Positions 1 through 64,000 of a stretch of 64,000 bases of DNA are shown here, piece after piece. Numbering within the stretch: position 1 is the first letter of the stretch; the number at the start of each line of letters is the position of its first letter. The notes beneath the pieces are model-generated. The model was not told where the DNA came from, did no database searches, and saw only the letters and a list, made by a program, of their open reading frames with translations. The DNA is from an uncultured virus (IMG/VR IMGVR_UViG_3300017758_000001) (taxonomy: Duplodnaviria > Heunggongvirae > Uroviricota > Caudoviricetes). The stretch lies in IMG/VR virus record IMGVR_UViG_3300017758_000001; one strand, 5' to 3'. The translations under genes and the position numbers were made by a program.

Positions 1-1589
1 AACTCAGTCTCTCCGTAATTTGTAACACCTGTTGTAATTACATTTTTATATGCAAAACCAGTAGTTTCTAATTCAGCAATACTAAATGTCTTTTCGTCCT
101 GAATAAGATCATATATATCACTATCAATATCAGACGTTGTCTTTTTTACAGTATCATATTCGTAAACATACTCATCAATCTTAATTAAAGGTTCGGGTGC
201 ACCTAAGAATCTTAAAAAGAATTCAATTGCATTTCTTGTACCTTTGGATTTATAGATGTGTGCGAGATTTACTAATACTCTTCTGTAGAATTCTATTTCT
301 GCTTCAACTACGTTTTTACCAAGACCAACACCTTCGTACTGACTATCAATTCTTGAATAAAGGATGTCCTCTAAAGATTTATCATCAAAAAGTTTAACAT
401 CACTTAATCCAAGTGTGTTTGATAAATTTTTAAGAAGTACATCAGGAACGTTATTAATACCATCATAACTTACATTTCTCATGTGAGCGACGTTATCAAT
501 AAATTTTTTGATAGAATCAAAACTCTGTCCGTATAGTTTAAAAATAGACGCGATCCTTTGATCAGGTGTGTCAAATTCATTGAGAGAGGCAGTAGTTAAA
601 AATCTAACAATTAAATTTGATTTATAGTTGTCTATTTCTTGACCAACATCACTTAGTTTTCTTATGTAATCCACATAAGCGTTACCTGTGATTTTAATGT
701 TCCAACCATCTTTAAAGATTGGCCATGGAAACCTCAACGTTTTGTTTTCGGTTTTACTACCATCTAAAGAATCTTGTGGAACAACGAATTTTGATGTGTA
801 CTTAGGTGTCGACTCTCGGTTTAATAATACTGACTCTAAATCATCTAAGTTTTGGAAAAACTCCTCAACTACCGAATCAATGGGTCTAATTAGAAAACTT
901 TCATCATAGGTTGATGTAGTAAATGGTTTTCCTTTCACTTTTAAAGTAATCAGACCATCACTATCAACCTCAGTAAAACTTACAACATCATATGTTTTAC
1001 CTTGAATATCTAAAGTATACTTGTTAAAGAATTCGAAAAAGTTTTTAAACTTATTTTCTACTTCAGGTTGAGTATTACTTTTAGGTTTTACAATTTTAAC
1101 ATCTAATGGGTTGAAAATTTTAGAATTCTCAAACTTAAATGTCGTTTCGTATGTTTTATTGTTATATACTATATTCTCTGCAGTATATTGAGATGCCGAT
1201 ATTGGGGTATCTTTATCAATGTAAAACCCTGCAGGGAATTTTTTAATTATTCTACCAATTGATACGGATATTCTTTCTTTTAGTGATCCGTATAATGATT
1301 TACTACCGTTATCTTTTGATGAATTGAACTTAACGTCATTACTTTTAGAAGACCCACCCGAAGTTGTTTTTGGTGCATCAACCTCTTCTTTTAAATCATC
1401 AAGTGTTAAGTATTCTGAAAAGGGATTAGTCTTAAACTTTTTAGTGTCTCTTTGTGGTAATGTTTTTTCTACAGAAAAGTTAGTCGCAGTAAGTTGGCTT
1501 GACCCGTCGGTAATCTGTTTACCGACTAAGTTATCATTAAAGGTTTCCCTTCCACTAGCCGCTTGACTTGGAACTTTTCTTTTCGCCAT
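1..1589 (-). CDS. Baseplate wedge protein, gp7/P2 gpI-like (partial, runs off window start; absent from ORF track)
   Basis: ATG at 1587-1589 overlaps the upstream stop (TAATG). Manual translation MAKRKVPSQAASGRE... stays open to the window edge and contains HIYKSKGTRNAIEFFLRFLG, the K-G-T...F motif of wedge/tail protein I proteins. Confidence 0.65.
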   Translation of the reverse strand, partial: MAKRKVPSQAASGRETFNDNLVGKQITDGSSQLTATNFSVEKTLPQRDTKKFKTNPFSEYLTLDDLKEEVDAPKTTSGGSSKSNDVKFNSSKDNGSKSLYGSLKERISVSIGRIIKKFPAGFYIDKDTPISASQYTAENIVYNNKTYETTFKFENSKIFNPLDVKIVKPKSNTQPEVENKFKNFFEFFNKYTLDIQGKTYDVVSFTEVDSDGLITLKVKGKPFTTSTYDESFLIRPIDSVVEEFFQNLDDLESVLLNRESTPKYTSKFVVPQDSLDGSKTENKTLRFPWPIFKDGWNIKITGNAYVDYIRKLSDVGQEIDNYKSNLIVRFLTTASLNEFDTPDQRIASIFKLYGQSFDSIKKFIDNVAHMRNVSYDGINNVPDVLLKNLSNTLGLSDVKLFDDKSLEDILYSRIDSQYEGVGLGKNVVEAEIEFYRRVLVNLAHIYKSKGTRNAIEFFLRFLGAPEPLIKIDEYVYEYDTVKKTTSDIDSDIYDLIQDEKTFSIAELETTGFAYKNVITTGVTNYGETE

Positions 1590-2506
1590 TATTGAGTGAT
1601 ATCATCAAAGTTTTTAGTTTCATCGATTTCGTCCCTTTCTTCTCTAACTTCAAATAGTGTTTCATTGAACTCATCTTTGATCTCAAACAAGTTAAATTGT
1701 TTGTAAATATTGTTACTTCCATCGTAGATCGTGTATATACCATCAGACACTGATTTAGATTGGTTACCGTATAATGCGTATGCCAAAGTAGTGTCGTCAT
1801 GTTCAACCATATCAACTTCAATAGTTGTTGGATTGAAAAAGGTATTTGATAATACAATGTTTTGTGATGGTTCACCAATGAACGGAATCGTATTTGGTCT
1901 GTTCGATGGTGCCGATGAAGGAGTAACTGTTAAAAATAACAAATTTGTTGACTGATCAGTATATTGATACCTGATTGCCTTTTGACTTGAATTAGTCAAA
2001 TTAGATGTTATTGGGTTACAGAAAAAGGATGAGGTAACTACCCTATAGAAGTTAGGAAGTTTAGTACCGTCATTATTAAGATACTCAATTCTATATCCCA
2101 CTAATCCTTGTGGGGTGAATTTATTTCTATCTTCAGATGGTACGTTACTTAAATCAATAATTATTCCTCTTACCGATGGTAATGATGCTAGTATTCCACA
2201 ATCGGTGATTGATGTTCTAATTTGTTTCGGTCTGATGTGTAATGTGTACACCCCTAATTCATCAAAATCGGATGATTCCAATTTTAAGTTATAAAGTCCA
2301 CCGATAAGTTCACTTGTAGAGACACCAGTCTCAAGAGTATCGTTTCTATCACCATGGTAAATAGGGGTTAATACGTCCTCTGAATTTAATTTTTTGAATT
2401 GGACGGGAGACGTTGAGGTCCTACCAGAAACATAGTGAAATAATATTTCTATGTCTGACGGGGACACATCTGCGGGTCTAACCGTTCCATAACTACCTAC
2501 TGCCAT
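1589..2506 (-). CDS. Putative virion/baseplate structural protein
   Basis: 305-aa ORF in the baseplate cluster, preceded by a TATTTAT late motif (2522-2528); no catalytic motif recognised. Confidence 0.55.
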   Translation of the reverse strand: MAVGSYGTVRPADVSPSDIEILFHYVSGRTSTSPVQFKKLNSEDVLTPIYHGDRNDTLETGVSTSELIGGLYNLKLESSDFDELGVYTLHIRPKQIRTSITDCGILASLPSVRGIIIDLSNVPSEDRNKFTPQGLVGYRIEYLNNDGTKLPNFYRVVTSSFFCNPITSNLTNSSQKAIRYQYTDQSTNLLFLTVTPSSAPSNRPNTIPFIGEPSQNIVLSNTFFNPTTIEVDMVEHDDTTLAYALYGNQSKSVSDGIYTIYDGSNNIYKQFNLFEIKDEFNETLFEVREERDEIDETKNFDDITQ

Positions 2507-2534
2507 AATCTTGTTTAATTAATAAATATAATTT

Positions 2535-3449
2535 TTATTGTTTTTTAACTTCAAAAAATCCGTTTCCATAAACAGATAGTTCTCCGATATTATCTATTTC
2601 ACCTAACCTTAAATTCATTTCTAAAACTCCTTGCTTCCCTCTTTCGACGAAAATGTCCGAATAAATGGTCGGTTCATCTATAAATCCAATAAAATGTTCG
2701 TTCCTAGTTAACATTTTATTAAACACTTCTTCTTTTTGAAAATTAGTTGTAGAACCCGTTATTGTTGTGGTTCCATCATCATAATCTCTGTATGATAAAT
2801 TGTCTATTGTATATCCACTATAACTACCAACACTATCAGATCCTGTAGTCAATCCTTGATATGTATTCTCGCCATATTTTTTTAATTCACTTACTCTACT
2901 CCTACCCATAGCGGCAAAATATATTTGTGTATCACCTGTAACATTAGTATTATCATATTCGTTAATATAATTCTGAGTTACTGTAGACACACCTTCGTAA
3001 ACCATTGTAGTTGAAAAACTACCAAATTGATCTGTGACGGTAGTATTTTGTGGTACTGTTATTTTTTTCTTAATTCTTTTTTTAGTAAAATTTGTATCTA
3101 ATGTGAGGGTTGCCTCATAAGTTCCCGCAGTTGCGTATGTGTGTTGTTTAAAAGTTAAGTCAGTTCCTGAACTCACTGTTATGGCTTCGGTACCACCATC
3201 TCCCCAATCAATTGTGTATGTTTCACTTTTGATTACCTTCAAAATATCTCTATTAACTGTATTATAAAGTTTTACCGTACTATTACCTGTTATTTGGTAA
3301 TTGAAATTACAGATCTGTTCGACTTGTTCAATATCACCATCAAAACCAACCATACCACCCATCTCATCTGCTTCAGAGACTAAGTATACAGGTACATTAT
3401 GTGTTAATCCTGTTGTTGGTTTGTATATTTTATAAAAATTCTTTTCCAT
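2535..3449 (-). CDS. PKD-domain virion protein
   Basis: YTIDWGDG...HTYATAGTYEATLT matches the PKD Ig-like signature; structural context. Confidence 0.65.
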   Translation of the reverse strand: MEKNFYKIYKPTTGLTHNVPVYLVSEADEMGGMVGFDGDIEQVEQICNFNYQITGNSTVKLYNTVNRDILKVIKSETYTIDWGDGGTEAITVSSGTDLTFKQHTYATAGTYEATLTLDTNFTKKRIKKKITVPQNTTVTDQFGSFSTTMVYEGVSTVTQNYINEYDNTNVTGDTQIYFAAMGRSRVSELKKYGENTYQGLTTGSDSVGSYSGYTIDNLSYRDYDDGTTTITGSTTNFQKEEVFNKMLTRNEHFIGFIDEPTIYSDIFVERGKQGVLEMNLRLGEIDNIGELSVYGNGFFEVKKQ

Positions 3450-3452
3450 TGT

Positions 3453-4385
3453 TTAATCGGCTGATTCATTAGAGTCCTCAAGTTCTGAAGGTGCACTCGG
3501 TGGTGTTTCAACACCTTCCATTTCATAAAATTTTATGGGATTGTCTACTGTCCCTTTTCTTGTTCCATTATATGGGTATGAATTTGTCATTTCATATATT
3601 ATATAATGATATGTGGGTTCGCCATTATCATCTCTATAGAATTCTACCTTATAATAAAGATCTTCTTCTTGGGTAACTGTACTTGAATCTGCAATTGGTT
3701 TATTACCGAACAACATTTTTGACCCATCCGCGGCATTATAAAATTTTGCAGACATGTAAAAAGTACCCCCCGTTAATAGAGTCTCCTCTAAGACAGTATC
3801 ATCATGAAACCAAAAGAGGTACATGTTTTCTTTATTTCTCATACTTGAACCCATAAAAACGGGTACATATGATTTCTCTAATTTTCCTGTGTATTGGATT
3901 CTTTCTCCTACTGCAGGTGAAAGGTTTTTTGCAAAGACTAATCTCCTATTAGTCCTATTCGGAAGATCTCCGTTTGGTGTCTTATAGAACTCAAGTCTAA
4001 AAAAACTATTTCTAAGATCAGAGAGTAGTTTATCTGTCTGTTGTATTCCTGCCGCCATATAATCTAACCCATATGCATATGAACCGTCTTTAACAAAATA
4101 GAAATAAAACCATATATCTGTTTGTTCAACAGAAGTTACTGTGGTTGTCGCTACTTCATTTTCTTCTTCCGCCACGGACTCAGTCGGTGGTGGTGCTGCG
4201 GCACCTGATATATATGGTTTATGTATATACCTATTAGTTTCATAGTTTTCAATAGGATTTATAATACTTTCTAATACTTCATCTTCAAAAGTTTGGATAC
4301 TCTCGTCCCAACCTGAATCTAACCTAAAAGATTCATTCTGATTTAATATTATTTTTTGATCTTGTGAATTAATTCTTAATTTCAT
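3453..4385 (-). CDS. Putative baseplate/structural protein
   Basis: Start moved to MKLRINSQ (4385), directly after the upstream stop at 4387; co-oriented within the baseplate operon. Confidence 0.5.
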   Translation of the reverse strand: MKLRINSQDQKIILNQNESFRLDSGWDESIQTFEDEVLESIINPIENYETNRYIHKPYISGAAAPPPTESVAEEENEVATTTVTSVEQTDIWFYFYFVKDGSYAYGLDYMAAGIQQTDKLLSDLRNSFFRLEFYKTPNGDLPNRTNRRLVFAKNLSPAVGERIQYTGKLEKSYVPVFMGSSMRNKENMYLFWFHDDTVLEETLLTGGTFYMSAKFYNAADGSKMLFGNKPIADSSTVTQEEDLYYKVEFYRDDNGEPTYHYIIYEMTNSYPYNGTRKGTVDNPIKFYEMEGVETPPSAPSELEDSNESAD

Positions 4386-4386
4386 C

Positions 4387-6132
4387 TTAACATAATGAAT
4401 CATCATCAACTGAGAAATTAGAAAGTCCATCATTTTTATTCATGAACGTCTCTTCATTTCTTAGGTAAAAGTTTATGTCAGATTTGACGTAGTGTTGTCC
4501 ATTTGTAAAAGGATGGTTTACACCAAAACCATCGGGGTCTGTATAACCATGATCATATAAATCTCTCCACTTCCATTGATTGTTGTATTCATCATAGATG
4601 GAGTTTTCAGGTAAACCATGTATTTGGTTTGTGTTTGCAGTCTCAACATACGGAGATAGTTCTCTTAATTTAACTCTTTGGTGTGGTTGGTAATATAACC
4701 CTAAGGGGTTTGTTGTTGTCGACCCCACTTGAGGGTTAACCTGTCCGTGATTGAATATCGAATAGTCTACAGTAAATTTGTGAAAAGATTCAGATATAAT
4801 TGTTTCTTTGAAATCTTGTTTATTATACTCAACAAAAGCACCAATAAGTTCATCATTTTTTTGTAACTGAACTCCTTGAGTAAAGGTGACACCACTATTT
4901 GAGAATGTCGTAGATGATAGTCCTGAATTAGATCCACCGAAATTTTCATCGAAGTGATTATCAACCCAATCATTATGAAAGTTAAATTTCCAACCTAATC
5001 TTGGTGGATAATTAAAATACCCGTTTCCATTCTTAAAAACTGTGGTAACATATAAATCAGTGATAGTGTATCCTAAATTATTATTCAGTCCCTTAATGTC
5101 GATTTCATCTTTGAAATGGTAAAGTATTGTTTCAGGTCTATTTTGTACTGTATACACATCATTTCTATTATCTGCAGTTTCAAACTGTAATTTTCTTTCT
5201 ATTTCAAAGACAGGTGTTTCAAAACCTGTTCTATCTATTATACAACCATCTGTGTCGGTCAATATTTTATGTTTGTGTACGTAATATTCTGATTTCGTAT
5301 CATTGATTCGTGTCTTGTCGATACATCTTTTACCAAACACAACCTCACTCAGTGATTGTGATGATGATAATGTAGATTTTTGTATGTTAATTACATATTT
5401 TTCTGAATCGAAGGTTTCATTTCCCACCGCAGATATCGGGAAGATTCTATCGGATTCACCACCCGCATTTATTGACGTTCCTGAAAGTATAACAAATTCA
5501 CCCTCTTTCATATTATGTTTTACAGGACTTACAAGTTCATAATATGATGTATATTCATTCACTCTAAAGGGTACACCATTAGATGCTGTAAAACTGTATT
5601 CAGTATCCCCCGATAGAGTGTATTTCATTTGGTGGTTAGAGTCCTTATCATAAACATATGATAGAAAAACATTCCAATTAGTTGATGCTACATCGATTTC
5701 ATCTATAGCTCGGTGTGTTGTATCACCTGTTAACACTAAATTTGGATTATATGTGCCCACTGTAGAACCCGTGGGGTTTGAAACTTGTCTAACATAATCG
5801 TTTCTAATCAACGCAAATTCATTATATGGTAGGTAACCAGTAAAGTCGGCATCAAGTCCGTCACCAATGACGTATAGGTTATTTAGAAGTGGTTCATACG
5901 TAGTGGTACCACTGTATGTGTTTCTAAATACCATATTCATCTTCCCATATATTCTATACTTGGTCGAATCATTTCTTTCTTTCCTAAATTGTTTCGCAAT
6001 ATCTAAGATGATAGTCTTATCACCCTCTCTCAATAAACTCTTTTCCTCCTCAAGGTTTATTCTTAAAGTTAAGTCTTCGGGTTCCGCCTTTTTGAACCTT
6101 TTACTCGGGGATACAATTTTCTTTTTTATCAT
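4387..6132 (-). CDS. Putative baseplate/structural protein
   Basis: 581-aa aromatic, beta-rich ORF overlapping its upstream neighbour by 4 nt. Confidence 0.5.
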   Translation of the reverse strand: MIKKKIVSPSKRFKKAEPEDLTLRINLEEEKSLLREGDKTIILDIAKQFRKERNDSTKYRIYGKMNMVFRNTYSGTTTYEPLLNNLYVIGDGLDADFTGYLPYNEFALIRNDYVRQVSNPTGSTVGTYNPNLVLTGDTTHRAIDEIDVASTNWNVFLSYVYDKDSNHQMKYTLSGDTEYSFTASNGVPFRVNEYTSYYELVSPVKHNMKEGEFVILSGTSINAGGESDRIFPISAVGNETFDSEKYVINIQKSTLSSSQSLSEVVFGKRCIDKTRINDTKSEYYVHKHKILTDTDGCIIDRTGFETPVFEIERKLQFETADNRNDVYTVQNRPETILYHFKDEIDIKGLNNNLGYTITDLYVTTVFKNGNGYFNYPPRLGWKFNFHNDWVDNHFDENFGGSNSGLSSTTFSNSGVTFTQGVQLQKNDELIGAFVEYNKQDFKETIISESFHKFTVDYSIFNHGQVNPQVGSTTTNPLGLYYQPHQRVKLRELSPYVETANTNQIHGLPENSIYDEYNNQWKWRDLYDHGYTDPDGFGVNHPFTNGQHYVKSDINFYLRNEETFMNKNDGLSNFSVDDDSLC

Positions 6133-9100
6133 AACGGACCAAAGTTTTTAACAAATTTATTCCAAGCCGTTTTTCCTGTTCTTAAACCAAAATAGAAGAA
6201 AAATGGACCCCCTATTGGGATTACAGTTTCATTGTAATTATCGTCTCCACAGTCTCTTATTGGTGGAAGTATACTACCATCAAAATAATGACTGTTTATA
6301 TTATCTGTTGGTGGTCCTCCAGCATCATTATATGGATCTGTTTCCATTAACGTTGGCGATGTCCATCCACCTTGGTATTTTGTTGTGTGAATTGTATTTA
6401 AAACCCAATCCTGTGCTTCTGAAGTAGAACCATTTCCACCAAAACCGTCACCTTTCTTATCCCATTTATAAAATGGAATATCCTGAGCCGTCTCAGTCAA
6501 ATTACCTACAGAATTAAGACATAACCTCATTAATGTTCCGTCCTTTTCAATTATTGCGGTATCTTCATCATCTTCTGAGAAAACAAAATCAACCCCCACA
6601 GGACCATAACCATCATATATAAACGCACCACCTGGTGGGTAATACGGACTTTCATCATTCTCATCTTCATAACCAAATATTCCCATTTGTGAGTTAAAGT
6701 TTAATAATTGAGCAATATCACCATCCATTTTACCGCCACCTCTTTTATCAAATAAATCCTTCGCTTGCAGTTTACCCCTTTCTTTGATTTCTTTAGATTG
6801 TATAACATATTCCATTAAATCATTAATATCCTGATATGATGTGGCACCAATACTTTTAGAAATCGAACAATTAACATCTAATTCGGGATCTACACATATT
6901 TCTTTTATAAACATATTTCTTGGTCCCAAATCCATAATTGTTGTTGGAAAAAGAATTTCACCGTAATCACCATTATTTTCACCAATAAAATTACCATTCT
7001 CGTATGGTGTTGCACGGTAATAATAATGAGCTCCATTATCGTCTGATTTTCTATATATCAAATCCCTACAGTATTTTGCTGAAGAACCACCCCTTCGTCT
7101 TCTAAACTGAAAGAAATATAATGACCCGTTTAACCAACTATTTGAAAATGTATATGAAGTAATTCCCGCACACATTAGTTTACCTAATAATTTTCTTTGT
7201 GAATAATCTTTTATTAAACGCGAGTTCCTACCCGCATCACCAACTATTGTGTAGTACCCATCTTGAAACTCACTATATCCTGATGCTGTACCTACACCGT
7301 GATATTTAATCGCGCACCTTCTACCTCTCGAACTACTCACACTATTGTTCTCAGGAACATACGCCGATATAGTAACATTAACGTTACTTGGATTAGGATT
7401 CGTACACTCATCCTCACTACCATCTTGAAATATGTCGTTAGGATACGAACCAAAACTATCTGGAGATTGTATTAATGTTGAATATGCGGTTGTTCCTGTC
7501 CATGCACGTAAACTCATATTATTACTAGCATCATATATTACATCATATTTTTCACACCCACTTTCCCCCGTTTCAATCGGATTGTCCGTCACCGTTAATT
7601 CGGAAACAAAATACACAGTATCAATTATAACTTGACCTGCGTTAGCCAATGCTGTACCAGGTATTGTTGCACTATATGGTGCACTTGTTTCATCATTTGC
7701 AAATAGAACGGTTTCATATATATCACTCATTATTCCACCGAAATTAGGTGTGGTGAAGTCTGCGTCTTCAGCATAGTCAGATCCGTACCCAACGAAAATA
7801 TATCCATATTGGTAATCTGATATAAGTACGTGATTTGCGGGGTCTGGATCAGATGTGTCCCATACCTGATCTTCAGTTATAAATTTTAGAATATAATTTC
7901 GTTCACTTTGATTACCATTAGGCATTGTTATGTAAAGACTCTCATTTGGTTCACCTAAAGTTTGGTTAACATCAAAACTGTGTGTACCCGTAATATTGGA
8001 ACCAATAGTCGTACCTGAATTTATGGCGTAGTTCTCTTCATCACCAGATGATACTACTATATAGTCCTCAGTAAAACCACCCGTACTTGTGGTTCCTTCA
8101 TCACCATCGTTGTTACACTCATAACAATCAGGATAATTAACGAGTCCGAGCGAACGTATAGTTGCCTTTTGAATATTCCGTGCAAATTTTGCAACTTTTT
8201 TAGATGCCTTTCTTAATAAACGTACATTAATTGCTTCTGAAATATCAAAAACGAGTTCAATAAGATTATCAATAACAAATTGTGTTATTAATAAATAAGT
8301 TTTTTCAAACCAATTAAGAATTATTATAATTAAAAATTTAAATTTAAAATTACTTACCGCATCATTAATTGGAAAGTATTGGTTAGTTTGTGAACAGTCT
8401 TCCTCAATTGAAGGTTGTATTTCTTTAATACCAATAAAAGATTCATTTTTATCTTTTGAGAAAAAATTAAATGTCTTTTCCCACCACCCTTTATTATGGT
8501 ATTGATTAATAAATGATGAAACCGTATATACTCTATTATATCTAAATGAATAGAACATATCATTTGAAAACCCATTATTATTAATTCCTGTAATGTCATC
8601 CATCGCGTCTGATGGATAATCGTCAAGGTCAGTCGAAAACGCGTATGATTTGGATCGGTTTGATTGATGTTCTTTAATTTGAGGTATTAAATATTTACCT
8701 CGATATTGTTTCTTTGCACCATTATCATTTTGTAATGATAGTCTAAATCTATATGTTCCTCTTGTTGGTATTCCTCGTTGAGTATTTTTTGTTTCTACTA
8801 ATTCACCAAACTCATTTGTAATTCTGTGACCCATATTCATCGGGACTCTAAAAAAGAAGTTACCGTCCTCGTCTACTTGTGAATCTAATTGTATTGCTTC
8901 AAGTATAGGTCTTTCATAATTAGGTGTGCCATCTGTATTTTCTTCGTATTGTCCCGTAAATCTAATAGTCTCAATATCCCCCTCACCTGTCGTGAGAGCA
9001 CACTTTTCACCCATTTGGTTATCGACATTACATCCGACCCTTACAGAGTCTTTTCCTGAATCAGTAAAAGTTCCACCCATCATAATTGAGTATGGTTCTA

Positions 9101-9845
9101 TTCTAATACCTTGTTCCGTGAGATCATAGTCGGTTCTTGTAATTCCTATTTCACATAGGTCTTCATTTCCCCAAAATGGATATACTTCAACTGTTTCTTC
9201 AAATGTTAATGTCTGTGGTAATCCTGCGATATCAGAATCACTCCTAAAGGTGTAATTGTTTTCAAACTTTTCTTCTGACACACCCTCATATATAAAATCA
9301 AATGGTACAAGTGATTGGCAACCCATGTCTGATAAATCCACATCTACGTGAATTGTTTGTGTACCAATAGGTACTCCCCATATCATGAAATCTCCCGCAT
9401 CGTTAGTTTTTGCTGTGTACTTATAATATTTTTCATAGACATATAATACCTCTTCTCTCGTGAGAATATCTTCTTGATCGGGAAATGTCCCTGTTGGTGT
9501 ATGTCCTGTGTGTTGTTTTCTTTTAGGAAACAAATTGTATTTGTAACCTTCAGTTGTTACATCTTGTGTTGACTTGTAGGGGTAAAGTGAAGAAACTACG
9601 GGATCCTGTTCATCCACATCATCTATAGGAACGAAAACTGAAACTCTCGCATTTGCAACTCCGAATCCTTTGTTTGCTGTTATTCTACCACAGACAACAC
9701 CGTAATCTGCGCAAATAGATGTGTATATATCTTGTTGCGTGAACTTAAGTGAAAGGATTTCTAAAAGATCATAATCCTGTTTTAATTCAACAGTTACCTT
9801 ATGATCCTTACCGATTTCTGTTCTTATTCGATGTTTCTGTATCAT
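6129..9845 (-). CDS. Large baseplate-associated structural protein
   Basis: 1238 aa next to the gp6-like wedge gene. N-terminal GVVCGRI...ANARVSVF...TNDAGDF suggests a beta-sandwich (carboxypeptidase-regulatory-like). Late motif at 9851-9857. Confidence 0.55.
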   Translation of the reverse strand: MIQKHRIRTEIGKDHKVTVELKQDYDLLEILSLKFTQQDIYTSICADYGVVCGRITANKGFGVANARVSVFVPIDDVDEQDPVVSSLYPYKSTQDVTTEGYKYNLFPKRKQHTGHTPTGTFPDQEDILTREEVLYVYEKYYKYTAKTNDAGDFMIWGVPIGTQTIHVDVDLSDMGCQSLVPFDFIYEGVSEEKFENNYTFRSDSDIAGLPQTLTFEETVEVYPFWGNEDLCEIGITRTDYDLTEQGIRIEPYSIMMGGTFTDSGKDSVRVGCNVDNQMGEKCALTTGEGDIETIRFTGQYEENTDGTPNYERPILEAIQLDSQVDEDGNFFFRVPMNMGHRITNEFGELVETKNTQRGIPTRGTYRFRLSLQNDNGAKKQYRGKYLIPQIKEHQSNRSKSYAFSTDLDDYPSDAMDDITGINNNGFSNDMFYSFRYNRVYTVSSFINQYHNKGWWEKTFNFFSKDKNESFIGIKEIQPSIEEDCSQTNQYFPINDAVSNFKFKFLIIIILNWFEKTYLLITQFVIDNLIELVFDISEAINVRLLRKASKKVAKFARNIQKATIRSLGLVNYPDCYECNNDGDEGTTSTGGFTEDYIVVSSGDEENYAINSGTTIGSNITGTHSFDVNQTLGEPNESLYITMPNGNQSERNYILKFITEDQVWDTSDPDPANHVLISDYQYGYIFVGYGSDYAEDADFTTPNFGGIMSDIYETVLFANDETSAPYSATIPGTALANAGQVIIDTVYFVSELTVTDNPIETGESGCEKYDVIYDASNNMSLRAWTGTTAYSTLIQSPDSFGSYPNDIFQDGSEDECTNPNPSNVNVTISAYVPENNSVSSSRGRRCAIKYHGVGTASGYSEFQDGYYTIVGDAGRNSRLIKDYSQRKLLGKLMCAGITSYTFSNSWLNGSLYFFQFRRRRGGSSAKYCRDLIYRKSDDNGAHYYYRATPYENGNFIGENNGDYGEILFPTTIMDLGPRNMFIKEICVDPELDVNCSISKSIGATSYQDINDLMEYVIQSKEIKERGKLQAKDLFDKRGGGKMDGDIAQLLNFNSQMGIFGYEDENDESPYYPPGGAFIYDGYGPVGVDFVFSEDDEDTAIIEKDGTLMRLCLNSVGNLTETAQDIPFYKWDKKGDGFGGNGSTSEAQDWVLNTIHTTKYQGGWTSPTLMETDPYNDAGGPPTDNINSHYFDGSILPPIRDCGDDNYNETVIPIGGPFFFYFGLRTGKTAWNKFVKNFGPL

Positions 9846-9904
9846 ATCATATAAATAGATTGGAACCTATTTTCCCTAATTAATAATAATACAGAAAAGA
9901 ATTT

Positions 9905-11737
9905 TTAGAATGTAGTGGAACCTAAAGTTTTTACTCTTACTTTGATGTCTTTGTTAGGGAATCTTATTTGGTAAATTTGATTACTTCTCATGTAGATTGT
10001 AGAGTCAGATTGTGAAATTTCTTTTGTTGTATCGTCAACATATCCTTGAGACACCTCTGAAGTTGAATACTCACCTCCCGTGATACCTTTAACTTTGGTT
10101 TCTACCACATTTACAACCCCCGTAATATCGGCTATGGTTTTTTGTAATTCACCAACAAACAATGGGTCGCCCATTTTTCTACTGTCGATTTTGAAAAATT
10201 CAGTCGTACTTGTTATTACGTCTTTAAGTACATCTGATTGGGTAACATTTTTATCTATTACAAGATCAACGTCCACACCGAAATCTATGACTTCACCACT
10301 TATAATATCTAAATAATCATTGATCATTCGATAATTTGTGAGGTATCTTAGTATATTGTTTTTTAAAGTGTTAGAGACTGTGTCGGTTAGATTTCCTGAG
10401 TCGTCGTACGATAATAATTTTATTTTTATTTTATTATCTTCTTCCATTACGTTAACCTTTGCAGGTGCACCAAACGTAGATGGCATTGTTTCAATTAATG
10501 ACTTATAATCATTAAGAGTTACCGCTCTGTTTTGTGCCGCAAAATTGAAACCAACTAAATTTCTTATTTCTTCAACTGTTGGTTGTTCTGAACCACCAAT
10601 TGCGGGTGTAATGTTTGCCACATTTAAAGATTGTACTATTTGATTGTTTACATTAGTTAGTGGTCCATTTACATTAAATTCAACATTATCTACTGAAGTA
10701 ATGACATTAACACCTAAATTACTACTTTTACCACCACCTATTCTGTATTTTATGAAGACTGTGGATCCCGCTTTTGGGACAGATCCCAAAGAGAGATTAT
10801 TTAAGTGTGTTGCTAAATTAACTTTTAAATTACCTGAGTTATATGAATCTAAATTATCTAAAGGATCCACACTACCCGAACCAAAAGTTACACACATAAA
10901 ACCTTCAGGTGTGTACTCACTAATAAACTTATTTGTAACTCTTTTGTAATCACCAGATGTGAAATTGTCTTTGTCTGATGCGGAAGTGGTATCAGGTAAG
11001 AATATTTTATCTTCCATTAAACTCTTAACTTCATACCATCTGTTTCGTTCTGCGGTGAACTCAGATGAACTTGGGTTTGAAGTGAGGTTTGTACCCTCTT
11101 TGTGAATAATAGATACAACACCCAACACATTTTTTTCAGGTAGAAACAACTTTAGAAAGGGTTTTTGATCTTGTTTGGTAACAACCCTTCTAAATATTCT
11201 TGATACACCATTAACTACTGCCTCTCTCTTCGTAATAGTATAAGATATTAACTTATTATTTGAATCGAAATTTGGGATCTTTAATCTGTTTGGTTCTCCT
11301 TTATTATTGAATGGGTTTGAAAAGTCTGTATCCTCAATAGTTTCAAATGTTTGACCTCCACCTGATACTTGTGCCCCCGCTTTTAATATACCTAAATACC
11401 TTTCGTCTTCTTTATCACCTCTAACAGGTACGTTGACTGAGAAATCCACTAAAGAGACTGATGGTCTATTACCTGGTATTCTTATACCGTATGTTTTTGC
11501 GATATGAAACAATGATCTTCTTTGTTGTGCAAAATCTAACATTGTTTCTTGCCAAACTCTATCTATGTGGTAATGTAGGTTATCGCCGATTGCTGCGTTT
11601 AAATCTAATAACACCGAATATATCGATGCATCATTTGTGTTTTTTACCAAATCAGGGTAAAAATCATTTGTAAGGTTCACAAGATCTTCTCTTAATCCTG
11701 CAAAATCTCTTTTAGCGTATGATATTTTCTTAGCCAT
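9905..11737 (-). CDS. Baseplate wedge subunit (T4 gp6 / baseplate J-like)
   Basis: RDFAGLREDL N-terminus, YRIGGG..SN, GGSEQPTVEEIR and AQNRAVTLNDY are gp6/BplJ motifs. Confidence 0.9.
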   Translation of the reverse strand: MAKKISYAKRDFAGLREDLVNLTNDFYPDLVKNTNDASIYSVLLDLNAAIGDNLHYHIDRVWQETMLDFAQQRRSLFHIAKTYGIRIPGNRPSVSLVDFSVNVPVRGDKEDERYLGILKAGAQVSGGGQTFETIEDTDFSNPFNNKGEPNRLKIPNFDSNNKLISYTITKREAVVNGVSRIFRRVVTKQDQKPFLKLFLPEKNVLGVVSIIHKEGTNLTSNPSSSEFTAERNRWYEVKSLMEDKIFLPDTTSASDKDNFTSGDYKRVTNKFISEYTPEGFMCVTFGSGSVDPLDNLDSYNSGNLKVNLATHLNNLSLGSVPKAGSTVFIKYRIGGGKSSNLGVNVITSVDNVEFNVNGPLTNVNNQIVQSLNVANITPAIGGSEQPTVEEIRNLVGFNFAAQNRAVTLNDYKSLIETMPSTFGAPAKVNVMEEDNKIKIKLLSYDDSGNLTDTVSNTLKNNILRYLTNYRMINDYLDIISGEVIDFGVDVDLVIDKNVTQSDVLKDVITSTTEFFKIDSRKMGDPLFVGELQKTIADITGVVNVVETKVKGITGGEYSTSEVSQGYVDDTTKEISQSDSTIYMRSNQIYQIRFPNKDIKVRVKTLGSTTF

Positions 11738-11738
11738 A

Positions 11739-12191
11739 TTATATGTTTATAATTACAAAATCTGATGATGAAAACGCTCCGTCATTTACCGTATAGTCAA
11801 TCTTAACTTTAGCAGTATATGGTTTTGTAGATGGATCGGCCAACCTAAATATTCTATTGTCCGTATCTTCATCCACAGTCGTAACGGGATCACTATCGTC
11901 TTCCGCAGATATTACCCTTATTGAGTTTATGTCGAGATTCGGTAAATACTTTTTACAACCTTCCCTAATTTCTTCTTCAATTAAATTGAATGTAACCATA
12001 TCGTTTTGATCAAATATATATTCATATATTCTTGTACCAAAATCAGGTAAATAATACCTACTACCCTTTTTAGTTAAAATCAAATGTATGAGATTTGATC
12101 TCACCTCTCTTTCAGGGGTTGCAGTCATTTTTAAATAATCACCCTTAACACTTTCTCTAAAGGGGAAATCTATACCATAGGTTATTGCCAT
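11739..12191 (-). CDS. Baseplate wedge gp25-like (GPW/gp25) protein
   Basis: GIDFPF...SNLIHLILTKKGSRYYLPDFGT signature; start set at MAITYG, 4 nt after the TATTTAT motif. Confidence 0.9.
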   Translation of the reverse strand: MAITYGIDFPFRESVKGDYLKMTATPEREVRSNLIHLILTKKGSRYYLPDFGTRIYEYIFDQNDMVTFNLIEEEIREGCKKYLPNLDINSIRVISAEDDSDPVTTVDEDTDNRIFRLADPSTKPYTAKVKIDYTVNDGAFSSSDFVIINI

Positions 12192-12229
12192 ACTAATAAA
12201 TATAATCAATAACAAAATGAGTGTAAATA

Positions 12230-12254
12230 AAAACCCCTCGAAGTGAGGGGTTTT
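12230..12254 (-). terminator. Intrinsic terminator after nrdA (possibly bidirectional)
   Basis: AAAACCCCTC-GAAGT-GAGGGGTTTT perfect inverted repeat with A/T tracts on both sides. Confidence 0.85.
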
Positions 12255-12277
12255 AATAATTAATTATATAAAATGGG

Positions 12278-14728
12278 TTAAGACCCACAACCTTCACAGT
12301 CAAATGGGGAATCATCTGGTCTCACATCTTGTGAATTTACCATTACTAATTCTTTGTTTTCGCTAATGATTGAATTTGATGTTGGTACGGGATTATCAGT
12401 TTTCTCCGTCGGTTGATCCTTACTTTCAGGTGTAGGTTTTGATCTTTGAGTACTAATACCTAAACCTTTTAGTGGGTCTACCGCTGAACGAGTTCTTAAA
12501 TAATACATACCTGTCTTCAAACCTAACTTCCATCCATATAAGTGTGCCGCCAATAACTTTGCTTTGGTTGCGTTACTTATAAATAAATTGAGTGATTGGG
12601 ATTGGTCAATAAATACCGATCTCTTTGCTGCCATCTGTAAAAGTCTTTTTTGAGACATTTCCCAAACAGTCTTATAGATTTCCTTCACATCAACAGGGAT
12701 TTCAGGAATATTCTGTACTGACCCATTCTCCATTATAAGTTTATTCTTAATTTCATCGTTCCATAAATCATTATCCATCAAACTTTGGACGAGGTGTTTA
12801 TTAATCACAATAAACTCACCACCTAATGTTCTTCTTGAATATAGATTTGAGGTAAATGGTTCGAACGCCTCATTATTACCTAATATTTGTGCTGTAGATG
12901 CGGTCGGCATTGGTGCCAATAAAAGTGAATTTCTTACACCATATTTAACAACTTCCTTTCTTAATGATCTCCAATTCCAACTACCCGATAGATCTTTATC
13001 TTTTAATCCCCACATTTGGTATTGAAAGACTCCTTTTTCTATTGGAGAACCCGAAATAGATTCATATGGACCCACTTCTTTTGAAAGATCTTTACTTGAG
13101 GTCAAAGCCGCAAAATAAATCGTTTCAAAAATATTTGTTTGTAATTCATCCGCCACCTCAGATTCAAACGGTAATTTTAACAAACAGAACACATCCGCCA
13201 AACCTTGAATACCTAAACCAATTGGTCTATGTTTAAAGTTAGATCTCTTTGTTTCTTCTGTTGGATAAAAGTTTAAATCAATTACGTTGTTCAAATTTCT
13301 TACAACTTGATAAACATACTCATACAGTAATTTATGATTAAATTCACCATCAACAATATACTTAGGAAGTGCAATAGACGCCAAGTTACAAACCGCTTGT
13401 TCTGTTGGTGAACTATACTCTATAATCTCAGTACATAAATTAGACGATTTAATAGTACCTAAGTTTTTTTGGTTAGATTTATCATTTGCCGCGTCCTTGT
13501 ACAACATATAAGGGGTACCTGTTTCTATTTGTGCGGTTAAAATCGCGTCCATAAGTTTTCTCGCCTTAACAACCCTTCTACCTTTACCTTCTTCTTCATA
13601 TTTTGTATAAAGTTCAGTAAAATCTTTAGAGTTAGAAGAATCATAAACGTCTGATAGACCTGGTGCCTCATCAGGTGAAAATAGTGTCCACTCTCCATCC
13701 TCCTCAACACGTTTCATAAATAAATCAGGTGTCCACATAGCCAAGAATAAATCTCTTGCTCTCATCTCCTCTTTTCCATGATTTTTTCTCAAGTCAATGA
13801 ATTCAAATATATCGGCATGCCATGGTTCAAGGTAAATTGCAAAAGAACCTTTTCTTTTACCTCCTTGATTAATCCATCGTGCAACTTCGTTATATGTTTT
13901 CATCATAGGTAGTAGTCCATCTGACTCACCACCTGTCCCTTTAATATATGATCCTTTAGATCGTACGTTATGAACATGTAATCCAATACCACCTGCCCAC
14001 TTAGAAATATTTGCCACATCTTTGATAGTGTCAAACAACCCGTTAATGTCATCACCTTTGTTTCCAATTAAGAAACATGAAGACATTTGTGGTCTCCTTG
14101 TCCCCGCATTAAATAATGTTGGTGTTGCATGAGTATAAAAGTGTTGTGATAAATCATCATAGATTCTAAGACCCATTTCAATATCACCATTACAAATACC
14201 TAATGCAACTCTCATGTACAAATACTGAGGTCTTTCAACAATTCTGTCACTAATTTTCAAAAGGTAAGATCTTTCTAACGTTTTGAAACCAAAATAATCG
14301 AAATCGAAATCCCTTTCCTGTACGATAGCTCCGTCAATAACAGATTTGTTTTTTTTAACAAATTCATAAAGTTCGTCAGAAATCAAAGACGATTCTTTAC
14401 CTGTTCTTGGTTCAACAAAAGAGTAGAGTTCTTTGATTGCCAAAGAAAACTTTTTTGGTGTTGTTTTATGTAAATTAGTTACCGCTACCCTACCCGCTAA
14501 TTTTGCATAATCGGGATGTGTAGTTGTCATTGACGCTGCGGTCTCCGCAGTCAATTGGTCTAATTCAGTCGTTGTTATTTCATCGTATATACCTTGAGTT
14601 ACTTTCAGGGTTATATAAGTTGGATCGACATACTCCAAATTTAAGTCAGAACACAAGGCAGATATTCTTCTTGTGATCTTATCATATCTCATTTCTTCTA
14701 ATGAACCGTCTCTCTTTTTTACCTTCAT
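12278..14728 (-). CDS. nrdA: Ribonucleotide reductase class Ia alpha subunit with N-terminal ATP cone
   Basis: VKKRDG ATP cone, TPTLFNAGT..QMSSCF, SNLCTEI active-site loop, PTASTA, GMYY, C-terminal CEGC. Confidence 0.97.
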   Translation of the reverse strand: MKVKKRDGSLEEMRYDKITRRISALCSDLNLEYVDPTYITLKVTQGIYDEITTTELDQLTAETAASMTTTHPDYAKLAGRVAVTNLHKTTPKKFSLAIKELYSFVEPRTGKESSLISDELYEFVKKNKSVIDGAIVQERDFDFDYFGFKTLERSYLLKISDRIVERPQYLYMRVALGICNGDIEMGLRIYDDLSQHFYTHATPTLFNAGTRRPQMSSCFLIGNKGDDINGLFDTIKDVANISKWAGGIGLHVHNVRSKGSYIKGTGGESDGLLPMMKTYNEVARWINQGGKRKGSFAIYLEPWHADIFEFIDLRKNHGKEEMRARDLFLAMWTPDLFMKRVEEDGEWTLFSPDEAPGLSDVYDSSNSKDFTELYTKYEEEGKGRRVVKARKLMDAILTAQIETGTPYMLYKDAANDKSNQKNLGTIKSSNLCTEIIEYSSPTEQAVCNLASIALPKYIVDGEFNHKLLYEYVYQVVRNLNNVIDLNFYPTEETKRSNFKHRPIGLGIQGLADVFCLLKLPFESEVADELQTNIFETIYFAALTSSKDLSKEVGPYESISGSPIEKGVFQYQMWGLKDKDLSGSWNWRSLRKEVVKYGVRNSLLLAPMPTASTAQILGNNEAFEPFTSNLYSRRTLGGEFIVINKHLVQSLMDNDLWNDEIKNKLIMENGSVQNIPEIPVDVKEIYKTVWEMSQKRLLQMAAKRSVFIDQSQSLNLFISNATKAKLLAAHLYGWKLGLKTGMYYLRTRSAVDPLKGLGISTQRSKPTPESKDQPTEKTDNPVPTSNSIISENKELVMVNSQDVRPDDSPFDCEGCGS

Positions 14729-14739
14729 CTTTTGTTATA

Positions 14740-15714
14740 TTAAAAATCCATATCCCCGAACGCAGAGTTTAAATCTTCTTCGGTATCGTTATTAACCCCT
14801 GCCTTTTGATATTCAGCAACTCTCTTTTCAAAGAAATTAGTCTTTCCTTGAAGTGCAATGTTTTGCATAAAATCAAATGGATTCTCAGTATTAAATTTCT
14901 TTTCAATGTTTAAAGAATCTAGTAGTCTATCAGTAACAAATTCTAAATATTGTTCCATCAAATCTGCATTCATACCAATTAATCTTACTGGTAATGCCTC
15001 AAGAATAAATTCCTTCTCGATTTCTAATGCTGAAAGAATGATTTCCTCGATTCTTCCTTCAGGTAATTTATTTTCAATATGTTCGTTATATAGGTGACAT
15101 GCAAAATCACAGTGAAGACCTTCATCCCTTGAAATAAGTTCGTTAGAGAAAGTTAAACCTGGCATTAAACCACGTTTCTTTAACCAAAAAATTGAACAGA
15201 ATGAACCCGAAAAGAATATTCCCTCAACAGCTGCGAATGCAATAAGACGTTCCGCAAAAGAATCTGATTCAATCCATTTTAATGCCCATGTCGCTTTCTT
15301 TTGAATTGCAGGAATAGTTTCAATTGCATTAAATAATCTATCTTGTTCTTCGGTATCTTTTATTAGAGAATCAATTAGTAATGAATATGTCTCTGAGTGA
15401 ATGTTTTCCATTGCAATTTGAAAACCATAAAAGAACTTCGCTTCAGTATATTGTACGTCATTAATAAAATTTTCAGCAAGATTCTCATTGACAATACCAT
15501 CAGACGCGGCAAAGAATGCTAATACGTGTTTAACAAAATGTCTTTCATCGTCGTTTAATTTATTAGTCCAATCACCAACATCTTGTTGTAAATCAATTTC
15601 TTCCGCAGTCCAAAAACTCGCTTCTTGTTGTTTATAATATTTCCATATATCATTGTGTGTTATTGGAAACAGGACAAATCGTCCTGGGTTCTCTTGTAAG
15701 ATTTTTTCTGTCAT
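14740..15714 (-). CDS. nrdB: Ribonucleotide reductase class Ia beta subunit
   Basis: [57 protein letters not shown]. Confidence 0.97.
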
Positions 15715-15741
15715 TATTTTAAATTTATTTATTAATATTAA

Positions 15742-17145
15742 TTATATGTCGAGGTTTTTAGATTTCTTGTAGAGATTTCTTGCTCTCTCCATACTATTTT
15801 CCTCTTTACGGATTTGGTGTCCTAACAATGTTTCTTGTTCTGTGACATCAATATCCAAGTATTGGTTATCAAACTTACAATTAAGGAAGTTTACACCATC
15901 CCTACCAATCCTTGATTTAACAAGGGTTACATTGGCAGTTTTATTTTCTTTTTGTTCTAAACTCTTAGCAATAGATATTATAACGTGAGCCGATTGTGCC
16001 TTCTTAATCGAACCACCCATATCATCAACATTTACAACGTCTGCAGAAATTGAATTCCTATTACCTTGTGTTGCCGTCCAAACCGCAACATTCATTTCTG
16101 AACATATCGATTCTACCGCTCTGATAACTGAACCCTCTCCTTTCCATTCTTCCCCAAAGACCCCTTTATCAGATCCTACACATTCAATGTAATCTATAAC
16201 TATCAAGTCCACAGCAAAATCTGAACTTTCTATTTTTCTTAATTTTCTTCTAATGTCACCAACTGTTGTTGTGTCACTAATCATTTTGATCAATTTCATT
16301 TGACCAAATCCCTCTTTGGTTACCTTTTCTTCGACTAATCTTGCAGTTTCAATTTTATTTTCTTGTGATTCACTTTGGTAATCACTATCGGTTCCTGTCC
16401 AAATTGTATAGTGTTTTTTTCTAATTTGTGATTCTGTATCTTCAAAGAAGATGTGTACAACATTAAAACCTAAATTAACTGCGGTGTTTGCGAACTTTGT
16501 AAGTATTGTTGTTTTACCTGTTCCTGTAGGTGCAATCACCATTCCCAATTCACCGTGACCTAACCCACCTTTAAGTAAGTTGTCTAAACCATCTATTCCT
16601 GTTGCAATTGGTGTCCTTGTGTCTTTTTCCAACGACTCAAGTATATTCTCAGTGATATCGGTGATATCGTCGTCCGTAACACCCACTTGTAATGCAACGT
16701 TAATTAGTTCGGTAATCTTATCGTACTCTTGGAAGTCACCACCGTCCATAATACCATGGACTTTTTTAAGTGTTTTTTTTAAATTTTGTTGTTTACAAAA
16801 GTTAAGTGCGGTGTCTTTTACATATGTTGGTCCATGTGTCGTTTCGTCTAATTCCTCAATACCAAAAAGAGTATCTGTATGAATTTTACCACTCATCGGA
16901 TTAGATGTGGTATCATCCATAATTTTCTGTTTTAAAGTCGCGTAGTTTGGTATTCTTCTATAAGAATCATTAAGTTCTCTAATGTTTTGAATTATATATC
17001 TAAAGGAATTGTTCTCGAAGTATTTTGGGTCAAGTACATCAATAATTTGTTCGCCATATTTTGCGTCTTCTATTATTGATTTAATTAATGTTTGTTGGAA
17101 ACCGTTGCCTAAGTTTTCAAATGTTCTGTCAGTAATCTCACTCAT
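15742..17145 (-). CDS. dnaB: Replicative helicase, DnaB/T4 gp41-like
   Basis: Walker A APTGTGKT, Walker B LIVIDY, TATQGNR, KSR arginine finger. Confidence 0.9.
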   Translation of the reverse strand: MSEITDRTFENLGNGFQQTLIKSIIEDAKYGEQIIDVLDPKYFENNSFRYIIQNIRELNDSYRRIPNYATLKQKIMDDTTSNPMSGKIHTDTLFGIEELDETTHGPTYVKDTALNFCKQQNLKKTLKKVHGIMDGGDFQEYDKITELINVALQVGVTDDDITDITENILESLEKDTRTPIATGIDGLDNLLKGGLGHGELGMVIAPTGTGKTTILTKFANTAVNLGFNVVHIFFEDTESQIRKKHYTIWTGTDSDYQSESQENKIETARLVEEKVTKEGFGQMKLIKMISDTTTVGDIRRKLRKIESSDFAVDLIVIDYIECVGSDKGVFGEEWKGEGSVIRAVESICSEMNVAVWTATQGNRNSISADVVNVDDMGGSIKKAQSAHVIISIAKSLEQKENKTANVTLVKSRIGRDGVNFLNCKFDNQYLDIDVTEQETLLGHQIRKEENSMERARNLYKKSKNLDI

Positions 17146-17154
17146 ATTGCTTCT

Positions 17155-17604
17155 TTATTTAGATAATTCGTAATTCATATATTTTGTCATTAATTTTGTT
17201 GAAGATAGGGTCTCGCTAAGATCTCCTAAGAATCTTCTAAGTTTGGGACGAATGTCTACAGAGTACCTAACTTTTGGGTGGTAGATATATGCAGGGAATA
17301 TCCTTGAGATAAATACTTCGTCATTTTGCTTTATCTCCAATTGGAAGTTCTCTTTTACCTCTTGACCTTCGTCATTATTAACCCCCGAAACGGGAAAATA
17401 ATTTGGATTTTCGTGTAGAAATTCCAATGTTTTTTGTTTCAAATCTTCTTGAATTTCTTCACAAATATTTTTCACTTCGTAATGTAAATCGAGAGATCTT
17501 TTAACTCTTGGATTATAATTCCTTACATTAAAGAATCTTTGGCAAATTATGTTACCACTCAGGGTTAACAAAAATTCTAATTTAGTTGTGTCGTTACTAC
17601 TCAT
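17155..17604 (-). CDS. Hypothetical protein in replication operon
   Basis: 149-aa ORF, ATGA-coupled to the exonuclease gene. Confidence 0.6.
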   Translation of the reverse strand: MSSNDTTKLEFLLTLSGNIICQRFFNVRNYNPRVKRSLDLHYEVKNICEEIQEDLKQKTLEFLHENPNYFPVSGVNNDEGQEVKENFQLEIKQNDEVFISRIFPAYIYHPKVRYSVDIRPKLRRFLGDLSETLSSTKLMTKYMNYELSK

Positions 17605-18614
17605 TTCTTTTTTATTTTTATAACACGTTTATTTTTTTCCTTACGAGTAAGTCGTAGGAAAGGGTTGAGGAATTTTATCCACGCATCGTCTGATTTAGGA
17701 AGGACTGTAAAAATACCATCTTCCATCATCATCTTCATTGTGTTTTTATAGGATCTTCCCTCAGGATCCAAATCTTCATGTATCAAGTCAACAATAGTTT
17801 GTCTCGCTTCATCCGTTAGAAACGGTTCGTCTAAACTTACTATACTTTCATTTAAAGTGAAAAATTCTTCACCGAAAACTCCGTACTTTGTGACTCCTGT
17901 TAGAAGATTATTTACTGTGGTGTTATTTTTATCTTCCTCGAATAATGAATTTGATTTATCAATCACATGTTGAACAGTGATTGGTCTCTCTTTTACTTCG
18001 GGAAAAATTCCTAAAAACTTTTTGATTCCCATGTTTCTAATCCCCGCGATATTATCAGACCGATCACCACACATGATTTTAACGATTTTAACGTTCTTTA
18101 TGTGGATATCTTCCTTCTCGTAAGGGATTATATCATTTTCTTCGTAAAGTCTTCTGTGAGAGGGGTTGTAGACCCTCACGTTTTTTGAAACTAACTGAGC
18201 TAAGTCTCCATCTGAAGAATAGACAATACAGTTTTCTTTTGTGTTTTGAGAATAGTATGCGATACTGTCATCAGTTTCACAGAATTCGAACTCTCCTTGT
18301 CTCACATACAATTCTTCTAAGTATTGTTTTACTCTTCGTCTTTGTTTTGTATATGATTCTTTTTCTTTGTCCGAACGTATTCTTGATCTTCTGTTCTCCT
18401 TGTACTTGTGGTAAATTTTTCTACGAGATTGTGAACCATCTTCACCATCCCAAAAGACAACAATCTTATCTAAACGATAATTTTCGAAAGATCTCCTAAG
18501 AGTATTTAAAAAATGATATATACCCCCAATGTGTTCTCCTTTATAGAAGTAGTTTTTAACTCCATAAAATCCGATTGTAAGTAAATTATCTCCGTCTACT
18601 AATAAAACTGACAT
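17601..18614 (-). CDS. 5'-3' exonuclease / flap endonuclease (T4 RNase H-like)
   Basis: LLVDGDNL, FWDG, YKENR, ETDD, SSDGDLAQL, GDRSDNIAG. Confidence 0.92.
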   Translation of the reverse strand: MSVLLVDGDNLLTIGFYGVKNYFYKGEHIGGIYHFLNTLRRSFENYRLDKIVVFWDGEDGSQSRRKIYHKYKENRRSRIRSDKEKESYTKQRRRVKQYLEELYVRQGEFEFCETDDSIAYYSQNTKENCIVYSSDGDLAQLVSKNVRVYNPSHRRLYEENDIIPYEKEDIHIKNVKIVKIMCGDRSDNIAGIRNMGIKKFLGIFPEVKERPITVQHVIDKSNSLFEEDKNNTTVNNLLTGVTKYGVFGEEFFTLNESIVSLDEPFLTDEARQTIVDLIHEDLDPEGRSYKNTMKMMMEDGIFTVLPKSDDAWIKFLNPFLRLTRKEKNKRVIKIKKK

Positions 18615-18645
18615 TTATACCTTTTAAAGGTTAAACAAAAGTTGG

Positions 18646-19641
18646 TTAAACATCTTCTTTGATATCAAAGTCTCCGTCTATACCTAACTGTCTCTTCCAA
18701 TATTCTGCATGTTCCGATTTGTATGCCTCTAAAGACTTCTTTTCTTCTGCAGAATCTTTACCACTCAAAAAACCGTGTGCTGTTATAATGATTCTACCAT
18801 CTTCATAACCTAAACCGTTTACGTGGTTTTTCATAATCGAAATCTTAGTTCTCGTAGCGAACTTAACTTTTCTCTTGTCTTTGACTGCTGAGATAGGATT
18901 AGTTCCTGCGTTTTTTTGATTTCCGAATCTGAATACTAAAGTTGAATTCAACCAAATTGATTCTCCACCCTTTGCCTTTATTTTAGGTTGACTAAATGGA
19001 TTATCAGGTAATTCTACCCATGGTTGGTTAACTATGACCAAAGTATTTGTATACTTAGATTCAACTCGTCTTGAACCAGATATTCTCTGATTTAAACCCA
19101 TTCCAATTTTATCGGCTAACGTTGATGCGTTATGTTGTTTACCACCTTTACCATCAAAGGTCATTTTACATGGTACTGAACCAACCGAATCCCATAGAAA
19201 AAGTAGATCGTATTCGATCTCACCTTTTTGTTGTGCATCAATTAATTCATTTATGTAATCAGTGATTTGTTCAATATATTGGAATTGGTTGTTAAACAGA
19301 AAAAATCCGTCATATTCTATTTCACCTGTAGTCTCATCAACCACTTCTTCAATTTCGAGACCCATCAACTTTGCGTGAGGGAAATCCCATTTTTGTTCAG
19401 TGATTACGAAGACAGGTAAAATTCCTTTCTTTTGTGCATCGACCGCAGTTTTAACAAGTGCAGTGGTTTTTCCTGTATCTGAATGTCCTAAAAACATGTT
19501 GATATGTCCCATAGCGGGACCTGGTAAACCTGTCGCGTCTAAGAAAGAGTCTCCTAAGTCAAGAAATTTATCAGACTTAAACTTTGCCTGTTTCGAAAAC
19601 TTTGACTTAATACTTTTAAAATCTTTTTTCTTTATTGCCAT
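18646..19641 (-). CDS. uvsX: RecA/UvsX-like recombinase
   Basis: Walker A GHSDTGKTT, WDSVGS, IVNQ, KGGES, KNH. Confidence 0.88.
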   Translation of the reverse strand: MAIKKKDFKSIKSKFSKQAKFKSDKFLDLGDSFLDATGLPGPAMGHINMFLGHSDTGKTTALVKTAVDAQKKGILPVFVITEQKWDFPHAKLMGLEIEEVVDETTGEIEYDGFFLFNNQFQYIEQITDYINELIDAQQKGEIEYDLLFLWDSVGSVPCKMTFDGKGGKQHNASTLADKIGMGLNQRISGSRRVESKYTNTLVIVNQPWVELPDNPFSQPKIKAKGGESIWLNSTLVFRFGNQKNAGTNPISAVKDKRKVKFATRTKISIMKNHVNGLGYEDGRIIITAHGFLSGKDSAEEKKSLEAYKSEHAEYWKRQLGIDGDFDIKEDV

Positions 19642-19652
19642 ATTATATTTTT

Positions 19653-19746
19653 AAAAAAGGGTCCCCCGTTCCTCATAGGGCCGACAATAGGGTCAAACAT
19701 GTCGGATGCAGCTCCACCAATACTGTGAGGTGGGGGACCCAAGGTC
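19653..19746. ncRNA. GC-rich multi-stem structured RNA element between ssb and recA (strand unresolved; also terminator-like on minus)
   Basis: GGGTCCCCC(19659-67)/GGGGGACCC(19732-40), CCTCA(19671-75)/TGAGG(19726-30), CCGACA(19681-86)/TGTCGG(19700-05). The A6 run at 19653-58 gives a U6 tail on the minus strand. Confidence 0.65.
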
Positions 19747-19751
19747 TACTT

Positions 19752-20612
19752 TTAAAATGGTAGTTCGTCAGATGTTTCTTGTTTACTTTGTGGATCTTCA
19801 GTAACAACTGTTTTTTCAACAGGTGCAGTTACTGTCGTTCCTCCAAAATCACTTTCTCCTTCTGCCTTAGAAACATATTTCTTTGCGTCTCTGTCCCATT
19901 GTGGAACTTCACCCATTGCAACCATTTCTAAATATTCATGTGGTTTTACGGAATACACATCTCTCCACGTATCAGGATGATTCGCCCATTCATTTGAAAC
20001 TTCTGAATCATTATGAAGTGGTGATATGTCTTCTTGAATAATTGAATTAATACTTGTGTATTCTCTACCGTTTGGTGCTTTAGTTAATGTTAGAGATAAA
20101 ATTAAATCTCTTCCTTCTACCAAATCAGTAATATTACCCTTACTTTTAATAATAGGGATAATTTTGTCGAGAGGTCCTTCACCTTTGTAGTTGTGTTTGA
20201 ATCTCCAAAATTTAGGTCCATCTTCTTCTTTGTCTCGGTCGATAACTTTAACAATATAGAATTTTCTCGCTCTGTAATTTCTCGCGTTGATTTTATCCGA
20301 TTCGGTTCCTGTTGCTAATAGTGCCTTTTGAACCTCATTAAGTGGTGATGGATCACCATCTTGAGACGGATCGTATAATTTCATCCATCTCCCATCTACT
20401 TGGATTTCGTGGAATGAAACTTCTTTAAAAGGACTCATTCCATCTGCAGCAGGGAGAATTCTAATTCTCTTTTGCCCACCTGGCGTTCCTTTAGGTAAAA
20501 TAGTTGTGAAGTACTTTTTTAGTCGGTCTTCATTCGACATCGAGTTGCCACTTGTGGCTCTTTGCGTATTTTTCTCATATTGAGAAAGAATCGCATCAAT
20601 TGAATTTGTCAT
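19752..20612 (-). CDS. Single-stranded DNA-binding protein (T4 gp32-like)
   Basis: IRILP, FYIVKVIDR..E.GPKFWRF, EGRDL, acidic C-terminus ending DELPF. Confidence 0.85.
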   Translation of the reverse strand: MTNSIDAILSQYEKNTQRATSGNSMSNEDRLKKYFTTILPKGTPGGQKRIRILPAADGMSPFKEVSFHEIQVDGRWMKLYDPSQDGDPSPLNEVQKALLATGTESDKINARNYRARKFYIVKVIDRDKEEDGPKFWRFKHNYKGEGPLDKIIPIIKSKGNITDLVEGRDLILSLTLTKAPNGREYTSINSIIQEDISPLHNDSEVSNEWANHPDTWRDVYSVKPHEYLEMVAMGEVPQWDRDAKKYVSKAEGESDFGGTTVTAPVEKTVVTEDPQSKQETSDELPF

Positions 20613-20648
20613 AATTATTATTTTTTGTGTTATTTAAATTATATTAAA

Positions 20649-20677
20649 ATGGTACACAAAAAAGTTTCAAAAGTCAA
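20649..20677 (-). promoter_or_regulatory. Host-sigma-type promoter for the ssb-recA-exo-helicase-nrdBA block
   Basis: Minus strand TTGACT-N17-TACCAT. Confidence 0.7.
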
Positions 20678-20716
20678 CCCCCTTGAACAATAAAATTTTG
20701 ATGTTTATCTGGAAAA

Positions 20717-21085
20717 TTACCTTAAAGTAAGTAAATAAGATAGTTTACTGACTTGTGTGAGTATATCATCTCTAAGACTTAAAAGGTCAGTATCTTTTTT
20801 GTCTATCTCAATATCACATATTACGTCACAAGCAACTTTGATCATTGCGACAAGATCAATATCTGATAGGTTATTAATATTTAACACTCGGTCGTCATTT
20901 TCTAATTTAAATCTTCCGTACTTGCCCATAGAAACTTCCACAAATAGATCAATTAATTCATCTAACTTGTGATATGTCTCACCAAATGATAAGTGTTTTG
21001 CATGACTCTTAGTCTGCCAGTGTAAAACTTTTAATTGTGATTGTAGTTCGAGAAAGAATTTAATATTAGAATTTAATGTTGTCAT
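20717..21085 (-). CDS. Dps/ferritin-like protein (DUF5856-like)
   Basis: LHWQTKSHAKHLSFGETYHKLDELIDLFVE matches the Dps HW...H...Y...D...E ferroxidase pattern. Confidence 0.7.
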   Translation of the reverse strand: MTTLNSNIKFFLELQSQLKVLHWQTKSHAKHLSFGETYHKLDELIDLFVEVSMGKYGRFKLENDDRVLNINNLSDIDLVAMIKVACDVICDIEIDKKDTDLLSLRDDILTQVSKLSYLLTLR

Positions 21086-21713
21086 CCTCATCACTTTCTA
21101 TAAAAGAGTCTCTCATCTCTTTTTGATTATAATCATTGATCTCTGCCTTTGAGATTACGTATTCATTTTTTCCACTGTTCTTCATGTCTAATTGTTTTTC
21201 TTTGAAGAATTCTGATGGATTTTGATTAAAAGGGTATGAATCTAATGATCTCATCTCTAATTTTTCTTGTGGTGTAGGTTCTTTCATATCCTCGACTTTA
21301 CTTTCGAGTCCGTCGATCTTTGCGATAACATTATCCATTTGTGAAAGTTTACCTTCTAAGTCATCAAGTTTTGTAAATAAATCACCCATTTTAGATATAA
21401 CCTGTTCATTATCTGATTTAGACGAATCTAAATCGTTTTTAATGTTTTGTGTCATATTAACTAAATCAGTAATATCCATCTCTTCGACATCCGCGTCAGG
21501 TGAATCTACCATTGGTTCTTCACCACCTTCGATTGCCACGTCCCCCTCAGGTTCTGCTGGAATATCTTCAATTGGTGCATCACCTTCAGGTGCGTCACCT
21601 GTTGGTAATTCGTCTGCAGGTATCTCCTCTTGTTCAGAGATTAATGATTTTTGGTAATTGTTGATACTCTTATATCTGAGTAACTCCTCGTGTAATTTAT
21701 TTTCTAAACCCAT
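21066..21713 (-). CDS. Acidic coiled-coil protein, possible internal head/scaffold-like
   Basis: N-terminal LHEELLRYKSI, Glu/Pro-rich linker, heptad coiled coil LFTKLDDLEGKLSQMDNVIAKIDGLESKV. Confidence 0.5.
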   Translation of the reverse strand: MGLENKLHEELLRYKSINNYQKSLISEQEEIPADELPTGDAPEGDAPIEDIPAEPEGDVAIEGGEEPMVDSPDADVEEMDITDLVNMTQNIKNDLDSSKSDNEQVISKMGDLFTKLDDLEGKLSQMDNVIAKIDGLESKVEDMKEPTPQEKLEMRSLDSYPFNQNPSEFFKEKQLDMKNSGKNEYVISKAEINDYNQKEMRDSFIESDEDDNIKF

Positions 21714-21714
21714 C

Positions 21715-21918
21715 TTAGTCGCTTAATAATTGTCTTCCATCTTCGGTTATGTATCGTTTGTTAATTCTCTCAACGATACCATCTTTAGAACGGATTACGT
21801 AACATTCACCAGTATTCATGTCACAAACTTCTTGTTCAGTTCCGTCCTCATTTAAATTTTTTACTGACTTTTTTCCTAAGAAGTTATCAAGTGTTGAACC
21901 TATTTTTAAATTATCCAT
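21715..21918 (-). CDS. Small late protein
   Basis: 67 aa from MDNLK, TATTTAT motif at 21935-21941, C-terminal YITEDGRQLL. Confidence 0.55.
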   Translation of the reverse strand: MDNLKIGSTLDNFLGKKSVKNLNEDGTEQEVCDMNTGECYVIRSKDGIVERINKRYITEDGRQLLSD

Positions 21919-21968
21919 AATTGTTCTTTTTAATATAAATATCACCAAATTAGTAATTATCCATGAAA

Positions 21969-24900
21969 TTACTCAATTGTAAAGTAGACAACATCTCCAT
22001 TGACTAATTTTAAGTCTTTCATAAGGTTTTTAGACAAGGTTAAACCGAAGTATTCTGAGTTACCACTTTCAATACTCTGAATTACTCTTTCTCCCGAATC
22101 TATTGGTCCATTAACATATCTTGCACCATTATCACTGTTTAATTGTGAGTCCGCATTTACTGTCTTCGCTAAATTCTTAAGTGGATTTAGGAATTGTGTT
22201 GTTGAATTAAGCATCAAGTAGTCGGTGGTTTTTGCAACACTGAAATCTAATGGTACAGAAAAGAAATACTTATTACTGTTTTTAATTTCTCCCCACTTTA
22301 ATTGATTTGGTTTAACCGTAACCGATTCACTTAGTTTTGTTGGTAGTGACATAACAATATCGTCTGATAACGGGGCTTCCTGTCCCATTTGAATAACTCT
22401 TGAACGATACCAAATATTTCCTTTGTATTTTACCTTCTGTACCCCTAAAACATTATTAAATCCGTTGTATGGTACTCCGAGGTTAGTAACACCTGATTCG
22501 TCTATTAATTCTTCGCCAGGTATTCTATAATCTTCAGGTCCTCTATCAGTAACAAACCCACCCCTTACAATTTCTTCTGTCGTGGTCGTTAGTGCCACAC
22601 TACCTCTTGCTGTGGCGGCGTTCATTATCTTATCAAATAATACACGATACATCGCAGTAAATGATTCTTTAGGGTCAGGTAGTGAATCTTTAGGTATTCT
22701 TACACCTTTAAAGGATGTTGAAACTGTATTATTGGTAATATTATGTGTCACTTCAATGATCCAATATGCTCCCTCGAATAGTGGTACGTTTTTAAGTTGG
22801 AAATACATGGTAGGTTGTATCATAACGTTACCCATAGATTGAACTGTACACTCGTATGATCTCGCACGATATATATCAAATAATCCAATATCTACTTGTG
22901 ACGCACCCGATCCCGCTTCAGACCTCGCTAACCTTTCAATTGCAAGATTACTCTCAAATGTATTCCTAAATTGACTTTGGTCTAAACTTATCCCTTTAAA
23001 AATACCCTGATTTTGATCTCCAAAACTAACCTCAAAGGCAACAACCTTATTTGATTTAGAGAGATTTTCACTTTCGAAATATCTCGGATTAGTTATCAAA
23101 AGTGGGTTAGAGGTTGTATCCTCCATATTAAACCCATCATTTAGGAATTTGTACTCTTTATCTATTGTACTTAAGTTTAAGTGTTTAGATGTTTGTCCAA
23201 CATACTGTAATAACATTTTTGGTGTTGAATATTCTAAATCTACATCCAAAAATTTACCGAACATAGTGTTTGCAATCGTGTTAGAGGGTTTAATCTTCGC
23301 ACTTGATGAATCGTTTCCATAAAAGTTTACATACGCGGGAAGTGCTCTTAAATCAACATTAGTTCTTGCCAATAATAAGGATATAACCCCGTATAACTCG
23401 AGAGATTGATTTTTTGTATCTCCCAAACCAATTAATCTTTTAAGGTCCATGAAAAACGTATCACCAATATCTCTATTCGCTTTGTCTAAAAATAAAAACT
23501 CCTCCAATAATAGTCTTTGTCCTATTGAGTTACCTGAGGTCCATCTATCATTAAAAAGTTTAAAATTATTATACGTTTCAAGTTTTAATGGGTCATCATT
23601 GAATCCACCTAAAGTTTTTAGATTGTTATTTTGATCTTTAATTCTTTTAAGTGAAGGGAACCTTCTAATCATCACAGTCATAAATTGTCTTTGTCTTGAC
23701 TGACTTGGACCAACAATGTTTTGTGCAATGTAATCACCGAAATCTGATTTAGTGTTTGTTCCTCCTGATTTCCTGTAACCTGCATAAATCTGTATTAATG
23801 ATCTAAACTTTAGTACGTTCGATTCTGAAACTTCAATATCACTTATGGCAAAAAACTCTCCATAGTAATTATTAAAATCAAGAGTCTCACCAACATATAA
23901 TTCGATGTACTTTTGATTATCCACCAACTGAGATGAATTGTATGACCCATAATTAAATGTGTCGGTATCACCATAATAACCTCTTAGGACACTAAGATTA
24001 AGTTCTTTCGGATTAGATATTGTGACCTTCAGTAAATTTTTTGTTGAAAGGACATCCTCTGTCACTTGTTTAAATTTATCTATTTGTCTTGTCTGTAGTT
24101 TCGATACTAAAGAACTAATCTTATCGTATGATAAATCATCGGTATCTTTTTTGTCGACACTAACCAAATCTTTTAGTAGGTCTTGGAAGTTATCGTATTT
24201 AATATTTGGATATTGTTTGTAGTCCTCATATGACGATACCTTTTGACTTGAAAAGTTAAGAAACAGGTCTTCGAACTCTTCTAATATTTTTGGACTAAAG
24301 GTTCCAATGAGGTCTATAACTTTTTTGTTATTAGATCCCATCTCTTCAAAGTAATCATTATATGTGGGTCTTGTTTTTCCTGTTACTACAAATTCATCAG
24401 TATCAGACTCCCATACAGACCTGAAATTAAACTGTTCAGAATCATTATATGTTAAGTAACTATTTCTTACCGTAAGTCCACCGTGAGATGGTAGTAATGT
24501 GTATCTTTTATCACTGAATGTAAATCTACTATTATCCACAAAAGACGTATAGTATTTTAATTGTCCCAAATCAAAATGTTTTCTATATAGAACTAAATTT
24601 GTAATTGCAGATTCGTAACTTGACGGTGTTCCATCAAAGTGTGTGTAGTCATTTACTATTTGGTGAAAATATTGTTCATACTTTGGATGTATTCCCACGT
24701 ATGGTGTGCCCGTTGTTGTTCCTGAGTATGTTAAACCTTGACCACCGTCGTAATAGTCTGAACTGTTAATCGGTGATTCCATACCACTTATAATGTCCGT
24801 ACCTTCTAATATGAATGTCTTATATCTGTGGTACATTGACCCCCATTTCAACATTAAATGATATGGTATAAAGTGAGTCGCACCAACTTCCCTAAATAAG

Positions 24901-27584
24901 TTCGACATAGTAACCCCACCAGTATTTAATTCGTCATGTAAATCATGAAACGGTAAAGAGTTTAATAAAAGATATGATGATCCTTTATATTTACCCTTTG
25001 TATTTGAATTAAGGAAGTCCTCATTCAACATCTTATGGAAGTACGGTGTGTTAAGTATATTTAACTTATTCGTACCGTCTATATCGAATTTTCTTGAGAA
25101 AATATTTTCTTTATGTTCTGTAACTACCCAATTAGTTGGGTCCATTGGTGTTACCACAAAACCATTAGTTGTGTCAATACTTAAGTAATCATCCATAGAT
25201 AGATCATTAACCGTTAGACTTTGTTTGTTCACATAACCAAGGTATGTGTCAGAAGAAAAGGGATATATTTTAGTTCTGTATTCCTCACTTCTATAGTTTT
25301 TTAGGTTCGACTCTAATTTTGGATATAGACCACTTTGTTGTGTTTTTTTTGTACTACCTATATTACTTTCAATTTTGAAGGAGACAGAATCAATATCTAA
25401 AATGTATGGTGTTGTTGGTATACTGTCTTTGTAGTATGGATATCTTTCAAATGGTGAAAACCCCTGCAGATAATCAATTAATATTTGATTGGTGTTTACT
25501 CTTTCTTTTAATATGTCCACAATAAAGAAATCCTCTTCTATGGAATTCTGTAGGTTATTGAACTCAATCGATGCTAATTCATTAATTGTTTTAGTATCAA
25601 AAGTGTCATATAATGTTACCATTTGTGATCTTTCAAATATTTCGTATAATACAGCGGGTAGATTTTTATCACTGTATGGTGGAATATCAAAAATTGTATT
25701 TGTGGTACCAATCTTACTTGTTAGTTTTTCATCGGCGTTTGTATCTGCAAATGTGAATGAGACCGAATCGAACGTTTTTTCTTTTTCCGCTAAAGTGTCG
25801 TTTATCTTCATTGAAGTCCTTATGTACTCCTCAACAAACCCAACCTCGGGCCATAAAGAAAAGTCATCACTACCAAGTTTACCCACTAACTCACTATCCC
25901 CTGGATATGCCAATACCTTAGCGTTACCGTCTGTTTCTTTTTTTACTTCAGGCCATGGATATATTGCGTCGTCGTTTGGTGTTTCATCACTAAAACCTTT
26001 TAATCTTTTCTTTCTCTCTTCTCTATTGTTATATGCTTGGAAATGAACATCCCTCATTAATCTTATATAAACATCCGCATTTGCAAGGATTACCGCAAAT
26101 ATATTTCTGATGGTTGGTTTAAATCCGATCCCTTTTGATGGATCAGATATTATTTTGTTCATCTCTTCTTCTACCTTGTCTTGGAATTTCTTTTTTTCTT
26201 CCAAGAAAGATTTGTTAATATCGAGTATATCAGTTAGAAGTTTATTTATTGAAATTCCATATTTACCACTTCTTTGTTCGACATAATTTTTTATGTCTTG
26301 TATTGGGTTGGTGGTGTTTACTGAAATTCTACTTCTATTAAAGTTTACGTCTTTCCTCAACATTTCTTTTGTGAAGGACTGTCCTTTTTTAATCTTCTCT
26401 AACCCCGATTTGATAATTTGTTCAAGGGTACCACTTTTAGTTCCCGTTACATTTTCTAATTTATTATCTTCGGTTTTAATTAGTTGAAAGTATTTTATTG
26501 ATTCGACCTCATTTTGATCATTTGTTTCATCATTAAGGAAGAAATCTCCCGCTAAGTATCTACCCTTCCAACTCTTAACGGATTGATATAATTTGTTTAT
26601 GTTTTCTTCAAATTCTTTTATTGCCGCAAAAACTCTCATGTCAACCACTTCACTGAATATCTCATTCTCTAATAGTTGATCCAATCTTTTTGCAATTACA
26701 ATTAACTCCCTTAAAGTAGGATTAACATCTGGTGGAAAATCAATAAGTTTTTTTCTCCTTAATTCTTGATATATAGATTTAAGGGTTAAATAACCTTTAG
26801 AAGTTTTAGATAGTTTTACTTGGTACTCACCAGTCTTTTCATTGACACCTGATTTTTCACTACGTTCTACCCCAAACATGTACGGGGCATTTAATATACC
26901 CGTCAAGGGGATATCGTTTAAGTAAGCATATGTGGACCCAACAAATTTTGTACTAACCACAAAGTTTCCTGTCGCATCATCGTACGCGGTATTAAATGAT
27001 GTAAGGTGTAGTCTATACCTGATTGCCTTACCATAATAACCTTTTACTGTAAGATAAAATATCGGCCATGGTTGGTGAAAGAATGCCTTGTATGGTGAAT
27101 TTTGTGGTGATTCAAATAGAGTTTTTCCCCTAACATCAAGAAATTCTATTGATACCGAAGGAATAAAGTTAGTTCCCTTTACTTCTATTGAGACACTACT
27201 CATACCAAAGGATTGTCCACTTGAATCAAAGTTTTTCTCTCCGACTAACTCTCCTGTGTCAGGATTTATAGTGGTTTTAGGTCGATTAGTATATAATTCT
27301 GTCCAACCTGTATCTAAATATTCTCCATCATTGTTAGAAAGTAAATTTAACGTTCCTTTGGCAATGGAGGTTAGTGAACCACCACCTCTGTTCGCACTAT
27401 TCAGTATTGTTCTTGGTATTAGATCTGCTTCTAAATTTACGTATGATACTAAATTTTCTGCATTGGTAGCTCTTGGTTGTACCTCACCATCTACTTGTAC
27501 ACTGTTAGGGTCAATAAAAATTAAATTGTTTTGATCAACCTTAACAAGTATGTCTTCACTTTTTGATAAATCACTGTTCGCCAT
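21969..27584 (-). CDS. Very large baseplate hub protein (gp27/late-control-D-like N- and C-terminal halves with a long insert)
   Basis: N-terminal IEFLDVRG...FYLTVKGYYG...FVG and C-terminal GNVMIQPTMYFQLKNVPLFEGAYWIIEVTHNI...TSFKGVR are typical hub motifs. Confidence 0.65.
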   Translation of the reverse strand: MANSDLSKSEDILVKVDQNNLIFIDPNSVQVDGEVQPRATNAENLVSYVNLEADLIPRTILNSANRGGGSLTSIAKGTLNLLSNNDGEYLDTGWTELYTNRPKTTINPDTGELVGEKNFDSSGQSFGMSSVSIEVKGTNFIPSVSIEFLDVRGKTLFESPQNSPYKAFFHQPWPIFYLTVKGYYGKAIRYRLHLTSFNTAYDDATGNFVVSTKFVGSTYAYLNDIPLTGILNAPYMFGVERSEKSGVNEKTGEYQVKLSKTSKGYLTLKSIYQELRRKKLIDFPPDVNPTLRELIVIAKRLDQLLENEIFSEVVDMRVFAAIKEFEENINKLYQSVKSWKGRYLAGDFFLNDETNDQNEVESIKYFQLIKTEDNKLENVTGTKSGTLEQIIKSGLEKIKKGQSFTKEMLRKDVNFNRSRISVNTTNPIQDIKNYVEQRSGKYGISINKLLTDILDINKSFLEEKKKFQDKVEEEMNKIISDPSKGIGFKPTIRNIFAVILANADVYIRLMRDVHFQAYNNREERKKRLKGFSDETPNDDAIYPWPEVKKETDGNAKVLAYPGDSELVGKLGSDDFSLWPEVGFVEEYIRTSMKINDTLAEKEKTFDSVSFTFADTNADEKLTSKIGTTNTIFDIPPYSDKNLPAVLYEIFERSQMVTLYDTFDTKTINELASIEFNNLQNSIEEDFFIVDILKERVNTNQILIDYLQGFSPFERYPYYKDSIPTTPYILDIDSVSFKIESNIGSTKKTQQSGLYPKLESNLKNYRSEEYRTKIYPFSSDTYLGYVNKQSLTVNDLSMDDYLSIDTTNGFVVTPMDPTNWVVTEHKENIFSRKFDIDGTNKLNILNTPYFHKMLNEDFLNSNTKGKYKGSSYLLLNSLPFHDLHDELNTGGVTMSNLFREVGATHFIPYHLMLKWGSMYHRYKTFILEGTDIISGMESPINSSDYYDGGQGLTYSGTTTGTPYVGIHPKYEQYFHQIVNDYTHFDGTPSSYESAITNLVLYRKHFDLGQLKYYTSFVDNSRFTFSDKRYTLLPSHGGLTVRNSYLTYNDSEQFNFRSVWESDTDEFVVTGKTRPTYNDYFEEMGSNNKKVIDLIGTFSPKILEEFEDLFLNFSSQKVSSYEDYKQYPNIKYDNFQDLLKDLVSVDKKDTDDLSYDKISSLVSKLQTRQIDKFKQVTEDVLSTKNLLKVTISNPKELNLSVLRGYYGDTDTFNYGSYNSSQLVDNQKYIELYVGETLDFNNYYGEFFAISDIEVSESNVLKFRSLIQIYAGYRKSGGTNTKSDFGDYIAQNIVGPSQSRQRQFMTVMIRRFPSLKRIKDQNNNLKTLGGFNDDPLKLETYNNFKLFNDRWTSGNSIGQRLLLEEFLFLDKANRDIGDTFFMDLKRLIGLGDTKNQSLELYGVISLLLARTNVDLRALPAYVNFYGNDSSSAKIKPSNTIANTMFGKFLDVDLEYSTPKMLLQYVGQTSKHLNLSTIDKEYKFLNDGFNMEDTTSNPLLITNPRYFESENLSKSNKVVAFEVSFGDQNQGIFKGISLDQSQFRNTFESNLAIERLARSEAGSGASQVDIGLFDIYRARSYECTVQSMGNVMIQPTMYFQLKNVPLFEGAYWIIEVTHNITNNTVSTSFKGVRIPKDSLPDPKESFTAMYRVLFDKIMNAATARGSVALTTTTEEIVRGGFVTDRGPEDYRIPGEELIDESGVTNLGVPYNGFNNVLGVQKVKYKGNIWYRSRVIQMGQEAPLSDDIVMSLPTKLSESVTVKPNQLKWGEIKNSNKYFFSVPLDFSVAKTTDYLMLNSTTQFLNPLKNLAKTVNADSQLNSDNGARYVNGPIDSGERVIQSIESGNSEYFGLTLSKNLMKDLKLVNGDVVYFTIE

Positions 27585-27894
27585 AATACAAGTTGTACAA
27601 TTCTACCGCCCTTTTATATTCTTGAAGAGTATTAACCAAAGGAAATGGTATTCTAAGTGTAAAGTTATTTGGTACCTCGAATTCAATACTACCCGCAGTT
27701 GGGTTTGATTGTAAAATCAACCAACCGAATACGGGTGTGTTATAATATTCTTGAGATAATTTATCCAATCTATCTTTACCTTTTTTGTATTGTACATACT
27801 TGTCAGTTGACCTTATTGGAATCTCGATACCTGGTACTATTTTAAAATCACCATTATCCTCAAAAAACTCATACCTATTAAAATACTCTCTCAT
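27571..27894 (-). CDS. LysM-like baseplate protein (gp53 / tail X-like)
   Basis: DRLDKLSQEYYNTPVFGWLILQSNP...LRIP. Confidence 0.8.
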   Translation of the reverse strand: MREYFNRYEFFEDNGDFKIVPGIEIPIRSTDKYVQYKKGKDRLDKLSQEYYNTPVFGWLILQSNPTAGSIEFEVPNNFTLRIPFPLVNTLQEYKRAVELYNLYYGEQ

Positions 27895-30800
27895 TACGGT
27901 TTATAATCATTTAAGGTTGAACCGAGACCGACTCTCTTACTGTGAACTTTTTCTAAGTCCTCAATTTGTGTTGGGTCTGTTATGTCCTGTTCAGACTGTA
28001 TTTCGTAAGTTAATGGGTCATCACTTTTTCTTCCTTTGAATCTTGAAGTTCTAACTTTTTCTTCTTTTGTTTCATCAAAGAATCTTTTAACTTTTCTTTC
28101 TATTTTATTCAAAATATTTTGTGGATACAGTATACCGTCGTTTTTATAGATATCAATTATTTCTTGTTTTTTCTCTATTAATAATACAGATAAAATTTCA
28201 CTTAATACAGTGATATCTACATTCAAAGAGTTAAAATTAATTGTGTCGTCTAATTTTGATACAAATCTGTCACTGTTTTTATCGAAATAATCAATACAGT
28301 GGTCGTATTCTTCATATAGTGACGTAAAGGTGAATCCAACAAGTTCTGCTTGTTTTGGTGTGGGTGTATTGTCTTTAGGGAATTTACCATCACTATAATA
28401 TTTTGTCATGTAATTTAATTTATCTAAAATTGGTGTTAGATTGTTACGTGATTCTGTCAACTCCTTTAATGCATTATTACTGAAAATACTATCTAATTTA
28501 TCTTCTACTAATTCTCTTAATTTTGGTCTCAGTATGTCATTTGATTTTACTATTTTATCTTCTGATAAAAATCTATCGAAGGATAACATAGTTGTAACAT
28601 CTGAAGTTTCTATCGCCGAAACCATCTTCACTTTAAGTTGTGTAACATAAGAGTCAAGACTTTTTACCCTATCGTACTCACCGAATAAATTTATTGTCCT
28701 TGTACCAACGTTTGAACTGTTTACTATATAAGTGTTAATTGTTCTATAGTTGGGGGAGAATAGAAGTGAATGTACTTGTGGTCCGTATGATACTAAAACA
28801 TTATCATATGATGTGACGTATTTTTGGAAATACTCATCCGTTTTACTAAAAACATCAGTCACAATATCAGTGTATGTAATGTTTGTTCCTGAATTAACCC
28901 CAATATATGTTCCTGCAACCACAGTATCGGAAGGTTCTATGTCTTCTGCAGATGGTGCATTACCTGTTGTTGCACCAATACTCTGTAGTTCCTCTAAAAA
29001 GTCTTTTGTAAATTCTTCGGTGGATTTACCGTCAATATTTGATGTTGACACCGACCTTGGATCATACATTTCAGTATTTGCAAAGAAATTAGAAGATAAT
29101 GCGTTTTGTAGTCTTTCTACTGGTTTTGACAGTCCCTGTCCTCCAATAAAGTTTACTTGTAATGTTACATTTGCCAACATTGGTTGTACCCCAATACCCT
29201 CAGGGTTTAAATCCCAAGTGGAATCGTCATAAGTTATATTAACATCTCTTATTACTACCTTAGAATGGTAAAAATCCCCTATTCTAATAACACAGATAGG
29301 TGGTGGACCAAAACTTGTATTCCTTGCCCTAAGATCAAGGTCAGAGTTAAGACCTTTAATTGGTATTGTATCACCAGGTCTCACACATTGTAATAAGAAA
29401 TTAAGTCTAGCATTCAACCCTTCAGGTGTCATAGAATGAAATGCGGGGTGGAAGTATTTTAATTTATCTTTTAAACTTTTAAACGTTACAGGAGAATCTT
29501 CCTCTAACATTTTGAAGTAATAACACTCAGACAATGTCTTCATTATTATTTTCTTCATTTCATTTATTGGTGGTTTCTTTACACCTGGAACTTCAACATC
29601 CTCAGATGTTACTACAAATTTCGGTTGTTGGTCAGGATCAATAGGATCAGGTACAACATCAATAGGTTGTACTTCGAATTTAACTGTTGACTGTCTACAG
29701 TAGAATGTTACGGGGGCAGTTTTCTTAAGTCGAGTATTTGATCGTATTTCGTCGCTATGACAATCTACATTAGTGTCTCCCCCACCAAACTCATTGGCGT
29801 TTACTTGTTCATTTTCTCCTACACTTGTAAATAAATAACTAATCTTTCCTTCCACATCAAAACCTAATTCTTTGAACGTATATTCATTACTTACATCGAC
29901 CTCGGCAACACCATCGGCAGGAACTTGTGATGTCCAAGTTATTTCTTTAGAATTTTTAGATATACCTTTAACTATATCTCTGATTATACTGTGAGATCTT
30001 CTGAGTGATAATTTTACATTGTAATCATCTCCTGCGATTGATGAAGTACTACTTGTTGCACTCAACTTTATTTCTTTTATCTCACCATTTTCAATTCGTG
30101 TCTTTAACTCACTAATCTTGTCTGAGTATGCACTATAGTTTTGGTCTAATTTAGAAAATGCGGTTGTCATTTTGTCCTTGACCAACTGAATCTTTGATTG
30201 GTCGATTACAATTTCTTCGTTTCCATAAATTACTTTCTTATCATTCTTTTTCGCTGCAGTAGGTGATCCTTGACCTAATAAGGTTAAACCCGTTTCTAAG
30301 TCAGTCATGTATTGACCTGTACCTCCACCATACAATGTATTATATTGTGAGTAGACTTGATTATATGGTTTACCTTTTAATTGTGAACCCTCAATTCTTG
30401 GGATGTCATTTGGGAAGAATAATGTTATTTCTTGTTCTTCAGGATCTTGTGCTATGGGTTCTTGATCAATTGGTTCTATGTCCTCAGCATCTTCAGTATC
30501 AACTTTTAATTTTTTAATTGTTTCTTTGTCTGTTCCCGCTTCTAAATAATCTTTTATACTTTGTACGTCATCGTTTGTGAGTGTAGTGTATGTTCTTATA
30601 AGTGAATAGAAATCAATCTCCTCACACCCCGCAAAGAACGCATTTATATAATTGTCAGATTCTTCGTCCGACATGTCTTTGAATACTTTACTTACCATTA
30701 AATTAAGTATACTTGGGTGATCAACAATAACTTTAAAGGAAACTTGTCCCGATCTTTCAGTATTTTGATAGGTGTATATTGGTTCAGGTCGTCCTAAGAA

Positions 30801-32597
30801 ATTATTACTTTCCCATTTTGCATTGTTTTGTTCAGACATTTTTAAATCATATGGTGGAAACCACATAACTCTACCTCCATTATTACCTCTTTCACAAAAA
30901 GGTAGGTCCGTATAAGTGAAACCTGGTAGACTCGAAGTTTTCCAAGCCAAGTTTTCGATGGAGAACATATATTTTTTAGCGTAGTAACCATCACCACCCT
31001 TAACCATATTAGATGACCCTTCAAAACTCCCCTGACCATTTGACATTGGACCATAATTAAGATTCCATGGTGTTGTCATTACACTATCGTCAAACTTTCT
31101 TACATTTCCAGTTCTCTTCATTGTGTCTGACATGTTCATGTATGGATTATCTTTTGTCCACACTCTACAGTATTCAACACCCGTTTCACCCCCGAATTGG
31201 TCAACATATTTTATCGCCGAACCTCTTGAAATCATTTTATCACCTTCTCTGAAAACTCTACTTGTTTGGTCTATTGCGTTTGCAACATGTGATCTTGCAG
31301 CACCACCGTCAGACGGCATACTGTTTAGTAATTCTTGAGTTTTACCTAATATTGAATCTGATCTGAAACCATATGAAGTGGATAAACTTTGTTCGAGTTG
31401 TGATCTTTCGGTATTATATTCTTCGTTATTTTCACCTAACTTATTCTGTGAGTTAGGACTATACCATGTTAAATTACCACCTATAGGTCCACCTTCGACT
31501 ACACTTCTTTTAATTCTGAAGAGTTCTGCCTGTTGTGGATCAAACATAAGTGATAAATAATAACTACTTCTAACAACATTGTCGTTGAAGTCACTCATTG
31601 CATATTTTACATCTTCCCCTCTATCATCTCCAATATATGCTAACCCTTTTGGTGCACCTGTTCCTAAAACATCATTAATCGCATCACCAATCTTATTTAC
31701 GAAATTGAATAGTTTAGATGATTGTTGTGATCTTGCCGTTTTAGTGTAGTTTGGTGCGTACGTTGAATATCTTAAATTGTCAAATAAAACCGCCTTTTGT
31801 CCACCACCCATATATTCAATCATAAGATCAGATGGTTTTCTACTTAATTTTGGTCTTCTTTGTATACCAATTAGAGAACCTAACACTCCCGTCACGTCCT
31901 GAATAATTGCACCTAAACCTGTTTGTGCTTCGGGTCTATTATTTATTGGATTTCTTGGATTGGTTAAATAATCACCTGGTATCTCACTAAAAGGAAATTC
32001 AATACCCGCAACCGTTTGTATAAAATCTATTGCCTTACCCGCCAAAGTTTTGGCAACGGTAATCTTGTTATTCTTTTCTATGAGATCTTCCCTTCCTGTT
32101 ACAAGGTTTATTGCTGTCGCTAAATTACCTTCTAACGCATCTATTAATCTAACTCTCCCATATGTTGCAGCAACCAAATTTTGTGTAATTCTTGCCAAAA
32201 CAGGACCTTGGGAGTTCTCTCTAATGTTTCGAGCTGCGAATTGCATAAGTCTCGACTCATTATCATAATTGTTTGTTGCCATGATACCAACCAAACTATA
32301 ATCGGAATTATTAAAATAGGGATATAATCCGTCGTTGGTTAGTCTTGGTATGTCTCTTAATTGATTTACCTCATCGAATACGTTTGTAGTAAATGTATTT
32401 CTTGTTGAAGGTGTTTGTAGGTATGTTGTTAGATTAGTGTCTACCTCACCAGGATCTGTGTTTGCAAGATCACTAAGTGTTTCTACAGAATAAGAGGAAT
32501 TAGTAAATGTTTGAGGACCATTTGGTTGTTGTAATGTCCTCGCCAATATACTATCTCTAAACTGAGAAGTAGAATCAAAATCTAAATTAGTTGGCAT
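27894..32597 (-). CDS. Baseplate/tail-tube initiator protein with inserted OmpA-like domain
   Basis: FLGRPEPIYTYQNTERSGQVSF and PPICVIRIGDFY...WDLNPEGIGVQPM are tube-initiator-like halves; central YNVKLSLRRS is the OmpA-C motif. Confidence 0.65.
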   Translation of the reverse strand: MPTNLDFDSTSQFRDSILARTLQQPNGPQTFTNSSYSVETLSDLANTDPGEVDTNLTTYLQTPSTRNTFTTNVFDEVNQLRDIPRLTNDGLYPYFNNSDYSLVGIMATNNYDNESRLMQFAARNIRENSQGPVLARITQNLVAATYGRVRLIDALEGNLATAINLVTGREDLIEKNNKITVAKTLAGKAIDFIQTVAGIEFPFSEIPGDYLTNPRNPINNRPEAQTGLGAIIQDVTGVLGSLIGIQRRPKLSRKPSDLMIEYMGGGQKAVLFDNLRYSTYAPNYTKTARSQQSSKLFNFVNKIGDAINDVLGTGAPKGLAYIGDDRGEDVKYAMSDFNDNVVRSSYYLSLMFDPQQAELFRIKRSVVEGGPIGGNLTWYSPNSQNKLGENNEEYNTERSQLEQSLSTSYGFRSDSILGKTQELLNSMPSDGGAARSHVANAIDQTSRVFREGDKMISRGSAIKYVDQFGGETGVEYCRVWTKDNPYMNMSDTMKRTGNVRKFDDSVMTTPWNLNYGPMSNGQGSFEGSSNMVKGGDGYYAKKYMFSIENLAWKTSSLPGFTYTDLPFCERGNNGGRVMWFPPYDLKMSEQNNAKWESNNFLGRPEPIYTYQNTERSGQVSFKVIVDHPSILNLMVSKVFKDMSDEESDNYINAFFAGCEEIDFYSLIRTYTTLTNDDVQSIKDYLEAGTDKETIKKLKVDTEDAEDIEPIDQEPIAQDPEEQEITLFFPNDIPRIEGSQLKGKPYNQVYSQYNTLYGGGTGQYMTDLETGLTLLGQGSPTAAKKNDKKVIYGNEEIVIDQSKIQLVKDKMTTAFSKLDQNYSAYSDKISELKTRIENGEIKEIKLSATSSTSSIAGDDYNVKLSLRRSHSIIRDIVKGISKNSKEITWTSQVPADGVAEVDVSNEYTFKELGFDVEGKISYLFTSVGENEQVNANEFGGGDTNVDCHSDEIRSNTRLKKTAPVTFYCRQSTVKFEVQPIDVVPDPIDPDQQPKFVVTSEDVEVPGVKKPPINEMKKIIMKTLSECYYFKMLEEDSPVTFKSLKDKLKYFHPAFHSMTPEGLNARLNFLLQCVRPGDTIPIKGLNSDLDLRARNTSFGPPPICVIRIGDFYHSKVVIRDVNITYDDSTWDLNPEGIGVQPMLANVTLQVNFIGGQGLSKPVERLQNALSSNFFANTEMYDPRSVSTSNIDGKSTEEFTKDFLEELQSIGATTGNAPSAEDIEPSDTVVAGTYIGVNSGTNITYTDIVTDVFSKTDEYFQKYVTSYDNVLVSYGPQVHSLLFSPNYRTINTYIVNSSNVGTRTINLFGEYDRVKSLDSYVTQLKVKMVSAIETSDVTTMLSFDRFLSEDKIVKSNDILRPKLRELVEDKLDSIFSNNALKELTESRNNLTPILDKLNYMTKYYSDGKFPKDNTPTPKQAELVGFTFTSLYEEYDHCIDYFDKNSDRFVSKLDDTINFNSLNVDITVLSEILSVLLIEKKQEIIDIYKNDGILYPQNILNKIERKVKRFFDETKEEKVRTSRFKGRKSDDPLTYEIQSEQDITDPTQIEDLEKVHSKRVGLGSTLNDYKP

Positions 32598-32659
32598 ATA
32601 ACTTTGTTTATAAGATAAATAGATTTAAAACGAAAATATATACTAATTAGTAATTAAAA

Positions 32660-34432
32660 CTACCGTCTGTATGTGGTCTTTAGTAAATCCCTATCATCCA
32701 TATTCAGTACTTTGTCAAAATCTTTGGACAATTTGTTTACTGCATTGTTTGAAGCACTGTGAGTTACGGTAACATTTCCTGTAACATTACTATTTGTACT
32801 TGTTTGTGTGATGTTGGTATTTTGATTACCTACTGCATTTTTAATTTCGTCAATCATAAATTTACCCGCACCTTTTATTCCCTCTGCAACATAGTCTGTG
32901 GCATCATCACTTTTACCACTCAGGAACGAACCCACGTCTTTAAAGTCCATCCCAACGAATTCTTTTAATACCGTATCAGATACGTCCGCTACCTGTAGTC
33001 TCGCAAGTGATATCATATATCTTAAATCCCTCGATATGTTTTCAACTGTCGTTGCTTGTTGTCTAACAATATCTGATTCAGACATTTCCGTAAACTCGTC
33101 TTGATATTCTTTAAGTCTTGCCGCTTGTACGTTGTTTAATTCGGATAATTTCACGGTAGACGCACCAAACTGTTTTTGTAATTCAGGTGTTAATAATTCG
33201 ATTTGCATCTCACCATCCTTCATTCTTGAAAGGTTAGTAAGGAATTCTTTGTTGTCGTCACTAATATTTAAACCATCTAATGCGAGTGCCGCCTGTGCTC
33301 TTTCTTGTGCCGCAATTGCGGAATTTGTTACTTCTTTAATGTCGATACCAAATTGTTTTGCAATATCACGTGCCATCCTTAGGTTAGTACCTGTAACCTC
33401 AAAATTCCCCGTTTCTTGATTGTAGACCGCTAAGTTTTGTGATACTCCCGCTAACGCTTGTTGTAACCCTTCTACCTCGTTAGTTGCCATATACATTAGT
33501 TTTAATGGATCGTTAAAATCACCAAATGCGGCACCTAATACTTGTAAGTTTGCCGCCAAATCTAATGCCCCTTCAGGTTCAAATACTTTATCTGCAACGG
33601 TAAATGTACTCTCAAGACTGAATCTCAATCTTGTGGCTGTTCTTACCATTTCCGCCAAACCATCTTGTCCGTCCTTAAATCCATATTCATTCAATTTAGA
33701 TATGTTGTCTATCATACCTTCAATTGTTTGTCTTGATTGGAGACCCAATTCTAATGATCTCTTACCCGCGTCCGCTATTGACTCCTGTGCTTCCGATGCA
33801 CCAATACCAACCTTTTCAAAATCTGCATACGCTGAAGTTACATCTGACATGTTCATTCCATACGCAACCGCAATTTCACCCGCTCGTGTTAACATTTCTG
33901 TCCCTACGAGTGCAAATCTCCCTGTACTTTCTACAAGTTCTCCCGCAGCATCACTAATTTCTTTGAATGTAAGACCTAACCTTTCTAAATCAGGTTGTCC
34001 CTCTCGTATTGAGTCTCTAAAGTCTTTCGATAATTGTCCTGTTAAACCAACACCCGCATTTAACTCTCCAAGTAGAAAACTTGATTGTTTTGCGTATTCT
34101 TCCATACTATTAGTTGCAACCGCACCAATAGTCTTCGCTAAGTTTGTTATAATTGAATTATCTTGATTGTTTGGATCACTCTTTACTTGGTTGTATGCAC
34201 TTAATACTGAACCTAAATCATTTTGTTGTTCAGGTGCTCCCGATTGTTCTAGTGAACCTCTTAATAATCGACTAAATAGATCTTTCCCACCGTCAACAAT
34301 TGATGTTCCTCCACCTTTGTTTTTCCCTTTAGAATCTTTTTGAAGTTGTGCAATAGCCCTATCATACTCTCTTTGACTAATTTCGTCATTTTTGAATTGA
34401 TCATATAATCTTTCTACTGCCTTTGGGTCCAT
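32660..34432 (-). CDS. Tape measure protein
   Basis: 590 aa, helical, A/L/E/Q-rich; lies after tube and chaperone and before the baseplate genes. Confidence 0.7.
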   Translation of the reverse strand: MDPKAVERLYDQFKNDEISQREYDRAIAQLQKDSKGKNKGGGTSIVDGGKDLFSRLLRGSLEQSGAPEQQNDLGSVLSAYNQVKSDPNNQDNSIITNLAKTIGAVATNSMEEYAKQSSFLLGELNAGVGLTGQLSKDFRDSIREGQPDLERLGLTFKEISDAAGELVESTGRFALVGTEMLTRAGEIAVAYGMNMSDVTSAYADFEKVGIGASEAQESIADAGKRSLELGLQSRQTIEGMIDNISKLNEYGFKDGQDGLAEMVRTATRLRFSLESTFTVADKVFEPEGALDLAANLQVLGAAFGDFNDPLKLMYMATNEVEGLQQALAGVSQNLAVYNQETGNFEVTGTNLRMARDIAKQFGIDIKEVTNSAIAAQERAQAALALDGLNISDDNKEFLTNLSRMKDGEMQIELLTPELQKQFGASTVKLSELNNVQAARLKEYQDEFTEMSESDIVRQQATTVENISRDLRYMISLARLQVADVSDTVLKEFVGMDFKDVGSFLSGKSDDATDYVAEGIKGAGKFMIDEIKNAVGNQNTNITQTSTNSNVTGNVTVTHSASNNAVNKLSKDFDKVLNMDDRDLLKTTYRR

Positions 34433-34444
34433 ATTGATAAATAC

Positions 34445-34600
34445 TTAGTCGTTCTTTTTCTCGGCTTCTACAAGTCGTTCGACGTAGTATTTTCTTAAAT
34501 AAATGGGCATCTCGAGTAAATCTCTGTGTGTAAACCCTCTTTTCACCAAAAACAGATGTTCTAAAAACTGATTCTGCCTATATTCCGTAGAAAGGGCGAA
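34445..34600 (-). CDS. Tail assembly chaperone C-terminal extension (lambda gpT / T4 gp51-like), reached by frameshift; absent from ORF track
   Basis: The +1 frame reads FALSTEYRQNQFLEHLFLVKRGFTHRDLLEMPIYLRKYYVERLVEAEKKND*. It overlaps the end of the chaperone ORF and has no ATG before its 30th codon. Confidence 0.75.
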   Translation of the reverse strand, partial: FALSTEYRQNQFLEHLFLVKRGFTHRDLLEMPIYLRKYYVERLVEAEKKND

Positions 34601-35336
34601 AAAACTCCACCCCAAAGTCGATAGTAAACCTGACTTTTTCTCCTGACGGGGCGTTAACTTCGTGTCTTAGATCGACACCTGGTTTGATTTTATTGTAGTA
34701 TTTTCTAAAATTTTGTGAATCTAATATTGGTAACCTATCTATAAAGTTTCTTGTATTCATCGGGTCTTTGTTCCCTTCTACCGATTGAATTAACTTTTCT
34801 AATCTTTTAGTTACGATAGGTGCTGTACCTATTCCATTCCAACTCTTCTCAATTTCGGAAAGTTCGTCTTCTTCTTTTTTAGTCAAAAACTTAAAGGTTA
34901 TATTGATTTTTGACTTCTCCATGTAATGTGGATATTCACCATTCTCGTCTGGTTGGATGTCGAACTCTTTATAGGTTAACTCCGATAGATCAACTGAATG
35001 GTCAAAACTTTCATTTGTCTGTGGGTCCTTTAATTTCAATTTAAGTTCTGACCCAAATGCAGTATTTCTTAAAAATATAAGAATTGCCTGTTGATCTTCA
35101 AGAACTAAATCAGACACATCAACATCTTTAGTGAGGACCTTTCTTCTTAAAAGTTCTTCTATCACTTTACCTGATGCAACTAAATTCGCTGCAGATAGAA
35201 TATTTTCGTCCGCCGCGGTTAGGTACGCCACTTTTACTGATTTTAACCCACTAGTGTAATATATACCTCTACTTGGTAGTTCAACAACGTCGTACGCTAT
35301 CGTTGGGTCTATTCCTACATTACTTTTATTATCCAT
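34578..35336 (-). CDS. Tail assembly chaperone / baseplate hub assembly protein (T4 gp26-like)
   Basis: VELPSRGIYY, LTAADENIL, D..AILIFLRNTAFG, C-terminal FGVEFF; lies between tube and tape measure genes. Confidence 0.8.
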   Translation of the reverse strand: MDNKSNVGIDPTIAYDVVELPSRGIYYTSGLKSVKVAYLTAADENILSAANLVASGKVIEELLRRKVLTKDVDVSDLVLEDQQAILIFLRNTAFGSELKLKLKDPQTNESFDHSVDLSELTYKEFDIQPDENGEYPHYMEKSKINITFKFLTKKEEDELSEIEKSWNGIGTAPIVTKRLEKLIQSVEGNKDPMNTRNFIDRLPILDSQNFRKYYNKIKPGVDLRHEVNAPSGEKVRFTIDFGVEFFRPFYGI

Positions 35337-35354
35337 ATTATCTTAATCTATTAA

Positions 35355-35383
35355 AATGTAACTAATAAATAACTAAAAGTAAA
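35355..35383 (-). promoter_or_regulatory. Host-sigma-type promoter of chaperone gene
   Basis: Minus strand TTTACT-N17-TACATT. Confidence 0.55.
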
Positions 35384-35393
35384 GTTTTTGCAC

Positions 35394-35421
35394 AAAAAAA
35401 GGGAAATGTTTAAATTTCCCT
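35394..35421 (-). terminator. Intrinsic terminator after tail tube gene
   Basis: AGGGAAAT-GTTTAA-ATTTCCCT stem followed by a U-tract on the minus strand. Confidence 0.75.
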
Positions 35422-35456
35422 CTTTCTTATCGTTTAGACAGATATTATTAATGTTA

Positions 35457-35945
35457 TTAATATACTTGGATACATCTATCCATTCTCAGAGAACATGTGA
35501 TAGTTGCCAATGCGTCATTGTTGTAATCTAATTCATTGAAGTTTAAGTCAGTAATGAATGTTCCTTGTAATATCCATTTCTCAACTACTACTCCCGTAGG
35601 ATCCAACATTTCTAATTCAATGTCTTTCTTATACCCCGCAGCGTAACCCATTCTACCTGTTACGGACTCTGCGTGTAATCTGAACCATTCCATCAATGCT
35701 TGTGATGCTGAAGGTCCAATTGGGTCTTTAAATGTGACTCTTAATTCATTCCATACGAATCTACCTGCAACATAAGTTGAAGTGTTCAGGAATGGAATCT
35801 CAGTCGAGTTGATTTTTGCACTTGGTCTTGCTGCCGAAGTAACAAACCATTCGTTAATACCTAATGAAGAGGGAAACCTAACGATAAATCGGTTAACTCT
35901 TTTTGGTTCATAAGGAACGGGCATTTTCATTAATAAATCCGCCAT
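35457..35945 (-). CDS. Tail tube protein (T4 gp19-like)
   Basis: EPKRVNRF, YVAGRFVWNEL, LMEWF, YKKDIELEMLDPTG..VEKWIL; adjacent to the sheath gene. Confidence 0.9.
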   Translation of the reverse strand: MADLLMKMPVPYEPKRVNRFIVRFPSSLGINEWFVTSAARPSAKINSTEIPFLNTSTYVAGRFVWNELRVTFKDPIGPSASQALMEWFRLHAESVTGRMGYAAGYKKDIELEMLDPTGVVVEKWILQGTFITDLNFNELDYNNDALATITCSLRMDRCIQVY

Positions 35946-36034
35946 ATCTGTATCTTTAAATTAAATTTCTTTTATTATCTTTATTATAAATATATCTCTT
36001 CTCGAAATATTTTTTGTTTTGTGTTCAAATTGAC

Positions 36035-36063
36035 TTGACTTTGTCAAATTTATTCCTTATTTT
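36035..36063 (+). promoter_or_regulatory. Plus-strand (antisense to tail operon) host-sigma-type promoter
   Basis: TTGACT(36035-40)-N17-TATTTT(36058-63); same -35 hexamer and spacing as the ssb promoter. Confidence 0.55.
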
Positions 36064-36069
36064 TTCATT

Positions 36070-36207
36070 ACCCAGTAAATACTAGTATAGATTAATAACT
36101 AATATTTAGATAATAATTAAAACTAGTAATAATAACCAGTATACTGGGTGTCATCTCAATTTTTACTTTAGGTAGGGGAGAGTCGTTAGACTCTCCCTTT
36201 CCTTTTT
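36070..36207 (+). ncRNA. Candidate ~140-nt small RNA (or origin-priming transcript) between tube and sheath genes
   Basis: Bounded by a + promoter and a + terminator; nested inverted repeats 36070-36149; no ORF. Confidence 0.5.
36170..36207 (+). terminator. Intrinsic terminator oriented on the plus strand
   Basis: GGGAGAGTC-GTTA-GACTCTCCC followed by TTTCCTTTTT on +; on the minus strand the hairpin is followed by A-rich sequence. Confidence 0.7.
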
Positions 36208-36215
36208 ATATATTA

Positions 36216-39038
36216 TTAGATATTCTCAAATGATGCTCCTGTTGGAGTAATTAAGAATTCTACATCAATAAATTCTAACGATCTTGTTGGTTTGATATAA
36301 ATCTTACCTCTAAGTGTATTAGCGTCTATGTCTTCAGGGTCGTTTGACACTACAACTCTAAATTCAAATAAACCTCTTTCTTTCTTAATTGACTCAAGAA
36401 TTGGGTTGACTAATCTTAAGAATTCATTTCTTACTTGTTCATCGTTTTGTTCAAATAACAATCTAACTGCGACAGCCGAGATTAGTTTTCTCGCTCTTAA
36501 CAACAATCTTCTTACGTTGATTCTGTCAAGTGCAGATTCTCTAACCTGTAAAGTTTTATTACCCCAAATTATAGTTCCCGTATCTGAGAAAGTTGCAATT
36601 GGGTTAATTCTTGCTTTATATAAGTCGTCTCTGTTATCTAATGTTAACTTTTTCTTCGCTTTGATTGCGTTTACTAAACCTCTTTGGTAACCTGCGACTG
36701 CGAACCAAGGGAACGAGACATTATCGGTCAATGCAATGTTTTTAACAACCTCACCTGTTGGTGGGATATATAACTGTGTTGCATTGTCCCCATCTCTAAC
36801 TTGTATCCATGGCCAATAAGTTGCCGTATAGTTAGTATCTAAATCTACTGTATCTAATTCATCAATGATTTGGTCAACGTCACTTGTATTTGGTGAGTTA
36901 GTGATATATATCGCATCTGCTCTATCACCTTCGATCATATCGATTGTTTGATTAGTTAAAGAACTATGTTCGTAAAAGTTAATACCTGGTGTTGTAAAGA
37001 TGTTAATATCTACTGCTTCAGGATTGGAGAATGTTTCAATTGCCGCTAAATATGCGTAGTAATCTGAATTCCCTACTGAAGAACTAAATACACCACCATT
37101 AGTTGTGTGTCCACTTACATAAGTGTTCTTACCAAAGATATATCCGTCTCCGTTAGTTCTTGTACCTCTATAGATATCCCATCCATCAAATCCACCACAA
37201 ACTGTGAATGCAAATTTTCTAAATGATTTACTTTCTAATTTACCTTTGTTAACACCTTCTAAATCATAAGGTGTTGTTTGATAACCAGTTATAGTTGATG
37301 CGTTAGACGATAAGTGGAAACCATGTGTGGATCCCGCCGCGGTATATCCTTTATATTTGAATAAGTCGGCATCTATTCCTGCTTGAGAAGATAAACCAAG
37401 AGTAACTTTACGTACCTTGTCTCCGTTTGTTAATTCAGGTTCACCTAAAGAACTAAATCCGATAGTGTCTCCCGCCTCAAAATACTCAGTTTTATAAATT
37501 ACATTTCCAATTTCGTTATTTCCTGCTCCAATAGAGTCAGAAACAAAACCTTTAAAACCTGCAGGAAACGCATCCACAGGATGATCCTCCGCTAAGTTTA
37601 ACATAATATATCTTGACCTTAATTCGTATTCTCCATCTGAAGTACCAATTTTTCTACCAATATAACCTGGTAGATCAGGATTCATTGAACATCTTGAGAA
37701 CTTTTCTAATACACTAACATTGTCATCAGTATCATTGAAGTCTCTAATGATTAAATCAAATTCTCCTGTATCAATATCGATATTTTGAATTTGTATTTTT
37801 AATTGACTGTTTGCTGCGTTTCCATCAGAAATACTAATCACACTAAATAAGTTAGAAACTGCACCACCTCGTACCTCTGATACGACTGTTGGGGATGCGG
37901 GAGTTTCCCACTGACCTAAGAAATCATTATTAACGTCATGATAAACCACAGTTGTATCTAAACCTCTAATTAACCCTTTAGATTTTAAAGTACTAATTAG
38001 ATTTGGGTAACTTTCATAAACATATACGGGGAAATCCTTTTTACTTTTGTCAAAAACTCCCGTACCTAAAACTTTATTAATATATTTTGTTGAAGAAGTG
38101 TTCAGATTACAATCAAATGATTTTGCTCCACTTGTTGTTCCACTCACTGATATTTTAAATTCCCCTAAAGGATCTGTAGTAATTTCAGTAGACGTTAGTG
38201 TAAATTCCGTGTTACCTGAAACTTCTAATTCTAATTCCTCACCATCATAACCACCTCTCGATCTGAAAGCCGCTGCGATAATTCCATCATAATCGGTATT
38301 AACTGTCGCGGACCATTCGAATTGTGTAATTTTCCAACCGAAGTCTGCAGCTACATACTCAAATAAATAAGAATAAACCCCATTTACCTCACCTAGACCA
38401 TCTAAGTTATAATATGTGTTATACCAATTGTTATTATTGTTTGATCCGATAGGACCCGTAACTTGTAAAGCACTGTTTAATGATGCGGTTGCTGAAGAAT
38501 CAACATGACCTAATGTACACCATACACCGTCTGCCACAGTAATACCTTCAATGAAAGCTTGTACTGATCCTCCGTCTGTTGCAATTTTACCTGTCAAGTC
38601 ATTAATGAATGCACTTGTAGAAATATCAGAGTCACCTTGTACTGATCCTGTTATTGCGTCTACCACTGATGTTGCTGCTGATAAATTTACCTTTACACCA
38701 CCTAATGTTTTTAGTGCGAATGTTTTTGTCGTTTTGTATCCCGTTTTACCTAAAACTCTTGTTACGAAAAGTTGATTTGATTCTTGCAAATAAGATTTTG
38801 CAACATATCCTAATTCATATTTAGGGTTACCATCTGAATACTTTGTCGGGGAGGTAGGTCCGAAATATGTTTTGAATTCATCAAAATTTCTTATTAGTAT
38901 AGGTTCAAAAGCGGGACCTTGTAATGTCTCACCCGCTAAACCCAAGGTGGTTACACCCACACTCTGAGCTACGAACGTTAAATCTTTCTCTGAGGTATAA
39001 ACACCTGGAGAAACGAATACTCTGTTTGAATTTGCCAT
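36216..39038 (-). CDS. Tail sheath protein (T4 gp18-like)
   Basis: SPGVYTSEKD, PWFAVAGYQRG, LYKARINPI, IWGNKT, RINVRRL, FEQND, IKPTRSLEFI. Confidence 0.95.
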   Translation of the reverse strand: MANSNRVFVSPGVYTSEKDLTFVAQSVGVTTLGLAGETLQGPAFEPILIRNFDEFKTYFGPTSPTKYSDGNPKYELGYVAKSYLQESNQLFVTRVLGKTGYKTTKTFALKTLGGVKVNLSAATSVVDAITGSVQGDSDISTSAFINDLTGKIATDGGSVQAFIEGITVADGVWCTLGHVDSSATASLNSALQVTGPIGSNNNNNWYNTYYNLDGLGEVNGVYSYLFEYVAADFGWKITQFEWSATVNTDYDGIIAAAFRSRGGYDGEELELEVSGNTEFTLTSTEITTDPLGEFKISVSGTTSGAKSFDCNLNTSSTKYINKVLGTGVFDKSKKDFPVYVYESYPNLISTLKSKGLIRGLDTTVVYHDVNNDFLGQWETPASPTVVSEVRGGAVSNLFSVISISDGNAANSQLKIQIQNIDIDTGEFDLIIRDFNDTDDNVSVLEKFSRCSMNPDLPGYIGRKIGTSDGEYELRSRYIMLNLAEDHPVDAFPAGFKGFVSDSIGAGNNEIGNVIYKTEYFEAGDTIGFSSLGEPELTNGDKVRKVTLGLSSQAGIDADLFKYKGYTAAGSTHGFHLSSNASTITGYQTTPYDLEGVNKGKLESKSFRKFAFTVCGGFDGWDIYRGTRTNGDGYIFGKNTYVSGHTTNGGVFSSSVGNSDYYAYLAAIETFSNPEAVDINIFTTPGINFYEHSSLTNQTIDMIEGDRADAIYITNSPNTSDVDQIIDELDTVDLDTNYTATYWPWIQVRDGDNATQLYIPPTGEVVKNIALTDNVSFPWFAVAGYQRGLVNAIKAKKKLTLDNRDDLYKARINPIATFSDTGTIIWGNKTLQVRESALDRINVRRLLLRARKLISAVAVRLLFEQNDEQVRNEFLRLVNPILESIKKERGLFEFRVVVSNDPEDIDANTLRGKIYIKPTRSLEFIDVEFLITPTGASFENI

Positions 39039-39159
39039 TGATTACTTTGTTATAAATTTTTTATTGTTCTTACTATAAATATCTTTGTTTTTATGAAAGA
39101 TTAGCCAAGTTTTCTATTTTGGGATATTTAAGGATATTTTTTTATCCATATTTATCTTT

Positions 39160-39318
39160 ATGAGTGTAAGAAAAACAAAAAACCTTAAAATAAGTGAACT
39201 ACACCACGCGAGACTTAAATCCTACTGTGACAAGAACGGATTAAAATTATATCGAGTGGTAGAAAAGTGGATTGACCAACATTGTAAAGAGAGAGGAAAA
39301 GGTCTTTACTCTGAATAA
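39160..39318 (+). CDS. 52-aa ribbon-helix-helix DNA-binding protein (absent from ORF track)
   Basis: MSVRKTKNLKISELHHARLKSYCDKNGLKLYRVVEKWIDQHCKERGKGLYSE*: alternating beta strand KNLKIS, helix, G turn, helix. TATTTAT lies 4 nt upstream. Confidence 0.7.
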   Translation: MSVRKTKNLKISELHHARLKSYCDKNGLKLYRVVEKWIDQHCKERGKGLYSE

Positions 39319-39374
39319 ACGTGCCAATTAAAATTGAACTGGGAAATCTGGATTTTAGGTCGTGAGACCCGAAG

Positions 39375-40610
39375 TTAAAATAGATAGGTTAATCCTATTT
39401 TGGAATCATATATTGGTGCATCAGATAATGTGATTGTTGTGGAATTTGCAATATCAAATCCCTTACCCTCTTCTTGTTGTAGACCGTTAACATCTAAACT
39501 TATTACACTATCGATATTATTAGTGGTAGTAAAACTTAATGTGCCTCCCACAGTATAATTAAAGTATTCGGTTACAACTTGTTTAGCATTACCTGAATTA
39601 TCAATGAATATACTATTTCTACCTCTGTAGTATGTTATTGTAATTTGTGCTCCCTCTCGAGGAGGATCAACAAAAGTGATTTTAGAAGTTAATGCAACAT
39701 GATAAAAATCAGTGTCTCTTTCTTGAAGAAGACCATTAACCGCAACAGTAAAAAGAATACCTATTGTCTCACCAACACTAAATGCTGTCTGTAATCCATC
39801 AGCAGTAAAAGTTGCAAGAGTAATATCTAAATTCTTATTAATGTATTTCTTCTCAAAATTATTACTTTGTATAAACTCATTCATAAGGAATAATCTACTA
39901 AGTGCTGGTTTAACCTCAAATTCTTGATCATCAATTATATAACCAAGTAGAGTAAATGTGTAATTTTGAATGTAAAACCTTCTTGAGTCTAACTCAACAG
40001 GTGTATTGTCTGCGATAGTATCTAAAACAATCGGAACATAGTGACCTTTGACTGTGGTGTATGCTTGTCTCGAAGAGAATTTTTGAAGAACAATTTTATT
40101 AAATCTATTTAAATCTCTGAATTTAGTACAAACAATACTAATTTCGTAAGTGATATCAACTGCAACAGGTTGTGGTATTTTATAAATGTCCGCACCCATT
40201 TGTGTTCCATTCCATTTAGGTACTGAAGCATAATAGAATTGTTGTCTATCGGGTATAGTTCTCTGTAAACTTGGGTTTGTACCTGGTTGAACATCAGGTC
40301 TACGAATAACCGCAATAAAGGGTAAACTTGGATTACCATCTAAATCTGCAAAATCCCAAGTATTTGTAAACTCACCCCATCTTTGTATTGTTAGAATCTT
40401 AGGGATAATAGGGACCTCTACACCATCAGAGTTTATATTAAAGTTTTCTTTAACATAATCTAACATACCTAAATCTAAATCATCGTGCAAGACCGAATCA
40501 GGTAGGTACGAATCAGATTTAGTTATTTGATCAAGAAGTTCCTGTCGTCTCTCAACTAATTCGTTACCTTGATAAACACTAATGTCATTTTTTTTCTTTG
40601 GTACTGCCAT
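39375..40610 (-). CDS. Tail terminator/completion-like protein with two C-terminal beta-sandwich repeats
   Basis: LPFIAVIR, PVAVDITYEI, FTLLGYI resemble gp15-like terminators; two VNG.QQ/LQ...ITF/L..P....I..TY repeats. Confidence 0.6.
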   Translation of the reverse strand: MAVPKKKNDISVYQGNELVERRQELLDQITKSDSYLPDSVLHDDLDLGMLDYVKENFNINSDGVEVPIIPKILTIQRWGEFTNTWDFADLDGNPSLPFIAVIRRPDVQPGTNPSLQRTIPDRQQFYYASVPKWNGTQMGADIYKIPQPVAVDITYEISIVCTKFRDLNRFNKIVLQKFSSRQAYTTVKGHYVPIVLDTIADNTPVELDSRRFYIQNYTFTLLGYIIDDQEFEVKPALSRLFLMNEFIQSNNFEKKYINKNLDITLATFTADGLQTAFSVGETIGILFTVAVNGLLQERDTDFYHVALTSKITFVDPPREGAQITITYYRGRNSIFIDNSGNAKQVVTEYFNYTVGGTLSFTTTNNIDSVISLDVNGLQQEEGKGFDIANSTTITLSDAPIYDSKIGLTYLF

Positions 40611-41122
40611 TATATTCCTCTAAATTCTACTTCTTGTGCCGCAACACATGTTATAGTTCGATAATATGGTTTGAAACCAAACATATTATGTTTATTATCT
40701 GATGTCACTTTACCGTCATTTGATACCGTATAATATCTTATTTTTTCTTCAGTTTCAGGATAACCGATAAAATCACCGTATTTTACATCTATCTTTAAAT
40801 CCTGTAGATGTTTAATGTAAACCGATAGTGTTAAGTTACCAGGTTCAAGATACCTAACAACTCCACTTTTATATGATGAATTTTTAGGTCCCTCAATATT
40901 CACCAACGCATTAAATTCAATGGGTGGGAAAAATTTAATCTGATCTTTCCCAACCTCAGCATAAACTGCATCGGTGTCTGTATTTTCACGGTCTACTCTA
41001 TAAAGAACTAACTTCATATTTAAATCACCATGAAGGTATTCTTGACCTACTGATACATTAAAATCAAAGTCATCACCTGAAAAGAACTTATTAATTCTTG
41101 TAATTGGGACCTTTTTACTCAT
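40610..41122 (-). CDS. Head completion / neck protein (gp14-like)
   Basis: LYRVD...DAVYAE..K.FFPPIE...GDFI; late motif 4 nt upstream of MSKK. Confidence 0.6.
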   Translation of the reverse strand: MSKKVPITRINKFFSGDDFDFNVSVGQEYLHGDLNMKLVLYRVDRENTDTDAVYAEVGKDQIKFFPPIEFNALVNIEGPKNSSYKSGVVRYLEPGNLTLSVYIKHLQDLKIDVKYGDFIGYPETEEKIRYYTVSNDGKVTSDNKHNMFGFKPYYRTITCVAAQEVEFRGI

Positions 41123-41134
41123 ATACATAAATAG

Positions 41135-41165
41135 TTTATTTATTGGTTTGAATTACTTATATTTA
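41135..41165 (+). promoter_or_regulatory. Host-sigma-type promoter of SNF2 helicase gene
   Basis: TTTATT-N17-TATATT(TA). Confidence 0.45.
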
Positions 41166-41179
41166 AAATAATAGGTTTA

Positions 41180-42928
41180 ATGGAGAAGAAGATACCCGAA
41201 ATAGAAGCAAGAGAGATATTATCCGAGTACGAAGGATATAACAATCAAATCTTAGATTGGAAAAAAAGACAATCAAGAGATAGACACTATAGTGTGTCAA
41301 GATCTCAGTGCGATTATATTTTGAAGTATAATAAAATAGAACCCAAAGTTGCAAGAAAATATATTGAGATTGCTAAATCCTTTGGAAGTAAACTACAAGA
41401 AGATAGGGTCCTCATGGAACCCGTAGAAAAGATTTGGGTTGAGAAACTATTATGTGAAAGTGATAAGGCATATCATATTTGGGGTAACATTACAAAAGAA
41501 TTACCGTCCATATGTATGTGGATACCAAAGGCATCTGTTATACCTGAAGAAAAGACATTAAATAGGGAAATTGATTATAGTCCCTACAATCATAGACCTC
41601 CTATGGATCACCAAAAAGAGGCAATAGAGAAGTTATTGGCTAACAATAAATATATTTTAGCGGATGACATGGGATTGGGTAAAACAACAAGTACTGTTAT
41701 AGCATCTATTGAAAGTAAAATAAATAAAGTCTTAATTGTATGTCCTGCGTCTTTAAAAATTAATTGGAAACGGGAGATTGAATTATATTCTGATGAGGAA
41801 GTTATAATTGTGGAAGGGAAAAAATGGGGTTCTACAGCAAAGTATTACATTATCAATTATGATATATTAAAGAACTTTCATACAACAGAAAAAACTGAGG
41901 ATAGTGATGCATATAAAATAATATTACAAGAGGAGTTTGATCTTGCAATAGTAGATGAAGCACATTACATATCAAATCCTCAAGCACAAAGAACTAAACT
42001 ACTAAATGATATCCTCGCTAAAATATCTAAAGTTTGGTTACTTACAGGGACACCTATGACTTCAAGACCAATTAATTACTATAATCTATTGAAAATTGTG
42101 AATTCACCACTAACACTGAATTGGAAAAGTTACGTATTGAGATATTGTAAAGGTTATCAGTTTAGAGTTGGGGGTAGAAAAATATGGAACACGAGTGGGG
42201 CAAGTAATTTAGACGAACTTAGAGACCAAACAAAATCAATTGTACTTAGAAGATTAAAAACTGATATCCTCGATCTTCCTGAAAAAATAGTGTCACCTAT
42301 ATGGTTAGAACTTAAAAACTCATTCTACGATGACGAGTTAACAGAATTTATCAGAATAAGTGAGGAAAACAAAGAAAAAGAGAGTATTACCGTTACCCTT
42401 AACAGATTAATGAAGTTGAGACAATTGATAGCAATTGAAAAGGTAGATCATACATGTGAAATTATAGATAATGTATTAGAACAAGGAAAGAAAGTTATTG
42501 TCTTTACAAACTTCACGATGTCATTAGATATGATACATGAAAAATATAAAAAGAAGTCGGTTGTATTAGATGGACGTATGAGTAAGGAAAAAAGACAAAT
42601 ATCTGTAGATAGATTTCAAAATGATGATAAGGTGAGAATTTTCATTGGTAATATTAAGGCTGCGGGTGTAGGAATAACTTTAACGTCTGCTGATACTGTT
42701 ATTATGAACGACTTATCTTTTGTACCCGCCGATCATTCACAAGCGGAAGATAGGGCTTATCGTTACGGACAAAAAAATAGTGTTCTTGTATATTACCCTG
42801 TTTTTGAAAATACGATTGAGAAGACAATTTACAATATCTTACAGAAGAAAAAAGATATTATTGACCAAGTGATGGGCGATGGAGAGTATTCGGAAAGTTT
42901 CGGTAAGGAACTAGTAAGATCTATCTGA
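41180..42928 (+). CDS. SNF2-family (HARP/SMARCAL1-like) helicase/annealing ATPase
   Basis: LADDMGLGKT, VCPASL, DEAH, LTGTP, AAGVGITLT, QAEDRAYRYGQ. Confidence 0.92.
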   Translation: MEKKIPEIEAREILSEYEGYNNQILDWKKRQSRDRHYSVSRSQCDYILKYNKIEPKVARKYIEIAKSFGSKLQEDRVLMEPVEKIWVEKLLCESDKAYHIWGNITKELPSICMWIPKASVIPEEKTLNREIDYSPYNHRPPMDHQKEAIEKLLANNKYILADDMGLGKTTSTVIASIESKINKVLIVCPASLKINWKREIELYSDEEVIIVEGKKWGSTAKYYIINYDILKNFHTTEKTEDSDAYKIILQEEFDLAIVDEAHYISNPQAQRTKLLNDILAKISKVWLLTGTPMTSRPINYYNLLKIVNSPLTLNWKSYVLRYCKGYQFRVGGRKIWNTSGASNLDELRDQTKSIVLRRLKTDILDLPEKIVSPIWLELKNSFYDDELTEFIRISEENKEKESITVTLNRLMKLRQLIAIEKVDHTCEIIDNVLEQGKKVIVFTNFTMSLDMIHEKYKKKSVVLDGRMSKEKRQISVDRFQNDDKVRIFIGNIKAAGVGITLTSADTVIMNDLSFVPADHSQAEDRAYRYGQKNSVLVYYPVFENTIEKTIYNILQKKKDIIDQVMGDGEYSESFGKELVRSI

Positions 42929-43780
42929 TATCGAGAAAACCAAACTTTCAGGTATCTCTACACACGGTTCTTCTTGAGAATCACAATTACATATTTCATT
43001 AGGGTTATTCTCAAAAACATATACCTTTCTTTCATCAGACGGACAGAACACAAAATAGTGTATATTTTTATATGAACTCAAATTCATAGATACACCAACA
43101 GTATAAGTTCCTTCATTTAAGTGTACATAACCACAACCTTTTACTTGTACGTAATATTTCTCGTGTTCACCGTATAAGATTGTACAATCAATTCCTTTAA
43201 AATCATCAATTAATCCCTTTTTTGAACTACTATTGATAACCCCTACAGAATCGGGAAAAAGTGTTTGGTAATTTTCAACAACAAAATTATTATGTTTCTC
43301 ACCCGCACCCCAAGTTTTAGTGTGAATCTTTTTTAAATCCCCCCACTTGAGTTCGGAGGTATCTAATAAAACATCTTCTTTATAACGATACAATAATTTT
43401 AAGAAGTCATTTACATATTTATACGAATCACCTTCCCAAATAAGTTTTTGACCATGTTCGTATTCAAAAAACATAAGGGTTCTATCCAACATACTCCAAT
43501 TTGTATTAAGAAAGTTCAGATGACTCCAATATGGTTCTCCCGTTACCTTATGATGTTCTAAAACCCCAATTACGCCACTGTTAGGGTTTTTACCCCAACG
43601 ACCATCTATTGAAGAATATAATTCACTTAGAATTTGACTACACCCAAATATTAAACGTTTGTTTGCTCGTTTATCCTGAAGTACAACTCCGAAACGATTT
43701 ATTCTTTCATATGGAAATAATTCTTTTCTTTTGGACCTTAATCTATTTAAAATTTCATCAGTTACAAAATTATTTTCCAT
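42911..43780 (-). CDS. Putative PD-(D/E)XK-fold nuclease-like protein
   Basis: C-terminal DDFKGIDC...YVQVKG pattern; own promoter; opposite orientation to neighbours. Confidence 0.45.
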   Translation of the reverse strand: MENNFVTDEILNRLRSKRKELFPYERINRFGVVLQDKRANKRLIFGCSQILSELYSSIDGRWGKNPNSGVIGVLEHHKVTGEPYWSHLNFLNTNWSMLDRTLMFFEYEHGQKLIWEGDSYKYVNDFLKLLYRYKEDVLLDTSELKWGDLKKIHTKTWGAGEKHNNFVVENYQTLFPDSVGVINSSSKKGLIDDFKGIDCTILYGEHEKYYVQVKGCGYVHLNEGTYTVGVSMNLSSYKNIHYFVFCPSDERKVYVFENNPNEICNCDSQEEPCVEIPESLVFSISDRSY

Positions 43781-43827
43781 ACCTACGTTTTTTTATTAGA
43801 CGATTCTATTAATTTAGTCTGTTTTCC

Positions 43828-43858
43828 CAAATATAAACTATTTATTGTAATAAATCAA
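43828..43858 (-). promoter_or_regulatory. Bacteroidota-type promoter for 42911-43780, overlapping the divergent late motif (43839-43845) of the neck gene
   Basis: Minus strand TTGATT-N17-TATATTTG (TAnnTTTG). Confidence 0.6.
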
Positions 43859-43860
43859 GT

Positions 43861-44979
43861 ATGGCAAGCACGATTATAACACCAGACAATAGGGATAAAC
43901 TTTTCTCACAGGTCCTACACCTTTTAGGGATGCCTGTTAGATCTATCGAGTTAACGCAGGAACAAATGAATACGTTCCTTGAATTATCTCTCGACGAATA
44001 CGAACAATATGTAAGTGATTGGTTAATTGAATCACAATGGTCTTCACTTGCAGGGTTAGATGTTGATACACAATCACTGACAAAGGCGTTTGTTACTAGG
44101 TCTGTTGATTATGAAACTCGATATACTTACGCATATTCAAAAATTGTTGGTCTCCAAGCTGGTGGAGATTATGTACTTAAAAAGGACAAGATAGAACTTG
44201 TACCTAATCAACAGGTTTATGAGATAGCTGCAGGGAGAGAGATAAATGAACTGTTATGGTTTACAAGAGCAGAATTAACTGACTCTATTGTGGATCCATT
44301 TTTAGGTGGTTTTGGTGGTCTTGGTGGTGTAGGTTTCGGTGGGGTCGGTGGATTTGCACAAATGGGTACGTCAGGTTCTTACTTTATGTTACCCGCGTAT
44401 GATTTATTATCACGTATGCAAGATAGGAACATCAAAAACCGTTTAATTGGTGGTGAATTAACATATAGAATTACTGCAGGACCTGAAGGTAAAAAATACG
44501 TCCATTTGTCTAACGTACCAGGTGGTAGATTCGATTTCGGTTCAATACAACAACATCACCACTATGTGTGGTATTGGTACTATGAAACTGATGATAGAGA
44601 CGACTGTTTAGATAAAAATAAAGATGTTGTAAAATTACCATCAGATATAGAGACAGAAGAACTTACTTGGGAAACCCTTAATAGACCCGCACAGAATTGG
44701 GTACGTAAGTACCTAATTGCATACTCAAAGGAAGGTTTAGGTAGGATATACTCTAAGTTTTCGGGTGACCTTCAAGTACCAGACAGTCAAGTAAAATTAG
44801 ATTATACCTCATTACTCACTGAAGGTAAAGATGAAAAACTGAAACTACTTGAGGAGTTAATGAATCGATTAGAAAGACTACGTCCTGACAAAATGTTAGA
44901 AAGAAAAGGTAATGAAGCGGAAAATCTTAACAAATCCCTCAAATACAGACCAATACAGGCACCTTACAACGTAATTTAA
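43861..44979 (+). CDS. Neck / head-tail adaptor protein (gp13-like)
   Basis: LLGMPVRSIELT.EQ N-terminus; NWVRKY.IA.SKE.LGRIYSKFSG...LL.EG..E C-terminus. Confidence 0.75.
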   Translation: MASTIITPDNRDKLFSQVLHLLGMPVRSIELTQEQMNTFLELSLDEYEQYVSDWLIESQWSSLAGLDVDTQSLTKAFVTRSVDYETRYTYAYSKIVGLQAGGDYVLKKDKIELVPNQQVYEIAAGREINELLWFTRAELTDSIVDPFLGGFGGLGGVGFGGVGGFAQMGTSGSYFMLPAYDLLSRMQDRNIKNRLIGGELTYRITAGPEGKKYVHLSNVPGGRFDFGSIQQHHHYVWYWYYETDDRDDCLDKNKDVVKLPSDIETEELTWETLNRPAQNWVRKYLIAYSKEGLGRIYSKFSGDLQVPDSQVKLDYTSLLTEGKDEKLKLLEELMNRLERLRPDKMLERKGNEAENLNKSLKYRPIQAPYNVI

Positions 44980-47813
44980 ACTCTATCGTCGGTGTGTGTT
45001 GCATAATCATGTCCATTACGCTCAATGATGTCACTGTCTTGTGAAGGACTACTATCCAACTTAAAATTTAAAACTGACCTATTTTTTTCAACCCAATAAG
45101 GATCAACATGATCAATACTATCTTCAAGATATAAGAAGAAAGGATCACGTTTTACTTTATTCCAAAATAAAACTTCACTATCAGAGAGTGTCATAACATC
45201 TTCAAAACTATCTTGACCCCCCAACTTCATTGGATGTCCTGAAACTAACTCACATTGTTTAGGTGTAAAATAAGATCTTTCTTTTGGGTCAGTAACTAAA
45301 ATATCACCCCTTATTTCAGGATCAAATACAACTAACAACGGTTCAATCCTTTTGTTAAATGTATTAATGTACCTCGCAATATTATATTCACCTTTCATTT
45401 CGGGATTGTCCGCCATTTCTTTTTCGGTAATCATATAACTATTAATTTTTACGGTATTGGTTTTTGCAATTTTCTGTACATCACCATGCGATTTTGCAGT
45501 ACCATTATTCACATAAAAAATTGTTTCACCCATACTCGGTATATAATTGTTTTCTATAATAAGTTCCATGTGTGCCTGTCTCGCCATTAAAGAACCACTT
45601 TTAGTTCTCTTTTTTATATGTTTTTTATAGTTATCAAGACTTTGTTTAACCCTCGACTTATTTGCAATCTTAGCCAACGGAATATCTCTATTATAGATAC
45701 GTTCAATGTGTGAGTAATAAACTTCTAAGAACTCATAACCCTTACCATCCAACATAAGTTTTAACCCTTCGTCTAAGAAATCAACAATATAACCATGTAA
45801 GTTCTTTGACTTAATAGTGTTACCTGTTAACTTTAAACCCCCACTTGGTTTTTTTAGTACATAATTTTTTCTGGCAATATTCACTGTGGAAGGAGCAACA
45901 TAATCGATGTCTAACCCCATTTCACCTCTCATAAAGATATCGTTAAACTCTGCGGTGTCGGCTTCAGCACCTTTATAGATTTTACCACCTTCTACCAATT
46001 CATTTAGACCCTTACCAACATACTCTCTTTCATTTACACCTTCAGGACAAGAAAAGTTAACACCATCCGTATCCATTACAAGTGCGACGTAACCCTTCTT
46101 TTTAAAGAACATAATCATCATACGTAGACTCTGTCTACCAACACACGTGATTGTTTCTCCCATATCCATATCCCCCCAAGGAAATACTTGAGGTGCGGAA
46201 AGGGAACCAAAGTAAGCATTAATGAATATCTTAATCGGTAATTGTTTTCTATTATATTTTTCAGATAATTCAGGGTCACTCTTATAGTGTTTTGCTGCAA
46301 GTTTTTTATAATTAATACGAACATCCCTAAAGTATTTCAACATCGATTTTTGTACCCCCATGACATCACATTCAGGAAATACATCATATACAAGTTGTAT
46401 TGAAGGGTAAAGTGATGAATAGTCAAACTTTACCACTTGTTCTGAATAACCACATGTGAGAAGTCTTGACAATCCACCTGTAATTGCACGTCTGTCTTGT
46501 TTTTCAGGAATAGAAAGGTTGTGTTTATAGGACCACGCTAACATGATAAGTTTCCATAATGTAGCGGTACCCATAGTGGAAACCCTTTCGTATGTTGTCG
46601 GTACTAACTTAGAAAGTAGGAAAGTTGACTGACTAAAAGAATCGTCAACAACCATCGTTTCATAAAGGTCATCATCAAGATATTGTTCTACAATCTTTCT
46701 ACCTGTCCAAATCTCATAACTATTCGGATGTTTTTCCAAAAGGTTTTCTGTACCAGGATCTCCAATCTTTTTATATTTACCTGTTTTTGGGTTCATATAA
46801 TGACTCTCATTATCTAAGTATATCTTTGATATCCAAGCACCATCAACATACACCCTGTTATCTTTCTCCGCCCCTAAGTACTTAGTAATATATTTTAACC
46901 CCCACGACTTAATATCTGAATTAATTGCTTGTGCCCTACGAACAGAATGTGCAATATCGAGGATATTCATACCCCAAATAAGGTGTTGTTTATATTCCTC
47001 GACCTCATTAGCAAGTTTTAACATTCCTGTCTTCTCTTTCATACCTTGTGTGGTAAAAACTTGGGTATGTTCAGAAAGATCAAGACCTAAAATCTCTGCA
47101 CGTTTAATAATAAATGGAAAATCGAAAAACGCAGAGTTGTATCCCGCAAAAATAGTTGGTTTTAATTCTTTTACATATTTGAAGAATTCAATAATACATT
47201 GTTTTTCACCATCTTCCCCAAAGGCACTAATAATCTTTACAAAACCACGATTATCTTTCATACCGATAAGAATAATTTTATTTGTCTCAGGGTCAAGACC
47301 TGTAGTCTCAATATCAAATACTAACCTATGTACATCCTCATATTCTTCCAAACCTTTGAATAATCTTTTTTCCTTTTGAATGAGATATTGTTCTTTTGGG
47401 TTAAGTAAAATGAAGTGCTTTCTAACATCATCATCCCACGGATTAATACCACCTTGTCTAAAGAAACTAAGTAACTCTCGATATCCCTTGGAACTCTTTA
47501 CTAAAAAATTATAACCATTAGATAATCTTTCATTACCACCATCATCGAGTTTTTCAATGGTGATACCATACTCCATCATTTTCTTCCTTTGCATGGCCTT
47601 ACTTCCGTTGTAGAAATTCAAAGATGTAATGTCATCAACCCATAAGAAAGGTGTTAACTTATCTTGTCTGATGATTTTACCCTTAACGGGATCTTGAATA
47701 ATTTTGTAAATGATGTTGGATCTGTATTCGTATTCTAACCCTACTATATATTCTTCGGGGTCTGATCCATTGAGGAATTCTTCAATTACCTCTTGTGAGA
47801 TGATGTCTTTCAT
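44976..47813 (-). CDS. polB: Family B DNA polymerase with 3'-5' exonuclease
   Basis: ExoI FDIET, ExoII GYNSAFFD, motif A DYSSLYPS, motif B KIFINAYFG, motif C MDTDG. Confidence 0.95.
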   Translation of the reverse strand: MKDIISQEVIEEFLNGSDPEEYIVGLEYEYRSNIIYKIIQDPVKGKIIRQDKLTPFLWVDDITSLNFYNGSKAMQRKKMMEYGITIEKLDDGGNERLSNGYNFLVKSSKGYRELLSFFRQGGINPWDDDVRKHFILLNPKEQYLIQKEKRLFKGLEEYEDVHRLVFDIETTGLDPETNKIILIGMKDNRGFVKIISAFGEDGEKQCIIEFFKYVKELKPTIFAGYNSAFFDFPFIIKRAEILGLDLSEHTQVFTTQGMKEKTGMLKLANEVEEYKQHLIWGMNILDIAHSVRRAQAINSDIKSWGLKYITKYLGAEKDNRVYVDGAWISKIYLDNESHYMNPKTGKYKKIGDPGTENLLEKHPNSYEIWTGRKIVEQYLDDDLYETMVVDDSFSQSTFLLSKLVPTTYERVSTMGTATLWKLIMLAWSYKHNLSIPEKQDRRAITGGLSRLLTCGYSEQVVKFDYSSLYPSIQLVYDVFPECDVMGVQKSMLKYFRDVRINYKKLAAKHYKSDPELSEKYNRKQLPIKIFINAYFGSLSAPQVFPWGDMDMGETITCVGRQSLRMMIMFFKKKGYVALVMDTDGVNFSCPEGVNEREYVGKGLNELVEGGKIYKGAEADTAEFNDIFMRGEMGLDIDYVAPSTVNIARKNYVLKKPSGGLKLTGNTIKSKNLHGYIVDFLDEGLKLMLDGKGYEFLEVYYSHIERIYNRDIPLAKIANKSRVKQSLDNYKKHIKKRTKSGSLMARQAHMELIIENNYIPSMGETIFYVNNGTAKSHGDVQKIAKTNTVKINSYMITEKEMADNPEMKGEYNIARYINTFNKRIEPLLVVFDPEIRGDILVTDPKERSYFTPKQCELVSGHPMKLGGQDSFEDVMTLSDSEVLFWNKVKRDPFFLYLEDSIDHVDPYWVEKNRSVLNFKLDSSPSQDSDIIERNGHDYATHTDDRV

Positions 47814-47879
47814 TATTGGTAGATGTATTAGTTTGACATATTATCTTACACTATATAATAGCGTAGTTAGTCTTCAATA

Positions 47880-47910
47880 CAAATATACAAATAATATATT
47901 AAAATATCAA
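47880..47910 (-). promoter_or_regulatory. Bacteroidota-type promoter of polB
   Basis: Minus strand TTGATA-N17-TATATTTG. Confidence 0.65.
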
Positions 47911-47915
47911 GATTC

Positions 47916-48284
47916 TTATATGATATTGATGAATAGTTTTTCCTTGATAGGAACGATGAGTTTGTTGGTTGGTTGAAGATTTGTATCTCTGAATTGTATA
48001 TTCACAATTCCTTCAAATTTACCCGTCTTTTTAGTTTGGGATTCTTTAAACCTATAAGTGATGTAATATTCGTCGGTCGTTTGATCGTATTTTTTTGTTC
48101 TTAGTGCTAACTGACATTGTGAACCTAAAATCTCAGGTATATCAGTATCCATATCTACCATATCAAAAGTAATGTCGGCGTTCTCCAATAAATCATTTAA
48201 AGATGACTTGTCGTTCTTACCGTCATCTAATAATTGTAATTTGAGTATAGGGTCTGTCGCTCCTTTTCTTATAAAAAATTCCAT
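47916..48284 (-). CDS. BppU-N-like fibre/baseplate adaptor domain protein
   Basis: FFIRKGATDPILKLQL...ITF.M...Y.F...T...G.FEG...I...LIVP....L.I pattern; late motif 4 nt upstream. Confidence 0.55.
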   Translation of the reverse strand: MEFFIRKGATDPILKLQLLDDGKNDKSSLNDLLENADITFDMVDMDTDIPEILGSQCQLALRTKKYDQTTDEYYITYRFKESQTKKTGKFEGIVNIQFRDTNLQPTNKLIVPIKEKLFINII

Positions 48285-48307
48285 ACTGATAAATATCTAT
48301 GTTTCTA

Positions 48308-49678
48308 TTATTCTAATGGACCATCTGTTGGTGTCGGACTAGGTAATGGTGTCGGACCAGGTGCGTCTGTTGGTGCGGGACTTGGTTGTGGTGTTGGGTC
48401 AGGTAAAAAGTCGGAGTTGTTAACCAAACCTTGTTGATGATAAGTAAGACCACCAACTTTCATTTTTTTCACAGCACTTACACCACCGACAATATGTGTT
48501 AGTGGACTACCCGTTTGATTAAGTACTACATTATTAAATGTTCCATCCCACTCTTTAATACTTAATTGGTCAGCAACATTATCAATACGATTACACAATG
48601 TGTATGCGGGAATATTAGTTTCGGTTTCAGGGTCATAAGTACTTCTACCACCATATAATAAACCAACAATAACTAAATCGTCATTAATTCTTGTTAATAC
48701 CGCAGAACCTGAATCTCCTCCTGCAGAAGGATAGTAACAATATTCACCATTGGGTGTTGAAGATCCACTTGCAACTAACTCAAAAGTTGAGTTCATATAT
48801 ACGTTTGTAAGAACACCTTGTTTTTTGTACCCAATAAGTATTGAACTCGAGGACGAATAATTTAAAAGTTTGGTGTCGTCTTGACCTTTAGGTCCTGTTG
48901 TTCTACTTGATATATAAAATTCTTGTGATGGGTTATCAAGTGCTAAATTTATTTCTGCTGTGGATGCAAATCTCGGTGCTGAAGTCATACCTGTAATACC
49001 AAATTGTTGCCACGAAATTGCGGGATCAAGTAAACTTAGATCATCAATAGCCATTAATGCTCCATCAACTTTATTAGTTTGATTTATTGGTTGGTATCTT
49101 TTTATAACACCAACTCTAAAACTCGGACCCATATTTGCACCATCATTAGGTTGAGTACAAATATCTTGAAACACATTTGTTCTAACACCTAAAGGATCTC
49201 GTTCATTAGTGAAAAAAGCGTCATCGACTAAAACATGGTTGTTCGAAACACCCACTAAAGAATTATCGGTCGAATCTTTTGCAATAAAACCTAACGTACC
49301 AACATAACCACTTAAACTACCCCAATTTGTTGTGGACACACCACCCATTAAAGGTCTGTGTGTGTTTCTATTTCCTGGTGCAACTGTTTGCCATTGTGTC
49401 CACTGAGGATCACAAAAATTACCAAAACCCTGTAATTCAACAGAACCCTGAATTACATCAGTCTTAACTGATTCACCATCAACATCTATAGTTGAAGGTA
49501 TTCTATCTTCTTCAGGGATGTCATTTAAAGGTTTCTTTTCTTTTACTGTATAAATAAGTGATTTTTCACTCGTCACAGAACCATCTACGATTTTAAAACC
49601 ATAAGAAACACCAACAACATCCTCAGATGTCGTTTGATTTATTTGTGATGTTATTTCATTTAATTTTTCGTTTGTCAT
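48308..49678 (-). CDS. Trypsin/chymotrypsin-like serine protease (Nal1-like) with Pro/Thr tail
   Basis: GTLG, SNNHV (His), VDGAL (Asp), GGDSGS (Ser), VGLLYGG. Confidence 0.85.
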   Translation of the reverse strand: MTNEKLNEITSQINQTTSEDVVGVSYGFKIVDGSVTSEKSLIYTVKEKKPLNDIPEEDRIPSTIDVDGESVKTDVIQGSVELQGFGNFCDPQWTQWQTVAPGNRNTHRPLMGGVSTTNWGSLSGYVGTLGFIAKDSTDNSLVGVSNNHVLVDDAFFTNERDPLGVRTNVFQDICTQPNDGANMGPSFRVGVIKRYQPINQTNKVDGALMAIDDLSLLDPAISWQQFGITGMTSAPRFASTAEINLALDNPSQEFYISSRTTGPKGQDDTKLLNYSSSSSILIGYKKQGVLTNVYMNSTFELVASGSSTPNGEYCYYPSAGGDSGSAVLTRINDDLVIVGLLYGGRSTYDPETETNIPAYTLCNRIDNVADQLSIKEWDGTFNNVVLNQTGSPLTHIVGGVSAVKKMKVGGLTYHQQGLVNNSDFLPDPTPQPSPAPTDAPGPTPLPSPTPTDGPLE

Positions 49679-49691
49679 GATCTATTAAGTT

Positions 49692-52502
49692 TTATGGGTA
49701 ATGAACAAATATCGTATTAGCGGCATCTACCGTAGGTGTAGGTGTTGGACCAACAGGTATTGTTGCCGTAGGTTGTGGTGTTGCGTTTGGTGTGGCATTA
49801 GGGGTACTTGTAGGTGTAGGTGTTGGACTTGGTGATGTACAAGATACACTGTAATTTAAATTATCTTGACCTCCCATATATCCGTGGTAGTAACAATCAT
49901 AACTAATTACACCGAAATTACCATTTATATTAAGTGTTATATCACCATAGTAATAAGTGTATGTGTTTCCATCAGATCCCACTTTTGTACCTGCATCGCT
50001 CTGTCCACTATAACTAATTAGAGACTCTTTCCCATTATTTAAAAATGCAATAGGGTGAGAACTTGGAACACCTTCTATTTTATATGTTCCTGAATTTACA
50101 CCATAAAGACCATAAGACCCATTAAATTGATACTGACCTCCAACCGCTTGTACAGAGGTTATTGGTGTTAAACACGATAATGGAAGTGCAGTAGGTTGAG
50201 GTGTTGGATTAGGGGTTGCGTTTGGTGTGGCATTAGGGGTACTTGTAGGTTGAGGTGTTGGATTAGGGGTTGCGTTTGGTGTGGCATTAGGGGTACTTGT
50301 AGGTTGAGGTGTTGCACTTGGTGCAGGTGTTGCCGTTGGTGTGGGTGGTAATACCTCGTTAATGGCTACCACATATTGGGCTAATTCACCACTAATCGCA
50401 TCGGAATATGGTAATGAGGTATCATAGTTAGATGGATCATCCCATACTACTAATTTAAATTGTTCACCATAAGAAGTCTCATCTGATAAATCACTAGCAA
50501 TTTCAATAACAATATCTAAAAATGATCCACCTGATCCATTATCCACCGCCTGACCATTACCAGTTCTTGCTGTTACTGTATCACTACCAAAGGCAACATA
50601 AGTATCAGTATCACCGAAATTTCTTAATTCCCAGTAAACTGTTGTTCCTGGTATCATTGCATCTCCATGGAATCTTAAAGTACCTGTATCACCTTCATCT
50701 ATACTAGCAGGTCCAGTAATACTAAATCCACTTGCAGTGGTTGTCGGTGTAGGTTGAGGTGTTGCACTTGGTGCTGGTGTTGGTTCAGGATCTATATCAT
50801 TAATTCGTCCAGTAGATGAAAGACTACCAGTATCATTACCTAAACTATCTGTTGCATTTAAGAAAACGTTTAAGTCCTCAGGTGTTGATCCATCAAATGA
50901 ATTATCTATTAATGTGGTAACCGTCCATGTTGCTGTATTATTATTAATAACAAATTTATGAGGAAGATTATCAGTATAATCTACATTAACCGTTGAATCA
51001 CCACCTGTTGTGAATGCAACTTCTGTACCATTAGGTACATTTGTGGTCGTCAGTGTAAAAATAAGATCTTGACCTTCATTTACAGGACCATTATTAGTTA
51101 ATGTATATGTCGGTGTCGCTGTTGCCGTTGGATTAGGTGTTGATTGTGGTGTTGCTGTGGGTTGTGGTGTCGCTGTTGGTAAATTAGTTGCCGTGGGGTT
51201 AGGGGTGTTTGTTGGTACAGGTGTTTCCTGTGGTGTTGCAGTCGGAAGATTAGTTGCGGTTGGATTAGGGGTTGATTGTGGGGTTGCACTTGGTGGTGGC
51301 GTACCTGTTGGTAATTGTGTTGCCGTTGGTATAGGTGTTGCAGTAGGATTAAGTGTCGGAGTTGGTGTTGGTGGGTCTTGAGATGTATCTTCAATAAATG
51401 ATTGGACGGCTTTACTACCCGTATAATTTCCCTGACTGTCAGTTGCATTTAATGTTAATTTAATACTTTCTTGACCCTCTGTCGTATTATCTTGGAATGT
51501 TGTTACCGTGTATGTTGATGAATTATTAGTAATTAGAAATTCTTTCGGACTAACATCACTATAGTCGACACCTACTGTAGCAGTACCTGATAATACAAAT
51601 GGAACTTTGTCACCATCCTGTAAACCTGTTGTTGTTAATGTAAATACTATATTACCCCCCTCGTTTTTGAAAGAAGTACTAGTCAACGAGTATGTTGGTG
51701 ATGGTATTTCTGTGGATGTAGGTTGTGGTGTTGAGTTTGGTGTGGTATTAGGGGTTGATTGTGGGGTTGCACTTGGTGGTGGCGTACCTGTTGGTACGGG
51801 TGTTTCCTGTGGTGTTGCAGTCGGATTTAGTGTTGGTGTAGGATTAGGTGTTGATTGTGGTGTTGCTGTTGGATTAGGAGTGTTTGTTGGTAATTGTGTT
51901 GCTGTTGGATTTGGGGTTGTTGTCGGATCAGGTGTTGGATTAGGTGTTGGATTAGGAGTGGGGTTTGGTGTTGCGGTTGGGTTAAATGTTGCTGCGGGTG
52001 TGGCCGTTGGGTTTTGTGTCGGTGCGGGTGTGGATGTTGGTATACTCGTTGGAATTGGTGTGGATGTCGGGGCAAAAACTACCGCTTCAATATTAGTCAA
52101 TCTTTGTTCAATCGTGTCTAACCTATTATTTTGTGTGGTTTGGGCGTTATTATTAGAAGAAGTATAACTGTTAAAATAATCTCTAAGATCTGATAATTCT
52201 CCTTCCGATGCAAAACTGTCATCTAATGAACCTGTAAACGTTTCTAATGAAGATATTTTAGAATCTACAGATGAAGTGTAGGTATTAATTACATCGACTG
52301 ATGACGTTAATTCATTTACTTTATTTTCTAAAGAATCTAAACTTGAGGTGGATGTTAACGACCCCGTTATATTGCCCTCAATCTGACCCTTTATTGTATC
52401 TAAAGTTGTTTTATACGTTTTACCGTCAATAGAAATCGGTAAATGCCCACTTCCACTTGGTTCTAAACTTGAACTTAAATCTGAAATTCTTCTAAATGCC
52501 AT
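49692..52502 (-). CDS. Fibre-like virion protein: RISDL N-terminus, coiled coil, Pro/Thr linkers, three Calx-beta-like domains, C-terminal cupredoxin-like domain
   Basis: [29 protein letters not shown] and EGDTG domains; PTATP repeats; HPIAF...YDCYYHGYM. Confidence 0.7.
50191..50314. repeat. Perfect 54-bp tandem repeat (about 2.3 copies) encoding an 18-aa Pro/Thr unit
   Basis: GTAGGTTGAGGTGTTGGATTAGGGGTTGCGTTTGGTGTGGCATTAGGGGTACTT occurs twice plus a partial copy; another partial copy near 49781-49815. Confidence 0.9.
51264..51796. repeat. 50-bp identical direct repeats (51264-51313 and 51747-51796) flanking a Calx-beta-like domain
   Basis: ATTAGGGGTTGATTGTGGGGTTGCACTTGGTGGTGGCGTACCTGTTGGTA occurs twice. 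Confidence 0.85.
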
Positions 52503-52515
52503 ATCTATAAATATT

Positions 52516-53544
52516 TTAAAAGATTATAATATCACCACCTTCTGTATAAACCGCATCCTCATTATTAAGAATACCGTCCTCGTTTATATCTTGCTCCAAC
52601 AAAATTGTATTTTCATGATAAGGTTCTATCTCATCTTCTTCACATCTTTCAACACACTCAACTATATCAAAATACGGTTTACTTAGTGTTAAGTAATGGT
52701 CTCTAACTTGTAATGCGTTCATCGGAGTTTCGAAGTATTTTACTCTTTTTAATTTAAAATTCATGTCACCTTCGTGAATACCACCTGAACCTGAAGCACC
52801 ACCACCCCATGATTGAATAAAGGGTTGTTGACCACGATAAGAAGGAATTACTTCCTCCCAATCTTCTAACTTATATATCGGCCAACCATTTAGATAGATT
52901 TTTAATGTACCTAACCTCGCATATCTTTCATCATTCCAATCTTTAGTTAATACTTCGTTGTATTGAAAAGTCTCTGTTGATCCTGACAGTATTGTATCTT
53001 GGGCATTTGTGATCGTCTCACCTAAAATCATGTCATTCCACCCACCATCATTCGGTATGTTACAATCTGTTAAACGTAAATGACGATCAAATACAATTGT
53101 AATATTAAAATCTTCAGAAGTTCCGTCAGTACATAGAACGGGGGTCTGACCTGAGGATATATAAAAATCTTCCTTATATGCCTCATTTATACAACTTCCC
53201 GAATACCGATATGCTCTCCACTCAATTCTTCCATCATTTGTGAATCTGAAAGATAAATTATTGTCAGCATAAAGTTGTTCATTATCCTCTTCTCGAACAC
53301 CCCAAAAATAAAATGGACCGCCCTGATTCCATGGTTTGTCTTCTTTGTCAAACATAAAATCTAACGTCCACCCCTTCTCCGTTCTCCTTTGTAATAAAAA
53401 AGGACATTCTCTGTCTGTATGACCATCAATCCTATAAGCCCACGGTAAAACACCCAATGTTGGACTAATACCACAACATTTGTCAGATAATGTACCTTGA
53501 CAATCAATTAGATTGGTTGAAAATCCTAAAATTTCTAATGACAT
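52516..53544 (-). CDS. ConA/LamG-like beta-sandwich virion protein
   Basis: GWTLDFMF, NITIVFDR, GTLKIYLNG, KYFETPMNALQVRDHY; C-terminal VYTEGGDII. Confidence 0.5.
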   Translation of the reverse strand: MSLEILGFSTNLIDCQGTLSDKCCGISPTLGVLPWAYRIDGHTDRECPFLLQRRTEKGWTLDFMFDKEDKPWNQGGPFYFWGVREEDNEQLYADNNLSFRFTNDGRIEWRAYRYSGSCINEAYKEDFYISSGQTPVLCTDGTSEDFNITIVFDRHLRLTDCNIPNDGGWNDMILGETITNAQDTILSGSTETFQYNEVLTKDWNDERYARLGTLKIYLNGWPIYKLEDWEEVIPSYRGQQPFIQSWGGGASGSGGIHEGDMNFKLKRVKYFETPMNALQVRDHYLTLSKPYFDIVECVERCEEDEIEPYHENTILLEQDINEDGILNNEDAVYTEGGDIIIF

Positions 53545-53602
53545 TTTTACTTTTAACTATAAATAGTAAAAACATTAGTTACAGCTACCCTGAAATCAAA
53601 AA

Positions 53603-54415
53603 TTATAGTGTTGCTGTTGGTGTTGGAGTCTCAGTACTAGTTGGTACTGGTGTTTCTGTCGCAGTTGGAATAGGTGTTTCAGTACTAGTACTAGTTGGTA
53701 CTGGTGTTTCTGTCGCAGTTGGAATAGGTGTTTCAGTACTTGTAGGTACTGGTGTTTCTGTTGCAGTTGGTGTGGGTGTGCCACCATAAAATCCATAAGT
53801 TGCGGTTGGTTCAGGTGTTGGGTCAGGTATAATAACACCTGTATCTGTCGGTGTTGGTGTTACCATTGGATTATATATTGATGTAGGTTGTGGTGTAGAT
53901 GTGGGATTTGGTGTTGGTGGTGGCATCGTTGCTGTCGGTGTAGGTGTTGGTAATGTTGGGTCTAATGTTGTTGTTGGAGTTGGTGTCGGAGGTATGGGTT
54001 CGTTAAAATTACTTATTCCAAAGTAGTGTATTTCTCCCTCACCGTATGAGCCCGTTAAACCTGTGTATGTAAAAATATCATTATTTAGAATAATATTTTC
54101 ATAATTGTATTGTTCGTTACTGAAAAATTCAACAAATTGAGTATATGATACGACGTATGTTAATCCAGAAAAAGTGGAATTTGTGTCATTTGATGTATTA
54201 TCTATTTCATTTAAAGTAATAGTTTCAATTGTATTTGTCGCATTACCCAAATAATTTGTTATAGAACTATTTATGTTGAATGGTTGTGTGTTATCGAGGG
54301 TTTTAGAGTCATAATCACTACTAAATTCGGCAATTGTGTAGTCGTAGGTTTGGGAATTATCCAACTTAATATCCAAACTAAACCCTAAAATTCGTAAAAT
54401 ATCCTGACTATTCAT
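53603..54415 (-). CDS. Virion protein with long Pro/Thr/Glu-rich C-terminal tail
   Basis: Tandem TETPVPTS/TETPIPTA repeats; late motif at 54422-54428. Confidence 0.6.
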   Translation of the reverse strand: MNSQDILRILGFSLDIKLDNSQTYDYTIAEFSSDYDSKTLDNTQPFNINSSITNYLGNATNTIETITLNEIDNTSNDTNSTFSGLTYVVSYTQFVEFFSNEQYNYENIILNNDIFTYTGLTGSYGEGEIHYFGISNFNEPIPPTPTPTTTLDPTLPTPTPTATMPPPTPNPTSTPQPTSIYNPMVTPTPTDTGVIIPDPTPEPTATYGFYGGTPTPTATETPVPTSTETPIPTATETPVPTSTSTETPIPTATETPVPTSTETPTPTATL

Positions 54416-54421
54416 ATCTTA

Positions 54422-54452
54422 ATAAATATCTTTCATAACATTTGATATTTAT
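54422..54452. promoter_or_regulatory. Back-to-back late promoter motifs at the strand switch
   Basis: ATAAATA (54422-28, serving the minus gene) and TATTTAT (54446-52, serving the plus gene). Confidence 0.65.
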
Positions 54453-54468
54453 AATTAAACTAGTTTCT

Positions 54469-55212
54469 ATGAATAATTTTTTAAAACAGACCATAGAAGA
54501 GAAATTTGCGTCCAAAGCGCAACAAAGATTCTTCTATGCAAAAGCGAACGAAGAAGGGACCTCAAAGAAGGAAAAGAAGAAATGGAAGAAGTATGCAGAC
54601 GAACTTTCCAATGAAACCGACTTTGAAGAATTACCTGATAAAATTTCTCAAGAAGAGGAGGATGTTGATGAAATAGTTGATGCAAAAGGAAACATCAAGC
54701 GAGGTGGTAAAGCCACTAATTTTCATTCAAAAGGTATATCATCCAAAAAAACTACAGATCAAACCGTAAAGGCTGTGGGTGGATCCCAAGGAACACATGG
54801 TGTTCACGGTACCCATACATCTTTGAGATATTGGGCAGAATCTGATATGAGTGATGCATTAGGGTTTGACGACACTCTTGGAAAAGATGTGGATTTTGAA
54901 ACAGCATATAAACATTTCACTAAAAAGATTGGATTGACTCATGACGATGCGATGGCTAGATTAGGTAAAATGGGTTATGATGAAAAATTACCTGAGGATA
55001 AGGTAAGATTAGTGGAAAATCCAAAAGCGTTCATGAAAGACTATGTTGAAACTGTTTTAACAAAAAAACATAGTAGTAAAGAAATAGTGAACGATTCAAA
55101 AAAAGATTTACACCCAATAATTAAAAGACAAATTAAATCACTAAAAAATACATTAAAGAGTAATAATCTTTCACTTAGTGATATTAAAGATCATTTAGAA
55201 TCTGATGAGTAA
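54469..55212 (+). CDS. Hypothetical late protein (possible internal head protein)
   Basis: N-terminal IEEKFASKAQQRFFYA motif; highly charged. Confidence 0.55.
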   Translation: MNNFLKQTIEEKFASKAQQRFFYAKANEEGTSKKEKKKWKKYADELSNETDFEELPDKISQEEEDVDEIVDAKGNIKRGGKATNFHSKGISSKKTTDQTVKAVGGSQGTHGVHGTHTSLRYWAESDMSDALGFDDTLGKDVDFETAYKHFTKKIGLTHDDAMARLGKMGYDEKLPEDKVRLVENPKAFMKDYVETVLTKKHSSKEIVNDSKKDLHPIIKRQIKSLKNTLKSNNLSLSDIKDHLESDE

Positions 55213-55693
55213 TAATAAATTAAAAGGTAGAGTTTTTAAATTACCTGACAATATTTTTGATTATATCCACAAAGTTTTTAATTCTTTGGAGGATAAATCT
55301 GTTGATGGTACACAAAGGGCAAAAAACCTTTTGAGAACACGTAATTTAAGTTACTCACAAATTAAAAGAATTATTCACGATTTAGAAAATGGTGATATTT
55401 CATTAATACAATATAAACTCGCAGGTGGTGACCTAATGTTAAAATGGGCTAGATCGTTTTTAGATGGGGAAAGAACCCAAATAAAAAATAATAAGTTATC
55501 TCGAAAAAGGGCAGACAATATTGCACAGATAGATGACATTAGAAAAAACCCATTTTTATCAAAACACACAAAGAAGACGAATTATTCTATACCAAGAAAT
55601 ATGATGAAGTCTAATTCAGATAAAACTTCTGTCACACCTATATCATCCTTGGGTGTTTTTGAAGAAGTGAAAAGAATTAAAGATTTATTATAA
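55205..55693 (+). CDS. Basic hypothetical protein with C-terminal FEEVKRIKDLL motif
   Basis: 162 aa, overlaps both neighbours. Confidence 0.6.
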   Translation: MSNNKLKGRVFKLPDNIFDYIHKVFNSLEDKSVDGTQRAKNLLRTRNLSYSQIKRIIHDLENGDISLIQYKLAGGDLMLKWARSFLDGERTQIKNNKLSRKRADNIAQIDDIRKNPFLSKHTKKTNYSIPRNMMKSNSDKTSVTPISSLGVFEEVKRIKDLL

Positions 55694-56637
55694 TGCCAAG
55701 TCAATTAGATAAAATATCCGAACAATTTAGAAAAGATAATCTTACAAGAAATGATTATCAGGGTAATAAAGCGTACGATTCAAATCACCCTAATGCAATC
55801 TCTAATGGTGACGAGTTAGGTAAAGGTGAGAATAATGGTAAAATTGGTAGTAATACTGATATTACAAATAGAAATGATAGTGTAGGAAGAAATAAATACG
55901 GTCCAAGCAATGGATACGGTATTGAAAATCCAAACGCAATATCAGATGGTGATGAGTTTGGTCGTGGCGAAAATAATGGTCAAATAGGAACATTTACCGA
56001 CATTAACCAAAGACAAGAACACGTAAAAAGAAACACTTACAACACTGATGATGGTTATAGTTCTAATCATCCTAATGCAATATCTGATGGTGATGAATTA
56101 GGTAAGGGAAATAACAATGGAAAAGTGGGTGGTCTAACCGATAATCAAACACGAGTAGATAATGTTACTCGTAATCTATATAATGACCAAAATGGTTACA
56201 GTTCTAATCATCCTAATGCAATATCTGATGGTGATGAGAAAGGTAAAGGTGAGAGTAATCAAAATATCGGTTCCTTAACAGACATAAATACGAGGACTGA
56301 CTTGTTGAATAGAAACCAATATAACACGGACCTTAATGGTTATGACACTAATCACCCTAATGCGATCTCCGATGGTGACGAATTAGGTAAGGGTGAAAAC
56401 AATGGTAATATTGGAGGTCTAACCGACATCAATACTCGAACAGATAATAAGAATAGGAATCTATATAATGACCAAAACGGTTATAGTTTGGTTCATCCAA
56501 ATGCAATATCTGATGGTGATGAAAAAGGTAGGGCAGAAAATAACAATAGTGTGGGAACGTTAACTGATAATAATGAAAGAACCGCACATGTTGCAAGAAA
56601 CCCATATAATTCAAGTCAAGGATATCCTGATTTCTAA
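55693..56637 (+). CDS. Tandem-repeat protein, 6 x ~47 aa
   Basis: Six (H/N)PNAIS(D/N)GDExGxxxxN..(I/V)G..TD...R.....RN.Y units. Confidence 0.8.
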   Translation: MPSQLDKISEQFRKDNLTRNDYQGNKAYDSNHPNAISNGDELGKGENNGKIGSNTDITNRNDSVGRNKYGPSNGYGIENPNAISDGDEFGRGENNGQIGTFTDINQRQEHVKRNTYNTDDGYSSNHPNAISDGDELGKGNNNGKVGGLTDNQTRVDNVTRNLYNDQNGYSSNHPNAISDGDEKGKGESNQNIGSLTDINTRTDLLNRNQYNTDLNGYDTNHPNAISDGDELGKGENNGNIGGLTDINTRTDNKNRNLYNDQNGYSLVHPNAISDGDEKGRAENNNSVGTLTDNNERTAHVARNPYNSSQGYPDF

Positions 56638-57353
56638 TGAAATTAATAAAAGACATATATAACTTTTTATTTGAACAGAGTAGAATACCCGCGATTTTAA
56701 AATCTAAAAAAAATCGACCTGGTTCACTAGCAAATGCAATCAAACAAAGAAATCCCGTTAGTTTCTTTTACAACGGTCCAAGAAAACAAGTACAGGCGGG
56801 AAGAAGAGTAAAGGCGGAGATTGTTGCGTTAGGTGTATCTAAAAAAGGTAAAATGATCGTAAGGGCTTGGGTAGAACCACCTTCGAGATCTAAAACAGGG
56901 TTCGGTAAAGGAAATTGGAGAACATTTATAGTGGCAAGAATGAATCAAGTCGAAATATTCGATGACGAAACCTTCAATGTAAAAAGACCAGGTTATAAAG
57001 AGGGTGACGATGGGTCAATGTTAACCACATATGTAACATCAAATTGGTCATCAATACCTAAAGTTGAACCTAAAGAACCTGAATCACAACCAACTCAAAC
57101 TGATACTGAACCAACAGTCAGTAGGGAACCATCAGTAGAACCAATCGATAGAGATACTGAGGAACCTTCAGTGGAACCTCAAAGTGATGAATTACCACAA
57201 CCTGAACCCGAGAATAGACCAAGTATAGAACCACCAAAAATTGATGACGAAGAAAGTCAAGATGATGAGGAAGATGAAAATGATGAAGACGACAACAACT
57301 ATGATGGTTTAAACGAAAATATTGAGAGAATCAAAACATTACTTTATAATTAA
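56637..57353 (+). CDS. Stand-alone WYL-domain protein with acidic Pro-rich tail
   Basis: AIKQRNPVSFFY...RRVKAE..ALG...VRAW...WRTFIVARMNQVEI..ETF fits the WYL consensus; no HTH. Confidence 0.7.
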   Translation: MKLIKDIYNFLFEQSRIPAILKSKKNRPGSLANAIKQRNPVSFFYNGPRKQVQAGRRVKAEIVALGVSKKGKMIVRAWVEPPSRSKTGFGKGNWRTFIVARMNQVEIFDDETFNVKRPGYKEGDDGSMLTTYVTSNWSSIPKVEPKEPESQPTQTDTEPTVSREPSVEPIDRDTEEPSVEPQSDELPQPEPENRPSIEPPKIDDEESQDDEEDENDEDDNNYDGLNENIERIKTLLYN

Positions 57354-57388
57354 AAATAAAATACTTATACTTAATATAAAATTAAATT

Positions 57389-57997
57389 ATGTCACAACAG
57401 ATACCACAACCAGTTCCAAAAGAAGATCTTATGAGAAGATTAGCGAACGCAAAAAAAGTAATGAATAAGGTAGATGGGGGAGATTTTACTACAGGTAACA
57501 TCGATCCTACCGCATTACAAGCACAGACAAATAATTTAGTTTCTGAACAACCAAAACAGAATGTTAGAAATGTGGGGTCTAATGTTGTTAACGAAGATAA
57601 AATTAGAAACTCTAAATTGCCCGACTCAATAAAGATGGCAATGATCAACAACCCAATCCCAACTGTAGATAATATATCACTTAGTGATAGTTTAGACTTA
57701 TCGATAGTAGAGGGAGCAAAAAAACTTATGCAACAAGAAGGGGATATTAGTGGTACCAAAAAACAACAAAACACTACTATTGTTGAATCACAAAAAAACG
57801 TAGTCAATCAAGACATCAAATCACTAATAAAAGAAACGATTAAAGATACGTTAGAAGAGATAGTTGATAGGAAACTAGAACTAATTTTAACCGCATCAAA
57901 GACCGCATCTATAAACGAGAATCTCGTACTTAAAGTCGGTGACTCAATTTTCAAGGGTAAAATCACAGGAGTAAATAAAGCAAAGAAGAAGGATTGA
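57389..57997 (+). CDS. Hypothetical late protein
   Basis: 202 aa; variant motif TACTTAT upstream; SKLPDSIK.AMINNPI. Confidence 0.6.
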   Translation: MSQQIPQPVPKEDLMRRLANAKKVMNKVDGGDFTTGNIDPTALQAQTNNLVSEQPKQNVRNVGSNVVNEDKIRNSKLPDSIKMAMINNPIPTVDNISLSDSLDLSIVEGAKKLMQQEGDISGTKKQQNTTIVESQKNVVNQDIKSLIKETIKDTLEEIVDRKLELILTASKTASINENLVLKVGDSIFKGKITGVNKAKKKD

Positions 57998-58022
57998 TTT
58001 CGTCCTTTTTTTTTCTTACTAT
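57994..58022 (+). promoter_or_regulatory. Host-sigma-type promoter overlapping a weak terminator (AAGGAT/GTCCTT + T-tract)
   Basis: TTGATT-N17-TACTAT. Confidence 0.5.
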
Positions 58023-58042
58023 TTGGTATATACAATTAATAT

Positions 58043-59272
58043 ATGTCAAAAGTAAGAGTATTAGCCATACCATCGGACAAACACGGAGTAGGTAAATTTA
58101 GAATCATAGATCCATTTACATTTATTGGTGATAATCATTCATCGGATGTACATGTGGACTTAGTTTTTGATGTTCCTAACAGGGACGACTTTTTTGACAA
58201 CTATGATGTTGTTATATTTCACACACTTATACATCGTTCAAATCACGAAGATAATATCAAAAGACTTAAATGGTTAAAGTCTGTTGGTAAAACAATTGTT
58301 ATGGATACCGACGATTATTGGAGAGTCGATCAAAGACACCCAATGTATGAAACCTTCAAATCAAAAAATCTGGCAGGTAAGAGAGTGGAAATGTTGAGAT
58401 TGTCAGATTATGTAACATGTACCACAAATTTATATAGAGATAAACTTATATCCCTTTTAAATCATGATAGAGTACATGTGTTCCCAAATGCAGTAAATGA
58501 AGAAGAGAATCAGTTCAAAGTAAAACCTATTAAATCATCTAAAGTAAGGTTTGGTTGGTTAGGTGGTTCCTCACATTTACACGACATTGAACTTATGAAG
58601 GGAGGAATAAGTCAAATGCACAGACAATATAAAGATAAAGTACAATTTGTATTGTGTGGGTTTGATCTTAGAGGTAACATGAGAGAAATCAATAAAGTGA
58701 CGGGTCAAGTAAATGAAAGACCGATAAGACCTGAAGAGACTGTATGGACAAAATACGAGGGTATATTCACTGACGATTATAAAACGTTAGATATCCCACA
58801 TGTTGATTATTTAAAAAGGTACTCATCAGAACCTTTTTTAAATGAATTAGATAAACCTTATGTGAGAAGATGGACTTTAGATATAAACAAATACGCAACA
58901 AACTACAATTATTTTGATGTGTCACTCGCACCTTTAGTTAAAAGTGAATTCAATGGATATAAATCACAACTAAAAGTTATTGAAGCGGGGTTCCATAAAA
59001 AACCTATTATCGCAACTGCAGAAAACCCTTATCTTATAGATTTAATAGATTCTTATGATAGAGGAACCAAAGTAGATAATGGTAATTCGTTGTTGGTTCA
59101 AACATCTAAGAATCATAAACAATGGTTCCAACAAATGAAGAGATTGGTTGAAAGTCCATCACTTAGAGAAGAGTTAGGTGAAAAATTATATGAAACTGTC
59201 AAAGACAAATATTCATTAAAAAAAGTATGCCAAGACAGGGTAGAATTTTTAAAAACAATAAACAAAAATTAA
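58043..59272 (+). CDS. Glycosyltransferase, GT-B (GT4-like)
   Basis: DTDDYW, FPNAV, FGWLGGSSH..D, DVSLAPL...FNGYKSQLKVIEAG. Confidence 0.85.
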   Translation: MSKVRVLAIPSDKHGVGKFRIIDPFTFIGDNHSSDVHVDLVFDVPNRDDFFDNYDVVIFHTLIHRSNHEDNIKRLKWLKSVGKTIVMDTDDYWRVDQRHPMYETFKSKNLAGKRVEMLRLSDYVTCTTNLYRDKLISLLNHDRVHVFPNAVNEEENQFKVKPIKSSKVRFGWLGGSSHLHDIELMKGGISQMHRQYKDKVQFVLCGFDLRGNMREINKVTGQVNERPIRPEETVWTKYEGIFTDDYKTLDIPHVDYLKRYSSEPFLNELDKPYVRRWTLDINKYATNYNYFDVSLAPLVKSEFNGYKSQLKVIEAGFHKKPIIATAENPYLIDLIDSYDRGTKVDNGNSLLVQTSKNHKQWFQQMKRLVESPSLREELGEKLYETVKDKYSLKKVCQDRVEFLKTINKN

Positions 59273-59282
59273 ATTATAAATT

Positions 59283-59516
59283 ATGTATTATTTAGCAACC
59301 GTAGGTTACGAAAAAGAACAATTGGATCGAAATGGAAATCCAAGAGTAGACAAAGTCAAATATGTTGTGGAGGCAGAGTCCGTAGAAGAAGCAACAATAG
59401 TTTTATCAAAATATCGTTCAGAGGATATGAGATCAAGTGAAAGTATTTCAATTGCAAAAATGCCAATTGAATGTGTCATAGATTCAAAAATCACTCCCGA
59501 ATATTATAAATCATAA
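59283..59516 (+). CDS. DUF4494-like small protein
   Basis: YY.A.V.YEK...NG...KV.Y.VEAES..EA resembles the Bacteroidota DUF4494 N-terminus. Confidence 0.55.
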   Translation: MYYLATVGYEKEQLDRNGNPRVDKVKYVVEAESVEEATIVLSKYRSEDMRSSESISIAKMPIECVIDSKITPEYYKS

Positions 59517-59521
59517 TTATC

Positions 59522-60088
59522 ATGTTAAAAAAAGAACAAATAGAAACCAACAAAAAGAAGTTAATTGAAACTTCTGAGAAGTATAATATTTTCACTGAAG
59601 ACCTTTTAAAATTTTTAGGTGAAGATATTTTTACGTCACCTGCATCAACAAGTTTAGACATGTATGGAGCATATCCTGGTGGATTAGTAGAACATATGTT
59701 TGTTGCATCAAAATATGCTGTCAAAGTTAATAGTATACTACCTGAAAATTTACAACAAGACATCTCAAGTATTTTAACTTGTACGATTCTATCACAGATA
59801 GGTAAAACCTTCTTATTTAAACCGAACGAAAGTGAATGGCATAGAAATAAGTTGGGTAAAATGTATGAATTTAATGATGAGTTAGTTTCTATGAAAGTGG
59901 GTGAAAGATCCGCTTATTATTGTTCTAAGTATGGGGTTAGTCTAACAGAGGAGGAATACCAAACAATAGTCAACTCTGATAAAGGTGATGATGATTTACA
60001 AGCAAAGTATCACTCAACACCATTAGCACAAATCGTAAAACAAGGTTTTGACTTGGCGATTTTTGAACAAAAGAATTCAAATGGATAA
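59522..60088 (+). CDS. HD-domain fold protein with degenerate metal ligands
   Basis: PAS...AYPGGLVEH is retained, but HDxGK has become SQIGK. Confidence 0.65.
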   Translation: MLKKEQIETNKKKLIETSEKYNIFTEDLLKFLGEDIFTSPASTSLDMYGAYPGGLVEHMFVASKYAVKVNSILPENLQQDISSILTCTILSQIGKTFLFKPNESEWHRNKLGKMYEFNDELVSMKVGERSAYYCSKYGVSLTEEEYQTIVNSDKGDDDLQAKYHSTPLAQIVKQGFDLAIFEQKNSNG

Positions 60089-60713
60089 AAAGACATTAGA
60101 AGAATACTTACACAAATTAGAAAATTTCGAATCTGTATTAAGTAAAGGTGGTGACGTTGACCAAGACTTTATGAATGAAATTGAGAGTACTTTACAATCA
60201 CTTTCAACCGATTCAATTGAAGTCGCAGGTATGACACAAAACAATACTCCACCACCTCAAAATAATGTGGAGGTTGATTTTAGTATCCAATGTAAGATTA
60301 AAAAGTTAGATAAAAGCGCAATCATACCAACTTACAGTAAAGAAGGTGATGGGTGTGTGGATTTATACTCTATTGGTCACACGTTTGATGATACCACAAA
60401 CCAAATAACTTATAAAACTGGTATTGCAATTGAAATACCAAAAACACACGTGGGGTTGGTTTTCCCAAGATCATCTATTAGAAGAACTAAATTAACTTTA
60501 AGTAACTCTGTTGGTGTTATAGATAGTGGTTATAGGGGTGAAATTATAGCAACCTTTAATTACTCTAATTCAACAAGTAATGAAATATATGAAACAGGTC
60601 AGAGAATATGTCAATTAATGATTATTCCTAACCCTAAAATAAAATTCATCGAAGTTGATGAATTATCAGAAACCGATAGAGGAACAGGTGGTTTCGGTTC
60701 TACAGGAAAGTAA
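60081..60713 (+). CDS. dut: Trimeric dUTPase with N-terminal extension
   Basis: GCVDL, PRSS, GVIDSGYRGE, RICQL, RGTGGFGSTG. Confidence 0.93.
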   Translation: MDKKTLEEYLHKLENFESVLSKGGDVDQDFMNEIESTLQSLSTDSIEVAGMTQNNTPPPQNNVEVDFSIQCKIKKLDKSAIIPTYSKEGDGCVDLYSIGHTFDDTTNQITYKTGIAIEIPKTHVGLVFPRSSIRRTKLTLSNSVGVIDSGYRGEIIATFNYSNSTSNEIYETGQRICQLMIIPNPKIKFIEVDELSETDRGTGGFGSTGK

Positions 60714-60716
60714 CAA

Positions 60717-61409
60717 ATGGCTAAAAGAGAAGTAAAAAGATTGACAAGAAAACAAAGAATCAAATCAATCTTCAAAAGACCGAGAGAAAAGTTTTTAACT
60801 CAATCCCAAAAAGATTATTGGGAGACTCTCGATACAAACGAAATAACATTGTGTTTTGGACCTGCGGGTGTAGGTAAATCTTATATCGCAATGAAAAAGG
60901 CAATAGACCTTTTATGGGAAGAAGACAACAAGTATGAAAAAATAATAATAGTTAGACCCGCGGTAGAGGCTGAAGAAAAGTTAGGTTCACTACCAGGTGG
61001 TTTAGAAGAGAAATTAGATCCATATATTTTTCCATCATATTATCTATTAAATAAAATTATAGGTAAGGATTGTAGAGAAAAATTAAAGGAGGAAGGTTTC
61101 ATTGAAGTTGCAGCACTTGCGTATATGAGAGGTTGGAACGTTGATAACACAATTTTAGTTTTTGAGGAAGCTCAAAACGCAACTCCCGCACAAATCAAAC
61201 TATTACTTACACGTATAGGTTTTAATTCTAAATTTTTTATCTCGGGTGATCTTGAACAATCTGATAAATTCAAAGATATTACGAGAAGTGGATTATATGA
61301 TGCTAAAGTTAGATTAGGTGGATTAAAACACATAGGTATCCATGAGTTTGGTACTGAAGACATCGTTAGAAACCCCCTGATCAGTAAGATTCTTAAAAGA
61401 TACGAGTAA
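60717..61409 (+). CDS. phoH: PhoH-like ATPase
   Basis: GPAGVGKS, RPAVEAEEKLGSLPG, YMRG, EEAQN, LTRIG, GDLEQSD, DIVRNP. Confidence 0.95.
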   Translation: MAKREVKRLTRKQRIKSIFKRPREKFLTQSQKDYWETLDTNEITLCFGPAGVGKSYIAMKKAIDLLWEEDNKYEKIIIVRPAVEAEEKLGSLPGGLEEKLDPYIFPSYYLLNKIIGKDCREKLKEEGFIEVAALAYMRGWNVDNTILVFEEAQNATPAQIKLLLTRIGFNSKFFISGDLEQSDKFKDITRSGLYDAKVRLGGLKHIGIHEFGTEDIVRNPLISKILKRYE

Positions 61410-61416
61410 TTAAGGA

Positions 61417-61445
61417 TTTACTTATAACATTTTTTTTATTATAAT
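61417..61445 (+). promoter_or_regulatory. Host-sigma-type promoter
   Basis: TTTACT-N17-TATAAT. Confidence 0.6.
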
Positions 61446-61451
61446 TAATTT

Positions 61452-62102
61452 ATGGAAATTTTTATTAGTATAGATGGTGTACTACGAAATACAATAGCGA
61501 AATTCGACTATCACTACAAAGATTATTATTTGGATAGTGAAGAGGACGAAAAGACAGAAGAAGAAAATAAATTTGACTATGGAGTAATCGAACCCGTAAA
61601 AAATGAATTTCTTTTAGATAGTTATAAATTTCAATCGAAAGATGAGTTTAATAATTTTCTTTTCCTTGACTATTCAGTTGAGATCTTTGGTCATGCCAAT
61701 CCAACTTATAAAAATGTTTTTCATGACTTAAACACATTAATATATAAAAATAAAGAACATAGGTTTACTGTGATCGGTATTGACGAATTAGGTAAATCTA
61801 AACCATCAACACTATTCTACTTATCAAGGAATGGTTTTATGGGTAACAATGTTAGGTTTAGTATATCTTCTGAAATAGATAATCTTTGGAAGAAGTGTGA
61901 TTTATGGATTACCGACAATAAATCAATAATTGATAGTACTCCAAGATTTAAAAAATCTGTAAAGTTCAATAATGACTACAATCAATACTTTACAAATAAG
62001 CACGAAATTCATAAATTAACAGAAATAGACAAAACATGGTTGAAATCTTCGGGGAATATTATTACATCGACTTGGACAAGATTAATGAAAAGTGTGAAAT
62101 AA
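61452..62102 (+). CDS. HAD-fold 5'(3')-nucleotidase-like protein, nucleophile degenerate
   Basis: IFISIDGVLRN (DxDGV with the first Asp replaced by Ser), WITDN, YN near the C-terminus. Confidence 0.6.
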   Translation: MEIFISIDGVLRNTIAKFDYHYKDYYLDSEEDEKTEEENKFDYGVIEPVKNEFLLDSYKFQSKDEFNNFLFLDYSVEIFGHANPTYKNVFHDLNTLIYKNKEHRFTVIGIDELGKSKPSTLFYLSRNGFMGNNVRFSISSEIDNLWKKCDLWITDNKSIIDSTPRFKKSVKFNNDYNQYFTNKHEIHKLTEIDKTWLKSSGNIITSTWTRLMKSVK

Positions 62103-62329
62103 AACTTGACACTAAAGAAAGTGCGAGAGATAATGAAAAATTAGAGATCGAACAAACTATTAATGTATTCAAGTATGATACAGTAAAACAGTGTATTGAT
62201 ACTATTTTAACTGAACAGGGTCCCGAAGACGGGGCATTAGGTTTATACGCGTCTGACGTGTCTTTACCGTTTAAGTTTGCGTTTAACACCCTAATAAATT
62301 ATGAGATTTTAAGAAAATACGATGAGTAA
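62036..62329 (+). CDS. Hypothetical protein
   Basis: 97-aa ORF overlapping neighbours within the operon. Confidence 0.55.
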   Translation: MVEIFGEYYYIDLDKINEKCEIKLDTKESARDNEKLEIEQTINVFKYDTVKQCIDTILTEQGPEDGALGLYASDVSLPFKFAFNTLINYEILRKYDE

Positions 62330-63392
62330 CACAAAAGAAAACTTACAAAAATTAGAATCCGCACTTAGTCGGTTAGGTAAAAAAGAAAATAAAATATATT
62401 TTTTAACCTATGATACTAAGAACAATGCAAGAGCGGCAGTAAAATATATCTATGATACTGTGGAAACACTTAGAAATGATGGATATGACGCCAAAATACT
62501 TGTAGAAGACAATAAATATGTTGGTATAAAATCATGGTTAGGTGATAGATATTCTGATATTCCGATTGTAACAATCAAAGAAGATCAAATACAAATGGAA
62601 CTCGATGATGTTATAGTAGTACCTGAATTCTATTCAAATGTTTTGGAACAACTTGCGAATATAAAATGTACTAAAGTAATGTTAGTACAACAAACTGAGT
62701 ACATATTTGAAACATTACCTGTGGGGGCAAGATGGAGAGACTATGGTTTCGATAAAGTAATCACAACGACTGAAACTTCAAAAGAATACATCAAAAGTGT
62801 ATTCCCTGAATCGTTAGTTTACGTTAACCCACCTAAGATTGGTGATAACTTCAAACCTTCTGAAAATCCCGCTAAACCATTTATTGCGATTAGTGCGAGA
62901 GATAGAGGACAACACAGAAGAGTTATATCAGAATTTTACTTAAGATATCCACAACTAAGATGGATTACTTTCAAAGACATGGTACAAATGACTTATGAGG
63001 ACTTTTCAAAACAACTTAGAGAATGTATATGTTCCGTTTGGATGGACGATGATTCAACTTTTGGAACATTCCCTTTAGAGTCTATGAAATCTGAAGTTCC
63101 TGTAATTGGTAAAATACCAACAAGGGAACCCGAATGGATAGGTGAGAATGGAATTTGGACTTATGATATCAATAAGATTGTTGAATTAATTGGTACGTAT
63201 GTCTTAGCATGGTTAGATGGTGTGACAATAAAAGATGATGTCAAAGAAAAAATGAGAGAGTCATTAGTTCCTTATACTGATGATATTATAGATAATAATG
63301 TACTCTCAATTTTCAATTCTTTGAAAAACTCAAGAGTAAAACTTATTGAGGAGGCATTGGATAAATTTAAAGAAGAAGAAGTAACAGCATGA
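62322..63392 (+). CDS. Glycosyltransferase-like, GT-B fold
   Basis: DVIVVPE, STFGTFPLESMKSEVPVIG (variant of EgFGlp.lEAm..g.PVI). Confidence 0.7.
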   Translation: MSNTKENLQKLESALSRLGKKENKIYFLTYDTKNNARAAVKYIYDTVETLRNDGYDAKILVEDNKYVGIKSWLGDRYSDIPIVTIKEDQIQMELDDVIVVPEFYSNVLEQLANIKCTKVMLVQQTEYIFETLPVGARWRDYGFDKVITTTETSKEYIKSVFPESLVYVNPPKIGDNFKPSENPAKPFIAISARDRGQHRRVISEFYLRYPQLRWITFKDMVQMTYEDFSKQLRECICSVWMDDDSTFGTFPLESMKSEVPVIGKIPTREPEWIGENGIWTYDINKIVELIGTYVLAWLDGVTIKDDVKEKMRESLVPYTDDIIDNNVLSIFNSLKNSRVKLIEEALDKFKEEEVTA

Positions 63393-64000
63393 AAAATATA
63401 ACAGTAATACTACCAATTCACACAATAGATGGTGATTATGGTGAAATGTTAAGTAAAGCGGTCGAATCAGTGGAACAATTTCACGATGATGTAGTTTTAA
63501 ACATCGTTGGACCAAAAGACGTTGTCGGTTCATTAACCAAAGAGGGTTTATCCGATAAATTAGAAATTACACTCACAATAAACAAAGGAGATACGGGTTT
63601 TTGTTCACAAGTAAACTTAGGTATTGAAGAATGTAAAACGGAATGGTTTTCCATTTTAGAAATTGATGATGTGTATACTAATAATTGGTTAAGATCTTTT
63701 GAAACATACAAAGATTCATTCGGAGAAGATATCGATGTATTTTTGACAGTAGTCAAAGATGTAAATACTGAAGGTAAATTATTAAACTTCACAAATGAGT
63801 CTGTATGGGCTTATGGTTTCACAGAGACCCAAGGAGTACTAAACAACGAAGTCCTATTAGATTACCAAAACTACCAAACAAGTGGTGGTTTCTATAAAAC
63901 AGAAGCGGTAAAATCTAATGGTTCATTTAAAGATAATATTAAACTCACTTTTAGTTATGAGTTTTTATTGAGATTGACACATAATGGTGTCAAAATCGCG
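63389..64000 (+). CDS. Glycosyltransferase, GT-A (GT2-like), partial; absent from ORF track
   Basis: MKNITVILPIH...AVESV...FCSQVNLGI...EWFSILEIDD; open to the window end. Confidence 0.75.
   Translation, partial: MKNITVILPIHTIDGDYGEMLSKAVESVEQFHDDVVLNIVGPKDVVGSLTKEGLSDKLEITLTINKGDTGFCSQVNLGIEECKTEWFSILEIDDVYTNNWLRSFETYKDSFGEDIDVFLTVVKDVNTEGKLLNFTNESVWAYGFTETQGVLNNEVLLDYQNYQTSGGFYKTEAVKSNGSFKDNIKLTFSYEFLLRLTHNGVKIA

What the first reader, a model, noticed from the sequence alone, without database searches (positions are those of the whole stretch)
19653..19751. GC-rich multi-stem RNA with alternative pairings between ssb and recA
Seen: an 82-nt GC-rich island in an AT-rich genome. It has a 9-bp outer stem, a CCTCA/TGAGG stem and a CCGACA/TGTCGG hairpin. 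On the sense (minus) strand it forms a three-way junction with an extra CAGU/GCUG hairpin and ends in U6, 11 nt before the recA ATG. Its 5' arm GGGUC has two rival partners: GACCC in the inner loop (19690-94) and GACC just upstream (19743-46), as expected of a switch or pseudoknot. On the plus strand two stems extend through G-U pairs (CCUCAUAG/CUGUGAGG), so the functional strand is unresolved. It is far more elaborate than the simple terminators elsewhere in the window, and I do not recognise it as a known riboswitch or ribozyme. Inference: an attenuator controlling read-through into recA-helicase-nrdBA (perhaps sensing SSB or a nucleotide), or an independent ncRNA.
Basis: partly seen in the sequence, partly recalled or inferred. 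Interest (0 to 1): 0.72.

Follow-up and report, generated by a model that had tools for sequence, protein, structure and literature searches.

The report
Mobile phage RNA inside ssb terminator
The GC-rich fold between the ssb and recA genes is a terminator-like hairpin that encloses a trimmed copy of a roughly 55-base RNA module, not found in Rfam and carried about once per genome by many giant aquatic phages; it likely acts as a small RNA of its own and may grip the CCA end of tRNAs.

Summary
The island is real, but it is two things. (1) The outer stem plus U-run is a terminator-like hairpin; 71 of 78 ssb relatives have one here. (2) Inside sits a conserved module: hairpin Pa, a near-invariant UGGUGG with a bulged U, hairpin Pb, then pyrimidines. 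It matched no Rfam family. Both hairpins covary, and G-U pairs fix the sense strand. All 7 near-complete records carry it; 6 of them encode bS21. It usually lies 4-11 nt before a terminator, behind 17 different gene families, sometimes facing a convergent gene, and twice inside tRNA arrays. One ssb clade holds it inside the ssb terminator; the window's copy has lost Pa. Neighbour-independence argues against a recA riboswitch. Best guess: a trans-acting 3'-end RNA whose UGGU binds tRNA/tmRNA NCCA ends, as a T-box bulge does (about 30%). Function is untested. The scan's index held no look-alike sequence.

The parts
19752..20612 (-). gp32-like single-stranded DNA-binding protein gene; the element lies in its 3' UTR
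   Evidence: Pfam gp32 E 3.8e-12; PHROG ssb
19732..19740 (-). 5' arm of the outer, terminator-like stem
   Evidence: Pairs with 19659-19667 at P about 1.0; a 9-13 bp outer stem of three different sequence types in all 14 clade copies folded
19726..19730 (-). 5' strand of the stem extension (CCUCA); 19728-19733 (CCCACC) can also pair with the core in nascent RNA
   Evidence: CCUC/GAGG becomes CCCC/GGGG in L724; absent in L002/L005-type copies
19720..19725 (-). 6-nt linker where relatives have an A-rich linker plus hairpin Pa; Pa is missing in the window and L001
   Evidence: alignment A2; 12 of 13 module-bearing ssb loci keep Pa; the window and L001 are nested inside the clade
19714..19719 (-). 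near-invariant core UGGUGG (5' strand of helix Pc, with bulged U4)
   Evidence: each position kept in 38-40 of 40 copies found through proteins or whole-record scans; RNAalifold pairs it with the pyrimidines
19706..19713 (-). variable one-sided bulge between Pc and Pb
   Evidence: length varies widely among copies and does not keep a reading frame
19681..19705 (-). hairpin Pb (CCGACA / 13-nt loop / UGUCGG); loop sequence and length not conserved
   Evidence: 4 of 5 pairs with double changes on A5; 2 of 5 on the MAFFT seed
19677..19680 (-). pyrimidine run (3' strand of Pc)
   Evidence: alternates C/U against fixed G (G-C or G-U)
19671..19675 (-). 3' strand of the stem extension (UGAGG)
19653..19667 (-). 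3' arm of the outer stem and U6 tract: predicted intrinsic terminator end
   Evidence: sequence; a hairpin plus T-run at this site in 71 of 78 ssb relatives
18646..19641 (-). RecA/UvsX-like gene, first of a run with a 5'-3' exonuclease, DnaB-like helicase and nrdB/nrdA

Best explanation
The element is a likely leaky intrinsic terminator at the end of the ssb gene whose loop holds a copy, lacking hairpin Pa, of a conserved RNA module that likely works in trans and would bind the free NCCA end of tRNA or tmRNA through its UGGU. Shown: the module's fold, its strand, about one copy per genome, its place at a 3' end, and its independence from neighbouring genes. Inferred: the outer stem stops most transcripts after ssb, so SSB exceeds RecA and the replication enzymes; the module is made as the 3' end of whichever transcript it closes, or is cut out of a tRNA array. 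Speculative: UGGU pairs with ACCA and the short duplex stacks on Pa, as the T-box bulge stacks on helix A1, so uncharged tRNA ends are held during infection. In the window Pa is gone, so this copy may bind weakly or not at all. My odds: terminator plus conserved module about 0.85; trans-acting about 0.6; tRNA/tmRNA end as the partner about 0.3.
For: Covariation: 98.4% of cells paired and 5 of 16 pairs with double changes on a MAFFT seed of 23; RNAalifold finds the same fold; 95.8% and 11 of 16 on 96 model-aligned rows, slid controls 37-56%. Copy number: 7 of 7 records at least 90% complete match, six once and G028 twice; full scans of G011, G022 and 400 of 425 kb of G028 give one canonical copy each. 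Context: 77 of 80 non-ssb copies have a hairpin plus T-run 4-11 nt downstream; 17 upstream and 24 downstream ORF families among 82 copies; two copies lie in tRNA arrays, one 12 nt before a tmRNA; some follow a promoter-like sequence with no nearby ORF (L369, L549). Carriers are rich in translation genes: bS21 12 of 21, tmRNA 9 of 34, SmpB 9 of 34. UGGU directly follows Pa with no spacer in nearly all copies (one extra base in L002 and L193). A T-box review says UGGN is always adjacent to helix A1 (PMC7583486, passages). A minimal variant in G028 keeps only Pa, UGGU and a small hairpin before a terminator.
Against: No binding or expression data exist. RNAalifold pairs G2, G3, G5 and G6 inside the module, so UGGU is not a free bulge. 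The core does not track the genome's own tmRNA end beyond UGGUGG(A) in 10 genomes. Only 34 of 243 phage tRNA calls end in the CCA-CCA that would pair all six bases; 169 have A73. The base of Pb is also sequence-conserved (G-C in 86, A-U in 83 of 96 rows), which fits a protein or ligand site at least as well. The T-box ACC, the A1/A2 bulge topology and stem I are absent. The window's copy lacks Pa and scores poorly with both models (E 0.12 in its genome; no match at E 0.05). The U-runs of several clade copies are short (AUUUU). G000 has no tmRNA, SmpB, bS21 or tRNA in the 41% held.
Confidence: 0.3

Rival explanations
1. The module is a single-copy binding site or decoy for a protein (host RNA polymerase or a Nus factor, a ribosomal protein, or a phage RNA-binding protein) that reads the bulged-U helix and the base of Pb.
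For: Fixed G's against C/U partners, a bulged U and a conserved Pb base next to a freely covarying Pa are typical of a protein-read surface (general knowledge). One copy per genome and free location.
Against: No protein gene stays beside it. No candidate protein was identified. It does not explain the exact complement to ACCA next to a helix.
Confidence: 0.27
2. In this phage the element is only a terminator: the module still works in relatives, but the window's Pa-less copy is decaying.
For: Pa is lost in the window and L001, nested inside a clade that keeps it. The family fold (-35.8) is not the lowest-energy fold (-36.9 kcal/mol), and Pc has P 0.05.
Against: UGGUGGAG, Pb and the pyrimidine run are kept intact while the linker and Pb loop changed completely. 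No other copy exists in the 136 kb held, though 59% of the genome is missing.
Confidence: 0.13
3. An attenuator: CCAC(C) of the terminator 5' arm pairs with the core in nascent RNA and delays the terminator; a ligand on the core frees the arm and stops transcription before recA.
For: In RNAs cut before the 3' arm, this pairing has P of at least 0.5 in 12 of 14 clade copies. Variants L724 and L725 could keep it through G-U.
Against: With a longer 5' flank and another cut point only 6 of the 16 sequences that gave a value reach 0.5. CCAC is explained by the outer stem in most copies. The outer stem wins at P about 1 once made. Most copies lie before, not inside, their terminator, and 13 of 82 have no same-strand gene to control.
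Confidence: 0.1
4. A cis element for the upstream mRNA: a 3' stabiliser, or a structure that aids ribosome release at the stop codon.
For: Most copies start within about 10 nt of a stop codon, many at exactly 3-4 nt.
Against: Such a job would be expected at many genes, not once per genome, and not in tRNA arrays. Close packing is normal in these genomes. Stop-to-module distances range up to 621 nt.
Confidence: 0.1
5. A single-stranded DNA signal (priming or origin site) or a small self-cleaving ribozyme.
For: Single copy and free position fit an origin. A place 2 nt after a tRNA (L096) resembles tRNA-linked ribozymes (recalled).
Against: No GC-skew turn at the module in G000, G022 or G028, and only a plateau in G011. 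Always co-oriented with a terminator. No Rfam ribozyme match, and few conserved unpaired bases.
Confidence: 0.08

Closest known systems
T-box antiterminator / discriminator domain (PMC7583486, passages read)
   Same: A UGGN tetranucleotide set directly against a helix, a second helix with G-U wobbles, about 60 nt, next to an intrinsic terminator.
   Different: No stem I or specifier, no ACC. The helix before UGGU is a closed hairpin, not A1. The core pairs inside the module. It does not overlap the terminator in most copies and lies in 3' UTRs, not leaders of amino-acid genes.
Intrinsic (Rho-independent) terminator between phage ssb and downstream genes (general knowledge)
   Same: GC-rich stem and U-run; the same site holds a simple hairpin in 58 relatives without the module.
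   Different: The loop is about 60 nt and holds a separately conserved module.
3'-UTR-derived small RNAs that share a terminator with an mRNA (class recalled, not tested)
   Same: Conserved core plus terminator at the end of unrelated mRNAs; sometimes an own promoter-like sequence.
   Different: No mRNA target or processing site was found; the seed-like core is partly paired.
Candidate DNAVirus_1121 of Fremin et al. 2023 (PMC10690425; supplement table rows read)
   Same: 55 nt, marine, 22 sequences, 12 of them within 25 bp upstream of a RecA gene.
   Different: Its sequence could not be read (alignment archives too large), so identity is open. It is an uncharacterised candidate, flagged as no terminator.
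PeSL cassettes of T4-type phages (PMC2839356, search listing only)
   Same: A mobile non-coding stem-loop unit between variable genes.
   Different: PeSLs are multi-copy promoter cassettes (recalled); this module is single-copy and sits at 3' ends.

Membership tests
Any Rfam 15 family | Score at the family's gathering threshold | tested here: not met
   Window: 0 hits. Module sites in 38 loci: no hit on the module at E up to 1 (18 loci) or at gathering (20 loci). Short-region scans give only weak hits far below threshold.
T-box riboswitch | UGGN directly adjacent to a helix | tested here: met
   No spacer between Pa and UGGU in nearly all copies; not met in the window, which lacks Pa
T-box riboswitch | 7-nt UGGN-ACC bulge between helices A1 and A2 | tested here: not met
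   UGGU is followed by GG, and the preceding strand pairs upstream in Pa
T-box riboswitch | Stem I with specifier codon upstream | tested here: not met
   The module starts within a few nt of a stop codon; no Rfam T-box hit
T-box riboswitch | Antiterminator and terminator share a strand, upstream of amino-acid genes | tested here: not met
   The terminator starts 4-11 nt after the module in 77 of 80 copies; downstream genes are unrelated
T-box riboswitch | Binds the uncharged tRNA 3' end | not testable with these tools
   Needs a binding assay
Intrinsic terminator | GC-rich stem directly followed by a U-run | tested here: met
   9 bp plus U6; the consensus scan misses it because its loop exceeds 8 nt
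Intrinsic terminator | Transcript 3' ends in the U-run | tested here: inconclusive
   Only assembled contigs at low depth were available, and no listed piece spans the element
Metabolite riboswitch / attenuator | Consistent downstream gene function | tested here: not met
   24 downstream families; 13 of 82 convergent
Metabolite riboswitch / attenuator | Conserved mutually exclusive pairings | tested here: inconclusive
Self-cleaving ribozymes | Catalytic-core consensus; self-cleavage | tested here: inconclusive
   No Rfam ribozyme match; cleavage cannot be tested here
Small peptide / recoding signal | Reading frame kept across the conserved blocks | tested here: not met
   Distance modulo 3 splits 35/28/22 among 85 copies

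The most novel reading that the evidence does not exclude
Giant Bacteroidota phages encode a stand-alone, T-box-like tRNA-end-binding RNA that holds uncharged tRNA or tmRNA ends and so damps the host's stringent response or trans-translation; one marine lineage has moved it into the ssb terminator, where it couples tRNA charging to read-through into the recA-helicase-ribonucleotide reductase genes.
Probability: 0.12. Interest if true: 0.9.

Novelty: new variant of a known kind. Interest (0 to 1): 0.6.

Why it matters
A short RNA kept once per genome across phages as distant as those with unalignable ssb genes or 54-60% GC, while all its neighbours change, behaves like a core gene. These phages already carry bS21, tmRNA, SmpB, GOLLD and many tRNAs, so the module may be an unseen part of how they take over translation. 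At about 55 nt with a defined fold and a six-base core it is cheap to test. If it binds tRNA ends it would be a T-box-like device outside Gram-positive leaders and acting in trans. It also shows an RNA module moving into the loop of an existing terminator.

Tried and rejected
Rfam at gathering and E-value thresholds: nothing on the element. Antisense reading as a tRNA-like end (T-arm, acceptor strand, ACCA): rejected, because G-U pairs in all three helices and GAAA/UUCG loops fall on the sense strand. Peptide reading: frame not kept. Pairing with the genome's own tmRNA: no co-variation in 10 genomes. Origin by GC skew: no turn at the module. Bacterial copies: a pattern scan of GTDB gave 50 matches that look like chance in coding DNA; L479 (model E 0.002) reads as part of a long coding region and was dropped. 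Model R2 found none in 121 genomes of G061's phylum, but only 45 candidates per genome were scored, so this is weak. Cultured phages: one distant ssb match and no module match. RNA runs: only contigs at low depth, no listed piece spans the element, and depths cannot rank genes. Locus-B marker genes were not found in G000; synteny with G011 ends about 9 kb short of G011's module, so whether this lineage has a second copy is open. Pair counts on A2 used structure strings out of register: all, and helices 1 and 3, are ignored. In one search my 3' index was off by one; replace its pair tables. Most GC-rich pattern matches were chance and were left out by a GC filter (0.45), except L091 and L096; L083, L158 and L479 were dropped. 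Paper searches listed no description of this motif. The alignment supplements of PMC10690425 (files 1-2) and PMC5737381 could not be read and may contain it.

Full report
Observation. It is the most GC-rich 82-mer of the window (60% against 34%) and folds better than shuffles on either strand. It lies between a gp32-like ssb and a UvsX/RecA-like gene, ahead of an exonuclease, a DnaB-like helicase and nrdB/nrdA. The contig is a 136-kb phage fragment, 41% complete. The CAGU/GCUG arm has P 0.12, and the GACCC and GACC rivals have P about 0 in the full RNA. The arm and the inner GACCC occur only in the window and its 94% sister L001.

The outer stem. Two were cut short. Of the other 78, 71 have a hairpin and a T-run after ssb by my rule; five more have a clear hairpin with a shorter run, and two carry a 600-nt insertion. 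So a terminator-like hairpin is the norm here. That it terminates, and leakily, is inference: recA starts 11 nt later with no room for a promoter, and no 3'-end data were available.

The inner module. Thirteen of the 80 loci have a larger loop with a shared core. Pattern scans found the same core elsewhere in AT-rich phage contigs, and a search with a neighbouring protein found it without the pattern in 72 of 80 loci. Some of the misses are limits of my descriptor or of the flank (L339 is matched). The consensus is: UU, hairpin Pa (3-8 bp), UGGUGG, a variable one-sided bulge, hairpin Pb, three or four pyrimidines, AAA. On a MAFFT seed of 23 copies 98.4% of cells pair and 5 of 16 pairs change on both sides; RNAalifold gives the same fold unprompted. 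On 96 model-aligned rows the figures are 95.8% and 11 of 16, against 37-56% for slid controls; that alignment leans to the model and includes ten rows with E above 0.01. Pa covaries freely and Pb partly. Pc (GG-U-GG with the pyrimidines) has only one double-changed cell; its G's stay fixed while the partners alternate C/U. Among 40 copies found through proteins or whole-record scans, each base of UGGUGG is kept in 38-40; these rows were still scored by the model. G-U pairs in all three helices would be A-C on the other strand, which fixes the sense strand.

Distribution. All 7 records at least 90% complete match model R2, six once and G028 twice (at most 138 candidates scored per record). Full scans of G011, G022 and 400 of 425 kb of G028 confirm one canonical copy each. 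The second G028 hit is a minimal form: Pa, UGGU, a small hairpin, a terminator. Of 80 distinct non-ssb copies, 77 have a terminator-like hairpin 4-11 nt downstream. Among 82 copies the upstream ORFs fall into 17 families and the downstream ORFs into 24, and 13 face a convergent ORF (a few of my ORF calls may be spurious). Two copies lie in tRNA arrays of phages with 54% and 60% GC, one between tRNA-Leu and tmRNA. Carriers encode bS21 in 12 of 21 records, tmRNA in 9 of 34 and SmpB in 9 of 34. This fits the bS21 myoviruses of Chen et al. 2022, whose hosts were predicted to be Bacteroidetes (PMC9723584, passages; its main text has no occurrence of tmRNA, non-coding or terminator). I did not compare genomes with that set, so host and clade are inferred.

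History. Thirteen records that hold both ssb and a module elsewhere have no module after ssb, and G001 is a fourteenth. On an ssb tree of 83 distinct proteins the 16 module-bearing ones are one side of a branch (100/97; 1 change against 15 for shuffles). With midpoint rooting this suggests one move into the ssb terminator. The window and L001 are nested inside and lack Pa, so that loss is derived. Energy cannot choose between them; homology favours the family fold. The window's copy scores weakly with the models; its membership rests on the alignment to its clade.

Mechanism. One copy per genome with changing neighbours points to a trans-acting RNA made as a 3' end, not a switch for recA. For the partner I commit to tRNA or tmRNA 3' ends at about 0.3. 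UGGU is the complement of ACCA, it abuts a helix with no spacer as the T-box UGGN does (PMC7583486, passages), the minimal variant keeps just this, and the carriers invest heavily in translation. Against: the core is predicted to pair internally, it does not track the genome's own tmRNA, only 34 of 243 phage tRNA calls could pair all six bases, the other T-box features are missing, and the conserved Pb base suits a protein site. A protein partner is nearly as likely (0.27). A nascent pairing of the terminator's 5' arm with the core is favoured in 12 of 14 copies under one truncation and in 6 of 16 under another, so a clade-specific attenuator stays possible but weak (0.1).

Comparison and novelty. 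It is not a member of any Rfam family or of the T-boxes; it may work like a T-box discriminator in part. Seven paper searches listed no description. Fremin et al. 2023 list a 55-nt marine candidate upstream of RecA (DNAVirus_1121) whose sequence I could not read, and the supplement of Weinberg et al. 2017 was also closed. The motif, or the ssb-clade form, may therefore already stand as an unnamed candidate. The scan's index had no look-alike sequence; one note describes a structured RNA after gp32 in other marine phages, which I did not test.

Verdict. A real, conserved, apparently undescribed phage RNA module inside an ordinary-looking terminator; function untested. Interest 0.6.

Noticed in passing
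   Followed up: no
G028:C1:239127-239168 (L621): Minimal second copy: Pa, UGGU, a 4-bp hairpin and a terminator.
   Followed up: partly
L115, L129, L133, L353, L567, L574: GOLLD RNA lies about 0.6-1.5 kb upstream of the module on the same strand.
   Followed up: no
L579:402-834 (G015); also G011, G012, G035: A phage smpB gene about 0.7-1.1 kb upstream of the module; 9 of 34 records carry SmpB and 9 carry tmRNA, not always together.
   Followed up: partly
L017 and L019, after ssb: A 600-nt insertion with a short Cys-rich ORF replaces the hairpin between ssb and recA; possibly a homing endonuclease.
   Followed up: no
L593:6077-6149 (G001); L496:2295-2372; L601:7025-7100: tRNA calls with stop anticodons (CUA, UUA), possible suppressor tRNAs.
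   Followed up: no
L624:6900-7270 (G033): Around the module, in a 31-tRNA array, lie further GC-rich non-tRNA stretches with T-loop-like ends; possible unannotated RNAs.
   Followed up: no
window 20613-20716, 21900-21968 and many related loci: A TATTTAT(A) word precedes many genes shortly after terminators; a candidate late promoter of this phage group.
   Followed up: no
G000:C1 about 35790-35850 (outside the window): A long hairpin followed by TGGTTGG and a terminator: same layout as the module but no model match.
   Followed up: no
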